Part shown: in pieces, positions 1 through 64,000 of the stretch | Layout: each line of letters opens with the position of its first letter | Position numbering within the stretch: position 1 is the stretch's first letter | Notes under the pieces: model-generated | The model's input: the letters and a program-made list of their open reading frames with translations, nothing else | What the model was told of the DNA's origin: nothing | Databases searched by the model: none | DNA from: Bacteroidia bacterium | GTDB lineage: Bacteria; Bacteroidota; Bacteroidia; AKYH767-A; OLB10 | DNA: 64,000 nt | Direction of reading: 5' to 3' | NCBI GenBank assembly: GCA_016788165.1 | Contig: JAEUTH010000004.1 | Coordinates: forward strand, 2,522-66,521 | Translations under genes and position numbers: made by a program

Positions 1-339
1 GATGGCATCTACCTGATTTTTCATTAAGGCAATAAGTGGCGACACAATAATGGCCGTACCTTCGCTTATTAATGCAGGCAATTGATAGCACATACTTTTC
101 CCCCCACCGGTGGGCATAATTACAAAGGTATCGTTACCTGCCATAAGGTTTCGGATAACAGGTTCCTGTGCACCTTTAAATTTATCGAAACCAAAATATT
201 TGTGTAATGCAACCAATAGTTCATTACTCTCATCAATCATTACATCGTCATCGTCAATCATCGCTTTTGCCTTGGCCTTAGGGGCCGACACCGACACTTT
301 TTTGGCAGTTGATTTTACACTTGCCGCTTTCTTTGCCAT
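1..339 (-). CDS. recQ: ATP-dependent DNA helicase RecQ, N-terminal 113 codons (gene continues beyond window start)
   Basis: Reverse translation gives MAKKAASVKS...FGFDKFKGAQEPVIRNLMAGNDTFVIMPTGGGKSMCYQLPALISEGTAIIVSPLIALMKNQVDAI. The helicase motifs I/Ia (PTGGGKS, SPLIALMKNQVD) are diagnostic of RecQ. The start ATG is the complement of 337-339. The six-frame + ORF 110..346 is antisense noise. Confidence 0.85.
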   Translation of the reverse strand, partial: MAKKAASVKSTAKKVSVSAPKAKAKAMIDDDDVMIDESNELLVALHKYFGFDKFKGAQEPVIRNLMAGNDTFVIMPTGGGKSMCYQLPALISEGTAIIVSPLIALMKNQVDAI

Positions 340-443
340 TACTTAGTTCAATTAAAATTAAAATTACTTTTGTCGCTTCATCTTTTAGGGGTCGCGAAAG
401 TAGCGGAATCCGAAAAAATTGCAAGACTAAATTTAGCAACAAA

Positions 444-1409
444 TTGGCATCACACAAAAATATATTGGCACAGGCTCAAAAAACATTTGATATTGAAGCT
501 TCGGCCATTTTAAATCTTAAAAAATCATTAAATGCATCATTTGCTGCTTGCGTAAATCTGATAGCTGATTTAAAAGGCCGCGTTATTGTTACGGGCATTG
601 GTAAAAGCGCATTAATAGGACAGAAAATTGTTGCCACCTTTAATTCGACCGGTACAGCAGCAGTATTTATGCATGCAGCCGATGCCATACATGGCGATTT
701 GGGTATTATACAAGATGGTGATGTAGTTATTTGCATTTCAAATTCGGGTAATACACCTGAAATTAAGGTACTGGCACCTTTGTTAATAGCCGGTGGTAAT
801 ACTTTGATTGCATTTACGGGAAATAAAGATTCGGCACTGGCACAGCATGCACATTATACCTTAAACACTTCGGTTGAAAAAGAAGCATGTCCGCTTAATT
901 TGGCGCCAACCAGCAGCACAACAGCGCAATTGGTAATGGGCGATGCATTAGCGGTTTGCGTGTTGGAGTTAAGGGGGTTTTCGAAAAAAGATTTTGCCCG
1001 TTATCATCCGGGTGGTGCTTTGGGCAAACGCTTGTATTTAAAAGTAGGTGATATGTGCCGCGATAATGCCAAGCCGCAAGTTTTATTTAGCGACACAATT
1101 AATGATGTTATAATTCAGATTACAGGAGGCCGTTTAGGCGCAACTGCAGTAATGAAAAACAACAAGTTGGTGGGCATAATTACCGATGGAGATTTGCGCA
1201 GGATGTTGCAAAGCGGCAAAGGAACTGCACAGTTAAATGCAGCGGCCATAATGAATAAAAAACCCAAATGTGTTGATGCATCTTTATTAGCGGCACAAGC
1301 GTTTGAAATAATGAAACAAAACAACATCAGCCAATTGGTAGTGCTTGAAAATAAAAAATATGCAGGCATGGTACACATGCACGATTTTATGCGCGAAGGC
1401 ATTGTGTAA
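444..1409 (+). CDS. kdsD: arabinose-5-phosphate isomerase (KdsD/KpsF family; SIS domain plus tandem CBS domains)
   Basis: SIS motif GRVIVTGIGKSALIGQKIVATFNSTGT...HGDLG. Tandem CBS domains at the C-terminus. The ORF is open from 309, but that would overlap recQ. The length (321 aa) matches KdsD if translation begins at the in-frame TTG at 444. The exact start is uncertain. Confidence 0.8.
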   Translation: MASHKNILAQAQKTFDIEASAILNLKKSLNASFAACVNLIADLKGRVIVTGIGKSALIGQKIVATFNSTGTAAVFMHAADAIHGDLGIIQDGDVVICISNSGNTPEIKVLAPLLIAGGNTLIAFTGNKDSALAQHAHYTLNTSVEKEACPLNLAPTSSTTAQLVMGDALAVCVLELRGFSKKDFARYHPGGALGKRLYLKVGDMCRDNAKPQVLFSDTINDVIIQITGGRLGATAVMKNNKLVGIITDGDLRRMLQSGKGTAQLNAAAIMNKKPKCVDASLLAAQAFEIMKQNNISQLVVLENKKYAGMVHMHDFMREGIV

Positions 1410-1430
1410 CCCTTTTATTTATAACCTCTT

Positions 1431-2267
1431 ATGTTTTTTAATTTGTTTAGAAAAAACCCGGTTGCCGCTTCTGATGACATGACCTTTTTACAGCATCTGG
1501 AAGCATTGCGTTGGCATTTAATGCGCGCTTCAATTGTGGTTATTCTAATTTCAATTGCCGCATTTTTTCAAAAGGAATGGTTGTTCGACACGGTTTTATT
1601 TGGCCCTAAGAAAGCCGATTTTCCTACCTATAAATTTATGTGCTGGCTTGCCGAAAAACTATCCATTGATGATTTATGTATTTCGGAGATAAGCTTTAAG
1701 TTGCAATCAACAGAAATGTCGCAACAATTTACCTTGCACATGTGGGTGGCATTTTATGCCGGCCTGGTTATGTCGTTTCCGTATGTGTTGTGGGAGTTGT
1801 GGCGTTTTATAAAACCTGCTTTAAGTGTAAAGGAAAAACAATATACCACCGGTGTGGTGTTTGTATCGAGCCTGTTGTTTTTTTTAGGTGTTTTATTTGG
1901 TTACTATGTAATAGCACCTCTGTCTATTAATTTTTTGGGTAGTTATAGTGTGAGTACCGAAGTACAAAACATTTTTACCATTGATTCATTCATCTCCATA
2001 ATTACCATGCTTACGCTTGCAACCGGTGTCGTATTTCAATTACCCATTTTGGTTTTTTTTCTGGCAAAGATTGGATTGTTAACCCCCGGTTTTATGCGGG
2101 CTTACCGCAAGCATGCCTTAGTTGTAATTTTGATAATTGCAGCCGTAATTACACCATCGCCCGATGTTACATCGCAAATATTGGTTGCCTTGCCATTATA
2201 TGCATTGTATGAAATTTCGATTGGCATAGCCGCTTTGGTGGTATCGCGCAGCAATGCAAAAAAGTAA
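1431..2267 (+). CDS. tatC: twin-arginine translocase subunit TatC
   Basis: TatC signature FLQHLEALRWHLMRA and a 6-TM profile across 278 aa. Confidence 0.85.
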   Translation: MFFNLFRKNPVAASDDMTFLQHLEALRWHLMRASIVVILISIAAFFQKEWLFDTVLFGPKKADFPTYKFMCWLAEKLSIDDLCISEISFKLQSTEMSQQFTLHMWVAFYAGLVMSFPYVLWELWRFIKPALSVKEKQYTTGVVFVSSLLFFLGVLFGYYVIAPLSINFLGSYSVSTEVQNIFTIDSFISIITMLTLATGVVFQLPILVFFLAKIGLLTPGFMRAYRKHALVVILIIAAVITPSPDVTSQILVALPLYALYEISIGIAALVVSRSNAKK

Positions 2268-2327
2268 CTGTTACTATAAATGCACCTTACTTTGTTGAAG
2301 CTTTTTTCAGCAACAGCCAACTTTTAA

Positions 2328-4448
2328 TCAGGATATTTTACCCCAATTGCCTTTTTGTGCAGCTAGGTTATTCAATGTATTTCTTACTACTTTATTTTCG
2401 GGCTGGGTAAGCGTGGCATCCGTTTCGAGCAGGTTTATTGCTGCCTGCCTTGCCTGTTCTAATATGGCTTTATCTTTAGGCAAATCGGCTAAACGCAAAC
2501 TCATGTTACCACTTTGTTGTGTGCCTTGTATATCGCCCATACCGCGCAATTTTAAGTCAACTTCGCTTATAACAAAACCATCGTTGGTATTGCACATAGT
2601 TTGCAAACGTTGACGGGCATCAACACTCAACTTATAATCGGCCATTAAAATGCAATACGATTGATACGCCCCGCGCCCTACTCTGCCCCGTAGCTGATGC
2701 AATTGCGATAAACCAAAGCGCTGCGCACTTTCAATAACCATTATGGATGCATTAGGAACATTAACACCTACTTCGATAACGGTTGTTGCAACCATAATTT
2801 GCGTTTTGCCGCTTACAAAAAGTTGCATTTCAAAATCTTTATCAGCCGGCTTCATTTTACCATGTACAATTGAAACTTTGTATTCGGGTTGCTGAAAATA
2901 TTGCACCACAGCTTCGTAGCCTTGCATAAGATTCATGTAATCCATTTTCTCGCTTTCATCAATCAATGGATATACTATATACACTTGGCGGCCCTTTTTA
3001 ATTTCTTCTTTTAAAAATCCGAAAACGCGCAAACGGTTATTCTCAAACCTTAAATGCGTAACTATTGGCTGACGCCCGGGTGGCAATTCATCAATAATAC
3101 TTACATCTAAATCGCCATACAGTGTCATGGCTAAGGTGCGTGGTATGGGTGTTGCTGTCATAACCAAAACGTGCGGCAACACCGTTTTGCTTTTGCTCCA
3201 AAGTTTATAGCGCTGTTGCACACCAAAACGATGTTGCTCATCAATTACAGCTAAACCCAAATCGGCAAAAACAACCTGATCTTCAATTAATGCATGTGTA
3301 CCAATTATTAAGTTTAAATCATTGTTTTCCAATGCTTCTAAAATGTGTTTACGCTCTTTGCTTTTGGTACTACCTGTGAGCAATGCAATAGAAACAGGCA
3401 TGTTTCTTAATAAAGCCGTAATACTTGTATAATGTTGTTGTGCTAAAATTTCGGTAGGCGCCATAATGCAAGCCTGCATGCCATTATCGATGCATAACAA
3501 CATACACATAAGTGCTACTATGGTTTTACCACTGCCTACATCGCCTTGCAAAAGCCTGTTCATTTGATGGCCTGTTAATGTATTTTGTCTGATTTCTTTT
3601 AGTACACGTTTTTGTGCCTGGGTTAAATCGAACGGCAGATGTTGTTTATAAAAAGTATTAAACAAATCGCCCACTTTCGAAAACACCCTTCCTCTGCTTT
3701 TATGTGTACGCACTAACTTTTGTTGCAGCAGTTGTATTTGCAAGTAAAACAACTCATCAAATTTTAAACGGTAACGCGCTGTTATTAACGATCTTTCATC
3801 ATCAGGAAAATGTATTTGAATTAATGCCTGCCGTAGCGAAATTAACTTTGTTTGATTTATTATTGTTGTAGGCAAACACTCGTCAAGTTCGGGTGGTAGT
3901 TGGGCAATTAAATTTTTTTGCATGCGCCAAAATGCTTTACTGTCTAATCCACGTCCTTTGCTTTTTTCTGTTGTTGGATACATGCTTTGCATGTTGCCAC
4001 TTAAGGTTTCATTAAAAGTGGCCAGCAATTCTACATCGGGATGCACCAAATTAATTTTGCCATTAAAGGCAGTTGGTTTTCCAAACACCACGTAATCAGA
4101 ACCGGCTTTTAATGTTTCGCGCAGGTATTTTATTTGTTGAAACCACACCAAATCAATGCTGCCTGTATCGTCACTTAATGTTGCAATTAATCGTGTAGCA
4201 CGTTTGTCGCCTGCAGTTGATATGGTTTTGATTTTACCTCGTAATTGTACAAAAGGAGCTTCTTCGGTAAGTTCGTTAATTTTATAGAATCTGCTCCGAT
4301 CAACCCACCGGTAAGGGAAATGCAGAATTAAATCGCCATAAGTTTTAATGCCATATTCGGACTGTAACAACTCAGCACGTTGTGGCCCGGCACCTTTAAG
4401 GTACTTTACATCCTGATTAAAAAAAACTGATGCGGGCAGGTAACTCAT
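2328..4448 (-). CDS. recG: ATP-dependent DNA helicase RecG
   Basis: 706 aa with an N-terminal wedge/OB region. Helicase motifs GDVGSGKT, DEQHRFGV and TATPIPRTL, plus the C-terminal HQLRGRVGRG motif. Confidence 0.9.
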   Translation of the reverse strand: MSYLPASVFFNQDVKYLKGAGPQRAELLQSEYGIKTYGDLILHFPYRWVDRSRFYKINELTEEAPFVQLRGKIKTISTAGDKRATRLIATLSDDTGSIDLVWFQQIKYLRETLKAGSDYVVFGKPTAFNGKINLVHPDVELLATFNETLSGNMQSMYPTTEKSKGRGLDSKAFWRMQKNLIAQLPPELDECLPTTIINQTKLISLRQALIQIHFPDDERSLITARYRLKFDELFYLQIQLLQQKLVRTHKSRGRVFSKVGDLFNTFYKQHLPFDLTQAQKRVLKEIRQNTLTGHQMNRLLQGDVGSGKTIVALMCMLLCIDNGMQACIMAPTEILAQQHYTSITALLRNMPVSIALLTGSTKSKERKHILEALENNDLNLIIGTHALIEDQVVFADLGLAVIDEQHRFGVQQRYKLWSKSKTVLPHVLVMTATPIPRTLAMTLYGDLDVSIIDELPPGRQPIVTHLRFENNRLRVFGFLKEEIKKGRQVYIVYPLIDESEKMDYMNLMQGYEAVVQYFQQPEYKVSIVHGKMKPADKDFEMQLFVSGKTQIMVATTVIEVGVNVPNASIMVIESAQRFGLSQLHQLRGRVGRGAYQSYCILMADYKLSVDARQRLQTMCNTNDGFVISEVDLKLRGMGDIQGTQQSGNMSLRLADLPKDKAILEQARQAAINLLETDATLTQPENKVVRNTLNNLAAQKGNWGKIS

Positions 4449-4491
4449 TTCGCAAATAAAATGATATCATAATTATGATTAAACATAATTG

Positions 4492-5850
4492 CTACTGCAA
4501 CTCGGCATTTTTTTTGGCTGCTTCGTAATTGGGTGGATTTAATAATTTATCATATCCCACAGGCGCACTAAAATGTAAAAACAATTGTTTGTATGCTTTT
4601 GCAGTCATGCTGTCGTAGTGTAAAACATTACGTTTATATTGATAGGTGGTATATAAATTCCAAACGGTTAATACCATTAACAGCAGGAGTAAAAATTTGC
4701 GATTAACTTGTAAAGCCTGCTGTAAAATACAAGCTAACGGCAAAGCAAGTAAGGGATAAAAATCAATGAGTGGCCGCATACCATAACTGCCGCCATACCA
4801 CCAACACCACCAACATGCAGTAATGTAAAGCGCTAAAAAAAACACAACCGTTACCGGCACAAATAAGTTATTAAGCCTCCGCGGCATTAATGTCAAACCC
4901 ATAACAGCTAAAAACATTACAGGAGTATAAATAAACCAGCCTTTGCGAAAGCTGAACAGGATTTGGTAAAGTTTAGGGCTTAGCCAAAAAAACCCTTCAT
5001 CGGTATAGGAATAATAAATCCATTTACCCGTTTGCTGATGCCAATATAAAACCTGTGGCAACACAATAAGCATACAACAAACTACTAATGTTATCCAATG
5101 CCGCTGCTGCAAAACCAGGTGTTTTATTTTTTGAGCGAAACTTTTTAAATCGGTTACGTTATATAATAGTGGAAACAAAATCCATATTAAATTAGTGGGC
5201 CTGATTAATGCAAGTATGGCAATAGTAAATCCAATAGCAACCATATACTTATACAAGGGCCTGCGGTGCCATTGTATGGTGTAATAAATTAAAGCGCATG
5301 CCAGGCAAAAATTAAGCATGTGTACACTGCCGCCTTCAACTGTAACATAACAAGTAACATTGGTTGTTAATGCAACAATTAAAAGTGTAAGTGCCGTAAC
5401 GCTTTCATCAAAAAATGATAACAAAACCATACGTAAAATACACAAGGCCATTACAGCATAAAGCAATGTAAATAAAGCGATGGCAAGATGATACGGTGTT
5501 TCAAAGCCGGTTCGGTTGGGTTGCACTACTTTCATATAGGTATCGGCAACAATGAATGCGGGCAAATACATAATGGCCCATCCCATAGTCATTTTAAATA
5601 CCGGTTTATTAGTATGCGATTTATGATGCCAATAAGCGTTGGCAGGTACTATAAAATTTGTGTCGGATAAAAATTGCAACCCCAAATCATGCTGAATAAA
5701 AAAAGCCGGCAAATAGGAATAGTAACTTACAGCATCGCTTACAATAACATTTTGCTTTTTATAATAGCCTAAATTTAAAATAATGCACAGCCAAATTATA
5801 GCTACGGCAAAAACCGATACAAACGATTTGCTTTTAAATTTACCTATCAT
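4492..5850 (-). CDS. polytopic integral membrane protein, possible GT-C-fold glycosyltransferase (ArnT/PMT-like); function unknown
   Basis: 452 aa with about 10 or more predicted TM helices and basic/aromatic loops. No soluble catalytic domain was recognised. Weakly similar in topology to the membrane protein at 47273..48733. Confidence 0.4.
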   Translation of the reverse strand: MIGKFKSKSFVSVFAVAIIWLCIILNLGYYKKQNVIVSDAVSYYSYLPAFFIQHDLGLQFLSDTNFIVPANAYWHHKSHTNKPVFKMTMGWAIMYLPAFIVADTYMKVVQPNRTGFETPYHLAIALFTLLYAVMALCILRMVLLSFFDESVTALTLLIVALTTNVTCYVTVEGGSVHMLNFCLACALIYYTIQWHRRPLYKYMVAIGFTIAILALIRPTNLIWILFPLLYNVTDLKSFAQKIKHLVLQQRHWITLVVCCMLIVLPQVLYWHQQTGKWIYYSYTDEGFFWLSPKLYQILFSFRKGWFIYTPVMFLAVMGLTLMPRRLNNLFVPVTVVFFLALYITACWWCWWYGGSYGMRPLIDFYPLLALPLACILQQALQVNRKFLLLLLMVLTVWNLYTTYQYKRNVLHYDSMTAKAYKQLFLHFSAPVGYDKLLNPPNYEAAKKNAELQ

Positions 5851-5881
5851 TTATTGAAAACTAAAACCAGGCATAATGATA

Positions 5882-8002
5882 TTAACTAAGCCATTGATAA
5901 GCAATAAAACTACTACCGTAAGCCAGCAAACCCATGTAAACAAATTGCAAAACGGGCAGCAGCCAACTGCCGGTTTCACGCTTAACAATGGCTAATGTGC
6001 TCATACACTGCATGGCAAATACATAAAACAACATGAGCGAAACACCTACAGCCATATTATAAAAAGGTTGTTGTGTATGCCGGTTTTTTTCGGCTTGCAT
6101 TTTTGCTTTTACACTCAGCATATTATCGGTACCAACGCTGTAAATAGTTGACATGGTACCAACAAAAACTTCGCGTGCGGCAAACGATGTAATTAATGCA
6201 ATACCAATTTTCCAATCGAAACCTAAAGGTGCAATAAGTGGTTCTAACTTTTTGCCCATAATGCCTGCATAAGAATGTTCGAGTTTATGCGCATGCATTG
6301 TATTGGTAACAGCGGCTGTATCGGCTTGTGGTTGTGCCAATTGCAATGCAAATTGCTTATCAATGTTTTCCATTTTTAATGAAGGCCCAAACGATGACAA
6401 AACCCAAAGTATAATTGAAATTGCTATAATTATTTTACCGGCATCAAATACAAACACTTTAACCTTATCCCATACCATATATAGCACATTCGACCATTGT
6501 GGCACACGGTAAACAGGCAACTCCATTATAAAATAACTTGGCTGTTTATCTTTAATAAAAAGCTTAATAACAAGAGCTGATATAACAACAGCAGCAAATC
6601 CGATAAGATACATAACCAAAAGCACCAAACCCTGCAGATTAAAAAAGCCAAACCATTTAACAGGTGGAATTACTAATGCAATTAACAATGCATAAACCGG
6701 CAACCTTGCCGAGCAACTTATCAGAGGCAAAACAAAAATAGTAACCATGCGCTCGCGCCAGTTTTGTATGGTGCGTGTGCCCATTATTGCCGGCACAGCA
6801 CAGGCAACACCTCCAATAAGTGGTATTACACTACGGCCATTTAATCCAATACCGCGCATCAGTTTATCCATTATAAAGCTAACGCGGGCCATATACCCAC
6901 TATCTTCGAGTAAGGCTATAAAAGCAAATAGCAAAGCTATTTGCGGAATAAAAATGAGTATGCCGCCCAGGCCTGCAAGTACACCATCAACCAATAAATT
7001 GTTTAATAAACCTGCCGGCAAATTATCGGCAACCCAAATGCTAAATGCCGAAAACCAATTGTCAAAAAAATCCATTGGATATTGGGCAAGTGTAAAAATG
7101 GTTTGAAACAATATAAACAGCACGAATAAAAAAATAGCATAGCCACCAATTTTATGCGTAAGTATTTTATCAATTTTATAGCTGTAACTCTTTTTATTTT
7201 CTAATGCTTGGTTATGTACAAATGACGGCATATAACTGCTAATAAATTTGTAGCGTTCAAGCGTTTCATTGCCTTGCAGCGATTGTTCGAAGTTATATTG
7301 AAGCAATAAGTCTTTCATAAACCCTGCTTCATTTTCTTCCTTAAAAACAGAAATGTATTTGTAATTGTTTGCTATTAAAAATGAAGCATAATCACTACTC
7401 AATTGGTAGCGTTTGGCTAATGCCTCATTAAGTTCAGGCATAAATAACTGTTGGTTGAAAATTGTTTTGCCGGCCTTGGTTGGGTAATTAGCTAATGCTT
7501 TTTTTAATGCAGGTATGCCATCATTATTTCTTGCATCCATGCAGATAACATCAATACCAAAAACATCTGAAATGGCTTTTGTATCAATTGTTGTTTGTGC
7601 GGCATTTACCAGGTCAATCATATTAATAACCAGCAATACCGGTATGCTTAAATCTACCACCTGAGAACATAAAAACAAGGCACGTTTTAAATTGGTTCCA
7701 TCGGCAACAACTACAGCCACATCGGGATAGTTGCTATGCATTTTATCGCACAGTACCTGAAAAGTTACACGCTCATCCAACGCTTTTGGATACAAGCTGT
7801 AAGTACCCGGCAAATCAGTTAACGCTATTTGCAAAACAGCACCTTCGGTATTTTTTAAAGAAAATGTTCCGGTTTTTTTTTCCACTGTAACGCCCGGAAA
7901 ATTAGCCACCTTTTGATGTAAACCGGTAAGCAAATTAAATATGGTTGATTTGCCGCTGTTCGGATTACCAATTAATGCAACCTTAAGCGTTTTGTTTGAC
8001 AT
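5882..8002 (-). CDS. feoB: ferrous iron transport protein B (FeoB)
   Basis: N-terminal G-protein domain (GNPNSGKSTIFN, DLPGTYSL) followed by a large polytopic membrane domain. 706 aa. Confidence 0.9.
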   Translation of the reverse strand: MSNKTLKVALIGNPNSGKSTIFNLLTGLHQKVANFPGVTVEKKTGTFSLKNTEGAVLQIALTDLPGTYSLYPKALDERVTFQVLCDKMHSNYPDVAVVVADGTNLKRALFLCSQVVDLSIPVLLVINMIDLVNAAQTTIDTKAISDVFGIDVICMDARNNDGIPALKKALANYPTKAGKTIFNQQLFMPELNEALAKRYQLSSDYASFLIANNYKYISVFKEENEAGFMKDLLLQYNFEQSLQGNETLERYKFISSYMPSFVHNQALENKKSYSYKIDKILTHKIGGYAIFLFVLFILFQTIFTLAQYPMDFFDNWFSAFSIWVADNLPAGLLNNLLVDGVLAGLGGILIFIPQIALLFAFIALLEDSGYMARVSFIMDKLMRGIGLNGRSVIPLIGGVACAVPAIMGTRTIQNWRERMVTIFVLPLISCSARLPVYALLIALVIPPVKWFGFFNLQGLVLLVMYLIGFAAVVISALVIKLFIKDKQPSYFIMELPVYRVPQWSNVLYMVWDKVKVFVFDAGKIIIAISIILWVLSSFGPSLKMENIDKQFALQLAQPQADTAAVTNTMHAHKLEHSYAGIMGKKLEPLIAPLGFDWKIGIALITSFAAREVFVGTMSTIYSVGTDNMLSVKAKMQAEKNRHTQQPFYNMAVGVSLMLFYVFAMQCMSTLAIVKRETGSWLLPVLQFVYMGLLAYGSSFIAYQWLS

Positions 8003-8037
8003 AGCACTTTTGAAAAATTATTGTTTAAATTATAAAA

Positions 8038-8277
8038 CTATGTTTCCATTAAAACCAATACGTTATCGGCTTCGCTAAGGCGTAAACTCAAAACATAATT
8101 GGCTACTTTTATTGCAACCGGACATCCCAATGGAGCATGTATTAAAACCTGAACCGGTTCACCGGGTAAACATCCCATTTCGTAAAGCTTTAGTTTAATA
8201 TCGGCATTCATAATTGCATGGATAATGCCTGTTTGCCCCGGCTTAAGTTCAGTTAGCTTTATAATAGCGGATTCCAC
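8038..8277 (-). CDS. feoA: ferrous iron transport protein A (FeoA)
   Basis: 79-aa FeoA SH3-like domain (LKPGQTGIIHAI...GCLPGEPVQVL). GTG start. Lies immediately upstream of feoB. Confidence 0.8.
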   Translation of the reverse strand: MESAIIKLTELKPGQTGIIHAIMNADIKLKLYEMGCLPGEPVQVLIHAPLGCPVAIKVANYVLSLRLSEADNVLVLMET

Positions 8278-8342
8278 CTCTTTAAATGTTTGATTAAACT
8301 ATAATGCTTCAAAAACCGTGGCAAGTGCATTTGTTTAGAACC

Positions 8343-8354
8343 ATTATTAATAAT
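8343..8354. promoter_or_regulatory. candidate Fur-box-like palindrome upstream of feoAB
   Basis: Perfect 12-bp palindrome ATTATTAATAAT, made of two NATWAT hexamers (CATTAT-T-AATAAT). It sits 66-77 nt upstream of the feoA start, in the feoA/ompA-like divergent intergenic region. Confidence 0.35.
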
Positions 8355-8532
8355 GCACGAACGTACATAAATTAGGGTTGGACACAAGGCCTTAGCAAAC
8401 ATTTATCAATGGCCATTACCTCGCTAATACAAACCCATTAATTGGTTTGCACAATTTATTTGTTGATAGTTTATTAATGCGCCTATTTAAAACGCAGAAA
8501 AGCCCAATACATTTATCAAAAAATAAAATACA

Positions 8533-9525
8533 ATGAAATTATTTTGGTTGATAACAGTAGCATTGTTACTAAATGCATGTGTACCTTCAAAGCAATACAA
8601 AGATTTAAAATATCAATACGATAACTGCAAAGCCGATATTGCACGCTTAAGTGCTGATAATCTGGCATACACTACGCGTAATAAAGATTTAGAATTGCAG
8701 TTAGCTGAAGCCAAACAGCAAGTAAATACAGCCGAAAAAACTGTTAGCCAAATGCAGGCCAGTTGCGATTTGCTAAAAGCCGATTATGATAAATTAAATA
8801 CCAGTTATAATAACCTGGTTGAAGATAATAAGCAGGCGCTTAACAGTAAGGATACAGAAACTAAAAAAGCATTAAATAAACTGCAAAGCACACAAGAAGA
8901 ACTGTTTAAACGGCAGGATGAATTACAGCAACTTAATGCAGCCTTAGCCGAGCAGAAAAAAGCTTTAAACAATACCGAACTCGAACTGCAAAAACGCGAA
9001 CAAAAAGTATCAGAGCTTCAGCGATTGTTAGCCGAGAAAGACAGCATAACGCTGGCACTAAAAAATAAAGTAGCACAGGCATTAGGTGGTTTTATAAATA
9101 ATGGCCTAAAGGTAGAACAACGCAACGGAAATGTTTATGTAAGTATGGATGAAAAATTATTGTTTGCAAGTGGCAGTACCGTGGTTGATAAAAATGGCGA
9201 AGTGGCATTAAAAAATTTGGCACAGGTTTTAGCCGAAAACCCTGATATAAATGTGGAAGTTGAAGGCCATACCGATAATGTTCCTATTAGTGGTGGTGCA
9301 ATAAAAGATAATTGGGATTTAAGCGTATTACGCGCTACTTCTGTTACTAAAATTTTGCTAAACAATAAGTTGATAAACCCTAAACGTATAGTGCCAAGCG
9401 GCCGTAGCGAGTATGTTGCAATTGCTAAAAACGACAATGCCGATAACAAAAAGAAAAACCGAAGAATTGAAATTATTTTAAAACCGAATTTAGATGCGCT
9501 AATGGAATTATTGGAGAAAAAGTAA
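8533..9525 (+). CDS. OmpA-family lipoprotein with a long coiled-coil region
   Basis: Lipoprotein signal (LLLNAC). Central heptad-rich coiled coil. C-terminal OmpA/MotB peptidoglycan-binding domain (NTDNVPIS...NRRIEIIL). Confidence 0.8.
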   Translation: MKLFWLITVALLLNACVPSKQYKDLKYQYDNCKADIARLSADNLAYTTRNKDLELQLAEAKQQVNTAEKTVSQMQASCDLLKADYDKLNTSYNNLVEDNKQALNSKDTETKKALNKLQSTQEELFKRQDELQQLNAALAEQKKALNNTELELQKREQKVSELQRLLAEKDSITLALKNKVAQALGGFINNGLKVEQRNGNVYVSMDEKLLFASGSTVVDKNGEVALKNLAQVLAENPDINVEVEGHTDNVPISGGAIKDNWDLSVLRATSVTKILLNNKLINPKRIVPSGRSEYVAIAKNDNADNKKKNRRIEIILKPNLDALMELLEKK

Positions 9526-9581
9526 AACGCCTCCACACCTAATCAGGCGTGCTTTCAAACTACTAAAATATTACTAAGGTA

Positions 9582-11978
9582 TTATTCGCGGCCAAACATC
9601 CGTTTAAAAAAACCAGGCTTTTCTTCATTATCAGCATAGTACCTGTACTTGCCGGCATAACCATGATAATGACCATAGTTAGCATTAAACTTTTTGCCTA
9701 AACCGGCAGCATTTAATACAATTTGCATATTCCAAACTTTGCCCTCTAAGTTTAATTCGTCTAACGATTTTATAAAAGCTCGGTTACTATAGCCTTCGCG
9801 TATTACGTACAGGTTTAAATCGGCATATTTCATTATTACATAAGCATCGCTTAATACGCCAATAGGCGGTGTATCTACAATAATGTAATCATACTTACCA
9901 CGTACATGTGCAAAAAAATCTTTCATCGAATCCTTGGCTAACAGCTCACTTGGATTTTCGGGAATTGGACCTGCCGTAATTAAGTCTAACCCTTCTACAT
10001 TGGTCTTTTGTGTAATGGTTTCGATATTGGCTTTACCATTCAAATAGGTACTTAATCCGGTATCATTATGCATACCTAACTCACGGTATAAACGTGGTTT
10101 ACGAAAATCGAATCCTAACAACAATGTTTTATTGCTTTGCATGGCAAACATAACGGCAAGGTTTAGTGCCGTAAACGACTTACCCTCGCCAGCCACCGTA
10201 CTGGTAATCATTATTACCTGCTTTTCGTTGTTTATTTCGGCAAGCTGTATGTTGGTTCGTAATGAGCGGAAACACTCTGCAACAATGCTCTTTGGGTTTT
10301 CGTAAACATAATTATTGTTGCTGCCACGCATTTTACCTATCACACCTAAAACCGGTATGGTTGTAGCATTATCAATATCATCGCGGTTCGAAACAGTTTT
10401 ACGTGCAACGTTTTGAATAAATACAATAATTGATGGAAGTATAAACGACATTAAAATGGCTATTGCCAGTATTAATGGTTTAACCGGTGCAACGGGCTTT
10501 TCGCCTACCACTGCAGGATCTTGCACACGGTTAGATGCAGATGCAGTTTGTGTTGCAATCATGGTTTCCTGCTTTTTCTGCAACAGGTACTCATAAAGCT
10601 GCTGCGTTACATCGCGCTGACGTTGGATTTCAATTAAGCCCTTTTCCTTTTCAGGCATTGCGCTTATCGAACCTTGCAAGCGGCCTATCTGATCCTGATA
10701 TCCCCGGCCGGTTACAACCAACTGTTCTTTAATAGAGCTGATGGTTTCTAAAAGCGAACTGCGTTTGGTTTCTAATTGCTGTTTATAGGCTTTCAGTTGT
10801 GGTGTTGGCGATAAAACGGCAGTTTCTAACCCTTGAATTTTTGTAACCAACTCCTGGTAGTCGCGTATGAGCGCTTCCATGCTTGGGTCGTTAATGCCCA
10901 TACCGCTGGGTGATATCTTATTTACATCGGCATTGTTTTTTACCGAATTATATAAGGCATCCAGGTTTTTAATTTTACTGTCGTTATCATATTTCTGACG
11001 GTCGATACTGCCAATGTTATCAGATATGCTTTTGCCTTGTGAGGTTAAGTCTATAATGCCGTTTTCTGATTTGTACTTACGTAGTTGCTCTTCTATTTGC
11101 TGCAACTTGGTATTGGATTCTTCTAATTGCTTATCAACAAACTTTAATGATTCAAAAGCTTCGCCACGTTTTAAATTAAGTTCGTTTTCTAAAAAAACCT
11201 GTGAAATCGTATTTAAAACATCTACACATAATTGGGTTGAATGGTCTTTATACGTCAGGCCAATGATGGTACTGGTTTTATCCGGACTGGTTGTAGTAAT
11301 ATTGCTGATAATATCACCGGTGCGTGTAACTATATCTTTACAAACCACATAAAACTCTTTTTGCGTTTCGAGTTGCAAAGGCACGGCCTGATTGCGCATT
11401 ACCCGGAAACTGAAATACTCTGTTTTTACAACATCGCCAAAGCGATAAACCTTATTATGTTCGAAGTAAGGTAATACCGATCCGTCATACTTAAAGCTAA
11501 GCTTGTAGCTGTTTTCGTCTAAAACGGTGATGTAAAACTTTTGTGAGTTGTAGTACCACTTGTTTAAATTGGCACTATCCACTTTAATGGGCGATGTTTT
11601 GTATAGCGGACGACCAACAAAACCAGAGTTATCATACACGGTATTAAGCAATTGTAATCGCTTAATAACTTCGCTTATGGTAGTGTTTGATGTAAGTATT
11701 GACTTAACGTTGGCTACATTGGTTTGTTTAACAAACATATCGCCACTTATCAAATCTAAACTTGCGCCCTGGCCACCTGCCAATGTTTCTTTTACAATAA
11801 TACTGCTTGTTGCTTCAAAGGTGGGTACTGCAACCGACAGATAAAATAAAGCTGCCGAAACAAATAATATCACTGCAATTAAAAAGTAATACCACTTAGC
11901 TGCTAAGGCTGTAAAAATTTTGCCCAGGTCTAACTCATCATTACTAACTCTTTTATTAATTACCGGATTTGTTGGCAT
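9582..11978 (-). CDS. polysaccharide biosynthesis tyrosine autokinase (Wzc/GumC-like chain-length determinant plus BY-kinase)
   Basis: 798 aa. N-terminal Wzz-type periplasmic domain with two TM helices. C-terminal P-loop BY-kinase (TSTVAGEGKSFTALNLA) and a Tyr-rich tail (NANYGHYHGYAGKYRYYADN). Confidence 0.85.
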   Translation of the reverse strand: MPTNPVINKRVSNDELDLGKIFTALAAKWYYFLIAVILFVSAALFYLSVAVPTFEATSSIIVKETLAGGQGASLDLISGDMFVKQTNVANVKSILTSNTTISEVIKRLQLLNTVYDNSGFVGRPLYKTSPIKVDSANLNKWYYNSQKFYITVLDENSYKLSFKYDGSVLPYFEHNKVYRFGDVVKTEYFSFRVMRNQAVPLQLETQKEFYVVCKDIVTRTGDIISNITTTSPDKTSTIIGLTYKDHSTQLCVDVLNTISQVFLENELNLKRGEAFESLKFVDKQLEESNTKLQQIEEQLRKYKSENGIIDLTSQGKSISDNIGSIDRQKYDNDSKIKNLDALYNSVKNNADVNKISPSGMGINDPSMEALIRDYQELVTKIQGLETAVLSPTPQLKAYKQQLETKRSSLLETISSIKEQLVVTGRGYQDQIGRLQGSISAMPEKEKGLIEIQRQRDVTQQLYEYLLQKKQETMIATQTASASNRVQDPAVVGEKPVAPVKPLILAIAILMSFILPSIIVFIQNVARKTVSNRDDIDNATTIPVLGVIGKMRGSNNNYVYENPKSIVAECFRSLRTNIQLAEINNEKQVIMITSTVAGEGKSFTALNLAVMFAMQSNKTLLLGFDFRKPRLYRELGMHNDTGLSTYLNGKANIETITQKTNVEGLDLITAGPIPENPSELLAKDSMKDFFAHVRGKYDYIIVDTPPIGVLSDAYVIMKYADLNLYVIREGYSNRAFIKSLDELNLEGKVWNMQIVLNAAGLGKKFNANYGHYHGYAGKYRYYADNEEKPGFFKRMFGRE

Positions 11979-12019
11979 TTTGTTGTATCTTAAAATATAA
12001 TATATCTAAACTTAAATGG

Positions 12020-12808
12020 TTATTTGGCACGTACTATTAAAAGGGTACCCAGTGCAATAAGTACAGTTGTAACTGAGGTAACTATACTAACTTGTGGTGC
12101 AGCATCGGCCCAACGCTTGTTTTTTAATTGGCGCACATATATTACATCATCTTGTTTCAAATAAAACAACTTCGAATAAAGTGTTTTATTATCGGTAAGG
12201 TCAATAACAAATTCTTCTTGACGGCCATCAATAACACGAATTACTTTTACATCGGTACGACTACCGTATTTGGTTAAATCACCGGCCAATGATAGCGCCT
12301 CTAACAGTGATATAGATTCGTAGTTAATAAAGTACATACCGGGTTTTGCCACTTCGCCTAAAACGGATATTTTAAAGCTTAGTTTTTTTACCACCACTAC
12401 TGGATTGGCTACATACTTTTTGTATCGTTTTGATATTTCTTGTTTTGCCTGATCAACCGTTAAACCCGCAACTGGCACCGGGCCGATGAGTGGCAGTACC
12501 AAATCGCCATTATCTTCAACTGTAAAACCGCGCTCGTAAGCAGGGCGGTTATCCATGGTTCTATCTTCTAACTTTGAACCAATGCCGGGTAAGGCGTCAG
12601 GGTTTTCGGTATAAACCAAAACGTTTACGATATCTTTTTTATAGATAATCATATCGGGCCTGATAGGCGTAGCCAAACTGGTTTTGTCTTTGCTTTTGCC
12701 TTCAGTCTTATCTTGAAAATAAACTATCTTTTTTTGAGGGATACAGCCTGCCATTATTAAAAAGACAATGCTGATGAGCGCCAACGATAGGGAGTTGAAA
12801 AACTTCAT
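12020..12808 (-). CDS. polysaccharide export protein (Wza/SLBB family)
   Basis: Lipoprotein signal (LIMAGC), a Poly_export-like N-terminus and an SLBB domain. Directly downstream of the Wzc-like gene. Confidence 0.75.
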   Translation of the reverse strand: MKFFNSLSLALISIVFLIMAGCIPQKKIVYFQDKTEGKSKDKTSLATPIRPDMIIYKKDIVNVLVYTENPDALPGIGSKLEDRTMDNRPAYERGFTVEDNGDLVLPLIGPVPVAGLTVDQAKQEISKRYKKYVANPVVVVKKLSFKISVLGEVAKPGMYFINYESISLLEALSLAGDLTKYGSRTDVKVIRVIDGRQEEFVIDLTDNKTLYSKLFYLKQDDVIYVRQLKNKRWADAAPQVSIVTSVTTVLIALGTLLIVRAK

Positions 12809-12824
12809 ATATTTTTTAATGTGG

Positions 12825-13970
12825 TTACTTGTCAGACAATAACGATCGACTGATTACAATTTTTTGCACCTCACTGGTGCCCTCATATATCTGTGTAATT
12901 TTTGCATCACGCATTAAGCGCTCAACATGAAACTCTTTTACAAATCCATAACCGCCATGTATTTGAACGGCTTCTACCGTTGCTTCCATAGCTATTTTTG
13001 AGGCATATAGTTTGGCCATACTACTGGTTAATGCATAATCAAGATGCTGATCTTTAAGCCAGGCAGCTTTTAAGCAAAGGTTGCGTGCTGCTTCAATTTG
13101 TGTGGCCATATCGGCTATTTTAAATTGTATGGCTTGGTGATTCATAATTTCTTTGCCAAATGCTTTACGCTCGCGTGCGTAGTTGGTTGCAAGTTCTAAT
13201 GCACCTGCAGCAATACCCAATGCTTGCGAGGCAATACCAATACGGCCGCCCGACAAAACTTTCATAGCAAATTTAAATCCGAAACCATCTTCGCCAATGC
13301 GGTTTTCTTTAGGCACTTTTACATCGGTAAACATGAGCGAATGTGTATCGCTACCCCTGATACCTAATTTGTTTTCTTTGGGGCCTACCTGAAATCCGTC
13401 CCATGCTTTTTCAACTATAAAAGCATTAATGCCTTTATGTCCCTTTTTTATATCGGTTTGTGCTATTACTAAAAAAACAGATGCTGTGCTTCCGTTGGTT
13501 ATCCAGTTTTTTGTTCCATTTAAAATGTAATGATCGCCTGCATCAATAGCTGTTGTGCTTTGCGATGTGGCATCGCTACCGGCTTCGGGTTCGGATAAGC
13601 AAAAGCCGCCTATTATTTGGCCGGTTGCCAGTGGCACTAAATATTTTTGTTTTTGAGCCTCGGTACCATACGTTTCTAATCCCCAACAAACCAAACTATT
13701 GTTTACCGACATTACCACCGATGCCGATGCATCAATCTTACTTATTTCAGTCATTGCCAATACATAGCTTATGGTATCCATACCACCACCACCGTATTGC
13801 GGACTTACCATCATGCCCATAAAACCCAGCTCGCCCATTTTCTTTATTTGCTCGGCCGGAAATTTCTGATGCTCGTCTCGCTCAATTACACCCGGCAGTA
13901 AATCATTAACGGCAAAATCGCGTGCGGCTTGCCGTATCATTTCATGTTCCTCGGTAAGTTGTATTTGCAT
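12825..13970 (-). CDS. acyl-CoA dehydrogenase (short/branched-chain type)
   Basis: 381 aa matching the ACAD N-, middle and C-terminal domains, including the C-terminal YEGTSEVQ motif with the catalytic Glu. Confidence 0.85.
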   Translation of the reverse strand: MQIQLTEEHEMIRQAARDFAVNDLLPGVIERDEHQKFPAEQIKKMGELGFMGMMVSPQYGGGGMDTISYVLAMTEISKIDASASVVMSVNNSLVCWGLETYGTEAQKQKYLVPLATGQIIGGFCLSEPEAGSDATSQSTTAIDAGDHYILNGTKNWITNGSTASVFLVIAQTDIKKGHKGINAFIVEKAWDGFQVGPKENKLGIRGSDTHSLMFTDVKVPKENRIGEDGFGFKFAMKVLSGGRIGIASQALGIAAGALELATNYARERKAFGKEIMNHQAIQFKIADMATQIEAARNLCLKAAWLKDQHLDYALTSSMAKLYASKIAMEATVEAVQIHGGYGFVKEFHVERLMRDAKITQIYEGTSEVQKIVISRSLLSDK

Positions 13971-14181
13971 AATTGAATAAATTTAGGCTTTTAAAAATTC
14001 GCGCAAAAGTAATGCTTTAAGGCTGACAAAAAAATTTTTGACTTAATTGCATTTAAAATGCCTCGGCTCAATGTTAATAGTACTTTTCGCCCCGGCAGAA
14101 AATAAAATATCGCCCCTTTTGATAACAATTTTATAAACAGGCATTAGCCTAAACAATTTTTAAATTTTAAGAAATCGTTAA

Positions 14182-15258
14182 TTGAAAACCTATCATGTTA
14201 TCGGACTCATGTCGGGCACATCGCTCGATGGGCTTGACATTGCACATTGCACTTTTACCTTTAACGGCACATGGCAATACCTTATTAACCAGGCTGTAAC
14301 AGTACCGTACAATCAAACATTAATAGACACGCTTAAACAGGCGCATCAGCTACCAGCAATGGCATTGCAGCAGCTTGATAGTAAGCTGGCTCATTTATTT
14401 GCCAAAGAGGTGATTACTTTTTTAAAAAAATGGCCCTTAGAAGTTGATTTTATCAGCAGTCATGGTCATACCGTTTTTCATCAACCAAAAAACGCTGGCT
14501 TTAGTACACCATTTACTACACAAATAGGTAATGGAGGCATATTAGCAGCGGTTACCGGTTATAATGTAGTTTGCGATTTTCGTACGGCCGATGTGTCTTT
14601 GGGAGGGCAAGGAGCGCCACTTGTACCGATGGGCGATTTGCATTTGTTTAACAATTATGATATGTGTCTGAACATTGGCGGCATTATCAACTTTTCGTGT
14701 ATGCATGCAAAACCCTGTTTGGCATCTGATGTTTGTTTTGCGAATATGGCTTTAAATTATCTGGCACATAAAAACAATAAAGCTTTTGATGAAAATGGCC
14801 AAATGGCTGCCGATGGTGTTTTTAACGACCAATTATTTAATCAACTACAGTCATTACCTTTTTGGCAACAACCTTTTCCAAAATCATTAGGTAAAGAATA
14901 TTTTGATCATTTTGTTTTACCCTTGATAGAAACTGAAAACATAAGTGTAAATGATAAGCTTCATACGTTTTGCCATCATATTGCCGATACGGTAAGCAGC
15001 TTGCAACCGTTATTGCCTGCCAAACATCAGGTGTTGGTAACAGGTGGTGGGGCATACAACCATTTTTTAATGCAATGTTTGCAAGCAAAAGGCTTTAACC
15101 TTATTATACCTGACAAACAAATTGTTGAATTTAAAGAAGCGTTGATTTTTGCGTTTTTAGGTGTGTTGCGATTTAGAAATGAATACAATACACTTAAAGA
15201 TGTAACCGGTGCTATGCGCAACACATCTTCGGGCGCAATGTATTTGGGCCAAATTTGA
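14182..15258 (+). CDS. anmK: anhydro-N-acetylmuramic acid kinase
   Basis: N-terminal IGLMSGTSLDGLDIA motif and an ASKHA fold. TTG start. Confidence 0.8.
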   Translation: MKTYHVIGLMSGTSLDGLDIAHCTFTFNGTWQYLINQAVTVPYNQTLIDTLKQAHQLPAMALQQLDSKLAHLFAKEVITFLKKWPLEVDFISSHGHTVFHQPKNAGFSTPFTTQIGNGGILAAVTGYNVVCDFRTADVSLGGQGAPLVPMGDLHLFNNYDMCLNIGGIINFSCMHAKPCLASDVCFANMALNYLAHKNNKAFDENGQMAADGVFNDQLFNQLQSLPFWQQPFPKSLGKEYFDHFVLPLIETENISVNDKLHTFCHHIADTVSSLQPLLPAKHQVLVTGGGAYNHFLMQCLQAKGFNLIIPDKQIVEFKEALIFAFLGVLRFRNEYNTLKDVTGAMRNTSSGAMYLGQI

Positions 15259-15360
15259 TTTTACAAAAGTTTGATTTGTGGCTGTTCAAATATTTACATA
15301 TTCGCAGCCCCCAAAATTTGCTTCACATTTTACTTTATCAGTTACACGTTAGTTGCGCTT

Positions 15361-17667
15361 ATGAAACTTAGATTTTTACTTGCCTTACTTTTTATCACTT
15401 TTTACACCACACAAATTTGGGCACAGTATGCCAATGTGCGTGGTTTCTTGTATGAAAAAGCTACAGGCGAACCGGTAATTTTTACCACTATTTTTTTAAA
15501 GGGGACCCAATTGGGTGCTGCTACCGATGTAAACGGATATTTTAGCATAACCAAAATACCGGCAGGCAATTACAAAATTGTAGTATATAGTATGGGTTAC
15601 GATTCGTTAGAAGAAAACATAACCGTGAGCGCCAATGAAATTGTGAGTAAAAAATATTATTTAAATAAAACCGCTATTAATTTAAAAACGGTAGATATAT
15701 CGGCCGAGCGTACCGAGTATAAAACCGATGTAAAAATGTCGGTAACCAAAGTAACGCCAAAAGAAATCAGTAAAATACCATCGGTAGGAGGCGAACCCGA
15801 TTTGGCGCAATACCTGCAAGTGGTACCCGGTGTAATATTTAGTGGCGACCAAGGTGGTCAGTTATACATACGTGGTGGTACGCCCATTCAAAACAAAGTG
15901 CTGTTAGATGGTATGGTAATATATAATCCATTTCACAGTATTGGTTTGTTTTCGGTTTTTGATACGGATATTATTGCTAATGCCGATGTATTTACGGGTG
16001 GTTTTCCGGCACAATATGGCGGCCGCATTTCGGCTGTAATGGATGTAACCACACGCGATGGAAATAAAAAACGGTTAGCCGGAAAGCTTTCCGTTAATCC
16101 ATTTGCCAGCAAACTTACTTTAGAAGGGCCGCTTATTAAACAAAAAGAAACAGGTGGTTCGTCAACATCATTTGTGGTGAGTTATAAAAACTCTTACTTA
16201 AACAAAACATCTGATGTGCTGTATAAATATGTAAATGACGAGGCAGGCTTACCTTACAGTTTTAACGATATTTATGCTAAGGTTAGCATTAATGGCACCA
16301 ATGGGAGCAAGCTAAATGTTTTTGGTTTTAACTTTAATGATAAAGTTGACTTTACGCCCATCAGCGAATTTAACTGGAAGAGCACCGGTTTTGGAACAAA
16401 GTTTATTGTTGTGCCAAATGGTTCGAGTACATTGATGGATGGCGTGTTTGCATATTCAAAATATAAAATGCAATTAAAAGAAGCTGATGATAAACCACGC
16501 ACCAGCGAAATTGGTGGCTTTAATATGGGGTTAAATTTTACCTACTTTTTTGGGCAGGATGAATTGAAGTACGGTTTAGAGGTATTGGGATTTAAAACCG
16601 ATTTCGAATTTTATAATGCAGCCGGCAATCGTTTAGGGCAAGAAGAAAACACTACAGAGTTTGGCACTTATTTAAACTACCGGAAAGTTGCAGGCAAGTT
16701 TGTAATTCAGCCAGGTTTGCGTTTACACTATTACTCTTCATTAACCGAGTTGGCTATAGAGCCACGCTTTAGTGCTAAATATAACGCTACTGATTTTTTA
16801 CGCTTTAAATTGGCTGCCGGTATTTACAAGCAAAACTTTTTAAGTGCCACAAGCGATAGAGATGTAGTAAATTTCTTTTATGGATTTTTATCGGCTCCCG
16901 AAAACTTACCCGCTAATTTTAACGGCAGTAAGGTTGACTCGCGTTTGCAACAAGCAAACCATTTTATTTTAGGTACTGAGATTGATTTACCACATCATTT
17001 TTCGGTTAATATTGAAGGATATATTAAAGATTTTGCTCAGGTAATAAATGTAAACCGCAATAAAATTTATGATGATGTTGGCGCTAATAGCGATAAACCG
17101 GATGAGCTAAAAAAGGATTTTATTGTTGAAAATGGAATTGCCAAAGGCATTGACTTTAATTTAAAATATGAATACAAAAAAGTATATCTGTGGTTTGTTT
17201 ACTCTATCGGTTTTGTTGATAGGTTTGATGGTAACGATGAGTATATGCCCAGTTTTGACAGACGCCACAATGTAAATATTGTTGCCAGTTACACCTTTGG
17301 TAAAGATTTACTTTGGGAGCTTAACTCGCGCCTTAATTACGGTTCGGGGTTTCCTTTTACACCTACGCAAGGTTTTTATCCTTACCAAAATTTTTCGCAA
17401 GGTGTTAATACAAATTACAACAGCAGTAATGGCCAGTTAGGTATTATTTATGGTGAGTTAAATGCCAACCGTTTACCCGATTATGCACGCTTAGACCTAA
17501 CACTTAAACGCACCTTTGTATTAAGCAGTAGAAGCAATTTAGAGGCTACTGCCAGTGTAATTAACTTATTAAACCGGCAAAATATTTTTTACTTCAACCG
17601 TGTTACCTTTCAACGCGTTGATCAGCTCCCTATATTACCGGCATTGGGAGTTAGCATGACTTTTTAA
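15361..17667 (+). CDS. TonB-dependent outer-membrane receptor with N-terminal carboxypeptidase-regulatory-like (CarbopepD) domain
   Basis: Signal peptide MKLRFLLALLFITFYTTQIWAQ. CarbopepD_reg fold (VRGFLYEKATGEPV...). Plug domain and a large beta-barrel ending in an aromatic C-terminus (GVSMTF). The ORF is open from 15271, but the ATG at 15361 gives the proper signal peptide. Confidence 0.8.
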   Translation: MKLRFLLALLFITFYTTQIWAQYANVRGFLYEKATGEPVIFTTIFLKGTQLGAATDVNGYFSITKIPAGNYKIVVYSMGYDSLEENITVSANEIVSKKYYLNKTAINLKTVDISAERTEYKTDVKMSVTKVTPKEISKIPSVGGEPDLAQYLQVVPGVIFSGDQGGQLYIRGGTPIQNKVLLDGMVIYNPFHSIGLFSVFDTDIIANADVFTGGFPAQYGGRISAVMDVTTRDGNKKRLAGKLSVNPFASKLTLEGPLIKQKETGGSSTSFVVSYKNSYLNKTSDVLYKYVNDEAGLPYSFNDIYAKVSINGTNGSKLNVFGFNFNDKVDFTPISEFNWKSTGFGTKFIVVPNGSSTLMDGVFAYSKYKMQLKEADDKPRTSEIGGFNMGLNFTYFFGQDELKYGLEVLGFKTDFEFYNAAGNRLGQEENTTEFGTYLNYRKVAGKFVIQPGLRLHYYSSLTELAIEPRFSAKYNATDFLRFKLAAGIYKQNFLSATSDRDVVNFFYGFLSAPENLPANFNGSKVDSRLQQANHFILGTEIDLPHHFSVNIEGYIKDFAQVINVNRNKIYDDVGANSDKPDELKKDFIVENGIAKGIDFNLKYEYKKVYLWFVYSIGFVDRFDGNDEYMPSFDRRHNVNIVASYTFGKDLLWELNSRLNYGSGFPFTPTQGFYPYQNFSQGVNTNYNSSNGQLGIIYGELNANRLPDYARLDLTLKRTFVLSSRSNLEATASVINLLNRQNIFYFNRVTFQRVDQLPILPALGVSMTF

Positions 17668-17700
17668 AATTTATACTCATTAATTTTACAATGCAAAAAC

Positions 17701-17734
17701 AAAGGCTGATGTAAAACATCGGCCTTTGTTTTTT
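17701..17734. terminator. bidirectional intrinsic terminator between convergent genes
   Basis: Stem AAAGGCTGATG / CATCGGCCTTT with loop TAAAA. Followed by GTTTTTT on the + strand and preceded by an A-run, which gives a T-run on the - strand. Confidence 0.7.
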
Positions 17735-17759
17735 GGATATAGTTTTAATAGTTACGGTT

Positions 17760-20700
17760 TTATTTTTCACTCATGTGTTCCACACCATCCCAATCGTTAC
17801 CAACACCTTCAACCATAAAACGCGCTGCATTTTGCAAGTACCTTTTTGCCGATTTATCGTCAGGATTTATATCTAACAACTGACGTAATGAAAGCGCTGC
17901 TTCGGCAAAACGTTTATTAAAGTAATCGGTAATGCCACGATTAAAAACATCTAATGTTTGCTGTTTAAGTTGTAACACCTGATCATCATCGGCACTAAAC
18001 ATTTCGAAAACCGACATTACCTCCTGCTTACCTTTTACTTTAATACGACCTAAATAACGGAACTGAAACAATTCTAAATTCCCCAAAGCCTGGTATAGGT
18101 TTTCGCTTAATACCACATTGGCTCCAAATATTTTTGTTAGCCCTTCTAACCTCGAAGCAATGTTTACAGCATCGCTTAATACATTGGCATCGTGCCTTTG
18201 ATTATCACCAATAATACCCATCATTATTGGGCCTTTGTGCAAACCAATGCCCACAGCAATAGGCTGTTGCTGGTTGCTAACACGCTCCTTATTGTACGAT
18301 TCAATTTCCTTTAAAATAGCAACTGCGGCTTGTAATGCGCTTTCGGGTTCGCCCTGAAAGAGTGCAATAAAACCATCTCCAAAATAATGATTTATAAAAC
18401 CGTTGTGGCTTTGTATTACCGGCCCAACACGTTGCAGGTAGGCATTGATAAATGCAAAATTTTCTTCAGTAGTCATGCCTTCGCTCATTGCCGAGTATGC
18501 ACGTATATCGCAAAACATCACAATCATATCGCGTTTAATATGATCGCCCAGTTTTACCTCTAAAATGCTTTGGCGGCCAATAGCATTTATAAAATCGTGG
18601 GGAACAAAACGTTGGTAAGCCTGATTTAATTCAAATTGCTTTTTATATAGTGTTGCATTTTCGATTGAGACGGACATTTGGCTGGTAAGCAATTCTAAAA
18701 TACCCAATCGCTCGCTTGAAAACGCATCGGCATTTGAACGATGTTCAACATAAATAATTCCGTTAGTGGCGCCTTTGTGCGATAAGGGCAGGCACATATA
18801 ACTTGCCGGATTATAAGATTTAAAATATTCGTCACGTTCGAATATTTTAATCGAACTGTTTACAAATGAAAGCACTTGCGTACGTGTTCGAATTACATAA
18901 TTTATTACCGATACGGGTATATTGGTAGCCATATCAATGTCAGCCGATTCCATGGTGTGTATGTCTGCATCTTCAACGTTAAAATCGGCTTCGATGCGCC
19001 ATTTATTATTGTAATTTAAAACCAATACAGCCCTTTGTCCACCGGCATTTTCAATTACGATACGCAAAATTTTTGAAAGCAGTTTCTCATACACAATTTC
19101 TTCGCTTAATGCATGCGAAGCTTTCATAACACTTTTCATATCAAAGCCTGCCAGGTCGGCTGTGTTGATACTGCTGTAAAGCGTACTGAATATATCGGTA
19201 CGTTTTGTTGATACCGTGTTTTTATTTACGAACGGATATTTATTATCAATAGCTTTCGCTAAACGCTGATAGCCTAATTTATCATAAATATATCGGGCAC
19301 GTTCTAAATGGGGTTGTGCATAAATTTTATTACTCATGCTAATCCAAAACGCTCCGGCCTTTTGATGCGCTAATGCTACCTCCCTGTCGAAATCATATAA
19401 CTCGGCCGATTCAATTGCCTTACCATAAAATTCAATTGCTTTTAAAATATCGCCTTTTACGCGCATGTATTCTGCTTCAACTAAAAAGTATTTGTGCTCA
19501 AAATTAGAAGCATTATGTGTACTCCAGTTTTGTAGCTGTTCTTTAAAAGTATTAATGTTGTTCCAGTAGGTTTCAGTTTCACTTTCGGCAGCGCTTTCAA
19601 TCATACCTAAAAGAGTAAGCGCGTAAAGCATATTAAATGTAGCATGCGAAGGTACATTGCCAGCTATTACACCGGGCAACCCTGCAACAACCTGCAAGCA
19701 GTATGAAGCTTCGGCTAAGTTGCCGTATAAATAATACGCTTGCGCTTTGTATAAATGAAATATGGTAGAGCCGTAAGCATCTTTGGCATCTTTGCAATAT
19801 TGCAACAAGGCAGCTCCTGATTTATTGGGTAAATCGAAACTGGTTTCGGCATTGGTTGCACCTGCTAGATTTGACATTACTAATTGCAATGCTTGCAACG
19901 AGTCGTGTGCTAAATCGTGCTTTATTTTTTTAGTAAACTCCAACGCATCGGGTATGCGCAAGAGCAACGTTTGCAGCGATTCGTTACCTTGAAAATAGGA
20001 GTTAAAAAATGGATGAAAACTGGTATAGCCTGCAAAAATAAGTTCGCCACAGTCAATACTAACCTGATAATACTCGGGGTTTAGTTTTGCAGTTTCTGAA
20101 ATGTGTTTAACCCAAGGCGTATTATAATTTGTAAATAAATGGCCTGAACGGCTGAGGTTACGTGGCGATTCCTTTTTAAATTTTTCGGCCAAACGTTTAC
20201 TAAGTGTGGCAGCCGGGTAAGCATATTTGTAATTGCCCATTATAAAAAACAACAGGCCCAATTCAGAAAATGCATAGCCACCTTGCGGTGATAACCCATG
20301 CGTAATGGTTAAGTTTATTTTTAATAACACTTGCAAAATCCACATATTGGTTTCGCCTGTTACATAGGTTGGTGGCGATAGATTATCCAAAATGTTTATG
20401 GTACTTAAAATACCTTGATCTTGTATGGTTTGCTTATCGAAAACCGACTCAACACCATGGGCTTCGAAATAGGAAATTATTTTGCCCATTTCGTCAGGTA
20501 TTAATGCAGGGCAATCGTCTTTTTGCGGAAATGTAAAGTTAAGCAACTGCAACCCTTGCCGTGCCGATTCGATAGCTTCATAGTATTGCGTGCTGTTGTT
20601 TTGATTTTGCATCAGCATAAAATATATGCTGCTTTTTTCGGCTGCTGTTTGTGCACGCTCTATGCAATTTAATAAACTGTTTTGCGATTGCTCTAAATTA

Positions 20701-23081
20701 CCATTCAGGTAATCAATTTCGGCATGGTTGGTAAACAGTTTTAATGCAAAGTCATAATCGCTTTGCCAAATAGCATCGCCTGCTAATTTTTGTGCTGCAT
20801 CAATATATACCGATGCTGATTTGTAGGCACTGCTGTTTTTTGCTTGTATGGCTGCTTGCAAATTAAGCTGCGCCAACTTGTCTTTTTCGGTTTGGATATT
20901 AATTAATGTTATGCCTTCGTTACAATGGTTTACGATATCGAATATAACATCGTCCGTATCGGGATGATTGCTTAAAAGCAACCGTCCTATTTGCAGATGT
21001 ACGGCCGCTTGCCTGGTAGCTGGCATTAATGTAAAACTTGCTTGTTGTATTCTGTCATGTGCAAATTCGAATTTGGCTTGTTGGCTTACCTCAATATGTT
21101 CAATCAGTTTATAATTTTCGTTTAACGGCAATACCAAACCCTCTAACACTGCCGGCCATAAGTCATTAAGTGTATCGGCAGCAGGCTTATCATATAATGT
21201 TGACAACAGATTTATATCAAACAACCCACCAATGCAGCTGGCTAATTGTAATACATGTTGGGTTGGCAAGGGTAGTTCGCTAATTTTTGCAATTAAAAAA
21301 TCAATTACGTTATCGGTAATTTTTCGCTTTTTAATTTCATCAATGTTTACATCCCATAAATTTTTTTCTTGGTTAAACACGATTAAATCGAAATGATAGA
21401 GCGATTTTAAAAACTCTATTGTAAAAAATGCATTACCCTGTGTTTTCGAAAATATTAATTCTGTTAAGCTTAATGTAATTTTATCTTCAGTGTGCAGTAC
21501 ATCTTTTACAAGTTGAAAAATGTGTTCGGCTAATAATGGTTTTAATTGAATTGACTTTACAATTGCTTTATCCTTAATAGCAGCATCAATTGTATGTAAC
21601 AACGGGTGGCCCGGTGTAACTTCGTTATCGCGGTATGCGCCAATTACCATCAGGTGCGGCAAACTTAAATCACATACCATGGTTTTAATAAGATTTAGCG
21701 AACCCACATCGGCCCATTGCAAATCATCAATAAAAAAAACAAATGGATGCTCGGGTTGCGCTATTGCGCGAATAAAATTTACAAATGTTATATTGAAACG
21801 ATTGAGTGCCTCCATAGCATCTAACTTGGGTGCTTCCTCTTGCTCGCCAATAATATCAGCCAAGGCAGGTGCTAATTCAATTAAAATGCTGCCGTTTTCG
21901 CCTACACCTTGTTGAATCAGGTTTTGCCAGTACTGTAGTTTAGCCTTGCTTTCTGTTAGCAACAATCTGCAAAATTCATTTATAGCAAGTGTAAATGCAT
22001 AGTATGGGATATTGCGTTGATACTGGTCAAATTTGCCTTCGGCAAAATGGCCCCTTCGCTCAGTTATGGGCTTATACAACTCGCCAATGAGAACTGATTT
22101 ACCTATGCCTGAGTAACCTGAAACTAAAAACCACTCTGTACTACCTTGACTAACTGCATCAAACGATTTTAGTAAGACATCTATTTCTTTATCGCGGCCA
22201 TAAAGTTTTTGTGGAATTTGAAATTTTCCGGAAACATCGTGCTGGCCAATTTTAAAATCTATATGCGTTTCACCGTTTTCTATTTGACGGATGCAATAGG
22301 CTAAATCGTGCTTCAGACCTACTGCACTTTGATAGCGGTCTTCGGCATTTTTTGCCATCAACTTGATAATAATATTTGAAACAGCAACGGGTATTTTTGC
22401 ATTGACCAGGTGTGCCTGCGGTATTGACTTGGCAAGTTGATAATGTACCAGTTCTAACGAGTCGCTGGCTATAAATGGCAATTGACCGGTTAGCGATTTG
22501 TACATGGTAACACCCAATGAATATAAATCGCTGCGGCTGTCTATTTTACGGTTTACCCTGCCTGTTTGTTCGGGCGACATGTGCGATAGTGTGCCCTTAA
22601 CCCTATCGGGATTTCCTAAATTTGTATTTATTAAATCAATATGTGTGCTAATACCAAAATCAATTAGTACGGGTTGTTGTGTTTGCGAATCCCATAATAT
22701 ATTTCGTCCATTAATATCTTTATGTATAATGCCCTGATTGTGAATTTGCGTTAATATATCGGCTATTGTTACATAAATTTTTAATTGCTCAAGCACTGAA
22801 ATTTGCTGACTTAAAATTTTATTTTCAAGTGTATCGCCTTCAATAAATTCGAACCCAATGGCCAGTTTGTTTTCAAACTTAGTTGTAAACAAGGCTTTTC
22901 GTACGCCTGATATTTTTAAGTCTTTAGTAAAATCGTATTCATTATTAAAACTTAAAATCTGATCGGGGTTTGGTGTAAGCGTACGTAAAACCTTTAATAC
23001 GTGACGGTTACCTTTGCTATCAGTAACATCATAAATGGATGATTCTTCGCTTTCGTATATTATCGTTTGTTTTTCGCTCAT
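17760..23081 (-). CDS. giant multidomain signalling protein: Ser/Thr protein kinase, STAND/AAA-type P-loop NTPase, TPR-like helical region, GAF, class III adenylate/guanylate cyclase
   Basis: 1773 aa. Kinase motifs HKDINGRNILWD, DFGIS and SPEQ. Walker A GYSGIGKS and Walker B FFIDDLQWAD. A long alpha-helical repeat region. A GAF-like segment at about aa 1180-1330. C-terminal cyclase homology domain (MIVMFCDIRAYSAM...GDGFIALF...GIGLHKGPIMMGIIG). Confidence 0.85.
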   Translation of the reverse strand: MSEKQTIIYESEESSIYDVTDSKGNRHVLKVLRTLTPNPDQILSFNNEYDFTKDLKISGVRKALFTTKFENKLAIGFEFIEGDTLENKILSQQISVLEQLKIYVTIADILTQIHNQGIIHKDINGRNILWDSQTQQPVLIDFGISTHIDLINTNLGNPDRVKGTLSHMSPEQTGRVNRKIDSRSDLYSLGVTMYKSLTGQLPFIASDSLELVHYQLAKSIPQAHLVNAKIPVAVSNIIIKLMAKNAEDRYQSAVGLKHDLAYCIRQIENGETHIDFKIGQHDVSGKFQIPQKLYGRDKEIDVLLKSFDAVSQGSTEWFLVSGYSGIGKSVLIGELYKPITERRGHFAEGKFDQYQRNIPYYAFTLAINEFCRLLLTESKAKLQYWQNLIQQGVGENGSILIELAPALADIIGEQEEAPKLDAMEALNRFNITFVNFIRAIAQPEHPFVFFIDDLQWADVGSLNLIKTMVCDLSLPHLMVIGAYRDNEVTPGHPLLHTIDAAIKDKAIVKSIQLKPLLAEHIFQLVKDVLHTEDKITLSLTELIFSKTQGNAFFTIEFLKSLYHFDLIVFNQEKNLWDVNIDEIKKRKITDNVIDFLIAKISELPLPTQHVLQLASCIGGLFDINLLSTLYDKPAADTLNDLWPAVLEGLVLPLNENYKLIEHIEVSQQAKFEFAHDRIQQASFTLMPATRQAAVHLQIGRLLLSNHPDTDDVIFDIVNHCNEGITLINIQTEKDKLAQLNLQAAIQAKNSSAYKSASVYIDAAQKLAGDAIWQSDYDFALKLFTNHAEIDYLNGNLEQSQNSLLNCIERAQTAAEKSSIYFMLMQNQNNSTQYYEAIESARQGLQLLNFTFPQKDDCPALIPDEMGKIISYFEAHGVESVFDKQTIQDQGILSTINILDNLSPPTYVTGETNMWILQVLLKINLTITHGLSPQGGYAFSELGLLFFIMGNYKYAYPAATLSKRLAEKFKKESPRNLSRSGHLFTNYNTPWVKHISETAKLNPEYYQVSIDCGELIFAGYTSFHPFFNSYFQGNESLQTLLLRIPDALEFTKKIKHDLAHDSLQALQLVMSNLAGATNAETSFDLPNKSGAALLQYCKDAKDAYGSTIFHLYKAQAYYLYGNLAEASYCLQVVAGLPGVIAGNVPSHATFNMLYALTLLGMIESAAESETETYWNNINTFKEQLQNWSTHNASNFEHKYFLVEAEYMRVKGDILKAIEFYGKAIESAELYDFDREVALAHQKAGAFWISMSNKIYAQPHLERARYIYDKLGYQRLAKAIDNKYPFVNKNTVSTKRTDIFSTLYSSINTADLAGFDMKSVMKASHALSEEIVYEKLLSKILRIVIENAGGQRAVLVLNYNNKWRIEADFNVEDADIHTMESADIDMATNIPVSVINYVIRTRTQVLSFVNSSIKIFERDEYFKSYNPASYMCLPLSHKGATNGIIYVEHRSNADAFSSERLGILELLTSQMSVSIENATLYKKQFELNQAYQRFVPHDFINAIGRQSILEVKLGDHIKRDMIVMFCDIRAYSAMSEGMTTEENFAFINAYLQRVGPVIQSHNGFINHYFGDGFIALFQGEPESALQAAVAILKEIESYNKERVSNQQQPIAVGIGLHKGPIMMGIIGDNQRHDANVLSDAVNIASRLEGLTKIFGANVVLSENLYQALGNLELFQFRYLGRIKVKGKQEVMSVFEMFSADDDQVLQLKQQTLDVFNRGITDYFNKRFAEAALSLRQLLDINPDDKSAKRYLQNAARFMVEGVGNDWDGVEHMSEK

Positions 23082-23088
23082 GGATTAA

Positions 23089-24498
23089 TTATTTACCACG
23101 TAAAAAAGTGTCGATTACAATTTTAAAAATAGAAGGCCGGCCTTTGGCGCGTAGCGCTTCTAAATCTTTTTTGGCTTCGGCATCACCAAAACCATCGGCA
23201 ATGGTAAAATGCTCAGTACCCCATGTTGCTTGCGAGCTTACTACCTTTACCATAAGCGCATGCATACGTGCAGCAAGTTCGGGGCAATTGGCACGTGATT
23301 TTTGATAACGTATATAGGACCAGGTTGCAAAAACAAAATCAATTAAATTATCAGCAATTACCATCAATATTAAAAAGAACTTGCTCTTTTCCTGCATGGG
23401 TACTTTGTGTACGTTTTCGAAAAAAGTTTCATCAATGTCGCTGTTATATCTGCGTATGATGGCATATACATAACTTATTTTGGGCAAGCCCGAAAACTCT
23501 TTTATAAAACTAACCAACGGTGCCGATAATGCCGGTGCAATTGGGTTTATAAATGGTGTACCATCGGCATTTTTTGGGTAAAACTGTACTTGATATATTT
23601 TTTCCTGCAAAGCTTTGCCTTCGGCATAAGTTGTTGGATTAATTTCATCATGCAAACCTAAGGCGCGTCCGTATAAATGCCAGGTATAATAATAATCGTT
23701 TAATACTTCATCATCCGGCTTTTCGCCCGAACTGATAATGCCGTCTATAACTTCCTGACTAAACGTATTTATGGCAAACAACATATCTTGTTGATTAATT
23801 GGTGCGCCCCATTTTTCCTTTTGCCAAACATTGCTGTTCCAAAAATCTGTGCTTATTTCTACGTCCTCTTTTATACTGATTTTTTTTTCTTCTACAGCCG
23901 ATTTTAAATTTATACGTGCTCTTATCATAGCATGCACCAATCGTAATTTCTGAATACTTTTTATGGCGCTGCCATTGGGCTCAAATGCATTTGGATCCAT
24001 TACATCTAAAACAAAATCCATAGTAGCTAATATGCGCCTGTGTGGGTATTGAGGCAACATACGTGTGCTACCTAAAACCTGTGTACTGTTGTATGCTGCA
24101 TATTGTTTTAGCAATGAGCGTACAGCCAAAATCATGGTACCCTCTATGGCATAATTATTAAAAAAAAAACATGCATTTTTTATCCGTTGTTTTTGCGCAT
24201 CCGTAAAATTAAAATGACTGGTATCGGCAAAATAATTATTCAAAATGGTTACAATGTTTGCATGCTCACCGCTATCCGTGCTTTTTTGCATTCTTTGTGT
24301 TAAATCTGCAAACTTTCTTTCATCAATTGTATCGCTGTTTTTGCTTATAGAAGCTAAAATTTGGTAGGCTTGATGTCCATAAGGAGATGCAACCAAAGCC
24401 AATGCTACTTTATCGGCCTCAGGGTCTTGCATTTGCCTGAATGTTGCAAACCATTTATCGAAATCAGGGTGTGATAATATGGGGGTTGGATTAGTCAT
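23089..24498 (-). CDS. hypothetical protein, possibly an MpaB/DUF2236-like all-helical oxygenase-family protein (tentative)
   Basis: 469 aa. Ends 8 nt upstream of the kinase-cyclase gene on the same strand, so likely co-transcribed. No confident motif beyond H/R-containing helices (KLRLVHAMIRARIN). Confidence 0.4.
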   Translation of the reverse strand: MTNPTPILSHPDFDKWFATFRQMQDPEADKVALALVASPYGHQAYQILASISKNSDTIDERKFADLTQRMQKSTDSGEHANIVTILNNYFADTSHFNFTDAQKQRIKNACFFFNNYAIEGTMILAVRSLLKQYAAYNSTQVLGSTRMLPQYPHRRILATMDFVLDVMDPNAFEPNGSAIKSIQKLRLVHAMIRARINLKSAVEEKKISIKEDVEISTDFWNSNVWQKEKWGAPINQQDMLFAINTFSQEVIDGIISSGEKPDDEVLNDYYYTWHLYGRALGLHDEINPTTYAEGKALQEKIYQVQFYPKNADGTPFINPIAPALSAPLVSFIKEFSGLPKISYVYAIIRRYNSDIDETFFENVHKVPMQEKSKFFLILMVIADNLIDFVFATWSYIRYQKSRANCPELAARMHALMVKVVSSQATWGTEHFTIADGFGDAEAKKDLEALRAKGRPSIFKIVIDTFLRGK

Positions 24499-24616
24499 AG
24501 ATGCTTACAATTATTGGTTTTTAAACAATAGGGGTATTATTGTAATGGTAGGCAGTACGTGTTTCAAAAAGCGTTGGTTTATTTTAACGGTTGTGTTAAT
24601 GCAGGCTAAAGATTAA

Positions 24617-25480
24617 TTAATTGTTTTTAGGTTTAGTGCCGGTATAAAACATATACCGCCATAAGTTTTGTTTATAGGCTTTATACTGATAATAGGTTGA
24701 CCAGGTGTTTGCTGTTTGGGTTCGGTTTCTAAATCCCAGCCATTGGCTTATATAGGTTATGGGTAAGCCCGGAAAAAATGAATAATACAGGCGTTTTATA
24801 CTTTTTATAACCTGTGCTGTTACATCTTTTTGTGTACAATTTACAAATCCACAATTGCTTAGTTTCTTATAAAACTCATCAACATCGGCATATTGTTTTA
24901 TAGCCCAGGTGCTTGTCCATTTTTGCATTAATAGATGTTGCCGGGTGTTGGGCTGTACCTTATAATTAAAAAAATCGGCTACCACCAACTTACCACCGGG
25001 TTTTAAAATACGATAGGCCTCTTTTATAAAATCGGCTTTGTCAAAAGCATAACAAACGCTTTCGATAGCCCACACTACATCAAAAGTATTATCGGCAAAA
25101 TGTGTGTTTAAATAGTTTTGTTTTTCGAAATGTGATAGGTGTGCTACACCGCATTTTATTGCATTACTAAAACAGGTTTGTACTTGCTTATCGCTAAGCG
25201 TAATGCCTGTAGTTTTGCAACCGAAATTTTTTGCTAAAAAAACAGAAGAGCCTCCCACACCGCAACCAGCATCCAACACATGCATATCGGGCATCGGGTT
25301 TACAAGTTTGGCTACTTGTACATTCATGTTATTTAATGCTGCCCTCAGATTTTTGGTGTTGCTATCCCAATAACCATAATGCATACACATGTGTGTATTT
25401 AGGTGCCATACTATTTCATAATCAATTTGACAGTTGTCGTAATAGTTTACAATTTCAACTTCGTTGATTTGTGGCTGCAT
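24617..25480 (-). CDS. class I SAM-dependent methyltransferase
   Basis: Motif I VLDAGCGVGGSSVFLA, motif II/III (ILKPGGKLVV) and a Rossmann fold. 287 aa. Confidence 0.8.
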   Translation of the reverse strand: MQPQINEVEIVNYYDNCQIDYEIVWHLNTHMCMHYGYWDSNTKNLRAALNNMNVQVAKLVNPMPDMHVLDAGCGVGGSSVFLAKNFGCKTTGITLSDKQVQTCFSNAIKCGVAHLSHFEKQNYLNTHFADNTFDVVWAIESVCYAFDKADFIKEAYRILKPGGKLVVADFFNYKVQPNTRQHLLMQKWTSTWAIKQYADVDEFYKKLSNCGFVNCTQKDVTAQVIKSIKRLYYSFFPGLPITYISQWLGFRNRTQTANTWSTYYQYKAYKQNLWRYMFYTGTKPKNN

Positions 25481-25674
25481 GCTGGTAGGTGGTGAAAAGG
25501 GTAGTGGTGCGTGGTGCTAAAGTAAATAATATAAATTGAGAATATGGTTGTTTATTTTAATACGATACAATATTTTTCGCATCGTTGTTAATTATAAGTT
25601 TTATTTATTTCATTTGTTAACCACCTAAAGCGATTATTTTACCCATCAAAAAAACAACCCCATAATGCAAACCA

Positions 25675-26307
25675 ATGTTTGTAATTCCCCAACATTGGTT
25701 CAGCGTATCAAAAAAGACTATGGCCCAATTCGCAGAAGCAGAATCGTTTATCAGTAACAAGTTAAAAAACGAACTCTCACCTAAACTTACCTACCACAGT
25801 TATTATCATTCAATTGATGTATTAGAAGCAGCCCTACGTATAGCCGAAAACGAAAATGTTACTGGTGAGCCACTGGCTCTGTTACGTGTAGCTATAATGT
25901 TTCACGACTCAGGCTTTTTACATACTTATAAAGACCATGAAGAATTAGGTTGTGCTTTAGTTCGCAAGCATTTGCCTGACTTTGAATTTACACCGGAGCA
26001 AATTGAGTTGATATGTGGTATGATTATGTCAACAAAAATACCACAACAAGCAAGCAATGTTTTACAGCAAATTATTTGTGATGCTGATTTAGATTATTTA
26101 GGGCGTAATGATTTTTACCCAATTGGTTTAACACTTTTTGAAGAGTGGAAACAGTTTTTAAACATTCAGTCGGAAGAGGAGTGGAATAATATTCAACTAA
26201 GTTTTTTAAGACAACATTTTTACCATACGAACTATTCGCGCGCAAAACGGCAACAATTAAAGCAAACACATTTGGAACAAATTGAAAAGATTGTTGCTGC
26301 TTATTAA
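25675..26307 (+). CDS. HD-domain metal-dependent phosphohydrolase
   Basis: H...HD...D pattern (YHSIDV...IMFHDSGFLH...CDADLDYLGRNDF). No GYP motif. An alternative start lies at 25720. Confidence 0.7.
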   Translation: MFVIPQHWFSVSKKTMAQFAEAESFISNKLKNELSPKLTYHSYYHSIDVLEAALRIAENENVTGEPLALLRVAIMFHDSGFLHTYKDHEELGCALVRKHLPDFEFTPEQIELICGMIMSTKIPQQASNVLQQIICDADLDYLGRNDFYPIGLTLFEEWKQFLNIQSEEEWNNIQLSFLRQHFYHTNYSRAKRQQLKQTHLEQIEKIVAAY

Positions 26308-26308
26308 G

Positions 26309-26752
26309 CTATTTGCTTAACATTTTCTCATTCAGGTTACGCAAGCGTTTACTCAAAATCCGTATAACGCCACGTGCAATTTCGGGTTGTGTATCTAATA
26401 GTTCAAAAAAAGGATCCTGGTCGATACGTAATAAAAAACAGGGTTTAGATGTAGTTGCAGAAGCTGAGCGTGTTTCGGTATCGAGCAGCGATAGCTCGCC
26501 AAAAAATTCTTTATCGTTAAGTACAGCCAGTGTTTGATTGCCTTTATTAATTTGAACTGTACCATGATAAATTATGTACATGCAATTACCGATATCACCT
26601 TCATTAAATATCAATACATTTTCATCCAATTCAATTTCGTGTAGTAAATGCGCAACCTGGGCCAGTATATTTTCAGGTGTATCTGAAAATATACTAATAG
26701 ATTTTAGTAGCAGTACTTTTTCAATCAATAATAAATTTCCGTTTTCCATCAT
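26309..26752 (-). CDS. stand-alone cyclic-nucleotide-binding (cNMP) domain protein
   Basis: 147 aa with a phosphate-binding cassette (FFGELSLLDTETRSASATT) and the beta-roll of CAP-family cNMP-binding domains. No HTH domain. Starts 6 nt after the stop of the upstream TLC-HEAT gene. Confidence 0.85.
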   Translation of the reverse strand: MMENGNLLLIEKVLLLKSISIFSDTPENILAQVAHLLHEIELDENVLIFNEGDIGNCMYIIYHGTVQINKGNQTLAVLNDKEFFGELSLLDTETRSASATTSKPCFLLRIDQDPFFELLDTQPEIARGVIRILSKRLRNLNEKMLSK

Positions 26753-26758
26753 ACGAAT

Positions 26759-29497
26759 TTAATGGGCTATAGCCTGCAACTTATGTACAATTGTTTGTTG
26801 CAGCAATCTATCGGCATGAGTCATTATTTGCTTCAAGCGTAAATTATAGTGTGTTGTTTGATCTTTACTAAGTGTATAAACTGCAACTGCTTTTGTCCAG
26901 CTATTGAATGTATCTTCCGGGGCGTTCAGTATTTGTTTGATTACCGTTTGTGGTTGTAATTGAACGTGAAAATATTTTTGCATTTCGTTAAGTTTAGTTT
27001 CTATGCTAACATTATCAAACAATGCAATAAACTTTTGTGCATGACTTTTATTTAATGTTACATCAATTACCTCCATTGCATTGGCTATTACGTTAGGCTT
27101 ATCAATTACATAAGCATGCTTTACTCGTAATATATTTTCAGTGTTGTAAAAAAATGTAAACATATAAAGCAACTGCGATCGTACATCGTTAAGCTCAATG
27201 GTTAGTGCATTATGTAATAGTTTGTTTTGCTGCATTGCTACCTGCTGTATCTGAGAAATCAACATTGATGCAAATAAAAATTTGTTATCAATTATTTGCA
27301 AAAACTGCTTATCGGTTTGGGCTGATTTGTAACCTAATACGTATAATGAAAAAACGATGTCGTGCAATAATGGTGTTCGTTCATTTGCCAATGTTGTAAG
27401 TACCGGTACACTATAAGTATGGTTAGCTTTTGCAATAACGGCAATTAATTTTTTTTGCGTTGGTAGCGATAGTGTTTTGCTTGAAATAGCCTCGGCAATA
27501 AGTTTTACGGCAGCACCACCTTGCATACTTAAGCTTTTCATAACGGAGGCCGTGTACTTAGTTTGTTCGGATAAGCTAATAAGTTTGTGTACAATTTCGG
27601 CCCGGTGACAAACTCCCGCTGCATTTATAGCTAAAGCTAAAATTTCTTCATCGGTGCTTTGCAAGGCTTCCATAACTTCATTACTAAAATGTGTGTTGCC
27701 CGATTGTTGTACAATAGTTAATGCAGCTATTAAAGATTGCTTACCTTGAGTAAATAAAACATGCAACTGTTTATGTGCCTCATGTTGTAAAAGTTCATTA
27801 CCAAGCATGCCTTTTAAACTTGCAATTTGCCACTGCTGTTCTTTATGCCAGCTGAGTTGGGTTATGTTGTTCCTCGACAAAGCATAAATGGCTGTTATAC
27901 ATCGTTGCTTAAGGGCAATACTTTGGGTTGTTGCTGCAACTTGGCTTATATCAGCCAACAATTCGTGGGCATGCAAACGCTGGCTTAATTTAACCGCTTC
28001 AAACTGAACAGGCATCGCAGTATGATTTAATGCCTGTTTTAAAATTTTATACGTTGATGGCTGTAACTCCTTAATTAAACTTAAAATAACCAATGCATCA
28101 TTTTCGCTGCTTTGCGGCATGCGCTGCGTTAAAAACGATAGGGTTGTTGCATCATTGATGTTGGCGTCCTTATTATTTAAATACCTGTTGTGTACAGCAA
28201 TAATTAAAGCCTTTATGTATGCCTTATCTATTATTAAAATCCAACAAATAGAAAGAAACAACAAAGCTGTTAACAGGTAACATAGCAATTGCAAGTCAAC
28301 AAAATGTTCCAAATCTATCATCAGATATAAAAACACTCCGCAGAAAAAAAATGCAAACGGATCCATAATGCCTTTCAGTATGTTATGCGCCCTAAGGCGT
28401 ACATTTGCTTGCAATGGTTGCATTATTGCTAAAAAAACGGGAGTTTGTATTGCCGACCTTAATACATCGTTTAATATTGACAGAAGCCCAAAAACCAATA
28501 GTACTTTTAAAGTACCTACACCTGACAATTGCATTAAAAATACGGGTATAAACAACAGCGACAATAAAACAGGAGTTATTAGTAATGCCTTTGTAATACC
28601 TAAGTAATTAATAATCCGATTTGTAAAAAACAATTTAACCACAATAGCAACACCCCGGCTAAATGCCAGAAACCAACCAATATATGTAGCCAACATTGCA
28701 TTATTGGTGAGCCTGTTTTTTACTTCGGCATAAAACGTAAAATTAATTACAGTAAAAGTGCTCATTATTAAAAACGATAAAATAGCCATGTGAAAAACAA
28801 GGTTATTTTGGAAAAAGTTTTTTACTATTTGTTTTAAGCTCTCGCCAGGTACCGCTTTGTTGTTCCGGTGTGCATGCGCTACCACTACATTCAGATGGCC
28901 GTACTTGTTAAGCCGGTACCAGTATCGTAGTGATATCAATACTAATATGGCGCCTACTACCAATAAGTTTTGTGCACCTAAAAAAGGAACAATTATAACT
29001 GCCGATGAATAGCCGATAAATTTTGCTGGTATATCGCCTGCACTTATTAAACCAAACAGGCGTTTGCTTTGCCTAACATCAAAAAGCAAGGATGCAAGGC
29101 CCCAAAAATCTAAACTGTTTAAAAGGTATAGTACATTATACCAAACCAACATGGCAAAGTAAAACCAAACACTTCCGGTAAAAGGCAACATGGCCCTGAA
29201 TGCTAAAATGCTTAATGCAATAAATAAATTGATGTAGAGTATTAAATATTTAATTCGAAAGGCATGCTCCAACTTGCTATAAATAAAGCCGGTAATCCAT
29301 AACACAAAAGCCGAAGCTATAAGCACCTTAGGTAATTCGACAATTGAAAACTTTTGCAAAAACCAGCTAAACGCTGCCGTAAAAAACAAAGCAATGCCTG
29401 CGCCCGAAAAAAATTGCTGAAAAAACAATTGTCTTACTAACCACCATTCTGTTTGGCGTACTTGTAAAAGGTTAAGCAGTTTGGTTTTCGAAATCAC
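26759..29497 (-). CDS. TLC-family (Npt1/Npt2 ATP:ADP-antiporter-like) 12-TM transporter domain fused to a C-terminal HEAT/ARM-repeat domain
   Basis: 912 aa. The N-terminal half of about 430 aa is polytopic, with TLC-like motifs (DFWGLASLLF; RQSKRLFGLISAGDIPAKFIGY). Compare Rickettsia Tlc1 ELWG..LLFWQF and [27 protein letters not shown]. The C-terminal half of about 480 aa is all-helical HEAT-like repeats. Confidence 0.7.
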   Translation of the reverse strand: MISKTKLLNLLQVRQTEWWLVRQLFFQQFFSGAGIALFFTAAFSWFLQKFSIVELPKVLIASAFVLWITGFIYSKLEHAFRIKYLILYINLFIALSILAFRAMLPFTGSVWFYFAMLVWYNVLYLLNSLDFWGLASLLFDVRQSKRLFGLISAGDIPAKFIGYSSAVIIVPFLGAQNLLVVGAILVLISLRYWYRLNKYGHLNVVVAHAHRNNKAVPGESLKQIVKNFFQNNLVFHMAILSFLIMSTFTVINFTFYAEVKNRLTNNAMLATYIGWFLAFSRGVAIVVKLFFTNRIINYLGITKALLITPVLLSLLFIPVFLMQLSGVGTLKVLLVFGLLSILNDVLRSAIQTPVFLAIMQPLQANVRLRAHNILKGIMDPFAFFFCGVFLYLMIDLEHFVDLQLLCYLLTALLFLSICWILIIDKAYIKALIIAVHNRYLNNKDANINDATTLSFLTQRMPQSSENDALVILSLIKELQPSTYKILKQALNHTAMPVQFEAVKLSQRLHAHELLADISQVAATTQSIALKQRCITAIYALSRNNITQLSWHKEQQWQIASLKGMLGNELLQHEAHKQLHVLFTQGKQSLIAALTIVQQSGNTHFSNEVMEALQSTDEEILALAINAAGVCHRAEIVHKLISLSEQTKYTASVMKSLSMQGGAAVKLIAEAISSKTLSLPTQKKLIAVIAKANHTYSVPVLTTLANERTPLLHDIVFSLYVLGYKSAQTDKQFLQIIDNKFLFASMLISQIQQVAMQQNKLLHNALTIELNDVRSQLLYMFTFFYNTENILRVKHAYVIDKPNVIANAMEVIDVTLNKSHAQKFIALFDNVSIETKLNEMQKYFHVQLQPQTVIKQILNAPEDTFNSWTKAVAVYTLSKDQTTHYNLRLKQIMTHADRLLQQTIVHKLQAIAH

Positions 29498-29586
29498 AAG
29501 TTTTTATACAAAAAATTTTATTGTAACGGGGGCTAATGTAGCACATTTGAAATGGTAGCACGGCCTTAATCCAATATAGGTGTTTA

Positions 29587-29623
29587 TAAAAAAAAATGCT
29601 GTTGCTTTTGGCAACAGCATTTT
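29587..29623 (-). terminator. intrinsic terminator downstream of the T9SS protease gene
   Basis: 10-bp stem ATGCTGTTGC / GCAACAGCAT. Preceded on the + strand by A9, which gives a U-tract on the - strand transcript. Confidence 0.7.
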
Positions 29624-29642
29624 ACAAGCAGGTTTAAGGGTT

Positions 29643-31409
29643 TTAAATTTTGGTGATTTTTTTGGTGGCCAATTTTTCACCGGTTTTTATTTGCATATAA
29701 TAAACTCCGGTACGTAAATCGCTTAAATCAGCGTCAACACGTAACTTACCAGGTTGCATAAAATTATTACGCAACACCACTTTTTCTAATTGTCCAACAG
29801 CATTGTAAATGTATATTTCTACATCGCTTGCGGCTTCAATACTAAACTCAACTATACATGAGTTTAATACCGGATTAGGCGACACTTTAATATCATCTGT
29901 CATACTATTATGGTCAACTGTATTGCGAACAGCAAGTTCAGCTGTACTGCCACCATTTGCAACAGGAGGAGCCGATGGCCCGATAACAGCCATACCTGAT
30001 GTTGCACGTAGCGTTAATGCCTTGCTGGTGATAACAGTTTCAGTATAACTACCTTCGGCAATATCAACTACGTTACCGGCAGTAACGCCTGTAATACCTG
30101 CATTAACAGTTTTGTAAGGCCTGAAAACCGTGCCGGTTGCTGCAAAGCCGGATGGGTGGTTTTCATCAACAAAAGTTACACCGGTTGTTTTATTTACGAT
30201 ACCGGTTTCTGTATCATCGGCTTCGAAACTGCAACCCTGATTAGCTCCGGGCGATGCTGATGTATTACAACCTGCATTGGTATGTATGCCGCATGAATTG
30301 CGTGTGCCGTTTAATGCAACCGGACTGCCTGAGTTACCGCCTTCGGTATCAACCGTATATTGTAACGATACTCTTACTGCTGATGTATTTACTTCTGTAA
30401 CAAATGGGCCTGTATGTGTTTGTTCCGTTTGGTTTTGTGCATTACGGCCACCCGATGAACCCAGCGGAACCTGATCAACTCCATAACCTGTTATACGCGT
30501 AGTTGCAGGTAAATTATCGTGTGTAACCCTAAAAAACTTATTATCAGTAAAACTATTTTTAGTGTCATACGAATCGAATGCGGTTTTGCCGGTATTAGAA
30601 TTAACACCTACATTAAATACACACCAATCGTCACCAATAGTTACGTTTTGAAATACAATACTTGCATCGTTTACCGGATATTGATCAACAACTGCAGCAG
30701 CTACAGTAGTACCGTTTGATAATGATGCAGGTACATTAAATTCTAAAATATTTAAACTTGCTGGTGCATCACAACAGTGGCCGGCCGATACATAAGTTCC
30801 ATTTGTAATCAACCAACCTGTACAACCTAATGGCATCATACGTCCAATTGCCTGATCACTTAATGCGGTTCGATCATCATTGGGTCCGCATTGCGATTCG
30901 GGCACGGCTTGCACACCATTACTTAAATCATCGGCAACAATAAGTTTGTAAATATGAAAACCAATTTCTTTTTCATTAGGTGCAACGTGCAGTTGTATGG
31001 TTACCATGCCACCATTAAACATGGCGGAATGATTACCCCATTCGGCTAACGATTTTGCCGTAAACATTTGTACATCGCCATCGGCACCGGAAGTTATAGT
31101 GAAATAACTGTTAGTACCCATATTTACTTCATCAAAACGTAATTGAAACCAGGCAGCCGGAGCACCTGTATAAATTGCTTTTGATGTTACTACAAACTGG
31201 CTTTCATCAAATGTTTGAACAAAGCCCGGATCGGGATTAGCTATTTTTAAATCGGGCACATAGTTGCCACTTAGTGGTCCAAGTGTTTCATCAATCATTT
31301 CGATATGATGTGGCACAACATCTTGTGCTTTTACCTGGAGCGTAATTGCCAAACTAAATGCTAACAGCCATGACCCTAATTTTTTAGTGTTGTTCATGGT
31401 TGCTTTCAT
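29643..31409 (-). CDS. T9SS C-terminal-domain-containing trypsin-like (S1) serine peptidase
   Basis: Signal peptide. S1 His motif (TNGTYVSAGHCC) and Ser motif (GGNSGSPV). C-terminal type-A T9SS sorting domain of about 80 aa (KVSPNPVLNSCIVEF...GVYYMQIKT...KITKI). A nested ATG at 31397 is an alternative start. Confidence 0.75.
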   Translation of the reverse strand: MKATMNNTKKLGSWLLAFSLAITLQVKAQDVVPHHIEMIDETLGPLSGNYVPDLKIANPDPGFVQTFDESQFVVTSKAIYTGAPAAWFQLRFDEVNMGTNSYFTITSGADGDVQMFTAKSLAEWGNHSAMFNGGMVTIQLHVAPNEKEIGFHIYKLIVADDLSNGVQAVPESQCGPNDDRTALSDQAIGRMMPLGCTGWLITNGTYVSAGHCCDAPASLNILEFNVPASLSNGTTVAAAVVDQYPVNDASIVFQNVTIGDDWCVFNVGVNSNTGKTAFDSYDTKNSFTDNKFFRVTHDNLPATTRITGYGVDQVPLGSSGGRNAQNQTEQTHTGPFVTEVNTSAVRVSLQYTVDTEGGNSGSPVALNGTRNSCGIHTNAGCNTSASPGANQGCSFEADDTETGIVNKTTGVTFVDENHPSGFAATGTVFRPYKTVNAGITGVTAGNVVDIAEGSYTETVITSKALTLRATSGMAVIGPSAPPVANGGSTAELAVRNTVDHNSMTDDIKVSPNPVLNSCIVEFSIEAASDVEIYIYNAVGQLEKVVLRNNFMQPGKLRVDADLSDLRTGVYYMQIKTGEKLATKKITKI

Positions 31410-32857
31410 TATTTTTTAAGATTATTAATTTGTTGTTGCAATTTTTCGTTTGATGCTTTTAAAGCTTTCAATTCTTCGTTTTGTTTAATTGCATAAAGTG
31501 TTAGCTCTTCAATTTTTTCCATCATGGCTTTACTCATGGCAGCAACATGTAAACCCTCGTTTTCTACTACAGTGGCTTTTTCAATGCCGGGTAAATGTTT
31601 GTTAATCTTTATGAAATCAGATACTTCTTCTAATGATTTTAAACGATAATCATCAGCAAAAACATAATCGCACCAGCCTGTTTCTAAGCGCAACTCAGTG
31701 GCTCTAACGGTACCGCATACCGATAGCTTATAAGTGCCACTTGCGGCAACTCCCATACCTATGTTACCACTGCTTAAACTCATACTCATAAAAAGGTTAT
31801 TAACTGTGGCAAATTCATCGGTACTGCCCCTATACTCAAGTATGCCAAAATTATTTACCAGATTAAAGTCAAACGATCCGGTTCCTACTCGGTTTAACTT
31901 TAACCCAACACTGCCGCCACCAACACCAGATATAGTCATGTTATTACCGCTACCGCTATTTATAAACTGGGTTCCTCCTGCATTATCCAATGTAAAGTTA
32001 GATGCTGTAACTGCTAAATTGCTGGCTACGCCATTATTTAATGCACGTATCGAAACACTATCAGTTGCAATATTACGGCTGCTTGCAGTACCAATAGTAG
32101 CTTGGTCGCGCAACATTAAATTACGCCATCTTGCCCCACTATTTCCTAGATTATTTAATCCATCAGTTACCGACACAAAATCCGAATTACAACCCATAGT
32201 AAATCCACCTTCATCCGTTAAAGTTTCAATTGTGCCTATCCTTATTGCACCTGATACATTTAAATTACCATTTACATTTAACACAGTATCAACTGTGGTT
32301 ACACCACCACTTGCATTAACGTTGCCCAAAACATGTAAGCGCGCTGTGGGTGCATTGGTACCAATACCCACAAAGTTATCAGCAGCATTTATCGAAATAC
32401 TTGCAGCTCCTAATGCAATGTTTCTGATTGCAAAATTATTGGTACCTAAGGTACCCGTTTGCCATGTGGGGCTACCACCGGTACGGTAACTAACCGAAGA
32501 TGTAGCTGCTGCATTACCACGGTCAATGATTAAATTGGCCGTACCGCCTGTTGACTTAAATGAAGCCGAGGCATTGCCTGCCGATTGCACATCTAATAAA
32601 AAGGTGGGCGCTGTTGTTCCAATACCAAGTAAACCGCCATTTGTAAGTGTCATGCGGCTTAAGTTGTTTGTAATAAAGTTAACACCAACGTTGGTGGTAG
32701 TTCCAAAGTTACCGTTGGCTCCTAAGGCATTACCGCCTACCAACCATTGTGCTTGTGCTGTACCGGCAGTACAAAGCAATGCACCTACTGCTAAATGAGT
32801 GATTGTTTTTTTCATTGTTTTTTGGTTTTGTTGTTTATGATAAATTTCAATTTGCAC
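31409..32857 (-). CDS. secreted Gly/Asn/Thr-rich beta-helix-like protein with C-terminal tail-fiber (peptidase S74 intramolecular-chaperone-like) domain and coiled coil
   Basis: Signal peptide (AGTAQAQ). Repetitive G/N/T/S-rich body typical of beta-helical fibre proteins. C-terminal DDYRLKSLEEVSDFIKINKHLPGI... plus a heptad coiled coil. The antisense Pro-rich + ORFs are spurious. Confidence 0.6.
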   Translation of the reverse strand: MQIEIYHKQQNQKTMKKTITHLAVGALLCTAGTAQAQWLVGGNALGANGNFGTTTNVGVNFITNNLSRMTLTNGGLLGIGTTAPTFLLDVQSAGNASASFKSTGGTANLIIDRGNAAATSSVSYRTGGSPTWQTGTLGTNNFAIRNIALGAASISINAADNFVGIGTNAPTARLHVLGNVNASGGVTTVDTVLNVNGNLNVSGAIRIGTIETLTDEGGFTMGCNSDFVSVTDGLNNLGNSGARWRNLMLRDQATIGTASSRNIATDSVSIRALNNGVASNLAVTASNFTLDNAGGTQFINSGSGNNMTISGVGGGSVGLKLNRVGTGSFDFNLVNNFGILEYRGSTDEFATVNNLFMSMSLSSGNIGMGVAASGTYKLSVCGTVRATELRLETGWCDYVFADDYRLKSLEEVSDFIKINKHLPGIEKATVVENEGLHVAAMSKAMMEKIEELTLYAIKQNEELKALKASNEKLQQQINNLKK

Positions 32858-33130
32858 AAAACTAAAAGATGGATTTAAATTGTTCTTACTAAGCCGTTAT
32901 AACCTTTGTTACATTTAAACAAGTAACCATTGGGTTAATAAAATTACCTGACGTATATTAAAACATACTTTTACATTATGCTAAATCACTTAGTCAACTA
33001 CAATACTTTCAATATTAAGTATTGACCAGCTTATTGTAAAGATTACATTTGTTGCCACCGTAATAAGTGTACAAACTACACTTACACCATGCGCATTGAA
33101 TAACCCATTTTGATTGAACCTAATTCTTAT

Positions 33131-34126
33131 ATGTCGAAAACAAAATTTACAAAAGAAACCTACCTGATGTGGTATGAACAAATGCTGCTTATGCGCAGAT
33201 TTGAAGAGCGTGCCGGGCAACTTTATGGTATGCAAAAAATAAAAGGTTTTTGCCATTTGTATATCGGCCAGGAAGCATTAATGGCTGGCGCAATGAGCGT
33301 ATTAAGGCCCGAAGACCCAATGATTACTGCCTATCGCGATCATGCACATGCATTGGCAAAAGGTGTTAGCGCCCGTGCCGTTATGGCCGAACTTTTTGCT
33401 AAAGCAACCGGTTGCAGTAAAGGCAAAGGTGGTAGCATGCATTTATTTAGTAAGGAACATCATTTTTATGGTGGCCATGGTATAGTGGGCGGTCAAATAC
33501 CATTAGGTGCAGGTATTGCTTTTGCCGAAAAATATAAGGGTACTGATAATGTTTGTGTTTGTTATATGGGCGATGGTGCCACACGACAAGGCGCTTTACA
33601 CGAAGCATTTAATATGGCCATGACTTGGAAACTACCCGTTGTTTTTATAATTGAAAACAACAATTACGCAATGGGTACATCGGTTGAACGTACAAGTAAT
33701 GTTACAGAACTTTGGAAATTGGGTTTGGCTTACGATATGCCCAGCCAACCAGTTGATGGCATGACTTGCGAAGATGTACACGAAGCCATGGATAAAGCTG
33801 TAAAACATGCACGTGCAGGAAATGGCCCATCTTTGTTAGAAATAAATACCTATCGCTATAAAGGACATAGCATGAGCGACCCGGCAAAGTACCGCACCAA
33901 AGAAGAAGTTGAACGTTATAAAGCCGAAGACCCAATTGAAAAAGTTTTGAAAACACTATTGGATAAAAAATATGCTACCCAAGCCGACATTGATGTAATT
34001 ATTAAACGCGTAAACGATGTGGTTGAGGATAGTGTAACTTTTGCCGAAGAGTCGCCATACCCCGATCCTTCAGAACTTTACAAAGATGTTTATGTACAGG
34101 ATGACTATCCTTACATTATGGACTAA
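33131..34126 (+). CDS. pdhA: pyruvate dehydrogenase (acetyl-transferring) E1 component subunit alpha
   Basis: TPP-binding motif YMGDGATRQGALHEAFNMA and the phosphorylation-loop region YRYKGHSMSDP. The ORF is open from 33110. Confidence 0.85.
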   Translation: MSKTKFTKETYLMWYEQMLLMRRFEERAGQLYGMQKIKGFCHLYIGQEALMAGAMSVLRPEDPMITAYRDHAHALAKGVSARAVMAELFAKATGCSKGKGGSMHLFSKEHHFYGGHGIVGGQIPLGAGIAFAEKYKGTDNVCVCYMGDGATRQGALHEAFNMAMTWKLPVVFIIENNNYAMGTSVERTSNVTELWKLGLAYDMPSQPVDGMTCEDVHEAMDKAVKHARAGNGPSLLEINTYRYKGHSMSDPAKYRTKEEVERYKAEDPIEKVLKTLLDKKYATQADIDVIIKRVNDVVEDSVTFAEESPYPDPSELYKDVYVQDDYPYIMD

Positions 34127-34160
34127 TTATTAAATAAAAATTTTTATCAACTTTTAAAAT

Positions 34161-35447
34161 ATGGCCGAAATTGTACGAATGCCTAAAATGAGCGATACCA
34201 TGACAGAAGGTGTGGTAGCTAAATGGCATAAAAAAGTGGGAGATGTTATAAAGTCGGGCGACCTGGTTGCCGAAATAGAAACCGATAAAGCAACCATGGA
34301 GTTTGAATCATATCAAACAGGTGTGCTTTTATATAGAGGTGTTGAAGAAGGTAAAGCCGCATCCGTAAATGGCATATTAGCAATATTAGGTAATGCAGGC
34401 GAATCGTTTGACGAATTGTTAGCTGCAGAAAAAACCAATGCAATATCTGAAACACAAATTATAACAAAAGAACCCGAACCTGCTAAAGCACCACCAACCA
34501 GCGAAGCTGCACCTATTGCACCTAAGCCTATTGCTACACCAGCAATTAAGACTACAATAAATCTTACAGGCAGTTCGGATGACGGAAGAATTAAGGCATC
34601 ACCTTTGGCAAAAAAATTAGCAGCCGATAAAGGTTTAGACGTACGCCTACTAAAAGGTAGTGGCGACAATGGCCGCGTAATCAAACGGGATATTGAATGG
34701 TACAAACCGGGCAATATGGTTGAAACCAATTATTACACACAAGCTGTTACAAGCGAAAGTGCCGAAGATGTGCCGGTATCACAAATGCGCAAAACAATAG
34801 CCAAACGTTTAAGCGAAAGCAAATTTACTGCCCCACACTTTTACCTAACCATGGATGTTGATATGGAAGCAGCCATGCAAGCACGTGAAAGCATAAATAG
34901 TATAACCGGCAAAAAAATATCGTTTAACGACCTGGTTATTAAAGCTACTGCAGCATCATTGCGCCAACATCCCAAAGTAAATGCATCATGGTATAATGAT
35001 TTTATCAGGTACAATAATCACATACACATTGGAGTAGCTGTTGCTGTTGACGAAGGCCTTTTAGTACCTGTGGTTCGTTTTGCCGACAGTAAAAAATTAA
35101 GTCAAATAAATTCAGAAGTAAAGGATTTTGCACAACGTGCTAAGGATAAAAAATTACAACCTGCCGATTGGGAAGGCAATACCTTTACCATTAGTAATTT
35201 GGGCATGTTTGATATTGAAGAATTTACAGCCATAATTAATCCACCCGATGCCTGTATACTGGCAGTTGGCGCCATAAAAAATATACCTGTTGTAAAAAAC
35301 GGATCTGTTGTTGCAGGCCATGTAATGCGTTTAACGCTTAGCTGCGATCACCGTGTGGTTGATGGTGTTGTTGGCTCCAGGTTTTTACAAACACTTAAAG
35401 GGTTACTTGAAAACCCGGTTATACTTTTGGGACAAAGTTCCATCTGA
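34161..35447 (+). CDS. pyruvate dehydrogenase complex dihydrolipoamide acetyltransferase (E2)
   Basis: Lipoyl domain (ETDKATME), Ala/Pro linkers, an E3/E1-binding domain and a catalytic domain with DHRVVDG. Confidence 0.85.
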   Translation: MAEIVRMPKMSDTMTEGVVAKWHKKVGDVIKSGDLVAEIETDKATMEFESYQTGVLLYRGVEEGKAASVNGILAILGNAGESFDELLAAEKTNAISETQIITKEPEPAKAPPTSEAAPIAPKPIATPAIKTTINLTGSSDDGRIKASPLAKKLAADKGLDVRLLKGSGDNGRVIKRDIEWYKPGNMVETNYYTQAVTSESAEDVPVSQMRKTIAKRLSESKFTAPHFYLTMDVDMEAAMQARESINSITGKKISFNDLVIKATAASLRQHPKVNASWYNDFIRYNNHIHIGVAVAVDEGLLVPVVRFADSKKLSQINSEVKDFAQRAKDKKLQPADWEGNTFTISNLGMFDIEEFTAIINPPDACILAVGAIKNIPVVKNGSVVAGHVMRLTLSCDHRVVDGVVGSRFLQTLKGLLENPVILLGQSSI

Positions 35448-35509
35448 TGAAATAAAATCTTTTCTCCAAATAACACTTTTCAAAAATTATTTAATCCTCT
35501 CAAAAAATC

Positions 35510-36328
35510 ATGAAAGAACTAAATCAACTCACAACTTATGGCGACCGTTTTATGGTTTGGCTTAACAATTTTGGACCTAAACTTTTAGGCGCTTTAATAG
35601 TTTTTGTAATCGGTATTTATGTTACCAATTTTATTACACGTATGTTTTCGCGCACCTTGTCAAACAAGGGCATTGAGGTTTCGCTGCAATCGTTTTTGGC
35701 AAGTTTGGTAAGTGGTGGTTTAAAAGTGCTTTTGCTAATTACGGTTGCCGGCATGTTGGGTTTACAAACCACATCATTTGTTGCTGTTATAGGTGCATTG
35801 GGCTTGGCCGTAGGTTTAGCGTTGCAAGGTTCGCTATCGAATTTTGCCGGTGGCGTTCTAATTTTAGTTTTTAAACCCTTTAAAGTAGGCGACTTAATTG
35901 AAAGCAACGGACAAACCGGCCATGTGCAGGAAATTCAGATTTTTAATACCATACTGCTTACACCTGAAAACAAAACCGTTATACTGGCTAATGGTGCCGT
36001 ATCAAACGGTACCATAGTTAATTACAGTAAACACGGTAATATGCGCGTTGATTTAACTTTAGCCGTTACTACTGATGCTAACCTAACCCATGTACGCAAA
36101 GTTGCATTAGATACCATGGCTGCAAATGACAAAGTTTTAAAAACACCTGAAGCCAGTGTAAATGTTTTAAAAATTGGTGACGGCATGATTACTTTGGCTA
36201 TCCGACCTTTTTGTACGCCTGAAAATTATTGGGACGTTTTTTTTAGTGTGCAGGAAGATCTTAAAACCGCATTTGAAAACAATAATATTGCAGGCCCTAC
36301 ACCTACCCGCATTATTATAAACAAATAG
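35510..36328 (+). CDS. mechanosensitive ion channel, MscS family
   Basis: 3 TM helices plus the MscS beta-domain (KPFKVGDLIESNGQTGHVQEIQIFNTILLTPENKTVILANG). Confidence 0.8.
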   Translation: MKELNQLTTYGDRFMVWLNNFGPKLLGALIVFVIGIYVTNFITRMFSRTLSNKGIEVSLQSFLASLVSGGLKVLLLITVAGMLGLQTTSFVAVIGALGLAVGLALQGSLSNFAGGVLILVFKPFKVGDLIESNGQTGHVQEIQIFNTILLTPENKTVILANGAVSNGTIVNYSKHGNMRVDLTLAVTTDANLTHVRKVALDTMAANDKVLKTPEASVNVLKIGDGMITLAIRPFCTPENYWDVFFSVQEDLKTAFENNNIAGPTPTRIIINK

Positions 36329-36330
36329 AA

Positions 36331-36358
36331 AAGAGCTGCAAAATGCAGCTCTTTTAAT
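36331..36358. terminator. bidirectional intrinsic terminator (mscS / ade convergent pair)
   Basis: Stem AAGAGCTGCA / TGCAGCTCTT with a short loop, followed by TTTAATTT. Confidence 0.65.
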
Positions 36359-36375
36359 TTCAATCCATTTTAATT

Positions 36376-38034
36376 TTAGTCGTTAATTATTAATGGAGTG
36401 TATGTAAACGACTTGCCCGAAAACAAACCTTTGTCACTTAATTTTAAATCGGGAATTACTAAAAGCGCCATAAATGATAACGTCATAAAAGGTGCATGTA
36501 GCGTACACCCCATTGTTTTTATAATGCTATTAAGTTTTGAATAAATATATGCAGTATCTGTAGCATTAGCATCACTCATTAAACCGCCAATAGGTAATGG
36601 CAAACTGCTAACATGCTTGCCATCATAAACCGATAAAGCGCCTTTATGATTAATTACTGCATTAATAGCTTGCTGTATGGCATCATCGGTAACACCTACA
36701 CAAATTATATTATGCGAATCGTGCGCAACCGTTGATGCAATTGCACCTACAGTTAGGTTAAAGTTTTTAATAAATGCATGTGCCACCGATGCAGTTTGGT
36801 ATCGGTTAACAACTACCATTTTTAATACATCCTGCTTAACATCGCTTTGTAACAAACCATTTTGTGGCATTAAGTAAGCTTCGGTTTCATTAGTTATAAG
36901 TTGGCCTTCTAATGCTTCAATAACACGTACATTAACTTGTTGTGTTGCCTCTGTTTTTAGTTGCAAACTTTGTAAGTCAATTGCAGGGATATTAAACCTG
37001 TTAATATGCAGGTGCTTTCTATCCGGTAAATTACATACGCAATTCGAAACTACCTTTGTGCCATTAATAAAAGTTGCATGTACTTTAAAATTAATTAAGT
37101 CATCAACGATAATAAAATCGGCTGGATGCCCGGTTTGCAGCACACCTGATTTGGTTTTATAATGCAGGTGTGGATTTATACATGCGCATTGTAAAACATC
37201 AAATAAATTATAGCCCAATGCAATAGCACGTGCTACTATCAGGTTTATATGTCCTTTTATTAAATCATCAGGATGTGCATCGTCCATACAAAACATAACC
37301 TTACCTGTATGCGAAGCTATAAGTGAATGCAATTCATTAAAATTTTTGGCTGCACTTCCCTCGCGAATTAAAATATGCATACCATGCTGCAACTTATCAA
37401 GTGCTTCTTCTAAAGTAAAACATTCGTGGTCGGTACTGATGGTGGGCTTGCCTTGTCCGGCTTCTATATATTGTTTAGCTGCATTGCCTCTTAAGCCGGG
37501 AGCATGCCCGTCAATTGGTTTTTGAAATTTTAAGGCGCTTTCAATTTTTTTCATAACTACGGCATCGTTATACAACACGCCCGGGTAATTCATCATTTCG
37601 CTTAAATAAAAAATAGCATCATTTTTCAAAAGTGCTTCTATATCATTTTCATCAATGGTTGCACCTGCTGTTTCGAAATTAGTTGCAGGCACACAACTGG
37701 GCGCGCCAAAATGAAATTTCAACAGGGCATCTTTTGCATTTTCAAGCATGTAATTAATACCATCCATACCACAAACATTGGCAATTTCATGTGGGTCGCT
37801 AATGGTAGCTACGGTGCCATGCGTTAATGCTATGCGTGCAAACTCATAAGGTGTTAGCATACTACTTTCGATATGCACATGGGCATCAATAAAGCCCGGC
37901 ATAACATAACCGGTTACGTCTTGGTTTATTGGTGTGATGCTTGCAATTTTATTTTCGGCTATCTCAATAGCTGCCGGATAAATTTTTCGTTCCGTTATCG
38001 AAACAAAATTTGCCTTGATAATTTGCTGGCTCAT
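36376..38034 (-). CDS. ade: adenine deaminase
   Basis: 552-aa amidohydrolase with GFIDAHVHIESSML metal-binding motif. The length and C-terminal domain are typical of Ade. Confidence 0.75.
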   Translation of the reverse strand: MSQQIIKANFVSITERKIYPAAIEIAENKIASITPINQDVTGYVMPGFIDAHVHIESSMLTPYEFARIALTHGTVATISDPHEIANVCGMDGINYMLENAKDALLKFHFGAPSCVPATNFETAGATIDENDIEALLKNDAIFYLSEMMNYPGVLYNDAVVMKKIESALKFQKPIDGHAPGLRGNAAKQYIEAGQGKPTISTDHECFTLEEALDKLQHGMHILIREGSAAKNFNELHSLIASHTGKVMFCMDDAHPDDLIKGHINLIVARAIALGYNLFDVLQCACINPHLHYKTKSGVLQTGHPADFIIVDDLINFKVHATFINGTKVVSNCVCNLPDRKHLHINRFNIPAIDLQSLQLKTEATQQVNVRVIEALEGQLITNETEAYLMPQNGLLQSDVKQDVLKMVVVNRYQTASVAHAFIKNFNLTVGAIASTVAHDSHNIICVGVTDDAIQQAINAVINHKGALSVYDGKHVSSLPLPIGGLMSDANATDTAYIYSKLNSIIKTMGCTLHAPFMTLSFMALLVIPDLKLSDKGLFSGKSFTYTPLIIND

Positions 38035-38044
38035 GTATAAAATT

Positions 38045-38533
38045 TTATTGGTTAAGCTTATATATTAATGCAACTGCGTATGCATTAGCACCTTGGTGCC
38101 TGCCAACATATCCCATTGTTTCATTGGTTGTAGCTTTAATCGAAACAGCATCAGCTTCAATGTTCATGGCTTGCGATAATACTTGTTGCATAGCCGGTAT
38201 GTATGGGTTAATTTTAGGTGCCTCTAAAGCTAATGTTGCATCAATATTTCCAATTGCATACTGATGTTTTGCTAACAACTGCACAACTTCTTGGAGTAGC
38301 GTTACACTGCTTGCATCTTTATATGTCTGAGCATTGTTTGGAAAATGGAAACCAATATCGCGTAGGTTAGCCGCGCCTAATAAAGCATCGCAAATGGCAT
38401 GTATCAGCACATCGGCATCTGAGTGACCCAGTAAACCAACATGATGCGGAATATCAACACCGCCAATAATTAATTTACGATTTTCGGTTAGTTGGTGTAC
38501 ATCATACCCAAAGCCTATTCTAAATTTTTGCAT
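38045..38533 (-). CDS. ispF: 2-C-methyl-D-erythritol 2,4-cyclodiphosphate synthase
   Basis: GFGYDVHQL...GHSDADVLIHAICDALLGAA; 162 aa. Confidence 0.9.
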   Translation of the reverse strand: MQKFRIGFGYDVHQLTENRKLIIGGVDIPHHVGLLGHSDADVLIHAICDALLGAANLRDIGFHFPNNAQTYKDASSVTLLQEVVQLLAKHQYAIGNIDATLALEAPKINPYIPAMQQVLSQAMNIEADAVSIKATTNETMGYVGRHQGANAYAVALIYKLNQ

Positions 38534-38600
38534 GTATTAAAATTTTATACATGCATAGTTACACATGACTGATAAAAAAACAAGTGTAACTTGATAAAGC

Positions 38601-39278
38601 TTAAAAACTGTAGTTATACTCAACTCCAATAATATAAGAAGTAAGCGGATTAGCTACCTGTACTTCCTTATCAATTAAAAAATAACCTGTAATGGTTTTA
38701 CGCTTACTGATGTTGTAATCCGTACCAGCAGCCAATCTAACACCATCAACATGGTTACCACTGGGTTTATTCATCGGATAGTAAACTTCAAATGACAGAT
38801 AGGGTGTATATTTTTTTACATCGTACTTTGCTGTTAACTTATTGCGCCAATAAATACGATTCACATCCAACTCATCGCCAAAACTTAAATAGCGTGCTTG
38901 ATTTTGTACGCGGCTTCGCAAGCTTACAGTTAATTTATTGTGTTTCTGACGATAGGTAAAATCACCATAAAAGCGGTGGCGGGGCATATACTCCAAATTG
39001 AGTGTTTGTTTAAATGCCAGCCGGTAATTACCCGAAACCGCAAATGATTTATTGAGTTTATATGTTAACGACACATCGGTTAGTATGGTGCCTATCATGG
39101 TGTAGTTTTCGCGCAGTCTGATTTCCTGCGTAAGACCTAATTTAAATTTCTTATTAAGTTTTTTTTCGGCTGATAAGGTTAGCCACATACCTGCATCGTT
39201 AACTTGTGCTTGTGCAAATGGCAGCATACACAAATAAAAAAACAAGAATTTAAAAAAGGGTTTTTTTAGCTGCATCAT
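38601..39278 (-). CDS. outer-membrane beta-barrel protein (DUF2490-like)
   Basis: Signal peptide, alternating amphipathic beta strands and an aromatic C-terminus (YNYSF). Confidence 0.5.
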   Translation of the reverse strand: MMQLKKPFFKFLFFYLCMLPFAQAQVNDAGMWLTLSAEKKLNKKFKLGLTQEIRLRENYTMIGTILTDVSLTYKLNKSFAVSGNYRLAFKQTLNLEYMPRHRFYGDFTYRQKHNKLTVSLRSRVQNQARYLSFGDELDVNRIYWRNKLTAKYDVKKYTPYLSFEVYYPMNKPSGNHVDGVRLAAGTDYNISKRKTITGYFLIDKEVQVANPLTSYIIGVEYNYSF

Positions 39279-39868
39279 TTTTCTATTTGGTCGTAATAAT
39301 AAACTTTAAGCTCGGCTGTGTCCTTTAAAAAATCTATATATTGAATACTTACTTTATGTATATCAAGTCCGGTACGTTGCCTTAAATCCTCCATTAAAAT
39401 TTCGCTGTTTTGCGATTTTATGTTTTCTATGTTTTCATAATAAACGGTTTGTACCATTTCGTTTTTAACCAACAGATTACCATCCAGAAAAAATGCGAAA
39501 GCAATAATTACGGCATTTATAAATGCGCTTTCGAAATAACTGCCTTTAATAGAAGCGGTAATCAAACCTAAAGCAATTACAATAAACAGATAGGTCATGT
39601 CTTTTTCCGAAATGTTTTCGGTTCGATATCGCAGCAATGAGAAAACGGCAAACAAACCAAAAGCAGCACCCATACTCATTTCTACTTTATTAAGCAGATA
39701 GGTAATAATAAAAATAATGATGTTAAACATAAAGAAGGTAAAGAAGAAATCCTTCTTTCTATAAATTTTATAATACACCAAACGAACCAGTACCGTTACT
39801 GAGATTATATCAATTAAAAGGCGCATAAAAAATTTATCGCCCAGCTTGTCAAATATTTCTAACTCCAT
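39275..39868 (-). CDS. integral membrane protein (DUF4956-like)
   Basis: 197 aa with 4-5 TM helices. Overlaps both neighbours by 4-10 nt, so this is an operon. Confidence 0.5.
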   Translation of the reverse strand: MELEIFDKLGDKFFMRLLIDIISVTVLVRLVYYKIYRKKDFFFTFFMFNIIIFIITYLLNKVEMSMGAAFGLFAVFSLLRYRTENISEKDMTYLFIVIALGLITASIKGSYFESAFINAVIIAFAFFLDGNLLVKNEMVQTVYYENIENIKSQNSEILMEDLRQRTGLDIHKVSIQYIDFLKDTAELKVYYYDQIEK

Positions 39869-40638
39869 GTTTTATTCTTTAAAATTTTTGAAAGGTTGTG
39901 TGCTTGCGGTTTAAAGTTGTTCTTTTTTACATTGTCGTACAGTTGATAAACACCCATGCAATATTTACTAAGCGAGGCTTCGGTTATATGCATGTTTTTT
40001 AATTGGCGGATTACAGGCGAACTGTGATCAATTTTATTCTGCTTTACTTCTACGATTACCAACTCATCAAACGATTTGGTATGGCCATTGTTTTTAAATG
40101 CTATGTGCAAATCAAAAGTTGCGCGCTCGGTTAAATCATTACTTACCAGTGTTAATCTGGTATAGTCAACGCGTACGGTTGGGTGTAATACATCGGCATT
40201 TAAGTGTGTTATCTTTTCGAAAAATGCTTTCTCTTCTCCTGTAACTGCACAACCAATTTCTTGCGTAGGTATGCGTTTTTTTATGGTGCGATTGGTATTA
40301 ATTTTCTTTTTGATTTCGAAAAAACTGATAGCTGAGTCAACATATTTTCGGTAGCGTACTTTAAATCTTTTGCCAAATTTATTATGATGCATGTGATAAA
40401 AAGTACAGTTGTCGTCATCAAAATAATGCGACTCATATTTATTTTGCCTGATACCTTTTACTTCAAGCATGCGATACAATGGTTGCAAGCCTTGCAACAA
40501 AAGCGGTAACTTGGAAATATGAAAAAGGTATTTGGTATCCGTACGATCCAGTAATGCTACGGCATCCATTTCCTTTAAGTCAATGGGTATAAAGGCATCA
40601 ATGGCACTTTGTAACGTTTCCATAATATTGAGTAACAA
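39859..40638 (-). CDS. VTC/CYTH-like polyphosphate-polymerase-domain protein
   Basis: 259 aa. Basic tunnel-like motifs (KYESHYFDDDN...FGKRFKVRYRKY) resemble the VTC (Vtc4 catalytic) / CYTH fold. Its co-occurrence with DUF4956 and DUF2490 genes is a recurring Bacteroidota triad. Confidence 0.5.
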   Translation of the reverse strand: MLLNIMETLQSAIDAFIPIDLKEMDAVALLDRTDTKYLFHISKLPLLLQGLQPLYRMLEVKGIRQNKYESHYFDDDNCTFYHMHHNKFGKRFKVRYRKYVDSAISFFEIKKKINTNRTIKKRIPTQEIGCAVTGEEKAFFEKITHLNADVLHPTVRVDYTRLTLVSNDLTERATFDLHIAFKNNGHTKSFDELVIVEVKQNKIDHSSPVIRQLKNMHITEASLSKYCMGVYQLYDNVKKNNFKPQAHNLSKILKNKTWS

Positions 40639-40645
40639 TTATGAA

Positions 40646-41104
40646 TTACAATTCAACTCTGGTTATAGTTGGAGCTGTTACTGTTGACTTGTTTTTTGTT
40701 ATTTCAACGGTTTGCTTTATAACAACTTTACCACTGGGTACCGGTGCAACCAGGTTGGTATCTTCGCTATACACAAAAATGGTGTAAACGCCTTTGCGTA
40801 AATATTTAAATTCGAAAGTACCGTCAAAACTGGTACGCACTCTATCGCCTATTGCATTACCTTCTGATCCATAAATTATGTACACGTCTTCTTCGGGGGC
40901 GCCATAATCGCTATAATCCTGAACCGGAAATGAGCCGTTAAAATCGCGGGTAATAATGGTGCCTTTTATGGAAGATGTGCCGCCCTCGCCTTCTTCCTTT
41001 TCGCACGATTGCCATAAAATAGCAGTTAAAACAAGGGCTGCTGTTATAATATTTTTCATTGGGAGTATGTAAATGATTTTATTTTTAGAGGATTGTTTAT
41101 TCAA
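40646..41104 (-). CDS. small lipoprotein with carboxypeptidase-regulatory-like (transthyretin-like) domain
   Basis: Lipobox (ILWQSC). CarbopepD_reg-like beta sandwich (GTIITRDFNGSFPV...GVYTIFVYSED). Confidence 0.55.
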   Translation of the reverse strand: MNKQSSKNKIIYILPMKNIITAALVLTAILWQSCEKEEGEGGTSSIKGTIITRDFNGSFPVQDYSDYGAPEEDVYIIYGSEGNAIGDRVRTSFDGTFEFKYLRKGVYTIFVYSEDTNLVAPVPSGKVVIKQTVEITKNKSTVTAPTITRVEL

Positions 41105-41128
41105 TGTTTGATGCTGATTAAAGTTTTT

Positions 41129-41590
41129 CTAATTGCGATAACTTTCGAATTGTATGATGGGTGTTTGATTTTGAAACAATGTTAGTTCAGCACTTTTAAT
41201 TTCATAACGGTTTACTTGTTGTAATGCTTGAAGTACCTTTTGTTCTGTGGCACTGTGCTCACATGACCTGCGTGTGTGGGCAATGTGGCCAAACTTAATT
41301 GAGTCGCCAGTAATGGTTAACGGACCGCGCATACTATTACAACCTGTTTCGCCTGTAAACGATTTTAAATCGTTGGCAATGCTGATAGTGGCTAATTTGG
41401 TTTGTGGGTAACTTACATTACCGTTTTCATAAAATGCCGCTATTACCCAAAAACTGTTCAACTTAATTGTTTGATTGGTGTTTGAAGTAGTTGTATAAGT
41501 CGATTTCATTTCTTTTTTCGACTTGCATGCATTCGAAAAAAAAGCAGCGGTAATTAATACTACCGCTACTTGTATTTTTAAAAATTTCAA
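41129..41590 (-). CDS. META-domain (HslJ-like) lipoprotein
   Basis: Signal/lipobox (FFSNAC). META domain (NSFWVIAAFYENGNV...TGETGCNSMRGPLTITGDSIKFGHIAHTRRSCE). Confidence 0.6.
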   Translation of the reverse strand: MKFLKIQVAVVLITAAFFSNACKSKKEMKSTYTTTSNTNQTIKLNSFWVIAAFYENGNVSYPQTKLATISIANDLKSFTGETGCNSMRGPLTITGDSIKFGHIAHTRRSCEHSATEQKVLQALQQVNRYEIKSAELTLFQNQTPIIQFESYRN

Positions 41591-41618
41591 AACGGTGTGT
41601 TATAAAAATCAGAAATAA

Positions 41619-44159
41619 TTATTGAGGCGAATAAATAAGCTTGGTAGTTTTTTTAACACCATTTGCAATTAACTCGGCAATGTAAACACCGGCCGATAGT
41701 TTGGCTTTTTCGAAATTTACATTAACAGCATATTTGCCTTTCATGGTTTTATCATGGTCATTAATTAAACTAATTGCTTCGCTGCCATTAATATTAAATA
41801 TGCGTAAAGATACCTGCATATTATCAGGCAGTTCGAAAACCAGTTTTGTTTGTGCATTAAATGTACTTGGCATGGGATACAAGCCAATGCCAATATTAGT
41901 GGGCATAGCTATACCGGTTGGCGAGTATGTAAAATGTGCAATAATACTGTCGTTACCAGTAAGCGAAAAAGTAGCATTGCTTGCTGTTGGTGCCGGGCTA
42001 AATGTTTGATTGGTCGAGCTCCAGTTATTAAATACATAATTGGTGTCGGCAATGGCTTCTACCTTAGTGGCCACTCCGTTATAATATTTACCCTGCCATG
42101 GAAATTGTGTAAGTTCCAATGTATTAAACTTTATAGTGCCTGCATTTACAGGGTCGGCAGTAACTATAACGTCATAAGGGCCTGTAACGCCAAAACAATT
42201 TGCAAAACCATTGGTACCTAAATGATTGCAACGGTTACTGATAAAATTGCGCATGGTATTGGTATTAGCTAACCAGCCGGCTTTGGTACCACCCCATTTT
42301 GTGGCTTGCATAGTCATTTCGGGGTCTATTACATTGCGTGTACTGTCAAACTGCGACAGCATATTATCGCAACTAAAAACGGTGTTCCATACATCAATTT
42401 CACGGGTAATAAATAGTTGATCAAAATCAGGATTGGTGCGCAATTTATTAAGCATGGTGATATGTCCCTTCGGGTCTGAGTTTCCGGTTAAGCCTAATGG
42501 ATCGCAAGGGCTGGCTGTATAAAGCGTTGATGGCAAACCGGTGTAGTTGATATAAAAGTCGAATGTAGCATCGTTATCCCATAAAATATAACTCCATTTT
42601 AATTTGGTACCGGTACTATCCATACCACGCCACCATCCGGTATTGTAATTAAGCCAATCGGTACAAACGGTAAACGTATTAACGATTACATAATCAATCA
42701 GACTCAACACCTCTAAACGATCGGTAACAAATTTGTAATTAGCCGAATCGGCCATATTATTATTCATAATAAAGTTTCTGAAGTTAGTCCAATCGGTTAA
42801 AGCCTGACCGCCACCATATTGAGCCCAGGTGCTACCCCATGTTTTAATATATTGTAAATGAAATTTATCCTGCCCATAATGTAGCTTGGTATAATCATGG
42901 TCATCCGGATTTTCGCGTAAATCGTAAACACCCCAGTATGCACCATTTAAATAAACCACACACTTCGCGCCTTCGCGTACATCTAAATTCATCTTTCCTT
43001 TTTTGGCTAAGTTTTGAATGTAGGCATCGCGCATGTGCGCACTACCGGCATTTTGCGGACTAAAGTCGGCAGGGTAATTATCATCGCCTGCAGCACGTAA
43101 AATAATGCGCTGAAATTCATCGCGGTTCGACATGCTGAACAATTGCTCTTTGATTGCCGAGTTATAACCCATTTCATCGCGCGATACAAAATCTAAACTG
43201 CGGTGGCTGTTAGCCCATGAGTCTTGTCCATGTTGGTTAAACTCACCATAAGTGCGTGCTTTACTTAGCTTTAATGTGTCAAAAAATTCGAACGATCCGA
43301 AAGGCTCCAGGTTGCCATTACCATTTGCAAGTTGCGTAAGGTTTGTACCTGTAATGGAAACAACGGGTACGGTATGCGATACATTAATAAAATAGGTGCC
43401 ATATTGTATAAAGCTTGGCAAAACGCCCGGTGTTGTGGTAAACACAATTGCTTTTAAAACTTTAGTTGATGCGATGGTAACGGGCCCTGTATAAATTGTT
43501 GATGTTGCTGTTGGTAATGTTCCGTCTGTAGTGTAACGTATTGTTGCAACCGGTTCGGTGGTAGTTATGCTTACGGTTTGTGTGCTGTTATAAAAGCCGG
43601 GCGCAATATCAAAGTCGGGGCGCATGGCGTAGCGACTATAGGAAGTGGCTGTGTTATTAGAACTTGCTAATGTGGGTGTAACAAATACACTCCATGTGGC
43701 TGCCCCATTGGTTGTGCGACCATATGAGTGACCCAATTGGGTTTTTTCGGTAAGTTTTACCTGACTGATGATTATACCCGATGGATCTGATAGTGTAACT
43801 TCTTCTTTATTGCTTTTGGTTTGTGTAAGTTTAAAATTGGTGTGTACGCTGTTGCCAACTATTTCGTTGCGGCCCGAAGCCCAAATGCGCATAAATCCGT
43901 TGGCTGCAATGTTTATGGATGACGGAAATTGCCATTTCAAATTGTTTAGCGAGTCGTCACTTAAATAATATCCTTGTAAGTTTACTGCTGAAGCACCTGC
44001 ATTGTATATTTCAAACCAATCGCCATAATCGCTGTGGTTATCGGCAAATTGCGAAAGGTTAGAACAGGATACTTCGTTTATGAAAAGCTGGCTTTTTACT
44101 TGATTGGCATAACCAATCAAAATGAAAATAAATAAAATTAAGTAGTGGTTTTTTTTCAT
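41619..44159 (-). CDS. T9SS cargo: lamin-tail-domain plus CotH kinase-family protein with C-terminal T9SS sorting domain
   Basis: 846 aa. Signal peptide. N-terminal LTD (LFINEVSCSN...DWFEIYNAGASAVNLQGYYLSDD). Central CotH region. C-terminal type-A T9SS CTD (GIGLYPMPSTFNAQTKLVFELP...GVYIAELIANGVKKTTKLIYSPQ). Confidence 0.7.
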   Translation of the reverse strand: MKKNHYLILFIFILIGYANQVKSQLFINEVSCSNLSQFADNHSDYGDWFEIYNAGASAVNLQGYYLSDDSLNNLKWQFPSSINIAANGFMRIWASGRNEIVGNSVHTNFKLTQTKSNKEEVTLSDPSGIIISQVKLTEKTQLGHSYGRTTNGAATWSVFVTPTLASSNNTATSYSRYAMRPDFDIAPGFYNSTQTVSITTTEPVATIRYTTDGTLPTATSTIYTGPVTIASTKVLKAIVFTTTPGVLPSFIQYGTYFINVSHTVPVVSITGTNLTQLANGNGNLEPFGSFEFFDTLKLSKARTYGEFNQHGQDSWANSHRSLDFVSRDEMGYNSAIKEQLFSMSNRDEFQRIILRAAGDDNYPADFSPQNAGSAHMRDAYIQNLAKKGKMNLDVREGAKCVVYLNGAYWGVYDLRENPDDHDYTKLHYGQDKFHLQYIKTWGSTWAQYGGGQALTDWTNFRNFIMNNNMADSANYKFVTDRLEVLSLIDYVIVNTFTVCTDWLNYNTGWWRGMDSTGTKLKWSYILWDNDATFDFYINYTGLPSTLYTASPCDPLGLTGNSDPKGHITMLNKLRTNPDFDQLFITREIDVWNTVFSCDNMLSQFDSTRNVIDPEMTMQATKWGGTKAGWLANTNTMRNFISNRCNHLGTNGFANCFGVTGPYDVIVTADPVNAGTIKFNTLELTQFPWQGKYYNGVATKVEAIADTNYVFNNWSSTNQTFSPAPTASNATFSLTGNDSIIAHFTYSPTGIAMPTNIGIGLYPMPSTFNAQTKLVFELPDNMQVSLRIFNINGSEAISLINDHDKTMKGKYAVNVNFEKAKLSAGVYIAELIANGVKKTTKLIYSPQ

Positions 44160-44287
44160 TATTATTTTGAGTTTTTTGGGGAAATTATTTGTACGAAAAA
44201 CTTTTTGAATTGAAAAAAAAGGCTATCGTACATTAGCGCAATGTTAATAAATTAATACATTATCGTTTCCTCATAATACATTTTTAC

Positions 44288-44779
44288 ATGGATGTGATTA
44301 AAACTGAAATAATTTATAAAAGCTATCACGGCATTGACAGTTTACCTGCATTAGAAAAAAACTTGATGTTGGCTGCCATGCAAGCTGCCCAATCGGCTTA
44401 TGCACCATACAGTAGTTTTTTTGTGGGTGCGGCAGCGCAATTAGAAAACGGAACAATTGTTTTGGGTAGTAACCAGGAAAACGCTGCCTATCCAAGCAGC
44501 TTATGTGCTGAGCGTGTAGCTCTGTTTTCTGTTGGTGCGCAGCATCCTGATATCCCTGTTGTAGCTATTGCTGTTACGGCATTTATGGGTAATTTAGATA
44601 ACCAGCATCCCGTAAGCCCATGTGGTGCCTGCCGGCAAGTAATGAGCGAATTTGAACACAGGTATGGCAAGCCCGTAAAAATGATAATGATGGCAAGCCC
44701 AAATCAAATTATCGTATTGGAGAGTGTAAAACAATTACTGCCCTTTACTTTTAATAGCGACAGTATGAAAAGTACATAA
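44288..44779 (+). CDS. cdd: cytidine deaminase
   Basis: Zinc motifs CAERVALFSV and SPCGACRQVMSEF. Confidence 0.85.
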   Translation: MDVIKTEIIYKSYHGIDSLPALEKNLMLAAMQAAQSAYAPYSSFFVGAAAQLENGTIVLGSNQENAAYPSSLCAERVALFSVGAQHPDIPVVAIAVTAFMGNLDNQHPVSPCGACRQVMSEFEHRYGKPVKMIMMASPNQIIVLESVKQLLPFTFNSDSMKST

Positions 44780-44780
44780 C

Positions 44781-45536
44781 TTACTTGCTGTCGTTTCTTA
44801 AGGCTTGCATTATTTGTGTAGCAAAAACAAAGTCAATAACAGTTTTATCTTTCACGCTGAGCAATTCAGTGTTGGTGCCTTGCCATTGTAATTTACCTTT
44901 ATGTAAAAACACAATACGTTCGCCCATTTCGATAACAGAGTTCATATCATGTGTATTGATTATGGTAGTCATATTATACTCTTGCGTAATTTCAACTATA
45001 AGCTTATCAATTACGATAGAGGTTACCGGGTCGAGCCCTGAGTTGGGCTCATCACAAAACAAATATTTGGGATTGTTTGCTATTGCACGTGCAATGGCTA
45101 CGCGTTTTTTCATGCCACCACTAATTTCGCTTGGATAAAGCTTGTTTGCATTTTCGAGCTTAACTCTTTTAATACATTCGTTGGCACGATGCAGGCGTTG
45201 CGCTGCTGTCATATCGGTAAACATCTTTAATGGGAAAGCCACATTTTGTTCGACCGTAAGCGAGTCGAATAATGCACTGCCTTGAAACAACATGCCAATA
45301 TCCTGACGCACTTCCTTTTTTTCTTCTTTATTCATGGCAATAAAATCGCGCCCATCATACATAACCGATCCGCTATCAGGTTTAAATAAACCTACAATAC
45401 ATTTTTGGAAAACAGTTTTACCACTGCCACTACCACCAATAATTAAGTTTACTTTTCCCTTTTCGAAAACGCAACTTACACCTTGTAGTACCGTTTTATG
45501 CTCAAAACTTTTTATCAGATTTTTTACTTCTATCAT
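44781..45536 (-). CDS. ABC transporter ATP-binding protein (MlaF/Ttg2A-like)
   Basis: Walker A GGSGSGKT, signature SGGMKKRVAIARA and Walker B LFCDEP. Confidence 0.8.
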   Translation of the reverse strand: MIEVKNLIKSFEHKTVLQGVSCVFEKGKVNLIIGGSGSGKTVFQKCIVGLFKPDSGSVMYDGRDFIAMNKEEKKEVRQDIGMLFQGSALFDSLTVEQNVAFPLKMFTDMTAAQRLHRANECIKRVKLENANKLYPSEISGGMKKRVAIARAIANNPKYLFCDEPNSGLDPVTSIVIDKLIVEITQEYNMTTIINTHDMNSVIEMGERIVFLHKGKLQWQGTNTELLSVKDKTVIDFVFATQIMQALRNDSK

Positions 45537-45546
45537 ATTGCTTGTT

Positions 45547-46287
45547 TTAAGCCAGAAATAGCATGGTAAGTATATAGTCGAACAATAAAATTAAAATATT
45601 GCTGTACACAACTGCTTTAGTGCTTGCTTTGCCCACCTCTAAAGAACCACCATCAGTAAAATAACCATGATAGGCCGACACTGAAGTTATGATATAAGCA
45701 AAAGTTACTGTTTTTACCAAAGCAAAAAATACGTTGAAAGGTAAAAACGAATCCTGTATTCCTTTTAAATAATCGGCCGAAGGAACAACGCCTGTTAAAT
45801 CGCCTGCTATCCAACCACCAAACACACCCATAAACATACTGAGTATTACAACAAATGGTAATATAAAAATAGCGGCAAAAATTTTTGGAAACACTAAAAA
45901 ACTTGCCGAATTAATACCCATAATCTCTAATGCATCAATTTGCTCGGTTACACGCATGGTACCAATCTCGCCCGAAATGCTTGAGCCAATTTTACCTGCA
46001 AGTACCATCATAATAATAGTAGGGCTAAATTCAATAATAATTGAATCGCGGGCTACAATGCCAATAGCGCTTAATGGTACAGCGGGGCTAACCAAATTAT
46101 AAGCACTTTGTATGGTAATAACAGCACCCATAAAAATGGAGTTTATGGCCACTATTACCAATGAACCGAAACCCATTGATTCCATTTCGACCAACACCTG
46201 TTGCCAAAACACAGGCCACTTTTCGGGCCGTGTAAATAAGTCTTTTACAAAAAGCCAATACCGGCCTATTTCAAATATGTGTTTCAC
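45547..46287 (-). CDS. ABC transporter permease (MlaE family)
   Basis: 246-aa polytopic protein with MlaE-like topology. Immediately upstream of the MlaF-like ATPase. Confidence 0.7.
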   Translation of the reverse strand: MKHIFEIGRYWLFVKDLFTRPEKWPVFWQQVLVEMESMGFGSLVIVAINSIFMGAVITIQSAYNLVSPAVPLSAIGIVARDSIIIEFSPTIIMMVLAGKIGSSISGEIGTMRVTEQIDALEIMGINSASFLVFPKIFAAIFILPFVVILSMFMGVFGGWIAGDLTGVVPSADYLKGIQDSFLPFNVFFALVKTVTFAYIITSVSAYHGYFTDGGSLEVGKASTKAVVYSNILILLFDYILTMLFLA

Positions 46288-46575
46288 AATTTATACTTGC
46301 TGTTTAAGTTTATATGCTTACCAGGTAAGCGGGCTAAAGTACATTTACAATTTTGTAATTTATATTTTTGAAAAAAAATTGGCATGTCAATTAAATATAA
46401 AATAGTTAGAGTAATTATTTTTGGCACTTTACTAAGCTGCACAAAGTGTGCTGTTTTTAAGAAAAAATGTGATTGTCCGAAATTTGGAAGCACGCAAACC
46501 TTACATAATAAACACATTTAAATTGTATAAAGTAGTTCTATTTATGGTATAACCTATTTAATAAATACCAATCGT

Positions 46576-47289
46576 ATGGAAAGTTTAAGCAAAAACTGGA
46601 TTACCGAAAAGTATGTGGATTTTGAATTAAAAAAATACATGCTGTTAGGTTATTTACAACACGTTAGCAAACATTTTGATGCCATAAAATTATACCCGCA
46701 TTTAAGCGAGTTGATAATGCATTACAAAAATGTGGTCGAGCTAAAAGACAATAAAAATGCCCTGTATGAAAGTTTTTCAGAACGGCTGCTGGGTGCCGAT
46801 ATTAAAGAGTTTAAATTGTTGTATGAAAAAATTTTACACGATGAGCCTTTAATGAAAGAGCTTGAAAGCATAATTGATTTTTCGATACCTCAATTTGAAA
46901 AACATATGCAAGCCGGCAAAAAAGTTTACGACTTTATTGAAGCGCAAATTAAATTTTTACCCGTAGGTATTATTCCGTTGCACATGAGCGAAGGTTATAT
47001 TTTTTTACGCAATGGCCGCGAAACCGAAATGCGTGTTTACAATTATCAAATAACCATTTTCGAATCGGCTGACGAAAAATACAGAAGCATTCATACTACA
47101 TTTGTTAGCAGCTACCACAAGCATTTTGCAAACACCTACGAAAGCATAAAGCGTGATATAATAAAACAGCATACTGAAATGCCCAATCCGGCTACGTACG
47201 TATTTGAATCTGATTTAAACATACCCTTAGAACCCACTTACCTGCCCATTGTAAAGCGTATGCTGGTAAAGCATGTTTGCAGTAATTAA
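46576..47289 (+). CDS. hypothetical protein
   Basis: 237 aa and soluble. Its 3' end overlaps the start of the downstream membrane-protein gene by 17 nt, so it is an operon partner. No motif recognised. Confidence 0.4.
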   Translation: MESLSKNWITEKYVDFELKKYMLLGYLQHVSKHFDAIKLYPHLSELIMHYKNVVELKDNKNALYESFSERLLGADIKEFKLLYEKILHDEPLMKELESIIDFSIPQFEKHMQAGKKVYDFIEAQIKFLPVGIIPLHMSEGYIFLRNGRETEMRVYNYQITIFESADEKYRSIHTTFVSSYHKHFANTYESIKRDIIKQHTEMPNPATYVFESDLNIPLEPTYLPIVKRMLVKHVCSN

Positions 47290-48733
47290 AAGCATGTCTA
47301 TTACCAAGGTTTACAAACAACCACTTTTTAGTTGGTTAATTTTATTAGCGCTGCCGGTTTATATTTTAACGGTGCTAAACAACATCGGATATTTTTATGC
47401 TGATGAGCATTACCAAATTATTGAGTTCGCATTGCACATATTGGGCAAAGTCCCCGACCAATTGTTAGCATGGGAGTATAAGTATGGCTTACGTAACGGG
47501 GTTCTGCCTTTAATAGCATCGGGCCTGATATATTTGTGTGAGGTGGCCGGTATTGACAACCCATTTAGCCAAGCTTTGTTGCTTAGAGCCATAGGCGCAA
47601 TTGTATTTGTAACTACTACTATATATGTGGCTGTTAAAAATTACAGCCCTGCCAACAAAACACAAACCATTGGTATTATGGGGCTAACGTGGTTGCTTTG
47701 GTTTATGCCCATGCTTGCCCGTTTTAGTTCCGAAAATTTTGCCGCATGTCTATTGGTTATTTTAGTCACTTTGCTTGAGAATAAAAAAACAAGATGGTAT
47801 ATATTAACTGTAACAGCAGTATTAATCTGCATTCGTTATCAAACAATAATTGTTGTGCTAACAATATGGTTACACAGTTGGCTTATCGTAAGAAAAAACG
47901 TTTGGCCACTCATAGCCGGTGTGTTTGCCGCTTTGATTGTGGATGTAATTGCAGGCTATTTTTTATATCACAAAGCTATTTGCCCCTTTTTTAATTATGC
48001 ATTAATGACTATTGGCGGAACCGGACCAAATTTTGGCGAACAACCTTTTTACTTTTATATAACAAACGTTTGTAAACTGGCCGGATATCCTTTAGGTATA
48101 ACCATTTGGATTGCATGCGCATATTATATAATTACCAAACCTAAAGATTTAATCAGTTGGATTACGGTTGTTTTTTTATTGGTACATACTGTTATGCCTC
48201 ATAAGGAAATTCGATTTTTATTTCCATTAATTTTACTATTACCGTATATGTTGTGGCATCTCTTTTATAAAGCTTATTTCTATTTAACAAAAAAAGTATT
48301 TGCCTTTTTAATTTTCACCATCGCTATATTTAATCTGGCACTTTTAATCTGCAATTGTTTTTTACCTGCATGCAGCCCGGTAGCATTAATAAATATGATT
48401 AACAAGCAAACCATGCCGCAACATTTGCTATATCTGCCCTACTGCAATCCATACAATCCGTTTGAAAGTTTGCCTATGCAATTTTATGCAAACAGTGGAG
48501 TGCAAAAAATTAAAATCAATCAAATGGCTGACATGGCGCTGCAAACCAAAAGCAATTGCTTATTAAGCATTACACAAACACAATATGAAAACAATGCCGG
48601 TTTTTTAAAAGCAATGGGTTTTAAACGCTATGATAGTGCTTATCCGGTAATGCTGGTAAAATACAATTGTGGTATTTGGTTGCATGGCGATAATAATTTA
48701 ATGCTACTTAAAAAGTCGGATTATAATAAATAA
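47273..48733 (+). CDS. polytopic integral membrane protein, possible GT-C-fold glycosyl/mannosyltransferase; function unknown
   Basis: 486 aa with about 11 TM helices and aromatic-rich loops. Confidence 0.4.
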   Translation: MFAVIKSMSITKVYKQPLFSWLILLALPVYILTVLNNIGYFYADEHYQIIEFALHILGKVPDQLLAWEYKYGLRNGVLPLIASGLIYLCEVAGIDNPFSQALLLRAIGAIVFVTTTIYVAVKNYSPANKTQTIGIMGLTWLLWFMPMLARFSSENFAACLLVILVTLLENKKTRWYILTVTAVLICIRYQTIIVVLTIWLHSWLIVRKNVWPLIAGVFAALIVDVIAGYFLYHKAICPFFNYALMTIGGTGPNFGEQPFYFYITNVCKLAGYPLGITIWIACAYYIITKPKDLISWITVVFLLVHTVMPHKEIRFLFPLILLLPYMLWHLFYKAYFYLTKKVFAFLIFTIAIFNLALLICNCFLPACSPVALINMINKQTMPQHLLYLPYCNPYNPFESLPMQFYANSGVQKIKINQMADMALQTKSNCLLSITQTQYENNAGFLKAMGFKRYDSAYPVMLVKYNCGIWLHGDNNLMLLKKSDYNK

Positions 48734-48737
48734 ACCT

Positions 48738-49139
48738 ATGGACAGGCATGCAATATTAAAAGAGGTTTATTACGAAATTTCGCATAGCAGCAGGGCCGGT
48801 GGCCAAAACGTAAACAAGGTAGCTACCAAGGTTACACTTTGTTTTAATGTGGCGCAAACAGTTTTGTTTACAACAGAATAAAAAGAGGCAATAAGAATAA
48901 AAGCCAAGTCGAAGATAAATGCAACTGGCATTTTACGAATCACATCACAAACAGAACGCAGCCAACTTGGAAACAAAACAAAAGCTATCGAAAAATTTTT
49001 AAACTTTCTACAAAAGGCTATCACACCAAAAAACAAACGTATTGCCACAAAACCAACCAGGGCATCGGCAGCAAAACGAAGTGATGATAAAAAGCTATTA
49101 AGCCACAAAAAAAAGTTGCGGAAGTCTGTTGCAGATTAA
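48738..49139 (+). pseudogene. arfB: alternative ribosome-rescue factor ArfB (peptidyl-tRNA hydrolase, RF-1 domain) interrupted by an in-frame TAA
   Basis: N-terminus MDRHAILKEVYYEISHSSRAGGQNVNKVATKVTLCFNVAQTVLFTTE, carrying the GGQ motif. An in-frame TAA follows at 48879-48881. The same frame then continues: KEAIRIKAKSKINATGILRITSQTERSQLGNKTKAIEKF...KPTRASAAKR...KKKLRKSVAD. This aligns with E. coli ArfB ...LPEYYKERLL...EYRSQELNREAA...RPTRASKERRL. The stop falls at the position of a conserved Tyr, so TAY->TAA. Confidence 0.6.
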
Positions 49140-49150
49140 GCGCTAAAAAA

Positions 49151-50143
49151 TTACTTGAAGCCTATTATCTTACGCACTTCGGTAATAGTTTTATTGGCAC
49201 TTGCCGCAGCCTTCTCCTTACCCATTGCTATTACTTTTGTTACATAATCATCATTCTGTTTTAGGTCGCTAATTTTTTGTGCAAGCGGATTAATAAACAG
49301 CACCATATCTTCAGCCAGTTGCTTTTTCAAATCGCCATAACGTATGGTCATATTGTTATACTGTTCATCAAAGTAGTTTACCGTATCCTTAGCCGACACC
49401 AGGTTCATTAAAGCAAAAATATTTTTTATGGCATCCGGTTTAGGTTGATTCAATTGCGTAGGCCCGCTATCCGTTACAGCCCGCATAATTTTTTTGCGAA
49501 TGGTTTTATCATCATCACATAAAAACAATGCATTGCCCTCACCTTCTGATTTGCCCATTTTACCGCTACCATCTAAACCGGGTACTTTAACCAACTCCGT
49601 ACCGAAATTAAAAGCCTGGGGCTCCGGAAAATAATCAACATTATACAATCGGTTAAAACGATTTCCAAAAGTGCGCATCATTTCTAAATGCTGCTCCTGA
49701 TCTTTGCCCACGGGCACTTTAGCACCTTTATGAATTAAAACATCGGCTGCCATTAATGTAGGATAGGTAAGTAAGCCGGCATTTATATTATCAGGGTGTT
49801 TGCGCGCTTTGTCTTTAAAAGTTGTTACACGCTCTAACTCGCCTAAATAAGCAAGCATGTTTAAGAACAAATATAATTCAGCCGTTTGTGGTATATCACT
49901 TTGCAAATAAAGTGTACATATTTCGGGGTCTAAACCACATGCAAGATATTCGATTATAACCTGCCTTTCATTAGCCAATAAATCAACAGGGTTTGGATGT
50001 GTAGTAAGCGAATGATAATCGGCAACAAAGAAAAAGCATGGATGCTGGTGTTGCATTTTTATAAAATTTGCAACAGCACCAAAGTAATTACCAAGATGTA
50101 AATTGCCCGTACTTCTTATACCACTAACTACTATATCTTTCAT
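49151..50143 (-). CDS. trpS: tryptophan--tRNA ligase
   Basis: Class I HIGH-type motif (TGNLHLGNYFGA) and KMSKS-type motif (KMGKS). 330 aa. Confidence 0.9.
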   Translation of the reverse strand: MKDIVVSGIRSTGNLHLGNYFGAVANFIKMQHQHPCFFFVADYHSLTTHPNPVDLLANERQVIIEYLACGLDPEICTLYLQSDIPQTAELYLFLNMLAYLGELERVTTFKDKARKHPDNINAGLLTYPTLMAADVLIHKGAKVPVGKDQEQHLEMMRTFGNRFNRLYNVDYFPEPQAFNFGTELVKVPGLDGSGKMGKSEGEGNALFLCDDDKTIRKKIMRAVTDSGPTQLNQPKPDAIKNIFALMNLVSAKDTVNYFDEQYNNMTIRYGDLKKQLAEDMVLFINPLAQKISDLKQNDDYVTKVIAMGKEKAAASANKTITEVRKIIGFK

Positions 50144-50283
50144 GCTATTACAATATTTTATTTAAAATCTGCGAGGCGAAAATATAATTATGCATCAATA
50201 ATAAACCAATGTGCTTTGGATATTTTATAATTACCTAAGGCAATTATTTGTTCATTTGAAACTACTTAACAGCAACAACTTTT

Positions 50284-51030
50284 ATGCAAACAATTAAAAT
50301 CATAGCCGGTAATATTTGGCGTTGTTGGTTTTTTTTTAATGCCGTGCTGATTTTTTTTCTGCTATATCCATTCGTAGTTTTTTATATCAGAAAACCGACA
50401 GGTTACCCGATGGTTTTTAAACTTAAAAAAATTTGGGCCGGTTATACTTTGTTTGTTTCAGGTATTAATTGTATAGTGGTGCAACCGGTTAAATTGGATA
50501 AAAACCTCGCATATATTTTTTGTCCCAATCATGCAAGCGTGCTTGATATTTTTATTTCATATAAAGCAATACCACAATATTTTCATTTTATGGGAAAGGC
50601 CGAATTAAAACGGATACCATTTTTTCGTATTTTTTTTAAGGACATGAATATTGCCGTTGATCGCGATAGTATAAAGGCATCCTATGGGGCGTATGCAAGG
50701 GCAGAGTCCGATTTAAAAAAAGGTATTAGTCTGGGTATTTTTGCTGAAGGTACCATACCTGCATGTACACCACGTTTAGGCGGTTTTAAAAATGGAGCAT
50801 TTAAACTTGCCATCGAAAATGAGGTGGCCATTGTACCCGTTACATTTGTAAACACCTGGAAAATATTGCCCGATGTTAACCGTAAATTCGGTGGCAGGCC
50901 CGGTACGGTAACCGTACATATTCATAAACCAATAAGCACACAAACAATTGCATTAAACCGGTTACCCGAATTGCGCGATGCCGTTCGTAATAAGATACAA
51001 GAACCATTACGCCCCTATTACATTATGTAA
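50284..51030 (+). CDS. plsC: 1-acyl-sn-glycerol-3-phosphate (lysophospholipid) acyltransferase
   Basis: N-terminal TM helix. HX4D acyltransferase motif (FCPNHASVLDIF) and FAEGT motif. Confidence 0.75.
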   Translation: MQTIKIIAGNIWRCWFFFNAVLIFFLLYPFVVFYIRKPTGYPMVFKLKKIWAGYTLFVSGINCIVVQPVKLDKNLAYIFCPNHASVLDIFISYKAIPQYFHFMGKAELKRIPFFRIFFKDMNIAVDRDSIKASYGAYARAESDLKKGISLGIFAEGTIPACTPRLGGFKNGAFKLAIENEVAIVPVTFVNTWKILPDVNRKFGGRPGTVTVHIHKPISTQTIALNRLPELRDAVRNKIQEPLRPYYIM

Positions 51031-51098
51031 AAGATATGTTTTGCTTTTACAACCCTTAGTGTACTTTTGACACTTAATTAATACCATACATTTAATTA

Positions 51099-51530
51099 AT
51101 GCCCCGCAAAATTTTAAAAATCAATTACGATGATGAATTAAATTTTTCATTAATGGGTATGGCTACCGGGCTTAAAGACTATCGGCTTGCTTTTGAAATG
51201 AATAAAGCCTTGGAAATTGATTTACAACGTGCAGCCGACCATATTTTAATTGTAGGTAAAAACAATTCGCAAATTCGATACAATCGGTTTCAGTATTTTG
51301 ATTCAATAGGTTTAACTTACACTTTAATCAGCAATAAAAATCAAAGCAGCTTGATGTTACCTGAATTGCAGATGATAGACTACTTATTGCTATTAGAACC
51401 ACCTGACGAAAACACAGCCAAAGAAATAATCATATCACTAAAAAAAATAAAGACCATACAAGCCGTATTTAAATTTGAAATTAAGGATTTAAAATCACGT
51501 CAAAATTTATTGAGCGAAACCGCTGACTAA
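51099..51530 (+). CDS. IPExxxVDY-family hypothetical protein
   Basis: 143 aa containing LPELQMIDY, which matches the IPExxxVDY signature of a conserved Bacteroidota family. Confidence 0.45.
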   Translation: MPRKILKINYDDELNFSLMGMATGLKDYRLAFEMNKALEIDLQRAADHILIVGKNNSQIRYNRFQYFDSIGLTYTLISNKNQSSLMLPELQMIDYLLLLEPPDENTAKEIIISLKKIKTIQAVFKFEIKDLKSRQNLLSETAD

Positions 51531-51577
51531 AAAACAAGAGCTGATAAATACTATCAGAAATCAATCAATTAAAAAAC

Positions 51578-53002
51578 ATGAAATTTAATAGAACCAAAAT
51601 AGTGGCCACCATCGGCCCTGCATCGCAAAGTGCCGAAGTACTTGAAAACATGATTGATGCCGGTATGAATGTTTGCCGCATAAATGCTTCGCACGGCAGT
51701 CATGAACAGCAACAATTAATAATAGACACGCTGCGGAATTTAAACGCAAAAAAAAATGTACATACTGCATTGCTTTATGATTTGCAAGGCCCCAAATTAC
51801 GTATTGGCGATATGCGCGATGGTGGTGTAATTATAAAAGAAGGTGATGAGATAATATTAACAACCAACGATTGTATTGGTGATGAAAAACGTGTTTTTAT
51901 TAAGTATGCATCCTTTGTTAAAGATGTAAAAAAACATGATACCATTTTAGTAGATGATGGTAAAATAGAATTAGAAGCTATACAAAGCAATGGCATTGAT
52001 GAAGTTGTAACCAAAGTAAAATTTGGTGGTATGTTATCATCACGCAAGGGCGTTAACCTACCCAATACACGTATTACACTTCCATCGCTTACCGAAAAAG
52101 ATAAAGCTGATTTAGAGTTTGCATTGGCTAACAATATTGATTGGATTGGACTGTCTTTTGTTAGGTCGGCAAAAGATATAGAAGCACTAAAAAGTATTAT
52201 CAAATATAAAAACAGTCCCATGCGCGTGGTTGCGAAAATTGAAAAACCCGAAGCGTTAAAAGACCTGGATAATATAATTTCATCGGCAGATGGTGTAATG
52301 GTTGCACGAGGCGATTTAGGTGTTGAAATTCCGATGGAGCAAGTACCGCTGATTCAAAAAACCATTTTGAATAAATGTATTGCCAAATCAAAACCGGTAA
52401 TTATTGCAACGCAAATGATGGAAAGTATGATTACCAGCCAACGACCTACGCGTGCCGAAGTAAATGATGTTGCTAACTCGGTAATGGATGGCGCTGATGC
52501 AGTAATGCTTAGTGCCGAAACCAGTGTCGGAAAAGACCCTGCCAATGTGGTGCAAAGTATGTGGAAAATTGTGCATGCCGTACAAAACAGTGCAAGCATT
52601 TATAACCGCATGCAATTACCCGATAAGCACTCTTCGGCATTTGTAACCGAATCAACTATTTATAATGCATGTCAGATGGTTAAACAAACCGATGCCAAAG
52701 CAATTATTACCATGACACATTCGGGCTACAGTGCTTTAAAAATTGCAAGCCAGCGCCCCGAAGCCGACATTATTGTATTTACCGATAATAAAACTCTTTT
52801 AACCCAGCTTAATTTAGTATGGGGTGTGCGTGGCTTTTTTTACGATAAGTATGAAAATACCGATGTAAATATTAATGATGTAAAAGACATAATAAAAAAA
52901 GAAGGTATCGTAAAACCGGGCGACTGTATTATACATGTATTTAGTACCCCCTTACATGAAAGAGGCCGTTCGAACACAGTAAAACTAAATGTGATTGACT
53001 AA
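51578..53002 (+). CDS. pyk: pyruvate kinase
   Basis: TKIVATIGPAS, MVARGDLGVEIP and the C-terminal allosteric domain. 474 aa. Confidence 0.9.
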   Translation: MKFNRTKIVATIGPASQSAEVLENMIDAGMNVCRINASHGSHEQQQLIIDTLRNLNAKKNVHTALLYDLQGPKLRIGDMRDGGVIIKEGDEIILTTNDCIGDEKRVFIKYASFVKDVKKHDTILVDDGKIELEAIQSNGIDEVVTKVKFGGMLSSRKGVNLPNTRITLPSLTEKDKADLEFALANNIDWIGLSFVRSAKDIEALKSIIKYKNSPMRVVAKIEKPEALKDLDNIISSADGVMVARGDLGVEIPMEQVPLIQKTILNKCIAKSKPVIIATQMMESMITSQRPTRAEVNDVANSVMDGADAVMLSAETSVGKDPANVVQSMWKIVHAVQNSASIYNRMQLPDKHSSAFVTESTIYNACQMVKQTDAKAIITMTHSGYSALKIASQRPEADIIVFTDNKTLLTQLNLVWGVRGFFYDKYENTDVNINDVKDIIKKEGIVKPGDCIIHVFSTPLHERGRSNTVKLNVID

Positions 53003-53004
53003 AA

Positions 53005-53048
53005 GGAAAAGAGGCTGTAAAAAAATTACAGCCTCTTTTCCTTTTTAC
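53005..53048. terminator. bidirectional intrinsic terminator (pyk / sulfotransferase convergent pair)
   Basis: Perfect 16-bp stem GGAAAAGAGGCTGTAA / TTACAGCCTCTTTTCC with loop AAAAA, followed by TTTTTAC. Confidence 0.8.
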
Positions 53049-53935
53049 TTATCCCATGATGATAAATCGCGGTTTATCATTCGAGCAAAAGCTTCATTAT
53101 GCTTTTTATAATATGTTACCAAACTTGCCCTGGTAACAGCTTCCATTTTAGGTGGTGTAAAATTTTGTGTATTTAAATTACGCAATTTAATACGGGCAGA
53201 TGATAGCATTGATAAGGGTAATATGGTTCGTAAGGTTCGTTTAATAAAATTATCGCCCGATAAATAGTTGGACAACATAGGTATTTTCGACTTGGCCGAT
53301 TCGCGGTAACGCTTTCCTAAATTTGGCACAAAGCTGTTATCCAAGCCTGAAAACTCAAACAGTTCCTTTATAACCGCGGCCATATTGTTTTGCAAATCTT
53401 CTTGCAATAAAACTTTTACCTGGCTTTTATCAAAGTACCTATACAGTAACTGTAACTGCTCGGCATAATGCCCGCGTCCTTTATAATCAATTATACCTCG
53501 GGTTAAATAATTATCGGCACGGTTAATATCGCTATCAATGGCATCTTCGAAAGTAGTCATTGTTTCATGTCCTTGCAATTTTGCAAACCAGTAAGCTGAA
53601 TAGGCTCTATCAATAGGGTTCCGAAAAACCAAAATCATTTTTACGGCCGGATTGTGTTCCTTTAGCCGTTTCATACTTTCTTCAAAATAGATTATACCGG
53701 CACTTTTAGCTAATACTTTTTTGGCCACATCGTAATTGTTGCCAAAATGTAATTCATATTGGTGGTTATAACCACTTTGCCATTCATCATCTAATATAAA
53801 ATAAGTAAACTCCTTTACCGGATTCGAAATCACGTCAGGGTGTTCGCTCATATAACGCAAAAGTGATGAGGTAGCTGCCTTTTGAACACCGCCTATCATT
53901 ATTGATACAGGTTGGGGGGTGGGAGTGGGTATCAT
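53045..53935 (-). CDS. PAPS-dependent sulfotransferase family protein
   Basis: 5'-PSB-like motif IGGVQKAATSSL and 3'-PB-like motif RNPIDRAYSAYW. 296 aa. Overlaps the flippase gene by 4 nt. Confidence 0.75.
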   Translation of the reverse strand: MIPTPTPQPVSIMIGGVQKAATSSLLRYMSEHPDVISNPVKEFTYFILDDEWQSGYNHQYELHFGNNYDVAKKVLAKSAGIIYFEESMKRLKEHNPAVKMILVFRNPIDRAYSAYWFAKLQGHETMTTFEDAIDSDINRADNYLTRGIIDYKGRGHYAEQLQLLYRYFDKSQVKVLLQEDLQNNMAAVIKELFEFSGLDNSFVPNLGKRYRESAKSKIPMLSNYLSGDNFIKRTLRTILPLSMLSSARIKLRNLNTQNFTPPKMEAVTRASLVTYYKKHNEAFARMINRDLSSWDK

Positions 53936-55284
53936 TTAAAGGGCCAATAGTAGGTTTTGATGTTAAACTTCTTTTGAATGTAGATAAGTGAAATAATATT
54001 CCATGATGACATAAATATCATAGAACAAATTGCTGAGCCCATTAACCCAAACATGGGAATAAACACAAAGCATGCAACAACGTTTAGAAGTGTAGAAACC
54101 AATAAAATATTTTGAAACGACTTGTGATGGCCCGTCATATTTAAGAAACTGCCACAGGAGCCACTAAAAATATTAAAAAACTGTCCAATCATATTAAACA
54201 ATAAAATGTCGGCAGCCTGTTCAAATTCCTCGCCAAAAAGCCCTAAAATAAATTTACGAAAAACAATAATTACAAAAAATAGTGGTAACGAAGCCAGGAA
54301 ATTAATTTTTGAAGTTTGCCGCGCGGCTTTGCCTAATTCTTTCAAATTACCCTGTGCCCATAATTCGGCAAACTTGGGTGCAGCAACACCATTAACCGAT
54401 AACAGTATAAACCCGCAAACCGTTGTAATTTGAACTACCACTTTATAAATTCCTACATCCACTTCGGAACCATACCTTCCTAAAAACAAAGTATTTATCC
54501 AGCCCGACATCAGTATCAGCGAACTGCTTAACATCATGGGCAATGAATGCATTACAATATCGCGCTTGCTGTAGTCGGTAGCTTCGGTATCGGTATTACG
54601 CTTTATATACTTAAATATTAAATAGGTACTGCTTACGGCTAAAATGGCCAAACTCAATCCAAAAGCTATATTAGGCAAATAATCGCTGATAGGCTGTAAT
54701 AGCGCTGTATCTTTAAATAAGGTAAGGATTGACAGTATTACACATGCATATAAAAAGTAAGAAACATTTCTGCTATAGTTGTAAAGTTTTAATTGTTTAA
54801 AACCGCGGTAACTTTCGGAGTTAATAAAACGAATGCTCATAGGCACAATGGCAAACGAAATAATTCTGAACTCGGTAGCTAAATGCGGTTTTTTAAAAAC
54901 GTTTAATGCAAACCAGTCGGCACCAAAAAACAATATGGCTGTTGTTACAATACCAATTGGTATAGAAACGCTTAAAACCTTTCGATATACATTTAAAACT
55001 GTTGGCCATTTATTTAATGCAATGTTTGATGCAAATAGTTTAACAATGGATGTATCCATGCCCAAACGGCTGAAAATGGTAAACATATTGAGCACCACTT
55101 GCGATAATGCAAATTTACCTAACACCACTGCACCATACATGTGTGAAATAATAAATGTGTAAGCATAGCTAACAAACATGCCCAACACACGCATAAAAAA
55201 AGAAGCAGCACTACCAGTAGCCAGCTCTCGAAAACTCTTATCTTTAAACTGACGCTGAAACTTTTTTTGAATTAAATCTAACAT
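53932..55284 (-). CDS. oligosaccharide/polysaccharide flippase (Wzx-like, MOP superfamily)
   Basis: 450 aa with about 12-14 TM helices, which is a typical Wzx profile. Confidence 0.7.
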   Translation of the reverse strand: MLDLIQKKFQRQFKDKSFRELATGSAASFFMRVLGMFVSYAYTFIISHMYGAVVLGKFALSQVVLNMFTIFSRLGMDTSIVKLFASNIALNKWPTVLNVYRKVLSVSIPIGIVTTAILFFGADWFALNVFKKPHLATEFRIISFAIVPMSIRFINSESYRGFKQLKLYNYSRNVSYFLYACVILSILTLFKDTALLQPISDYLPNIAFGLSLAILAVSSTYLIFKYIKRNTDTEATDYSKRDIVMHSLPMMLSSSLILMSGWINTLFLGRYGSEVDVGIYKVVVQITTVCGFILLSVNGVAAPKFAELWAQGNLKELGKAARQTSKINFLASLPLFFVIIVFRKFILGLFGEEFEQAADILLFNMIGQFFNIFSGSCGSFLNMTGHHKSFQNILLVSTLLNVVACFVFIPMFGLMGSAICSMIFMSSWNIISLIYIQKKFNIKTYYWPFK

Positions 55285-55330
55285 GCTAACTTGAATACAG
55301 CTATGGAAAAGTTATACGGATTTTTAGGTT

Positions 55331-56149
55331 TTAATTACTCGAAACCACAAACCAGGGATTTAACAGATTTTCCTTATTGTAAACCATTGGTTTTTTAGTG
55401 TGATAATCAATAACCGTACATCCGGCTACCTCTGCAATAGCCTGGCCTGCTGCTGTATCCCACTCCATTGTGGGTGCTAAACGTGGATAAATATTTGCTG
55501 CACCTTCAGCCACCAAACATAATTTCAATGAGCTTCCTTTTGATATTAAATCTACGGTGCCATGTTGTTTGCGCAAAGCATCAATCAGTTCATCAGTTTC
55601 AGGTGTGTTATGCGAGCGGCTGGCTACAGCCGTAAAGGTTGTTGGCTTATTTGCAGCACTTAACATGCGTGATGCTGCTTGCAGCGATTCTAAAAAATCA
55701 GATCCAGCATTCAGATTATCCATAAGATTTACATCTTCACATTTATATGACCCTATACCTTGTGCAGCAAAATATAATTGATTTAAAACAGGTACATAAA
55801 TCACTCCCAATATTGCCACCTGATCTTTTATCAATGCAATGTTAACCGTAAACTCTCCATTACGTTTTATAAACTCTTTGGTACCATCAAGCGGATCTAC
55901 CAACCAATATTGTTTCCAGGCGGCTCGTTCACTATAATCCATGTGTTTGCCTTCTTCGCTCAACACTTGAACACCCGTATTTTTTAGGTACTCCATAATT
56001 TTCAGGTGCGAGCGTTTGTCTGCCAGTGTTAAGGGCGATTTATCGTCTTTAACTTCAACTGTAATGGGCTGTGCATATACGTCTAATATTTCTTTTCCGG
56101 CAGCAATTGATGCTGTAATTGCTGTTTGAAGCAAACTCTTTAATTCCAT
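55331..56149 (-). CDS. cysQ: 3'(2'),5'-bisphosphate nucleotidase (CysQ, inositol-monophosphatase family)
   Basis: Metal-binding motifs (SEEG; WLVDPLDGTKEF). Adjacent to the sulfotransferase gene, consistent with recycling of 3'-phosphoadenosine 5'-phosphate (PAP), the by-product of sulfotransfer. Confidence 0.7.
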   Translation of the reverse strand: MELKSLLQTAITASIAAGKEILDVYAQPITVEVKDDKSPLTLADKRSHLKIMEYLKNTGVQVLSEEGKHMDYSERAAWKQYWLVDPLDGTKEFIKRNGEFTVNIALIKDQVAILGVIYVPVLNQLYFAAQGIGSYKCEDVNLMDNLNAGSDFLESLQAASRMLSAANKPTTFTAVASRSHNTPETDELIDALRKQHGTVDLISKGSSLKLCLVAEGAANIYPRLAPTMEWDTAAGQAIAEVAGCTVIDYHTKKPMVYNKENLLNPWFVVSSN

Positions 56150-56456
56150 GCTAATAGTACCTTTTTATGGGTGTATTTATTTTTTGAGGCGGCAAATATG
56201 AAAAAATTAAAACGAAAATTTAGTGTCAGCCTATGTATTTAAGCAATATTGTCAATGGCTTGTATTTCGTTGGTTCATCAGTAAAAAAATCAGCTATAAA
56301 TTATTACTATGCATATTATCAAATATTAAAAGCATCAACAATCCACCTATCTCTTATAAATGTTATTGCCTCATTCTATTCATTGTGCTGCCACTCGATT
56401 GTACCGTGGTAAAACCTTTATATATTGTGCATCCTAATTATACTATTACCCTTAAG

Positions 56457-58511
56457 ATGAAAAAACTGATTTTTACAGCTTACTTATTGCTTCTGTTTTT
56501 CAATAGTTATTCGCAATGTAATACCAACACCAGCCCGGGCAACTCTTCGGCTACAGGTTGTGTTTGTAAGGATGGCTCGCAACAATGCGATTTGTTGCCG
56601 GACTTAAAAATAGGGCCGCCACCATTTTATGATAGCGGCACATTTGGTATCATAGAATACGCGCAAAGTGGAAATATTGATCCGGCAGACAATGGAAAAC
56701 TTAAAGTTACCGTAAGTACACCTAATATCGGACATGGCGCTTTGGAGATACATGCAACACAGATTTTTGTTTGTGATACGGATACTTTTTTTGGTACACC
56801 ACCTGCTCAATGTGCTAATGGAACTTTTCCACGCATCCTAATTAATCAACGCATTTATCATAAAAACAACAATACGATGTCGTTTTATGATGTACCGGCT
56901 GGCACCATGACGTACCACCCTACGCATGGCCACATGCATGTTGACGATTGGGGCACCTATACTTTACGAACTGCTACAAGCAACCCCGACCCTATGACTT
57001 GGCCCATTGTTGGCGCTGGTGCCAAGCTGGCTTTTTGTGTAATGGATTACGGCACTTGTGATGATTATCCCAATCATTGCCAAAACGACCAAGGCATAAC
57101 CTTAAACAATATTGACTTTCCAAACTTTGGATTAGGTGGTGGTATTTTTGCCTGCGACCCGCAAGTACAAGGCATTTCATCGGGTTTTACAGATATTTAT
57201 TGGACTTCGTTAGAAGGTATGCATGTTAACATTCCGCCTTGCTTACCAAATGGCACTTATTGGTTGGTATGTAAACTCGATCCGAATAACAATTTTATTG
57301 AAGAAAATGAAAACAATAATGTTTTTGCCATTCAATACACACTTACCAAACAAGACGGTGTAGCCAGTATTAATAACCTGGGTAATACACCTTATTTGTG
57401 CCCGGGCAATAGTGTAGTGCTTAGTGCTAGCGATAACGGCAGCAGTTACATGTGGTCAAGTGGTCAAACCACACAAAATATTTCAGTTAACTTACCGGGG
57501 GTATATACCGTAAGTTATACAAGCGCTTGTGGCAATACCAGTACAGCTTCTTATAATTTACAAGCATTATCATTAGCAACACCTGCTGTCAATAATGTTA
57601 ATTTGCCAGTGCCGGGCACAGCTACACTTACGGCTAATGGCCAACACGTTATAAAGTGGTATGATGATGCAATGGCGACCAATTTAGTGCATGTTGGCAA
57701 CACGTTTACTACGCCATTTCTAAACAATAATACAGCCTATTATGCGGCCGATGTATTTTTAGCACCAGGCCAATCGGGCTTTGTTGGGCCTGCAAATAAT
57801 ACTGTTGGTGCATCGGCATTAAACAATAGTAACCAACGCTATCTGGTTTTTTCGGCATATAAACCATGTAAGATAAATTTTGTTACCGCATACGCAGGCA
57901 ACCCGGGCAACAGAACCATTGAGTTACGCGATGCAAATGGCAATGTACTTCAATCAAAAACCTTTAGCCTTACTACTGGTGCCAACCTTTTAAACCTTGA
58001 TTTTACGGTTAACCCCGGAGTTAATTATCAATTGGGTTTATCGGCTACTTCTATTGCCGATTTGCATCGAAACAGCAGTGGTATAACATATCCCTACCAA
58101 TTAAACAATTTACTGGATATCACAGGCTCATCAGCCGGCAGTGCGTATTATTACTTCTTCTATAACTGGCAAGTATCAGAACCCGACTTTGAATGCAGCA
58201 GTCCGCTTGCAGTTGGCCAAGTTACTATTGGCCCAGTAGGAATTAATGACTTCGATTTTGAACGAACCATTCAGGTATTTCCCAACCCTACAAACAATAT
58301 GGTACAAGTTGCATTTGCAGTAAATGAATTTACCGAAGCTAAAATTATAGTATCAGATATTACCGGTAAACAGGTGTATAGTTATAGTAACAATCAAAAG
58401 GCCGGTGTTTTTAATCACCATTTAAATTTAAGCAAACTGCTTGCCGGTGTATATCAACTTTCTATTTACGTAAATAACAAACCATACCATCAAAAACTAA
58501 TTAAGTACTAA
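56457..58511 (+). CDS. T9SS cargo protein with N-terminal lysyl-oxidase (LOX, copper/LTQ amine oxidase) catalytic domain
   Basis: Signal peptide MKKLIFTAYLLLLFFNSYSQ. LOX motifs: copper His triad YHPTHGHMH (LOX has WHSCHQHYH). AKLAFCVMDYGTC (LOX has HKASFCLEDTSC, including the LTQ Lys). GFTDIYWTSLEGMHVNIPPCLPNGTYWLVCKLDP (LOX has [32 protein letters not shown], including the LTQ Tyr). C-terminal type-A T9SS CTD (VFPNPTNNMVQVAF...GVYQLSIYVNNK). The ORF is open from 56223, but 56457 gives the signal peptide. Confidence 0.75.
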   Translation: MKKLIFTAYLLLLFFNSYSQCNTNTSPGNSSATGCVCKDGSQQCDLLPDLKIGPPPFYDSGTFGIIEYAQSGNIDPADNGKLKVTVSTPNIGHGALEIHATQIFVCDTDTFFGTPPAQCANGTFPRILINQRIYHKNNNTMSFYDVPAGTMTYHPTHGHMHVDDWGTYTLRTATSNPDPMTWPIVGAGAKLAFCVMDYGTCDDYPNHCQNDQGITLNNIDFPNFGLGGGIFACDPQVQGISSGFTDIYWTSLEGMHVNIPPCLPNGTYWLVCKLDPNNNFIEENENNNVFAIQYTLTKQDGVASINNLGNTPYLCPGNSVVLSASDNGSSYMWSSGQTTQNISVNLPGVYTVSYTSACGNTSTASYNLQALSLATPAVNNVNLPVPGTATLTANGQHVIKWYDDAMATNLVHVGNTFTTPFLNNNTAYYAADVFLAPGQSGFVGPANNTVGASALNNSNQRYLVFSAYKPCKINFVTAYAGNPGNRTIELRDANGNVLQSKTFSLTTGANLLNLDFTVNPGVNYQLGLSATSIADLHRNSSGITYPYQLNNLLDITGSSAGSAYYYFFYNWQVSEPDFECSSPLAVGQVTIGPVGINDFDFERTIQVFPNPTNNMVQVAFAVNEFTEAKIIVSDITGKQVYSYSNNQKAGVFNHHLNLSKLLAGVYQLSIYVNNKPYHQKLIKY

Positions 58512-58519
58512 TACCCCAC

Positions 58520-58867
58520 ATGGATATTGAGTGGATCCGCATTTATTGTTTGCAAAAACAAGCGGTAACAGAGTGCTTGCCTTTTGACGAAAACACCCTG
58601 GTTTTTAAAGTAATGGATAAAATGTTTTTGCTGCTCGACTTAAATGGTAACACTTTTAATACAAAATGTAATCCTGAATATGCAATAGAGCTGAGAGATA
58701 CGTATGAAGCCATAACCCCCGGTTACCATATGAATAAAAAATATTGGAACACCATTGTGTATAGCGAATTGCCCAACAACATTGTCCTCGCCTTGATTGA
58801 TCATTCCTACAATGAAGTAGTTGCAGGCTTTACTAAGAAACAAAAACTGGCCCTGAACCACCATTAA
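58520..58867 (+). CDS. MmcQ/YjbR-family DNA-binding protein
   Basis: 115 aa. The fold motif YCLQKQAVTECLPFDENTLVFKVMDKMF is typical of MmcQ/YjbR. Confidence 0.65.
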   Translation: MDIEWIRIYCLQKQAVTECLPFDENTLVFKVMDKMFLLLDLNGNTFNTKCNPEYAIELRDTYEAITPGYHMNKKYWNTIVYSELPNNIVLALIDHSYNEVVAGFTKKQKLALNHH

Positions 58868-59064
58868 AATGAAATTTTAATGATAAACAGTTATTTGTTA
58901 GTGAATAAATGTGAAGCACTTACAATGAAATAAAAATGTTACCGTTATTTGCATCAGAAAGTAAGGATTAGGGGTAATAATTATTTTCATGAAAACCGGA
59001 TAAGGCCTTTGCCACCGGTTTTTTTTATGCCTTTACAGTTTTATTTTTAATAAAACAACGCAAT

Positions 59065-59100
59065 AAAAAAGCCCCACTTGGATAACCAAGTGGGGCTTTT
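59065..59100 (-). terminator. intrinsic terminator of the rplU-rpmA operon
   Basis: Stem GCCCCACTTGG / CCAAGTGGGGC with loop ATAA. Flanked by A6 upstream and T4 downstream on the + strand, which gives U6 on the - strand transcript. Lies 20 nt past the rpmA stop. Confidence 0.8.
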
Positions 59101-59119
59101 ATTATAAATCTTTTATTGA

Positions 59120-59377
59120 TTACGCCTGTGCTTCTATTGAAACGTAAGAGCGATCGTCTGCCTTTTTGCGGAACACAACTTTACCATCTGCCAAAGCAAA
59201 TAAAGTATGGTCTTTTCCGATACCAACATTTTGACCTGGGTAATGTTTTGTACCACGCTGACGAACAATGATATTACCGGCTATTGCCAATTGACCACCA
59301 TATATTTTAACGCCTAAACGTTTACTATGCGATTCGCGACCGTTTTTCGAACTACCGACACCTTTCTTATGAGCCAT
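59120..59377 (-). CDS. rpmA: 50S ribosomal protein L27
   Basis: [24 protein letters not shown]... Confidence 0.95.
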
Positions 59378-59412
59378 TTTCTGAGTTTTTAAAAATTAGA
59401 GATTGATTAAAA

Positions 59413-59724
59413 TTAAATTGAAATGCTTTCAATTTGAATTTTTGTGAATTGCTGACGGTGACCATTTAATTTTTGGTAACCTTTTCTGCGTTTCTTTTTA
59501 AATACCAATACCTTATCGCCTTTGGCGTGATTAAGCACTTTGGCAATAACTTTTGCACCACTTACAGTAGGCGCGCCAACTTTAACAGAACCATCGTTAT
59601 CAACAAGTAAAACCTCGTTAAATTCAACATTGGCTCCTGCTGCTGCATCCAGGCGGTGAACAAACAAACTTTGATTGTTCTGCACTTTAAATTGTTGGCC
59701 TGCAATGTTTACAATTGCGTACAT
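59413..59724 (-). CDS. rplU: 50S ribosomal protein L21
   Basis: [14 protein letters not shown]...; 103 aa. Confidence 0.95.
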
Positions 59725-59764
59725 GAGTTTTGTGTTTTAATTAAAGAACCATTTTTTGGGTCGG

Positions 59765-59772
59765 CAAAAGTA
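59765..59772 (-). promoter_or_regulatory. candidate Bacteroidota sigma-A -7 box (TAnnTTTG) for the rplU-rpmA operon
   Basis: The - strand reads TACTTTTG about 40 nt upstream of the rplU ATG. A TTG lies about 22 nt further upstream, a possible -33 element. Confidence 0.3.
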
Positions 59773-59942
59773 TTAAAATGATTAACTAAAACAACAGTTA
59801 TATGTTTTAAAGTTCGTAAATGTTAATGAAGCACCACTAACAAATAACCCGTAAATAATAAAATAGTTGCAACCAAAGCATCAGCCTACCCACTAAATTT
59901 TACTTTTGCAGCCCTTTAAAAAGAAAGTAAACAAGGCCAATA

Positions 59943-61493
59943 ATGATTAATAAAAAACTTGCCATGCTGCTAACCAGCATGCTTACCTATACAGGTTCAA
60001 TGGCGCAATCTGTATTTCAAAAAACTTACACGCAAGGTATTAACACCGAATTCACACAGATTATCAATACATCTGATGGAGGCTTTGCAAATATTGGTTC
60101 ATTTAATAACTCCAATGATGATATTTGCTTAGTTAAAACTGACGCTATTGGCAATGTACAGTTTACTACCACTTTAACAAGCCCAACCTTAGAAAACGCA
60201 AAAGGCGTTATTCAAACAAACAGCGGAGATTATATAATTTGTGGTAACATTACCATTAACAATACGAATGCTATTTACCTGGCAGCCATTAATGCTTCCG
60301 GTAGTTTATTATGGCAAAAATATTATGATGCCGGCAAAACAGATGTTGCAAACAGTATAAAATTGGCAGCAAATGGCGATTTTATAATTGCAGGTTATAC
60401 TACCTCAGTTGGTATTGCTTATCCTAAAGGTTTATTAATGCGTACCGATGCTGCCGGAAACCTTTTATGGTCGAAAGCTTACACACAAATACACACTCAA
60501 ACATTTAATAAAGTTATCGAAGCAAGTGACGGAAGTCTTATTGCTGTGGGTAGCCAAGTTGCTTTCGGAAATACCGACTACGATTGGGTTGTTTTGCATA
60601 CCGATAGTGCAGGCACATTAATTTGGAACTATACCTATGGTGATTTAAGCGATGAAGAAGCTTATGATATAATACAGGTTGGTGGATATTATTATGTTAC
60701 CGGTTATACTGCATCGGCAGGTGCCGGTAGTCGCGATATGTTTGTGATGCAATTAGGTTTGGCAGGTAATATTTTAGGCGGTACGGTAATTGGTACTGAA
60801 AAAAGCGAAACTGCTTTTAATATCCACTATTACGATAATACATCGTTGGCTATAACCGGAGTTTCGGAAATTACCAGTGCAGCCGGTAATAAAGAAGTTG
60901 GAACCATACTTCGTACTGACTTCTTATTAAATCCCTATCAGGCTACCTATTTGGGTGATTCAAATGCGGTTTTTAATCCCATATCTTCTGTTGTTAACGC
61001 AACAGGTAAAATAGCATTAAGTGGAAAATACAAAGCACCCGGCAATACCAACTTCGAAGGGTTACTGATGCAAAACAATTTGGCTTACAGTGCAGCATGT
61101 AACGAACTATATCCTACAATTTTAACTTCAAACTATATTCCAAACCATAATGCACAAACCACTGAATTATTGGTAACTTTTGCCACACAGGCTGCAAATT
61201 TAGTTGCCAACAATCCAACCATCACACTCAATACGTTGTGTTTCAGTACAGGATTAGAAAATAAAAACAAGCATTTGGTTGGCTATCCAAATCCGGCAAC
61301 TGATTTTATAAATTTAGATGCAATTTGGCATGGATCTTCAATTCAAATCAGTAATTTGCAAGGAAAGCTTAGTATAGAAGCAACTTTATCAAACGATTAT
61401 AAAATTGATGTAAAATCGCTACAGCCCGGTCTTTATATAGCAACAATAAATAAATACCAAGAGCAATTTCGATTCAAATTTGTAAAACAATAA
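59943..61493 (+). CDS. T9SS cargo protein, beta-propeller-like repeat protein with C-terminal T9SS sorting domain
   Basis: Signal peptide (MLTYTGSMAQS). Repeated S/T-D-G-x-hydrophobic-x-x-G modules (SDGGFANIG, NSGDYIICG, ANGDFIIAG, SDGSLIAVG, VGGYYYVTG). Type-A CTD (GYPNPATDFINLD...GLYIATINKYQEQFRFKFVKQ). Confidence 0.7.
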   Translation: MINKKLAMLLTSMLTYTGSMAQSVFQKTYTQGINTEFTQIINTSDGGFANIGSFNNSNDDICLVKTDAIGNVQFTTTLTSPTLENAKGVIQTNSGDYIICGNITINNTNAIYLAAINASGSLLWQKYYDAGKTDVANSIKLAANGDFIIAGYTTSVGIAYPKGLLMRTDAAGNLLWSKAYTQIHTQTFNKVIEASDGSLIAVGSQVAFGNTDYDWVVLHTDSAGTLIWNYTYGDLSDEEAYDIIQVGGYYYVTGYTASAGAGSRDMFVMQLGLAGNILGGTVIGTEKSETAFNIHYYDNTSLAITGVSEITSAAGNKEVGTILRTDFLLNPYQATYLGDSNAVFNPISSVVNATGKIALSGKYKAPGNTNFEGLLMQNNLAYSAACNELYPTILTSNYIPNHNAQTTELLVTFATQAANLVANNPTITLNTLCFSTGLENKNKHLVGYPNPATDFINLDAIWHGSSIQISNLQGKLSIEATLSNDYKIDVKSLQPGLYIATINKYQEQFRFKFVKQ

Positions 61494-61506
61494 AAATGCA
61501 ACCCGC

Positions 61507-63552
61507 ATGAAAAAACAATTCTTTGTAATAATGTTGCCTTTCCTAATAGGAAGTGCATGTGCGCAAACTTTAACCCCTGAAATTTTAATGTCGCTTAAAC
61601 GGGTTAACGAACCACGTTTATCGCCCGATGGCAGCAAAATTTTATACCAGGTTCGTACTATGGATGTAGGTGCAAATACGGGCAATACCGATATTTATAT
61701 TATGGATGCCGATGGAAAAAATGTAAAACCATTGGCAAACACCGCTACAAATGAAACCTCGGCAAAATGGATTGAACAAGGCAATAAAATTGCTTACCTA
61801 ACCGAAACCGGAGGCGAAACACAACTTTTCGAGATGTTACCCGATGGTGGCAATAAAACACAGGTTACGGCCCATAAAGGCGGCATAACCAATTACGGAT
61901 ACTCGAAACAAGGCAATTATTTTTGGTTTAGTGCCGATGTTAAATTGGAACAAAACCCTGCCGAAATTTATCCTGACTTACCTAAAGTTAACGGTGCGCG
62001 CATTATTGATGGATTAAACTACCGTCATTGGAATGTTTGGAGTGATTATACCTACTCGCACATTTTTGTAGGACGTAAAGTGGGTGGGAAACTGATAAGC
62101 ACCAACGACATTATGAGCAATGAGCGTTTTGATGCACCCAATAAGCCCAACGATGGTGATGAGCAAATGGCATTTAGTGCAGACGAAAAATACCTGGCTT
62201 ATGCCTGTAAAAAATTACGCGGAACCGATTACGCAGTTAGCACCAACACCGATATTTATTTATTCGATTTAACTGCCAATACCACAACCAATATTAGCAG
62301 CAATATGCCGGGATATGACAACATGCCTGTTTTTGCTCCCGATAACAAATCCATACTTTGGTTAAGCATGGCAGAGGCTGGTTACGAAGCCGACCGTACT
62401 CGTTTAATGCAATGCGATTTAGCTACAAAAAACACCAAAGAGTTGCTTTCCAACTTTGATTACAGTATTGGCAAGTTCGATTTTAATGCTTTGGGCAACA
62501 AAATATATTTCATAGCAGGCGTAGAAGCAACCGACCAGCTTTTTAGTTTAGATGTTGCATCAAAAAGCAAAAACACCTTACGCAAAATTACCAATGTAGA
62601 AGCCGATATTACCGACTTGAGCATTGCCACCAAAAATAAAGAAGATAAAATAATTGTTGCCCTTATGCGCCACGATTTACCTACTGAAATTTTTAATGTT
62701 GATTTAAAAACCGGAAACACATTACAAATCTCTGCTGTAAACAAAGCACTGTTAAGCAACATAAAAATGGGCAAGTCGCAAAAACGTATGGTTAAAACCA
62801 GCGATGGCAAAGCCATGCTAACGTGGGTAATATACCCACCCGATTTCGACCCGGCAAAAAAATACCCTGCATTACTTTATTGCCAGGGCGGGCCGCAAAG
62901 TACCGTTTCGCAATTTTTTAGTTACCGATGGAATTTTGAACTTATGGCCGCTAATGGTTATATTGTAGTGGCACCTAACCGCAGGGGATTGCCATCTTTT
63001 GGCGAAACCTGGAATGATGCCATTAGAAACGACTGGGGCGGACAAGCCATGACCGATTTGCTTTCGGCTATTGATGATGTGGCCAATGAACCATACGTTG
63101 ATAAAAACAAGTTGGCTTGTGTGGGTGCAAGCTTTGGTGGTTATTCTGCATTTTGGTTAGCTGGTCATCACAACAAAAGGTTTAAAGCTTTTATTGCCCA
63201 TTGCGGTGTATTTAATTTAGAATCAATGTATGGCACCACTGAAGAAATTTGGTTTACAAACACCGACATGGGTGGCCCGTATTGGAACAACCCCAAACCA
63301 AAAAGCTATACACAATTCTCGCCCCATAATTTTGTGCAAAACTGGGATACCCCCATGCTGGTTATCCATAATGAAAAAGATTTCCGTGTGCCCTTATCGC
63401 AAGGCATGGAAGCTTTTACAGCGGCCCAATTGCGTGGCATACCCAGTAGGTTTTTATACTTCCCTGACGAAGGGCATTGGGTTCAAAAACCGCAAAACTC
63501 CATTTTATGGCAACGTGTGTTTTTTGATTGGCTGAACAAATATGTAAAATAA
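61507..63552 (+). CDS. S9-family serine peptidase (prolyl oligopeptidase / acylaminoacyl-peptidase-like) with N-terminal beta-propeller
   Basis: Signal peptide. TolB-like propeller repeats. Catalytic Ser motif GASFGGYSA, with Asp and His in the C-terminal alpha/beta-hydrolase domain (DFRVP...EGHW). Confidence 0.85.
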   Translation: MKKQFFVIMLPFLIGSACAQTLTPEILMSLKRVNEPRLSPDGSKILYQVRTMDVGANTGNTDIYIMDADGKNVKPLANTATNETSAKWIEQGNKIAYLTETGGETQLFEMLPDGGNKTQVTAHKGGITNYGYSKQGNYFWFSADVKLEQNPAEIYPDLPKVNGARIIDGLNYRHWNVWSDYTYSHIFVGRKVGGKLISTNDIMSNERFDAPNKPNDGDEQMAFSADEKYLAYACKKLRGTDYAVSTNTDIYLFDLTANTTTNISSNMPGYDNMPVFAPDNKSILWLSMAEAGYEADRTRLMQCDLATKNTKELLSNFDYSIGKFDFNALGNKIYFIAGVEATDQLFSLDVASKSKNTLRKITNVEADITDLSIATKNKEDKIIVALMRHDLPTEIFNVDLKTGNTLQISAVNKALLSNIKMGKSQKRMVKTSDGKAMLTWVIYPPDFDPAKKYPALLYCQGGPQSTVSQFFSYRWNFELMAANGYIVVAPNRRGLPSFGETWNDAIRNDWGGQAMTDLLSAIDDVANEPYVDKNKLACVGASFGGYSAFWLAGHHNKRFKAFIAHCGVFNLESMYGTTEEIWFTNTDMGGPYWNNPKPKSYTQFSPHNFVQNWDTPMLVIHNEKDFRVPLSQGMEAFTAAQLRGIPSRFLYFPDEGHWVQKPQNSILWQRVFFDWLNKYVK

Positions 63553-63588
63553 CAGCAACGGCTGCCCAAGGGCAGCCGTTGCTGTTTC
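63553..63588 (+). terminator. intrinsic terminator after the S9 peptidase gene
   Basis: Perfect 15-bp stem CAGCAACGGCTGCCC / GGGCAGCCGTTGCTG with loop AAG. It begins one nt after the stop codon. The downstream T-tract is short (TTT). Confidence 0.65.
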
Positions 63589-63711
63589 ACCCTCCCTTTT
63601 AACTCCCCCCTTTCAACTCTCAACTCCTTTGCTATCTTTACCACTTTCAAAACCAAGTTTCCCTTAACCCTTTAATTTTATCTGTTATGTAAAACGTAGT
63701 AATGAAAAAAT

Positions 63712-63739
63712 CACACACACACACACACACACACACACA
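63712..63739 (+). repeat. (CA)14 dinucleotide microsatellite within the 5' coding end of a T9SS-cargo paralogue
   Basis: A 28-bp perfect CA tract starts 10 nt after an ATG AAA AAA TCA start at 63702. In that frame it encodes (His-Thr)n. Confidence 0.9.
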
Positions 63740-63781
63740 ACAAAAATCAGCAGTTGTGCAAGTAAAATCTTATTTATTTTA

Positions 63782-64000
63782 ATGCTAATGGCAATGCAAC
63801 TGCAAGGCCAAAGTCCTTTATGGACACAGCAATACAGCACACCTGCTTACGATGCAGGCTTTTCGGTTTCAAAAACTTTTGACAGTGGTTTTATTGTTGG
63901 CGGCATTACCACCAACGACAACAACACCAAAGACATTTTACTGATTAAACTCAATGCCGCAGGCGATACCCTGTGGACACATACCTACGGCAGCAGCTAC
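63782..64000 (+). CDS. paralogue of the 59943..61493 beta-propeller-like T9SS cargo protein, 3'-truncated by window end; signal peptide currently out of frame (see repeat 63712..63739)
   Basis: From the ATG at 63782 the frame reads MLMAMQLQGQSPLWTQQYSTPAYDAGFSVSKTFDSGFIVGGITTNDNNTKDILLIKLNAAGDTLWTHTYGSSY. This is homologous to the N-terminus of the 59943 product (SDGGF..G..NN..D..L.K.DA.GN). The upstream ATG at 63702 (MKKS(HT)n...) is in a different frame and terminates at 63780-63782. Confidence 0.55.
   Translation, partial: MLMAMQLQGQSPLWTQQYSTPAYDAGFSVSKTFDSGFIVGGITTNDNNTKDILLIKLNAAGDTLWTHTYGSSY

Follow-up and report, generated by a model that had tools for sequence, protein, structure and literature searches.

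A length-variable CA repeat in the predicted signal-peptide coding region of a multicopy Bacteroidia gene family: a candidate slipped-strand switch

To our knowledge, almost all that has been established about repeat-driven phase variation comes from host-adapted pathogens such as Neisseria, Haemophilus, Campylobacter, Helicobacter and Mycoplasma. The opa genes of Neisseria form a multicopy family and carry CTCTT pentamer repeats in their signal-peptide coding region. The lic1 locus and other tetranucleotide contingency loci of Haemophilus influenzae are reviewed, together with Moxon's contingency-locus concept, in PMC11868660, and SSR phase variation in Neisseria has been treated in general terms (PMC5320596, PMC11868660). 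In Helicobacter pylori, the outer-membrane protein genes oipA, sabA, hopZ and babB contain CT repeats within the signal-peptide coding region (PMC10564699, PMC2715451), and both states are common, with 386 ON and 150 OFF (PMC10564699). For Bacteroides, a review of phase variation names only invertase-based switching (PMC11868660).

The gene described here, from an environmental-metagenome member of the Bacteroidota, resembles oipA in layout. Both have a dinucleotide tract a few codons past the start, within the (here predicted) signal-peptide coding region; in both, the unit number decides whether the conserved end of the signal peptide is read in the frame of the start; and both belong to a paralogous family of exported, or here presumably exported, proteins whose tract number varies among strains. 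They differ in the repeat unit (CT in oipA, CA here), in the product (a beta-barrel OMP as opposed to a soluble-type beta-propeller) and in the bearer, oipA being a gene of a host-adapted Campylobacterota pathogen. Like opa, the CA family consists of scattered near-identical copies, each with its own leader tract and most of them OFF at a time, and shows signs of exchange between copies (differences between two alleles, L007 and L092, that are confined to the gene), a pattern for which chimeric assembly is a possible source here; unlike opa, its unit is a dinucleotide and not a pentamer, and the protein families are unrelated. With lic1 it shares a 5' intragenic SSR and, in several copies (L007, L091, L094 and L095), two in-frame starts upstream of the tract, reading MKNVVIMKKS with the extra ATG six codons upstream; by analogy, this double-start layout could give graded expression. 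The repeat unit and the function of the gene differ from those of lic1. The invertible-promoter switches of Bacteroides belong to the same phylum and presumably serve the same end, randomly varying the surface or secreted components of the cell, but they operate by DNA inversion, whereas the change here is one of repeat number inside a coding region.

The gene lies at the end of a 64,000-nucleotide stretch of contig JAEUTH010000004.1 that was analysed as a whole and is referred to as the window. A perfect (CA)14 tract was located by TRF at 63712-63739 on the forward strand, where it encodes (His-Thr)n in every frame. A regular-expression scan of the window recovered no other dinucleotide repeat of at least 5 units, and 0.01 occurrences of a 16-nt CA pattern are expected by chance from dinucleotide-preserving shuffles. 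The longest homopolymer in the window is an A10 run at 24160-24169, inside an intact minus-strand ORF of 469 codons (23089-24498). The onset of the tract is 10 nt past an ATG at 63702-63704, after AAA AAA TCA. With 14 units, this ATG opens a 26-codon ORF, MKKSHTHTHTHTQQKSAVVQVKSYLF, which together with its stop occupies 63702-63782, and the TAA at 63780-63782 overlaps a second ATG at 63782-63784. The long downstream ORF is in the frame of this second ATG, which is its first canonical start: the frame is closed upstream by a stop at 63665, and between that stop and 63782 it contains no ATG, GTG or TTG, the only near-start codons being ATT and ATC. When the tract is reconstructed with 13 or 16 units, ATG 63702 is joined to the long ORF, giving MKKS(HT)4-TTKISSCASKILFILMLMAMQLQG|QSPLW, whilst with 12, 14 or 15 units translation from ATG 63702 ends after 19-26 codons. 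The original prediction for this DNA had placed the (CA)14 tract 10 nt after ATG 63702 and the stop of that frame at 63780-63782, had taken ATG 63782 to be the sole start available to the long ORF and had calculated that loss of one CA unit or gain of two would fuse the frames; it had also described the long ORF as homologous to the gene at 59943. Each of these statements was borne out, the last by 31-33% identity (E = 2e-23) to the repeat domain of the T9SS protein at 59943, and everything the prediction said of the sequence itself is confirmed as accurate.

The mechanism proposed on this basis is that (CA)n, lying among the codons for the n-region of a Sec signal peptide, would serve as a slipped-strand mispairing switch. 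Translation would start at ATG 63702 and read the tract as (His-Thr)n. Where n mod 3 = 1 (13, 16 and so on), the start would be in frame with a hydrophobic core, ILFILMLMAM, a G|Q cleavage site and a beta-propeller of about 257 residues, and this product would be exported; at any other n, including the 14 units found here, a stop after 20-27 codons would leave no exportable protein. Gain or loss of CA units at replication would toggle the state, and a family of at least four copies, each with its own tract, could thereby give combinatorial variation. The tract, its frames, its length polymorphism, its conservation and the signals of selection are observed directly; we infer that switching would be reversible and would have a rate of its own, that the ON product would be exported, that the state of the tract may exert a polar effect on the T9SS gene downstream and that some selective agent would keep the sampled populations OFF.

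The case for a signal peptide is a matter of sequence features. In the 13-unit fused product, four Lys residues precede the 10-residue core ILFILMLMAM, whose mean Kyte-Doolittle value is 3.07, and the core is followed by LQG|QS, a predicted G|Q cleavage with Gln at +1. The remainder of the signal-peptide coding region, TKISSCASKILFILMLMAMQLQG, extends over 63740-63808, with the predicted signal peptidase I cut after 63808. In Bacteroidota, signal peptidase I sites as a rule have Gln at +1 (PMC5837995, PMC10653852), and the same feature is present in the 59943 paralogue (..SMA|QS) and in the neighbouring gene of the cassette described below (..CIA|QP). The earlier reading of the fused product as a Sec signal peptide is consistent with the hydropathy of its core and with the Q rule (PMC5837995). 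As judged by hydropathy, Lys count and the G|Q site, the predicted signal peptide exists only in the reconstructed in-frame state. Hydropathy computation found no hydrophobic core in the product from ATG 63782, and gene callers choose in-frame starts still further downstream, ATG 63788 or 63794, with products that begin MAMQ or MQLQ; from any of these three starts the protein would be predicted to lack a signal peptide. Across alleles the signal-peptide region has undergone conservative changes only, such as F/L and M/I swaps in the core. An ISSC sequence was considered as a lipobox and rejected, as there is no hydrophobic region ahead of it.

The mature protein is represented in the window by its N-terminal part alone (63809-64000), which is cut by the end of the window and of the contig. 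An AlphaFold model of the near-identical protein P0001 (pLDDT 86, pTM 0.82) is all-beta with 16 strands, and a Foldseek search of this model returned the propeller domain of CylK as the top PDB match (E = 2e-12, TMq 0.83), with seven-bladed lectins next in rank. In the model, four-stranded blades form a propeller, with only about 4 blades present. A Pfam match to DUF5122 fell below the gathering threshold, at 20.8 bits against a cut-off of 27. The original prediction had called the gene a T9SS cargo gene. The window copy is cut at 64000, so that its C-terminus is read from near-identical full-length copies (L007 and L091; JNK61_02825 and JNK61_11965), and these stop at ...TVSISDK, after about 257 codons, with no match to Por_Secre_tail (PF18962). 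The T9SS label is consequently unsupported for the CA-tract gene. A T9SS C-terminal domain (Por_Secre_tail, E = 1.4e-14) is found instead in a 435-codon gene that starts 5 nt 3' of the propeller gene and has its own signal peptide; a two-gene cassette in which the second gene is the T9SS cargo is therefore supported. The 257-residue product ends at the point where a relative, P0025, continues, and it may be a truncated form. Elsewhere in the window, a 762-codon ORF at 56223-58511 combines lysyl-oxidase-like, Ig_7 and T9SS C-terminal domains; it is a further T9SS cargo near the tract and contains no SSR.

Upstream, the CA-tract gene is separated from its neighbour by a perfect hairpin at 63551-63586 on the forward strand, with 17-bp arms (63551-63567 and 63570-63586, 100% complementary) and a 2-nt loop. 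This hairpin stands directly 3' of the stop of an S9 peptidase gene (61507-63552) and is likely its terminator, in which case the CA-tract gene should form a separate transcription unit. Four of six independent contigs that contain the S9 peptidase gene (Logan, JGI) end inside the hairpin, 28-32 nt past the stop, and the palindrome appears to be a recurrent break point in assembly. Beyond it, the segment 63605-63701 is the conserved upstream part of the repeated cassette and presumably holds the promoter and 5' UTR on the forward strand; this block is found ahead of the gene in four distinct genomic settings, and the cassette of L007 matches 63605-64000 of the window at 93%. An invertible promoter of the Bacteroides type was considered and excluded: apart from the terminator hairpin, the interval from the peptidase stop to the start codon holds no inverted repeat, and none upstream of the gene is conserved among copies. 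In an Rfam search no family came close to its gathering score, and the predicted fold of the leader RNA is no more stable than those of shuffled sequences (z = -0.67).

The original prediction treated the tract as a single locus. It is instead part of a repeated unit, of which there are at least four near-identical copies per genome. Protein P0015 (JNK61_00680) agrees with the window at every residue that the window covers, and the MAG that encodes the JNK61_* proteins has four differing N-terminal versions, these copies being judged from called N-termini, and one C-terminal fragment, mostly at contig ends. The repeated unit begins about 100-110 nt 5' of the ATG and covers at least 1.7 kb, reaching into the T9SS gene, and the two-gene layout is seen in the copies whose 3' end is visible. 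The cassette follows the S9 peptidase gene in the window and in contigs L001 and L003, the der GTPase gene in L007 and an unrelated 364-codon gene in L091. A further copy, in L094 (331-1194), lies directly downstream of the integrase (rve) of an IS element; that contig terminates in 53 nt that repeat part of it in inverted orientation, probably an assembly artefact. Just upstream of the L007 cassette, at 5710-5818, GGTTAGTGG-like units make up an inverted repeat that is imperfect and about 31 nt long. Its right arm also precedes the cassette in L094 but not the one in the window, and the repeat may be a boundary of the duplicated unit. In L095 (2233-2748), the match to the family continues for only about 400 nt past the leader and gives way to a different ORF, so that L095 may have arisen by recombination or represent another member of the family. 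One chromosomal locus is represented in two samples, by L007 5842-10658 and L092 1-4805. There are 56 differences between them, every one in the first ~800 nt, where the CA-tract gene and its leader lie; the next 4 kb agree throughout. The pattern points to gene conversion by a paralogous copy or to chimeric assembly of paralogues; assemblers can mis-join copies, and the assignment of alleles to loci is uncertain to that extent.

The CA tract occupies the same position in every close copy, and its length differs among them. Counts were read from consensus contigs for nine alleles from 8 samples. At the locus of the window, the window itself and L001 share a count of 14 units. L003, with 13, is in frame, its start codon being changed from ATG to ATT. 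L007, after the der GTPase gene, has 12 units and L011, with an L007-type leader, has 11; L091, in a third context, and L092, whose downstream context is that of L007, have 6 each; L094, beside the IS integrase, has 10; and L095, in which the spacer is 3 nt shorter, has 14. The original prediction held that a count of 14 in all cases would speak against variation and proposed that the repeat be compared at related loci: the observed values are 14, 14 and 13 at the window locus and 12 and 11 at a second, with 6, 10, 11, 12, 13 and 14 units represented overall. These differences arise on constant flanks. Between the window and L003, a comparison of 400 nt upstream and 261 nt downstream reveals the change from 14 to 13 units and a G to T substitution in the start codon and nothing else. 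In the pair L007 and L011, the flanks compared (61 nt upstream, 276 nt downstream) are identical and the tracts are one unit apart. It could be argued that the out-of-frame state is an error of assembly or sequencing in the repeat count and that the real gene is in frame, given that dinucleotide repeats are prone to PCR stutter and that a multicopy family breaks or confuses assemblies. Such an error is very improbable. Two independent assemblies agree on 14 units at the window locus; the 28-bp tract fits well inside single reads and is far below the contig k-mers (k = 141); the remaining ORFs of the window are long and intact, the largest of 1773 codons, which argues that the frameshift at the tract is not a symptom of poor assembly; and nine alleles in 8 samples would all need to have acquired errors that avoid the in-frame count.

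Searches beyond the family added few close sequences. A protein-based metagenome scan provided a single close relative, L011; the other 79 metagenome loci encode propeller proteins that are 35-45% identical and have no CA tracts. No match was found among viral contigs. A scan of genome contigs for (CA)6 + N8-24 + TTGTGCAAGT gave two unrelated matches only, in Metamycoplasmataceae and Methanosarcinales, which indicates that this pattern does not reach the lineage in the GTDB representative set. In L009, the contig binned to Metamycoplasmataceae, positions 3401-3773 hold a (GT)158 + (TG)28 microsatellite, which looks like eukaryotic host DNA in the bin.

Several observations suggest that ATG 63702 and the frame it would open are of functional importance. 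The fusion frame is unbroken and the start codon (ATG or GTG) is kept in eight of the nine alleles, each one or two slips away from fusion, and the frame has survived many substitutions in the leader and one 3-nt indel. The probability that a lone SNP in the window/L003 comparison would fall within the start codon is 3/661 = 0.0045, and the change to ATT is found in the sole allele whose tract is in frame; this argues that ATG 63702 is the working start and that, in that population, selection has silenced or attenuated the in-frame state. The gene bodies show purifying selection: the pooled pN/pS of the true frame is 0.16, and reading them in the two wrong frames gives 0.33 and 0.54. A different use of the leader would be as a leader ORF or unstructured CA-rich 5' element, with the internal ATGs at 63782, 63788 or 63794 reached by termination-reinitiation and the tract tuning the yield of a protein without a signal peptide. 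In keeping with this idea, the stop of the leader ORF overlaps ATG 63782 in the window (TAATG, 63780-63784), and a comparable overlap with the main ATG (ATGA) occurs in two diverged relatives, L008 and L093; an ATG is located 5-9 codons ahead of the conserved Gln in three lineages; and the tract region is unstructured as RNA. Nevertheless, we judge reinitiation to be improbable. The stop/start overlap is missing in L091, L094 and L095, and the TAATG coupling was given less weight because it is not conserved among copies. Moreover, a hydrophobic core and a G|Q or A|Q site are conserved in the main frame upstream of the internal ATGs in all lineages, including the dead copy L096, and the internal-ATG product would be without a hydrophobic core, yet its homologues are exported T9SS-type proteins.

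The diverged relatives extend the comparison further. In a lineage 61% identical at the protein level, ATGCAAAAAGTAACTACGTGTTT is followed by a perfect (CA)12 in L008, an indel-rich assembly, judging by its dnaE (DNA polymerase III alpha subunit), which is split into four consecutive ORFs at 1598-5194, and hence one with unreliable frames and repeat counts, or by a perfect (CA)13 in L093. In both, the tract is at the same position as in the window, within two different genomic contexts. The copy in L096, which represents a third lineage, is dead: it has no start codon, a conserved Trp codon has become TGA and its tract has decayed to CAACACACGCACAG. The signal-peptide region is kept in all three. 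No tract length on its own produces a fusion in L008 or L093, where a T4 run stands in place of the T5 run of L096, and this T5 to T4 change splits the signal peptide from the frame of the mature protein; with T5, the ON state of these two copies would be 11 or 14 units. The change may be a long-read homopolymer error. A second frameshift hotspot was noted at an A6 run in L007 (6484-6500, TGGCAAAAAACC), which is A7 at L008 6490 and also in the short-read-derived P0020, where the A7 state was judged from the protein (WQKNLRW); A6 to A7 truncates the product at the same place in these two lineages.

These data bear on the main rival to a switch, namely a decaying, silenced gene family, in which the repeated cassettes would be pseudogenes and the CA tract a neutral indel hotspot with no adaptive switching. 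Every allele is either out of frame or lacks a start codon, the database contains no ON protein, and L096 is clearly dead; in addition, about five family members (P0017, P0020, P0021, P0022 and P0024) have further frameshifts in the body of the gene, the product of about 4 blades looks truncated relative to P0025, and changes in the tract alone cannot fuse the frames of the diverged lineage. Against such decay stand the pN/pS of 0.16, low in the true frame only, the preservation of start codon and fusion frame in eight of nine alleles despite divergence of the leader, the coincidence of the sole window/L003 SNP at the start codon with an in-frame tract, which would be unexpected for a neutral pseudogene, and the persistence of long perfect tracts in two lineages as opposed to the decayed tract of the dead copy. 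On balance, we regard the decay of a silenced family as unlikely.

The absence of an intact ON allele, both among the nine alleles and in the protein database, sets the family apart from H. pylori, where ON alleles are common. All eight start-bearing alleles are out of frame, for which P = 0.039 under random independent phases, in a small sample of alleles that are only partly independent of one another. A query with the complete reconstructed leader retrieved no MKKS(HT)n protein from 5.8 billion clusters, and 11 of 11 members of the protein cluster start at an internal Met. Of the features expected of an SSR contingency locus, a long uninterrupted repeat, a placement that switches frame and variation in length on constant flanks are all present here, whereas the occurrence of both ON and OFF states in nature was not found in the alleles examined. 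The original prediction's reading of the tract as a contingency locus accordingly stands in part: it gains from the polymorphism, the conservation of the tract and the open fusion frames, and it loses from the lack of an intact ON allele. Taking together the polymorphism of the tract, its conservation in the 61%-identical relative, its decay in the dead copy and the pN/pS of 0.16, we consider, with modest confidence, that a slipped-strand translational switch is the best explanation.

Mechanistically, a switch of this kind would be of the known oipA or opa type, and it is apparently new for Bacteroidota. The original prediction had called the arrangement essentially undescribed for T9SS cargo proteins of environmental Bacteroidota, and in the literature searched, which may not contain every such report, no paper was found that ties SSR switching to T9SS-associated genes or to Bacteroidota. 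A wider proposal, which we put forward tentatively, is that in uncultured environmental Bacteroidia at least four dispersed two-gene cassettes, each pairing an exported beta-propeller protein with a T9SS-sorted one, gated by its own CA tract in the signal-peptide coding region and exchanging sequence with the others, are held mostly OFF in nature by strong counter-selection (by phage or grazers, for example) and so constitute a previously undescribed SSR contingency system. As a practical matter, gene callers systematically pick an internal Met in this family, and assemblers break or mis-join contigs at its copies.

If the switch is real, surface variation of the kind known from Neisseria opa or the H. 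pylori Hop proteins would exist outside host-adapted pathogens, and contingency loci would also operate in free-living Bacteroidota communities. The length of the tract at each locus would then provide a marker, readable from metagenomic reads, for selection in situ on surface and secreted proteins.
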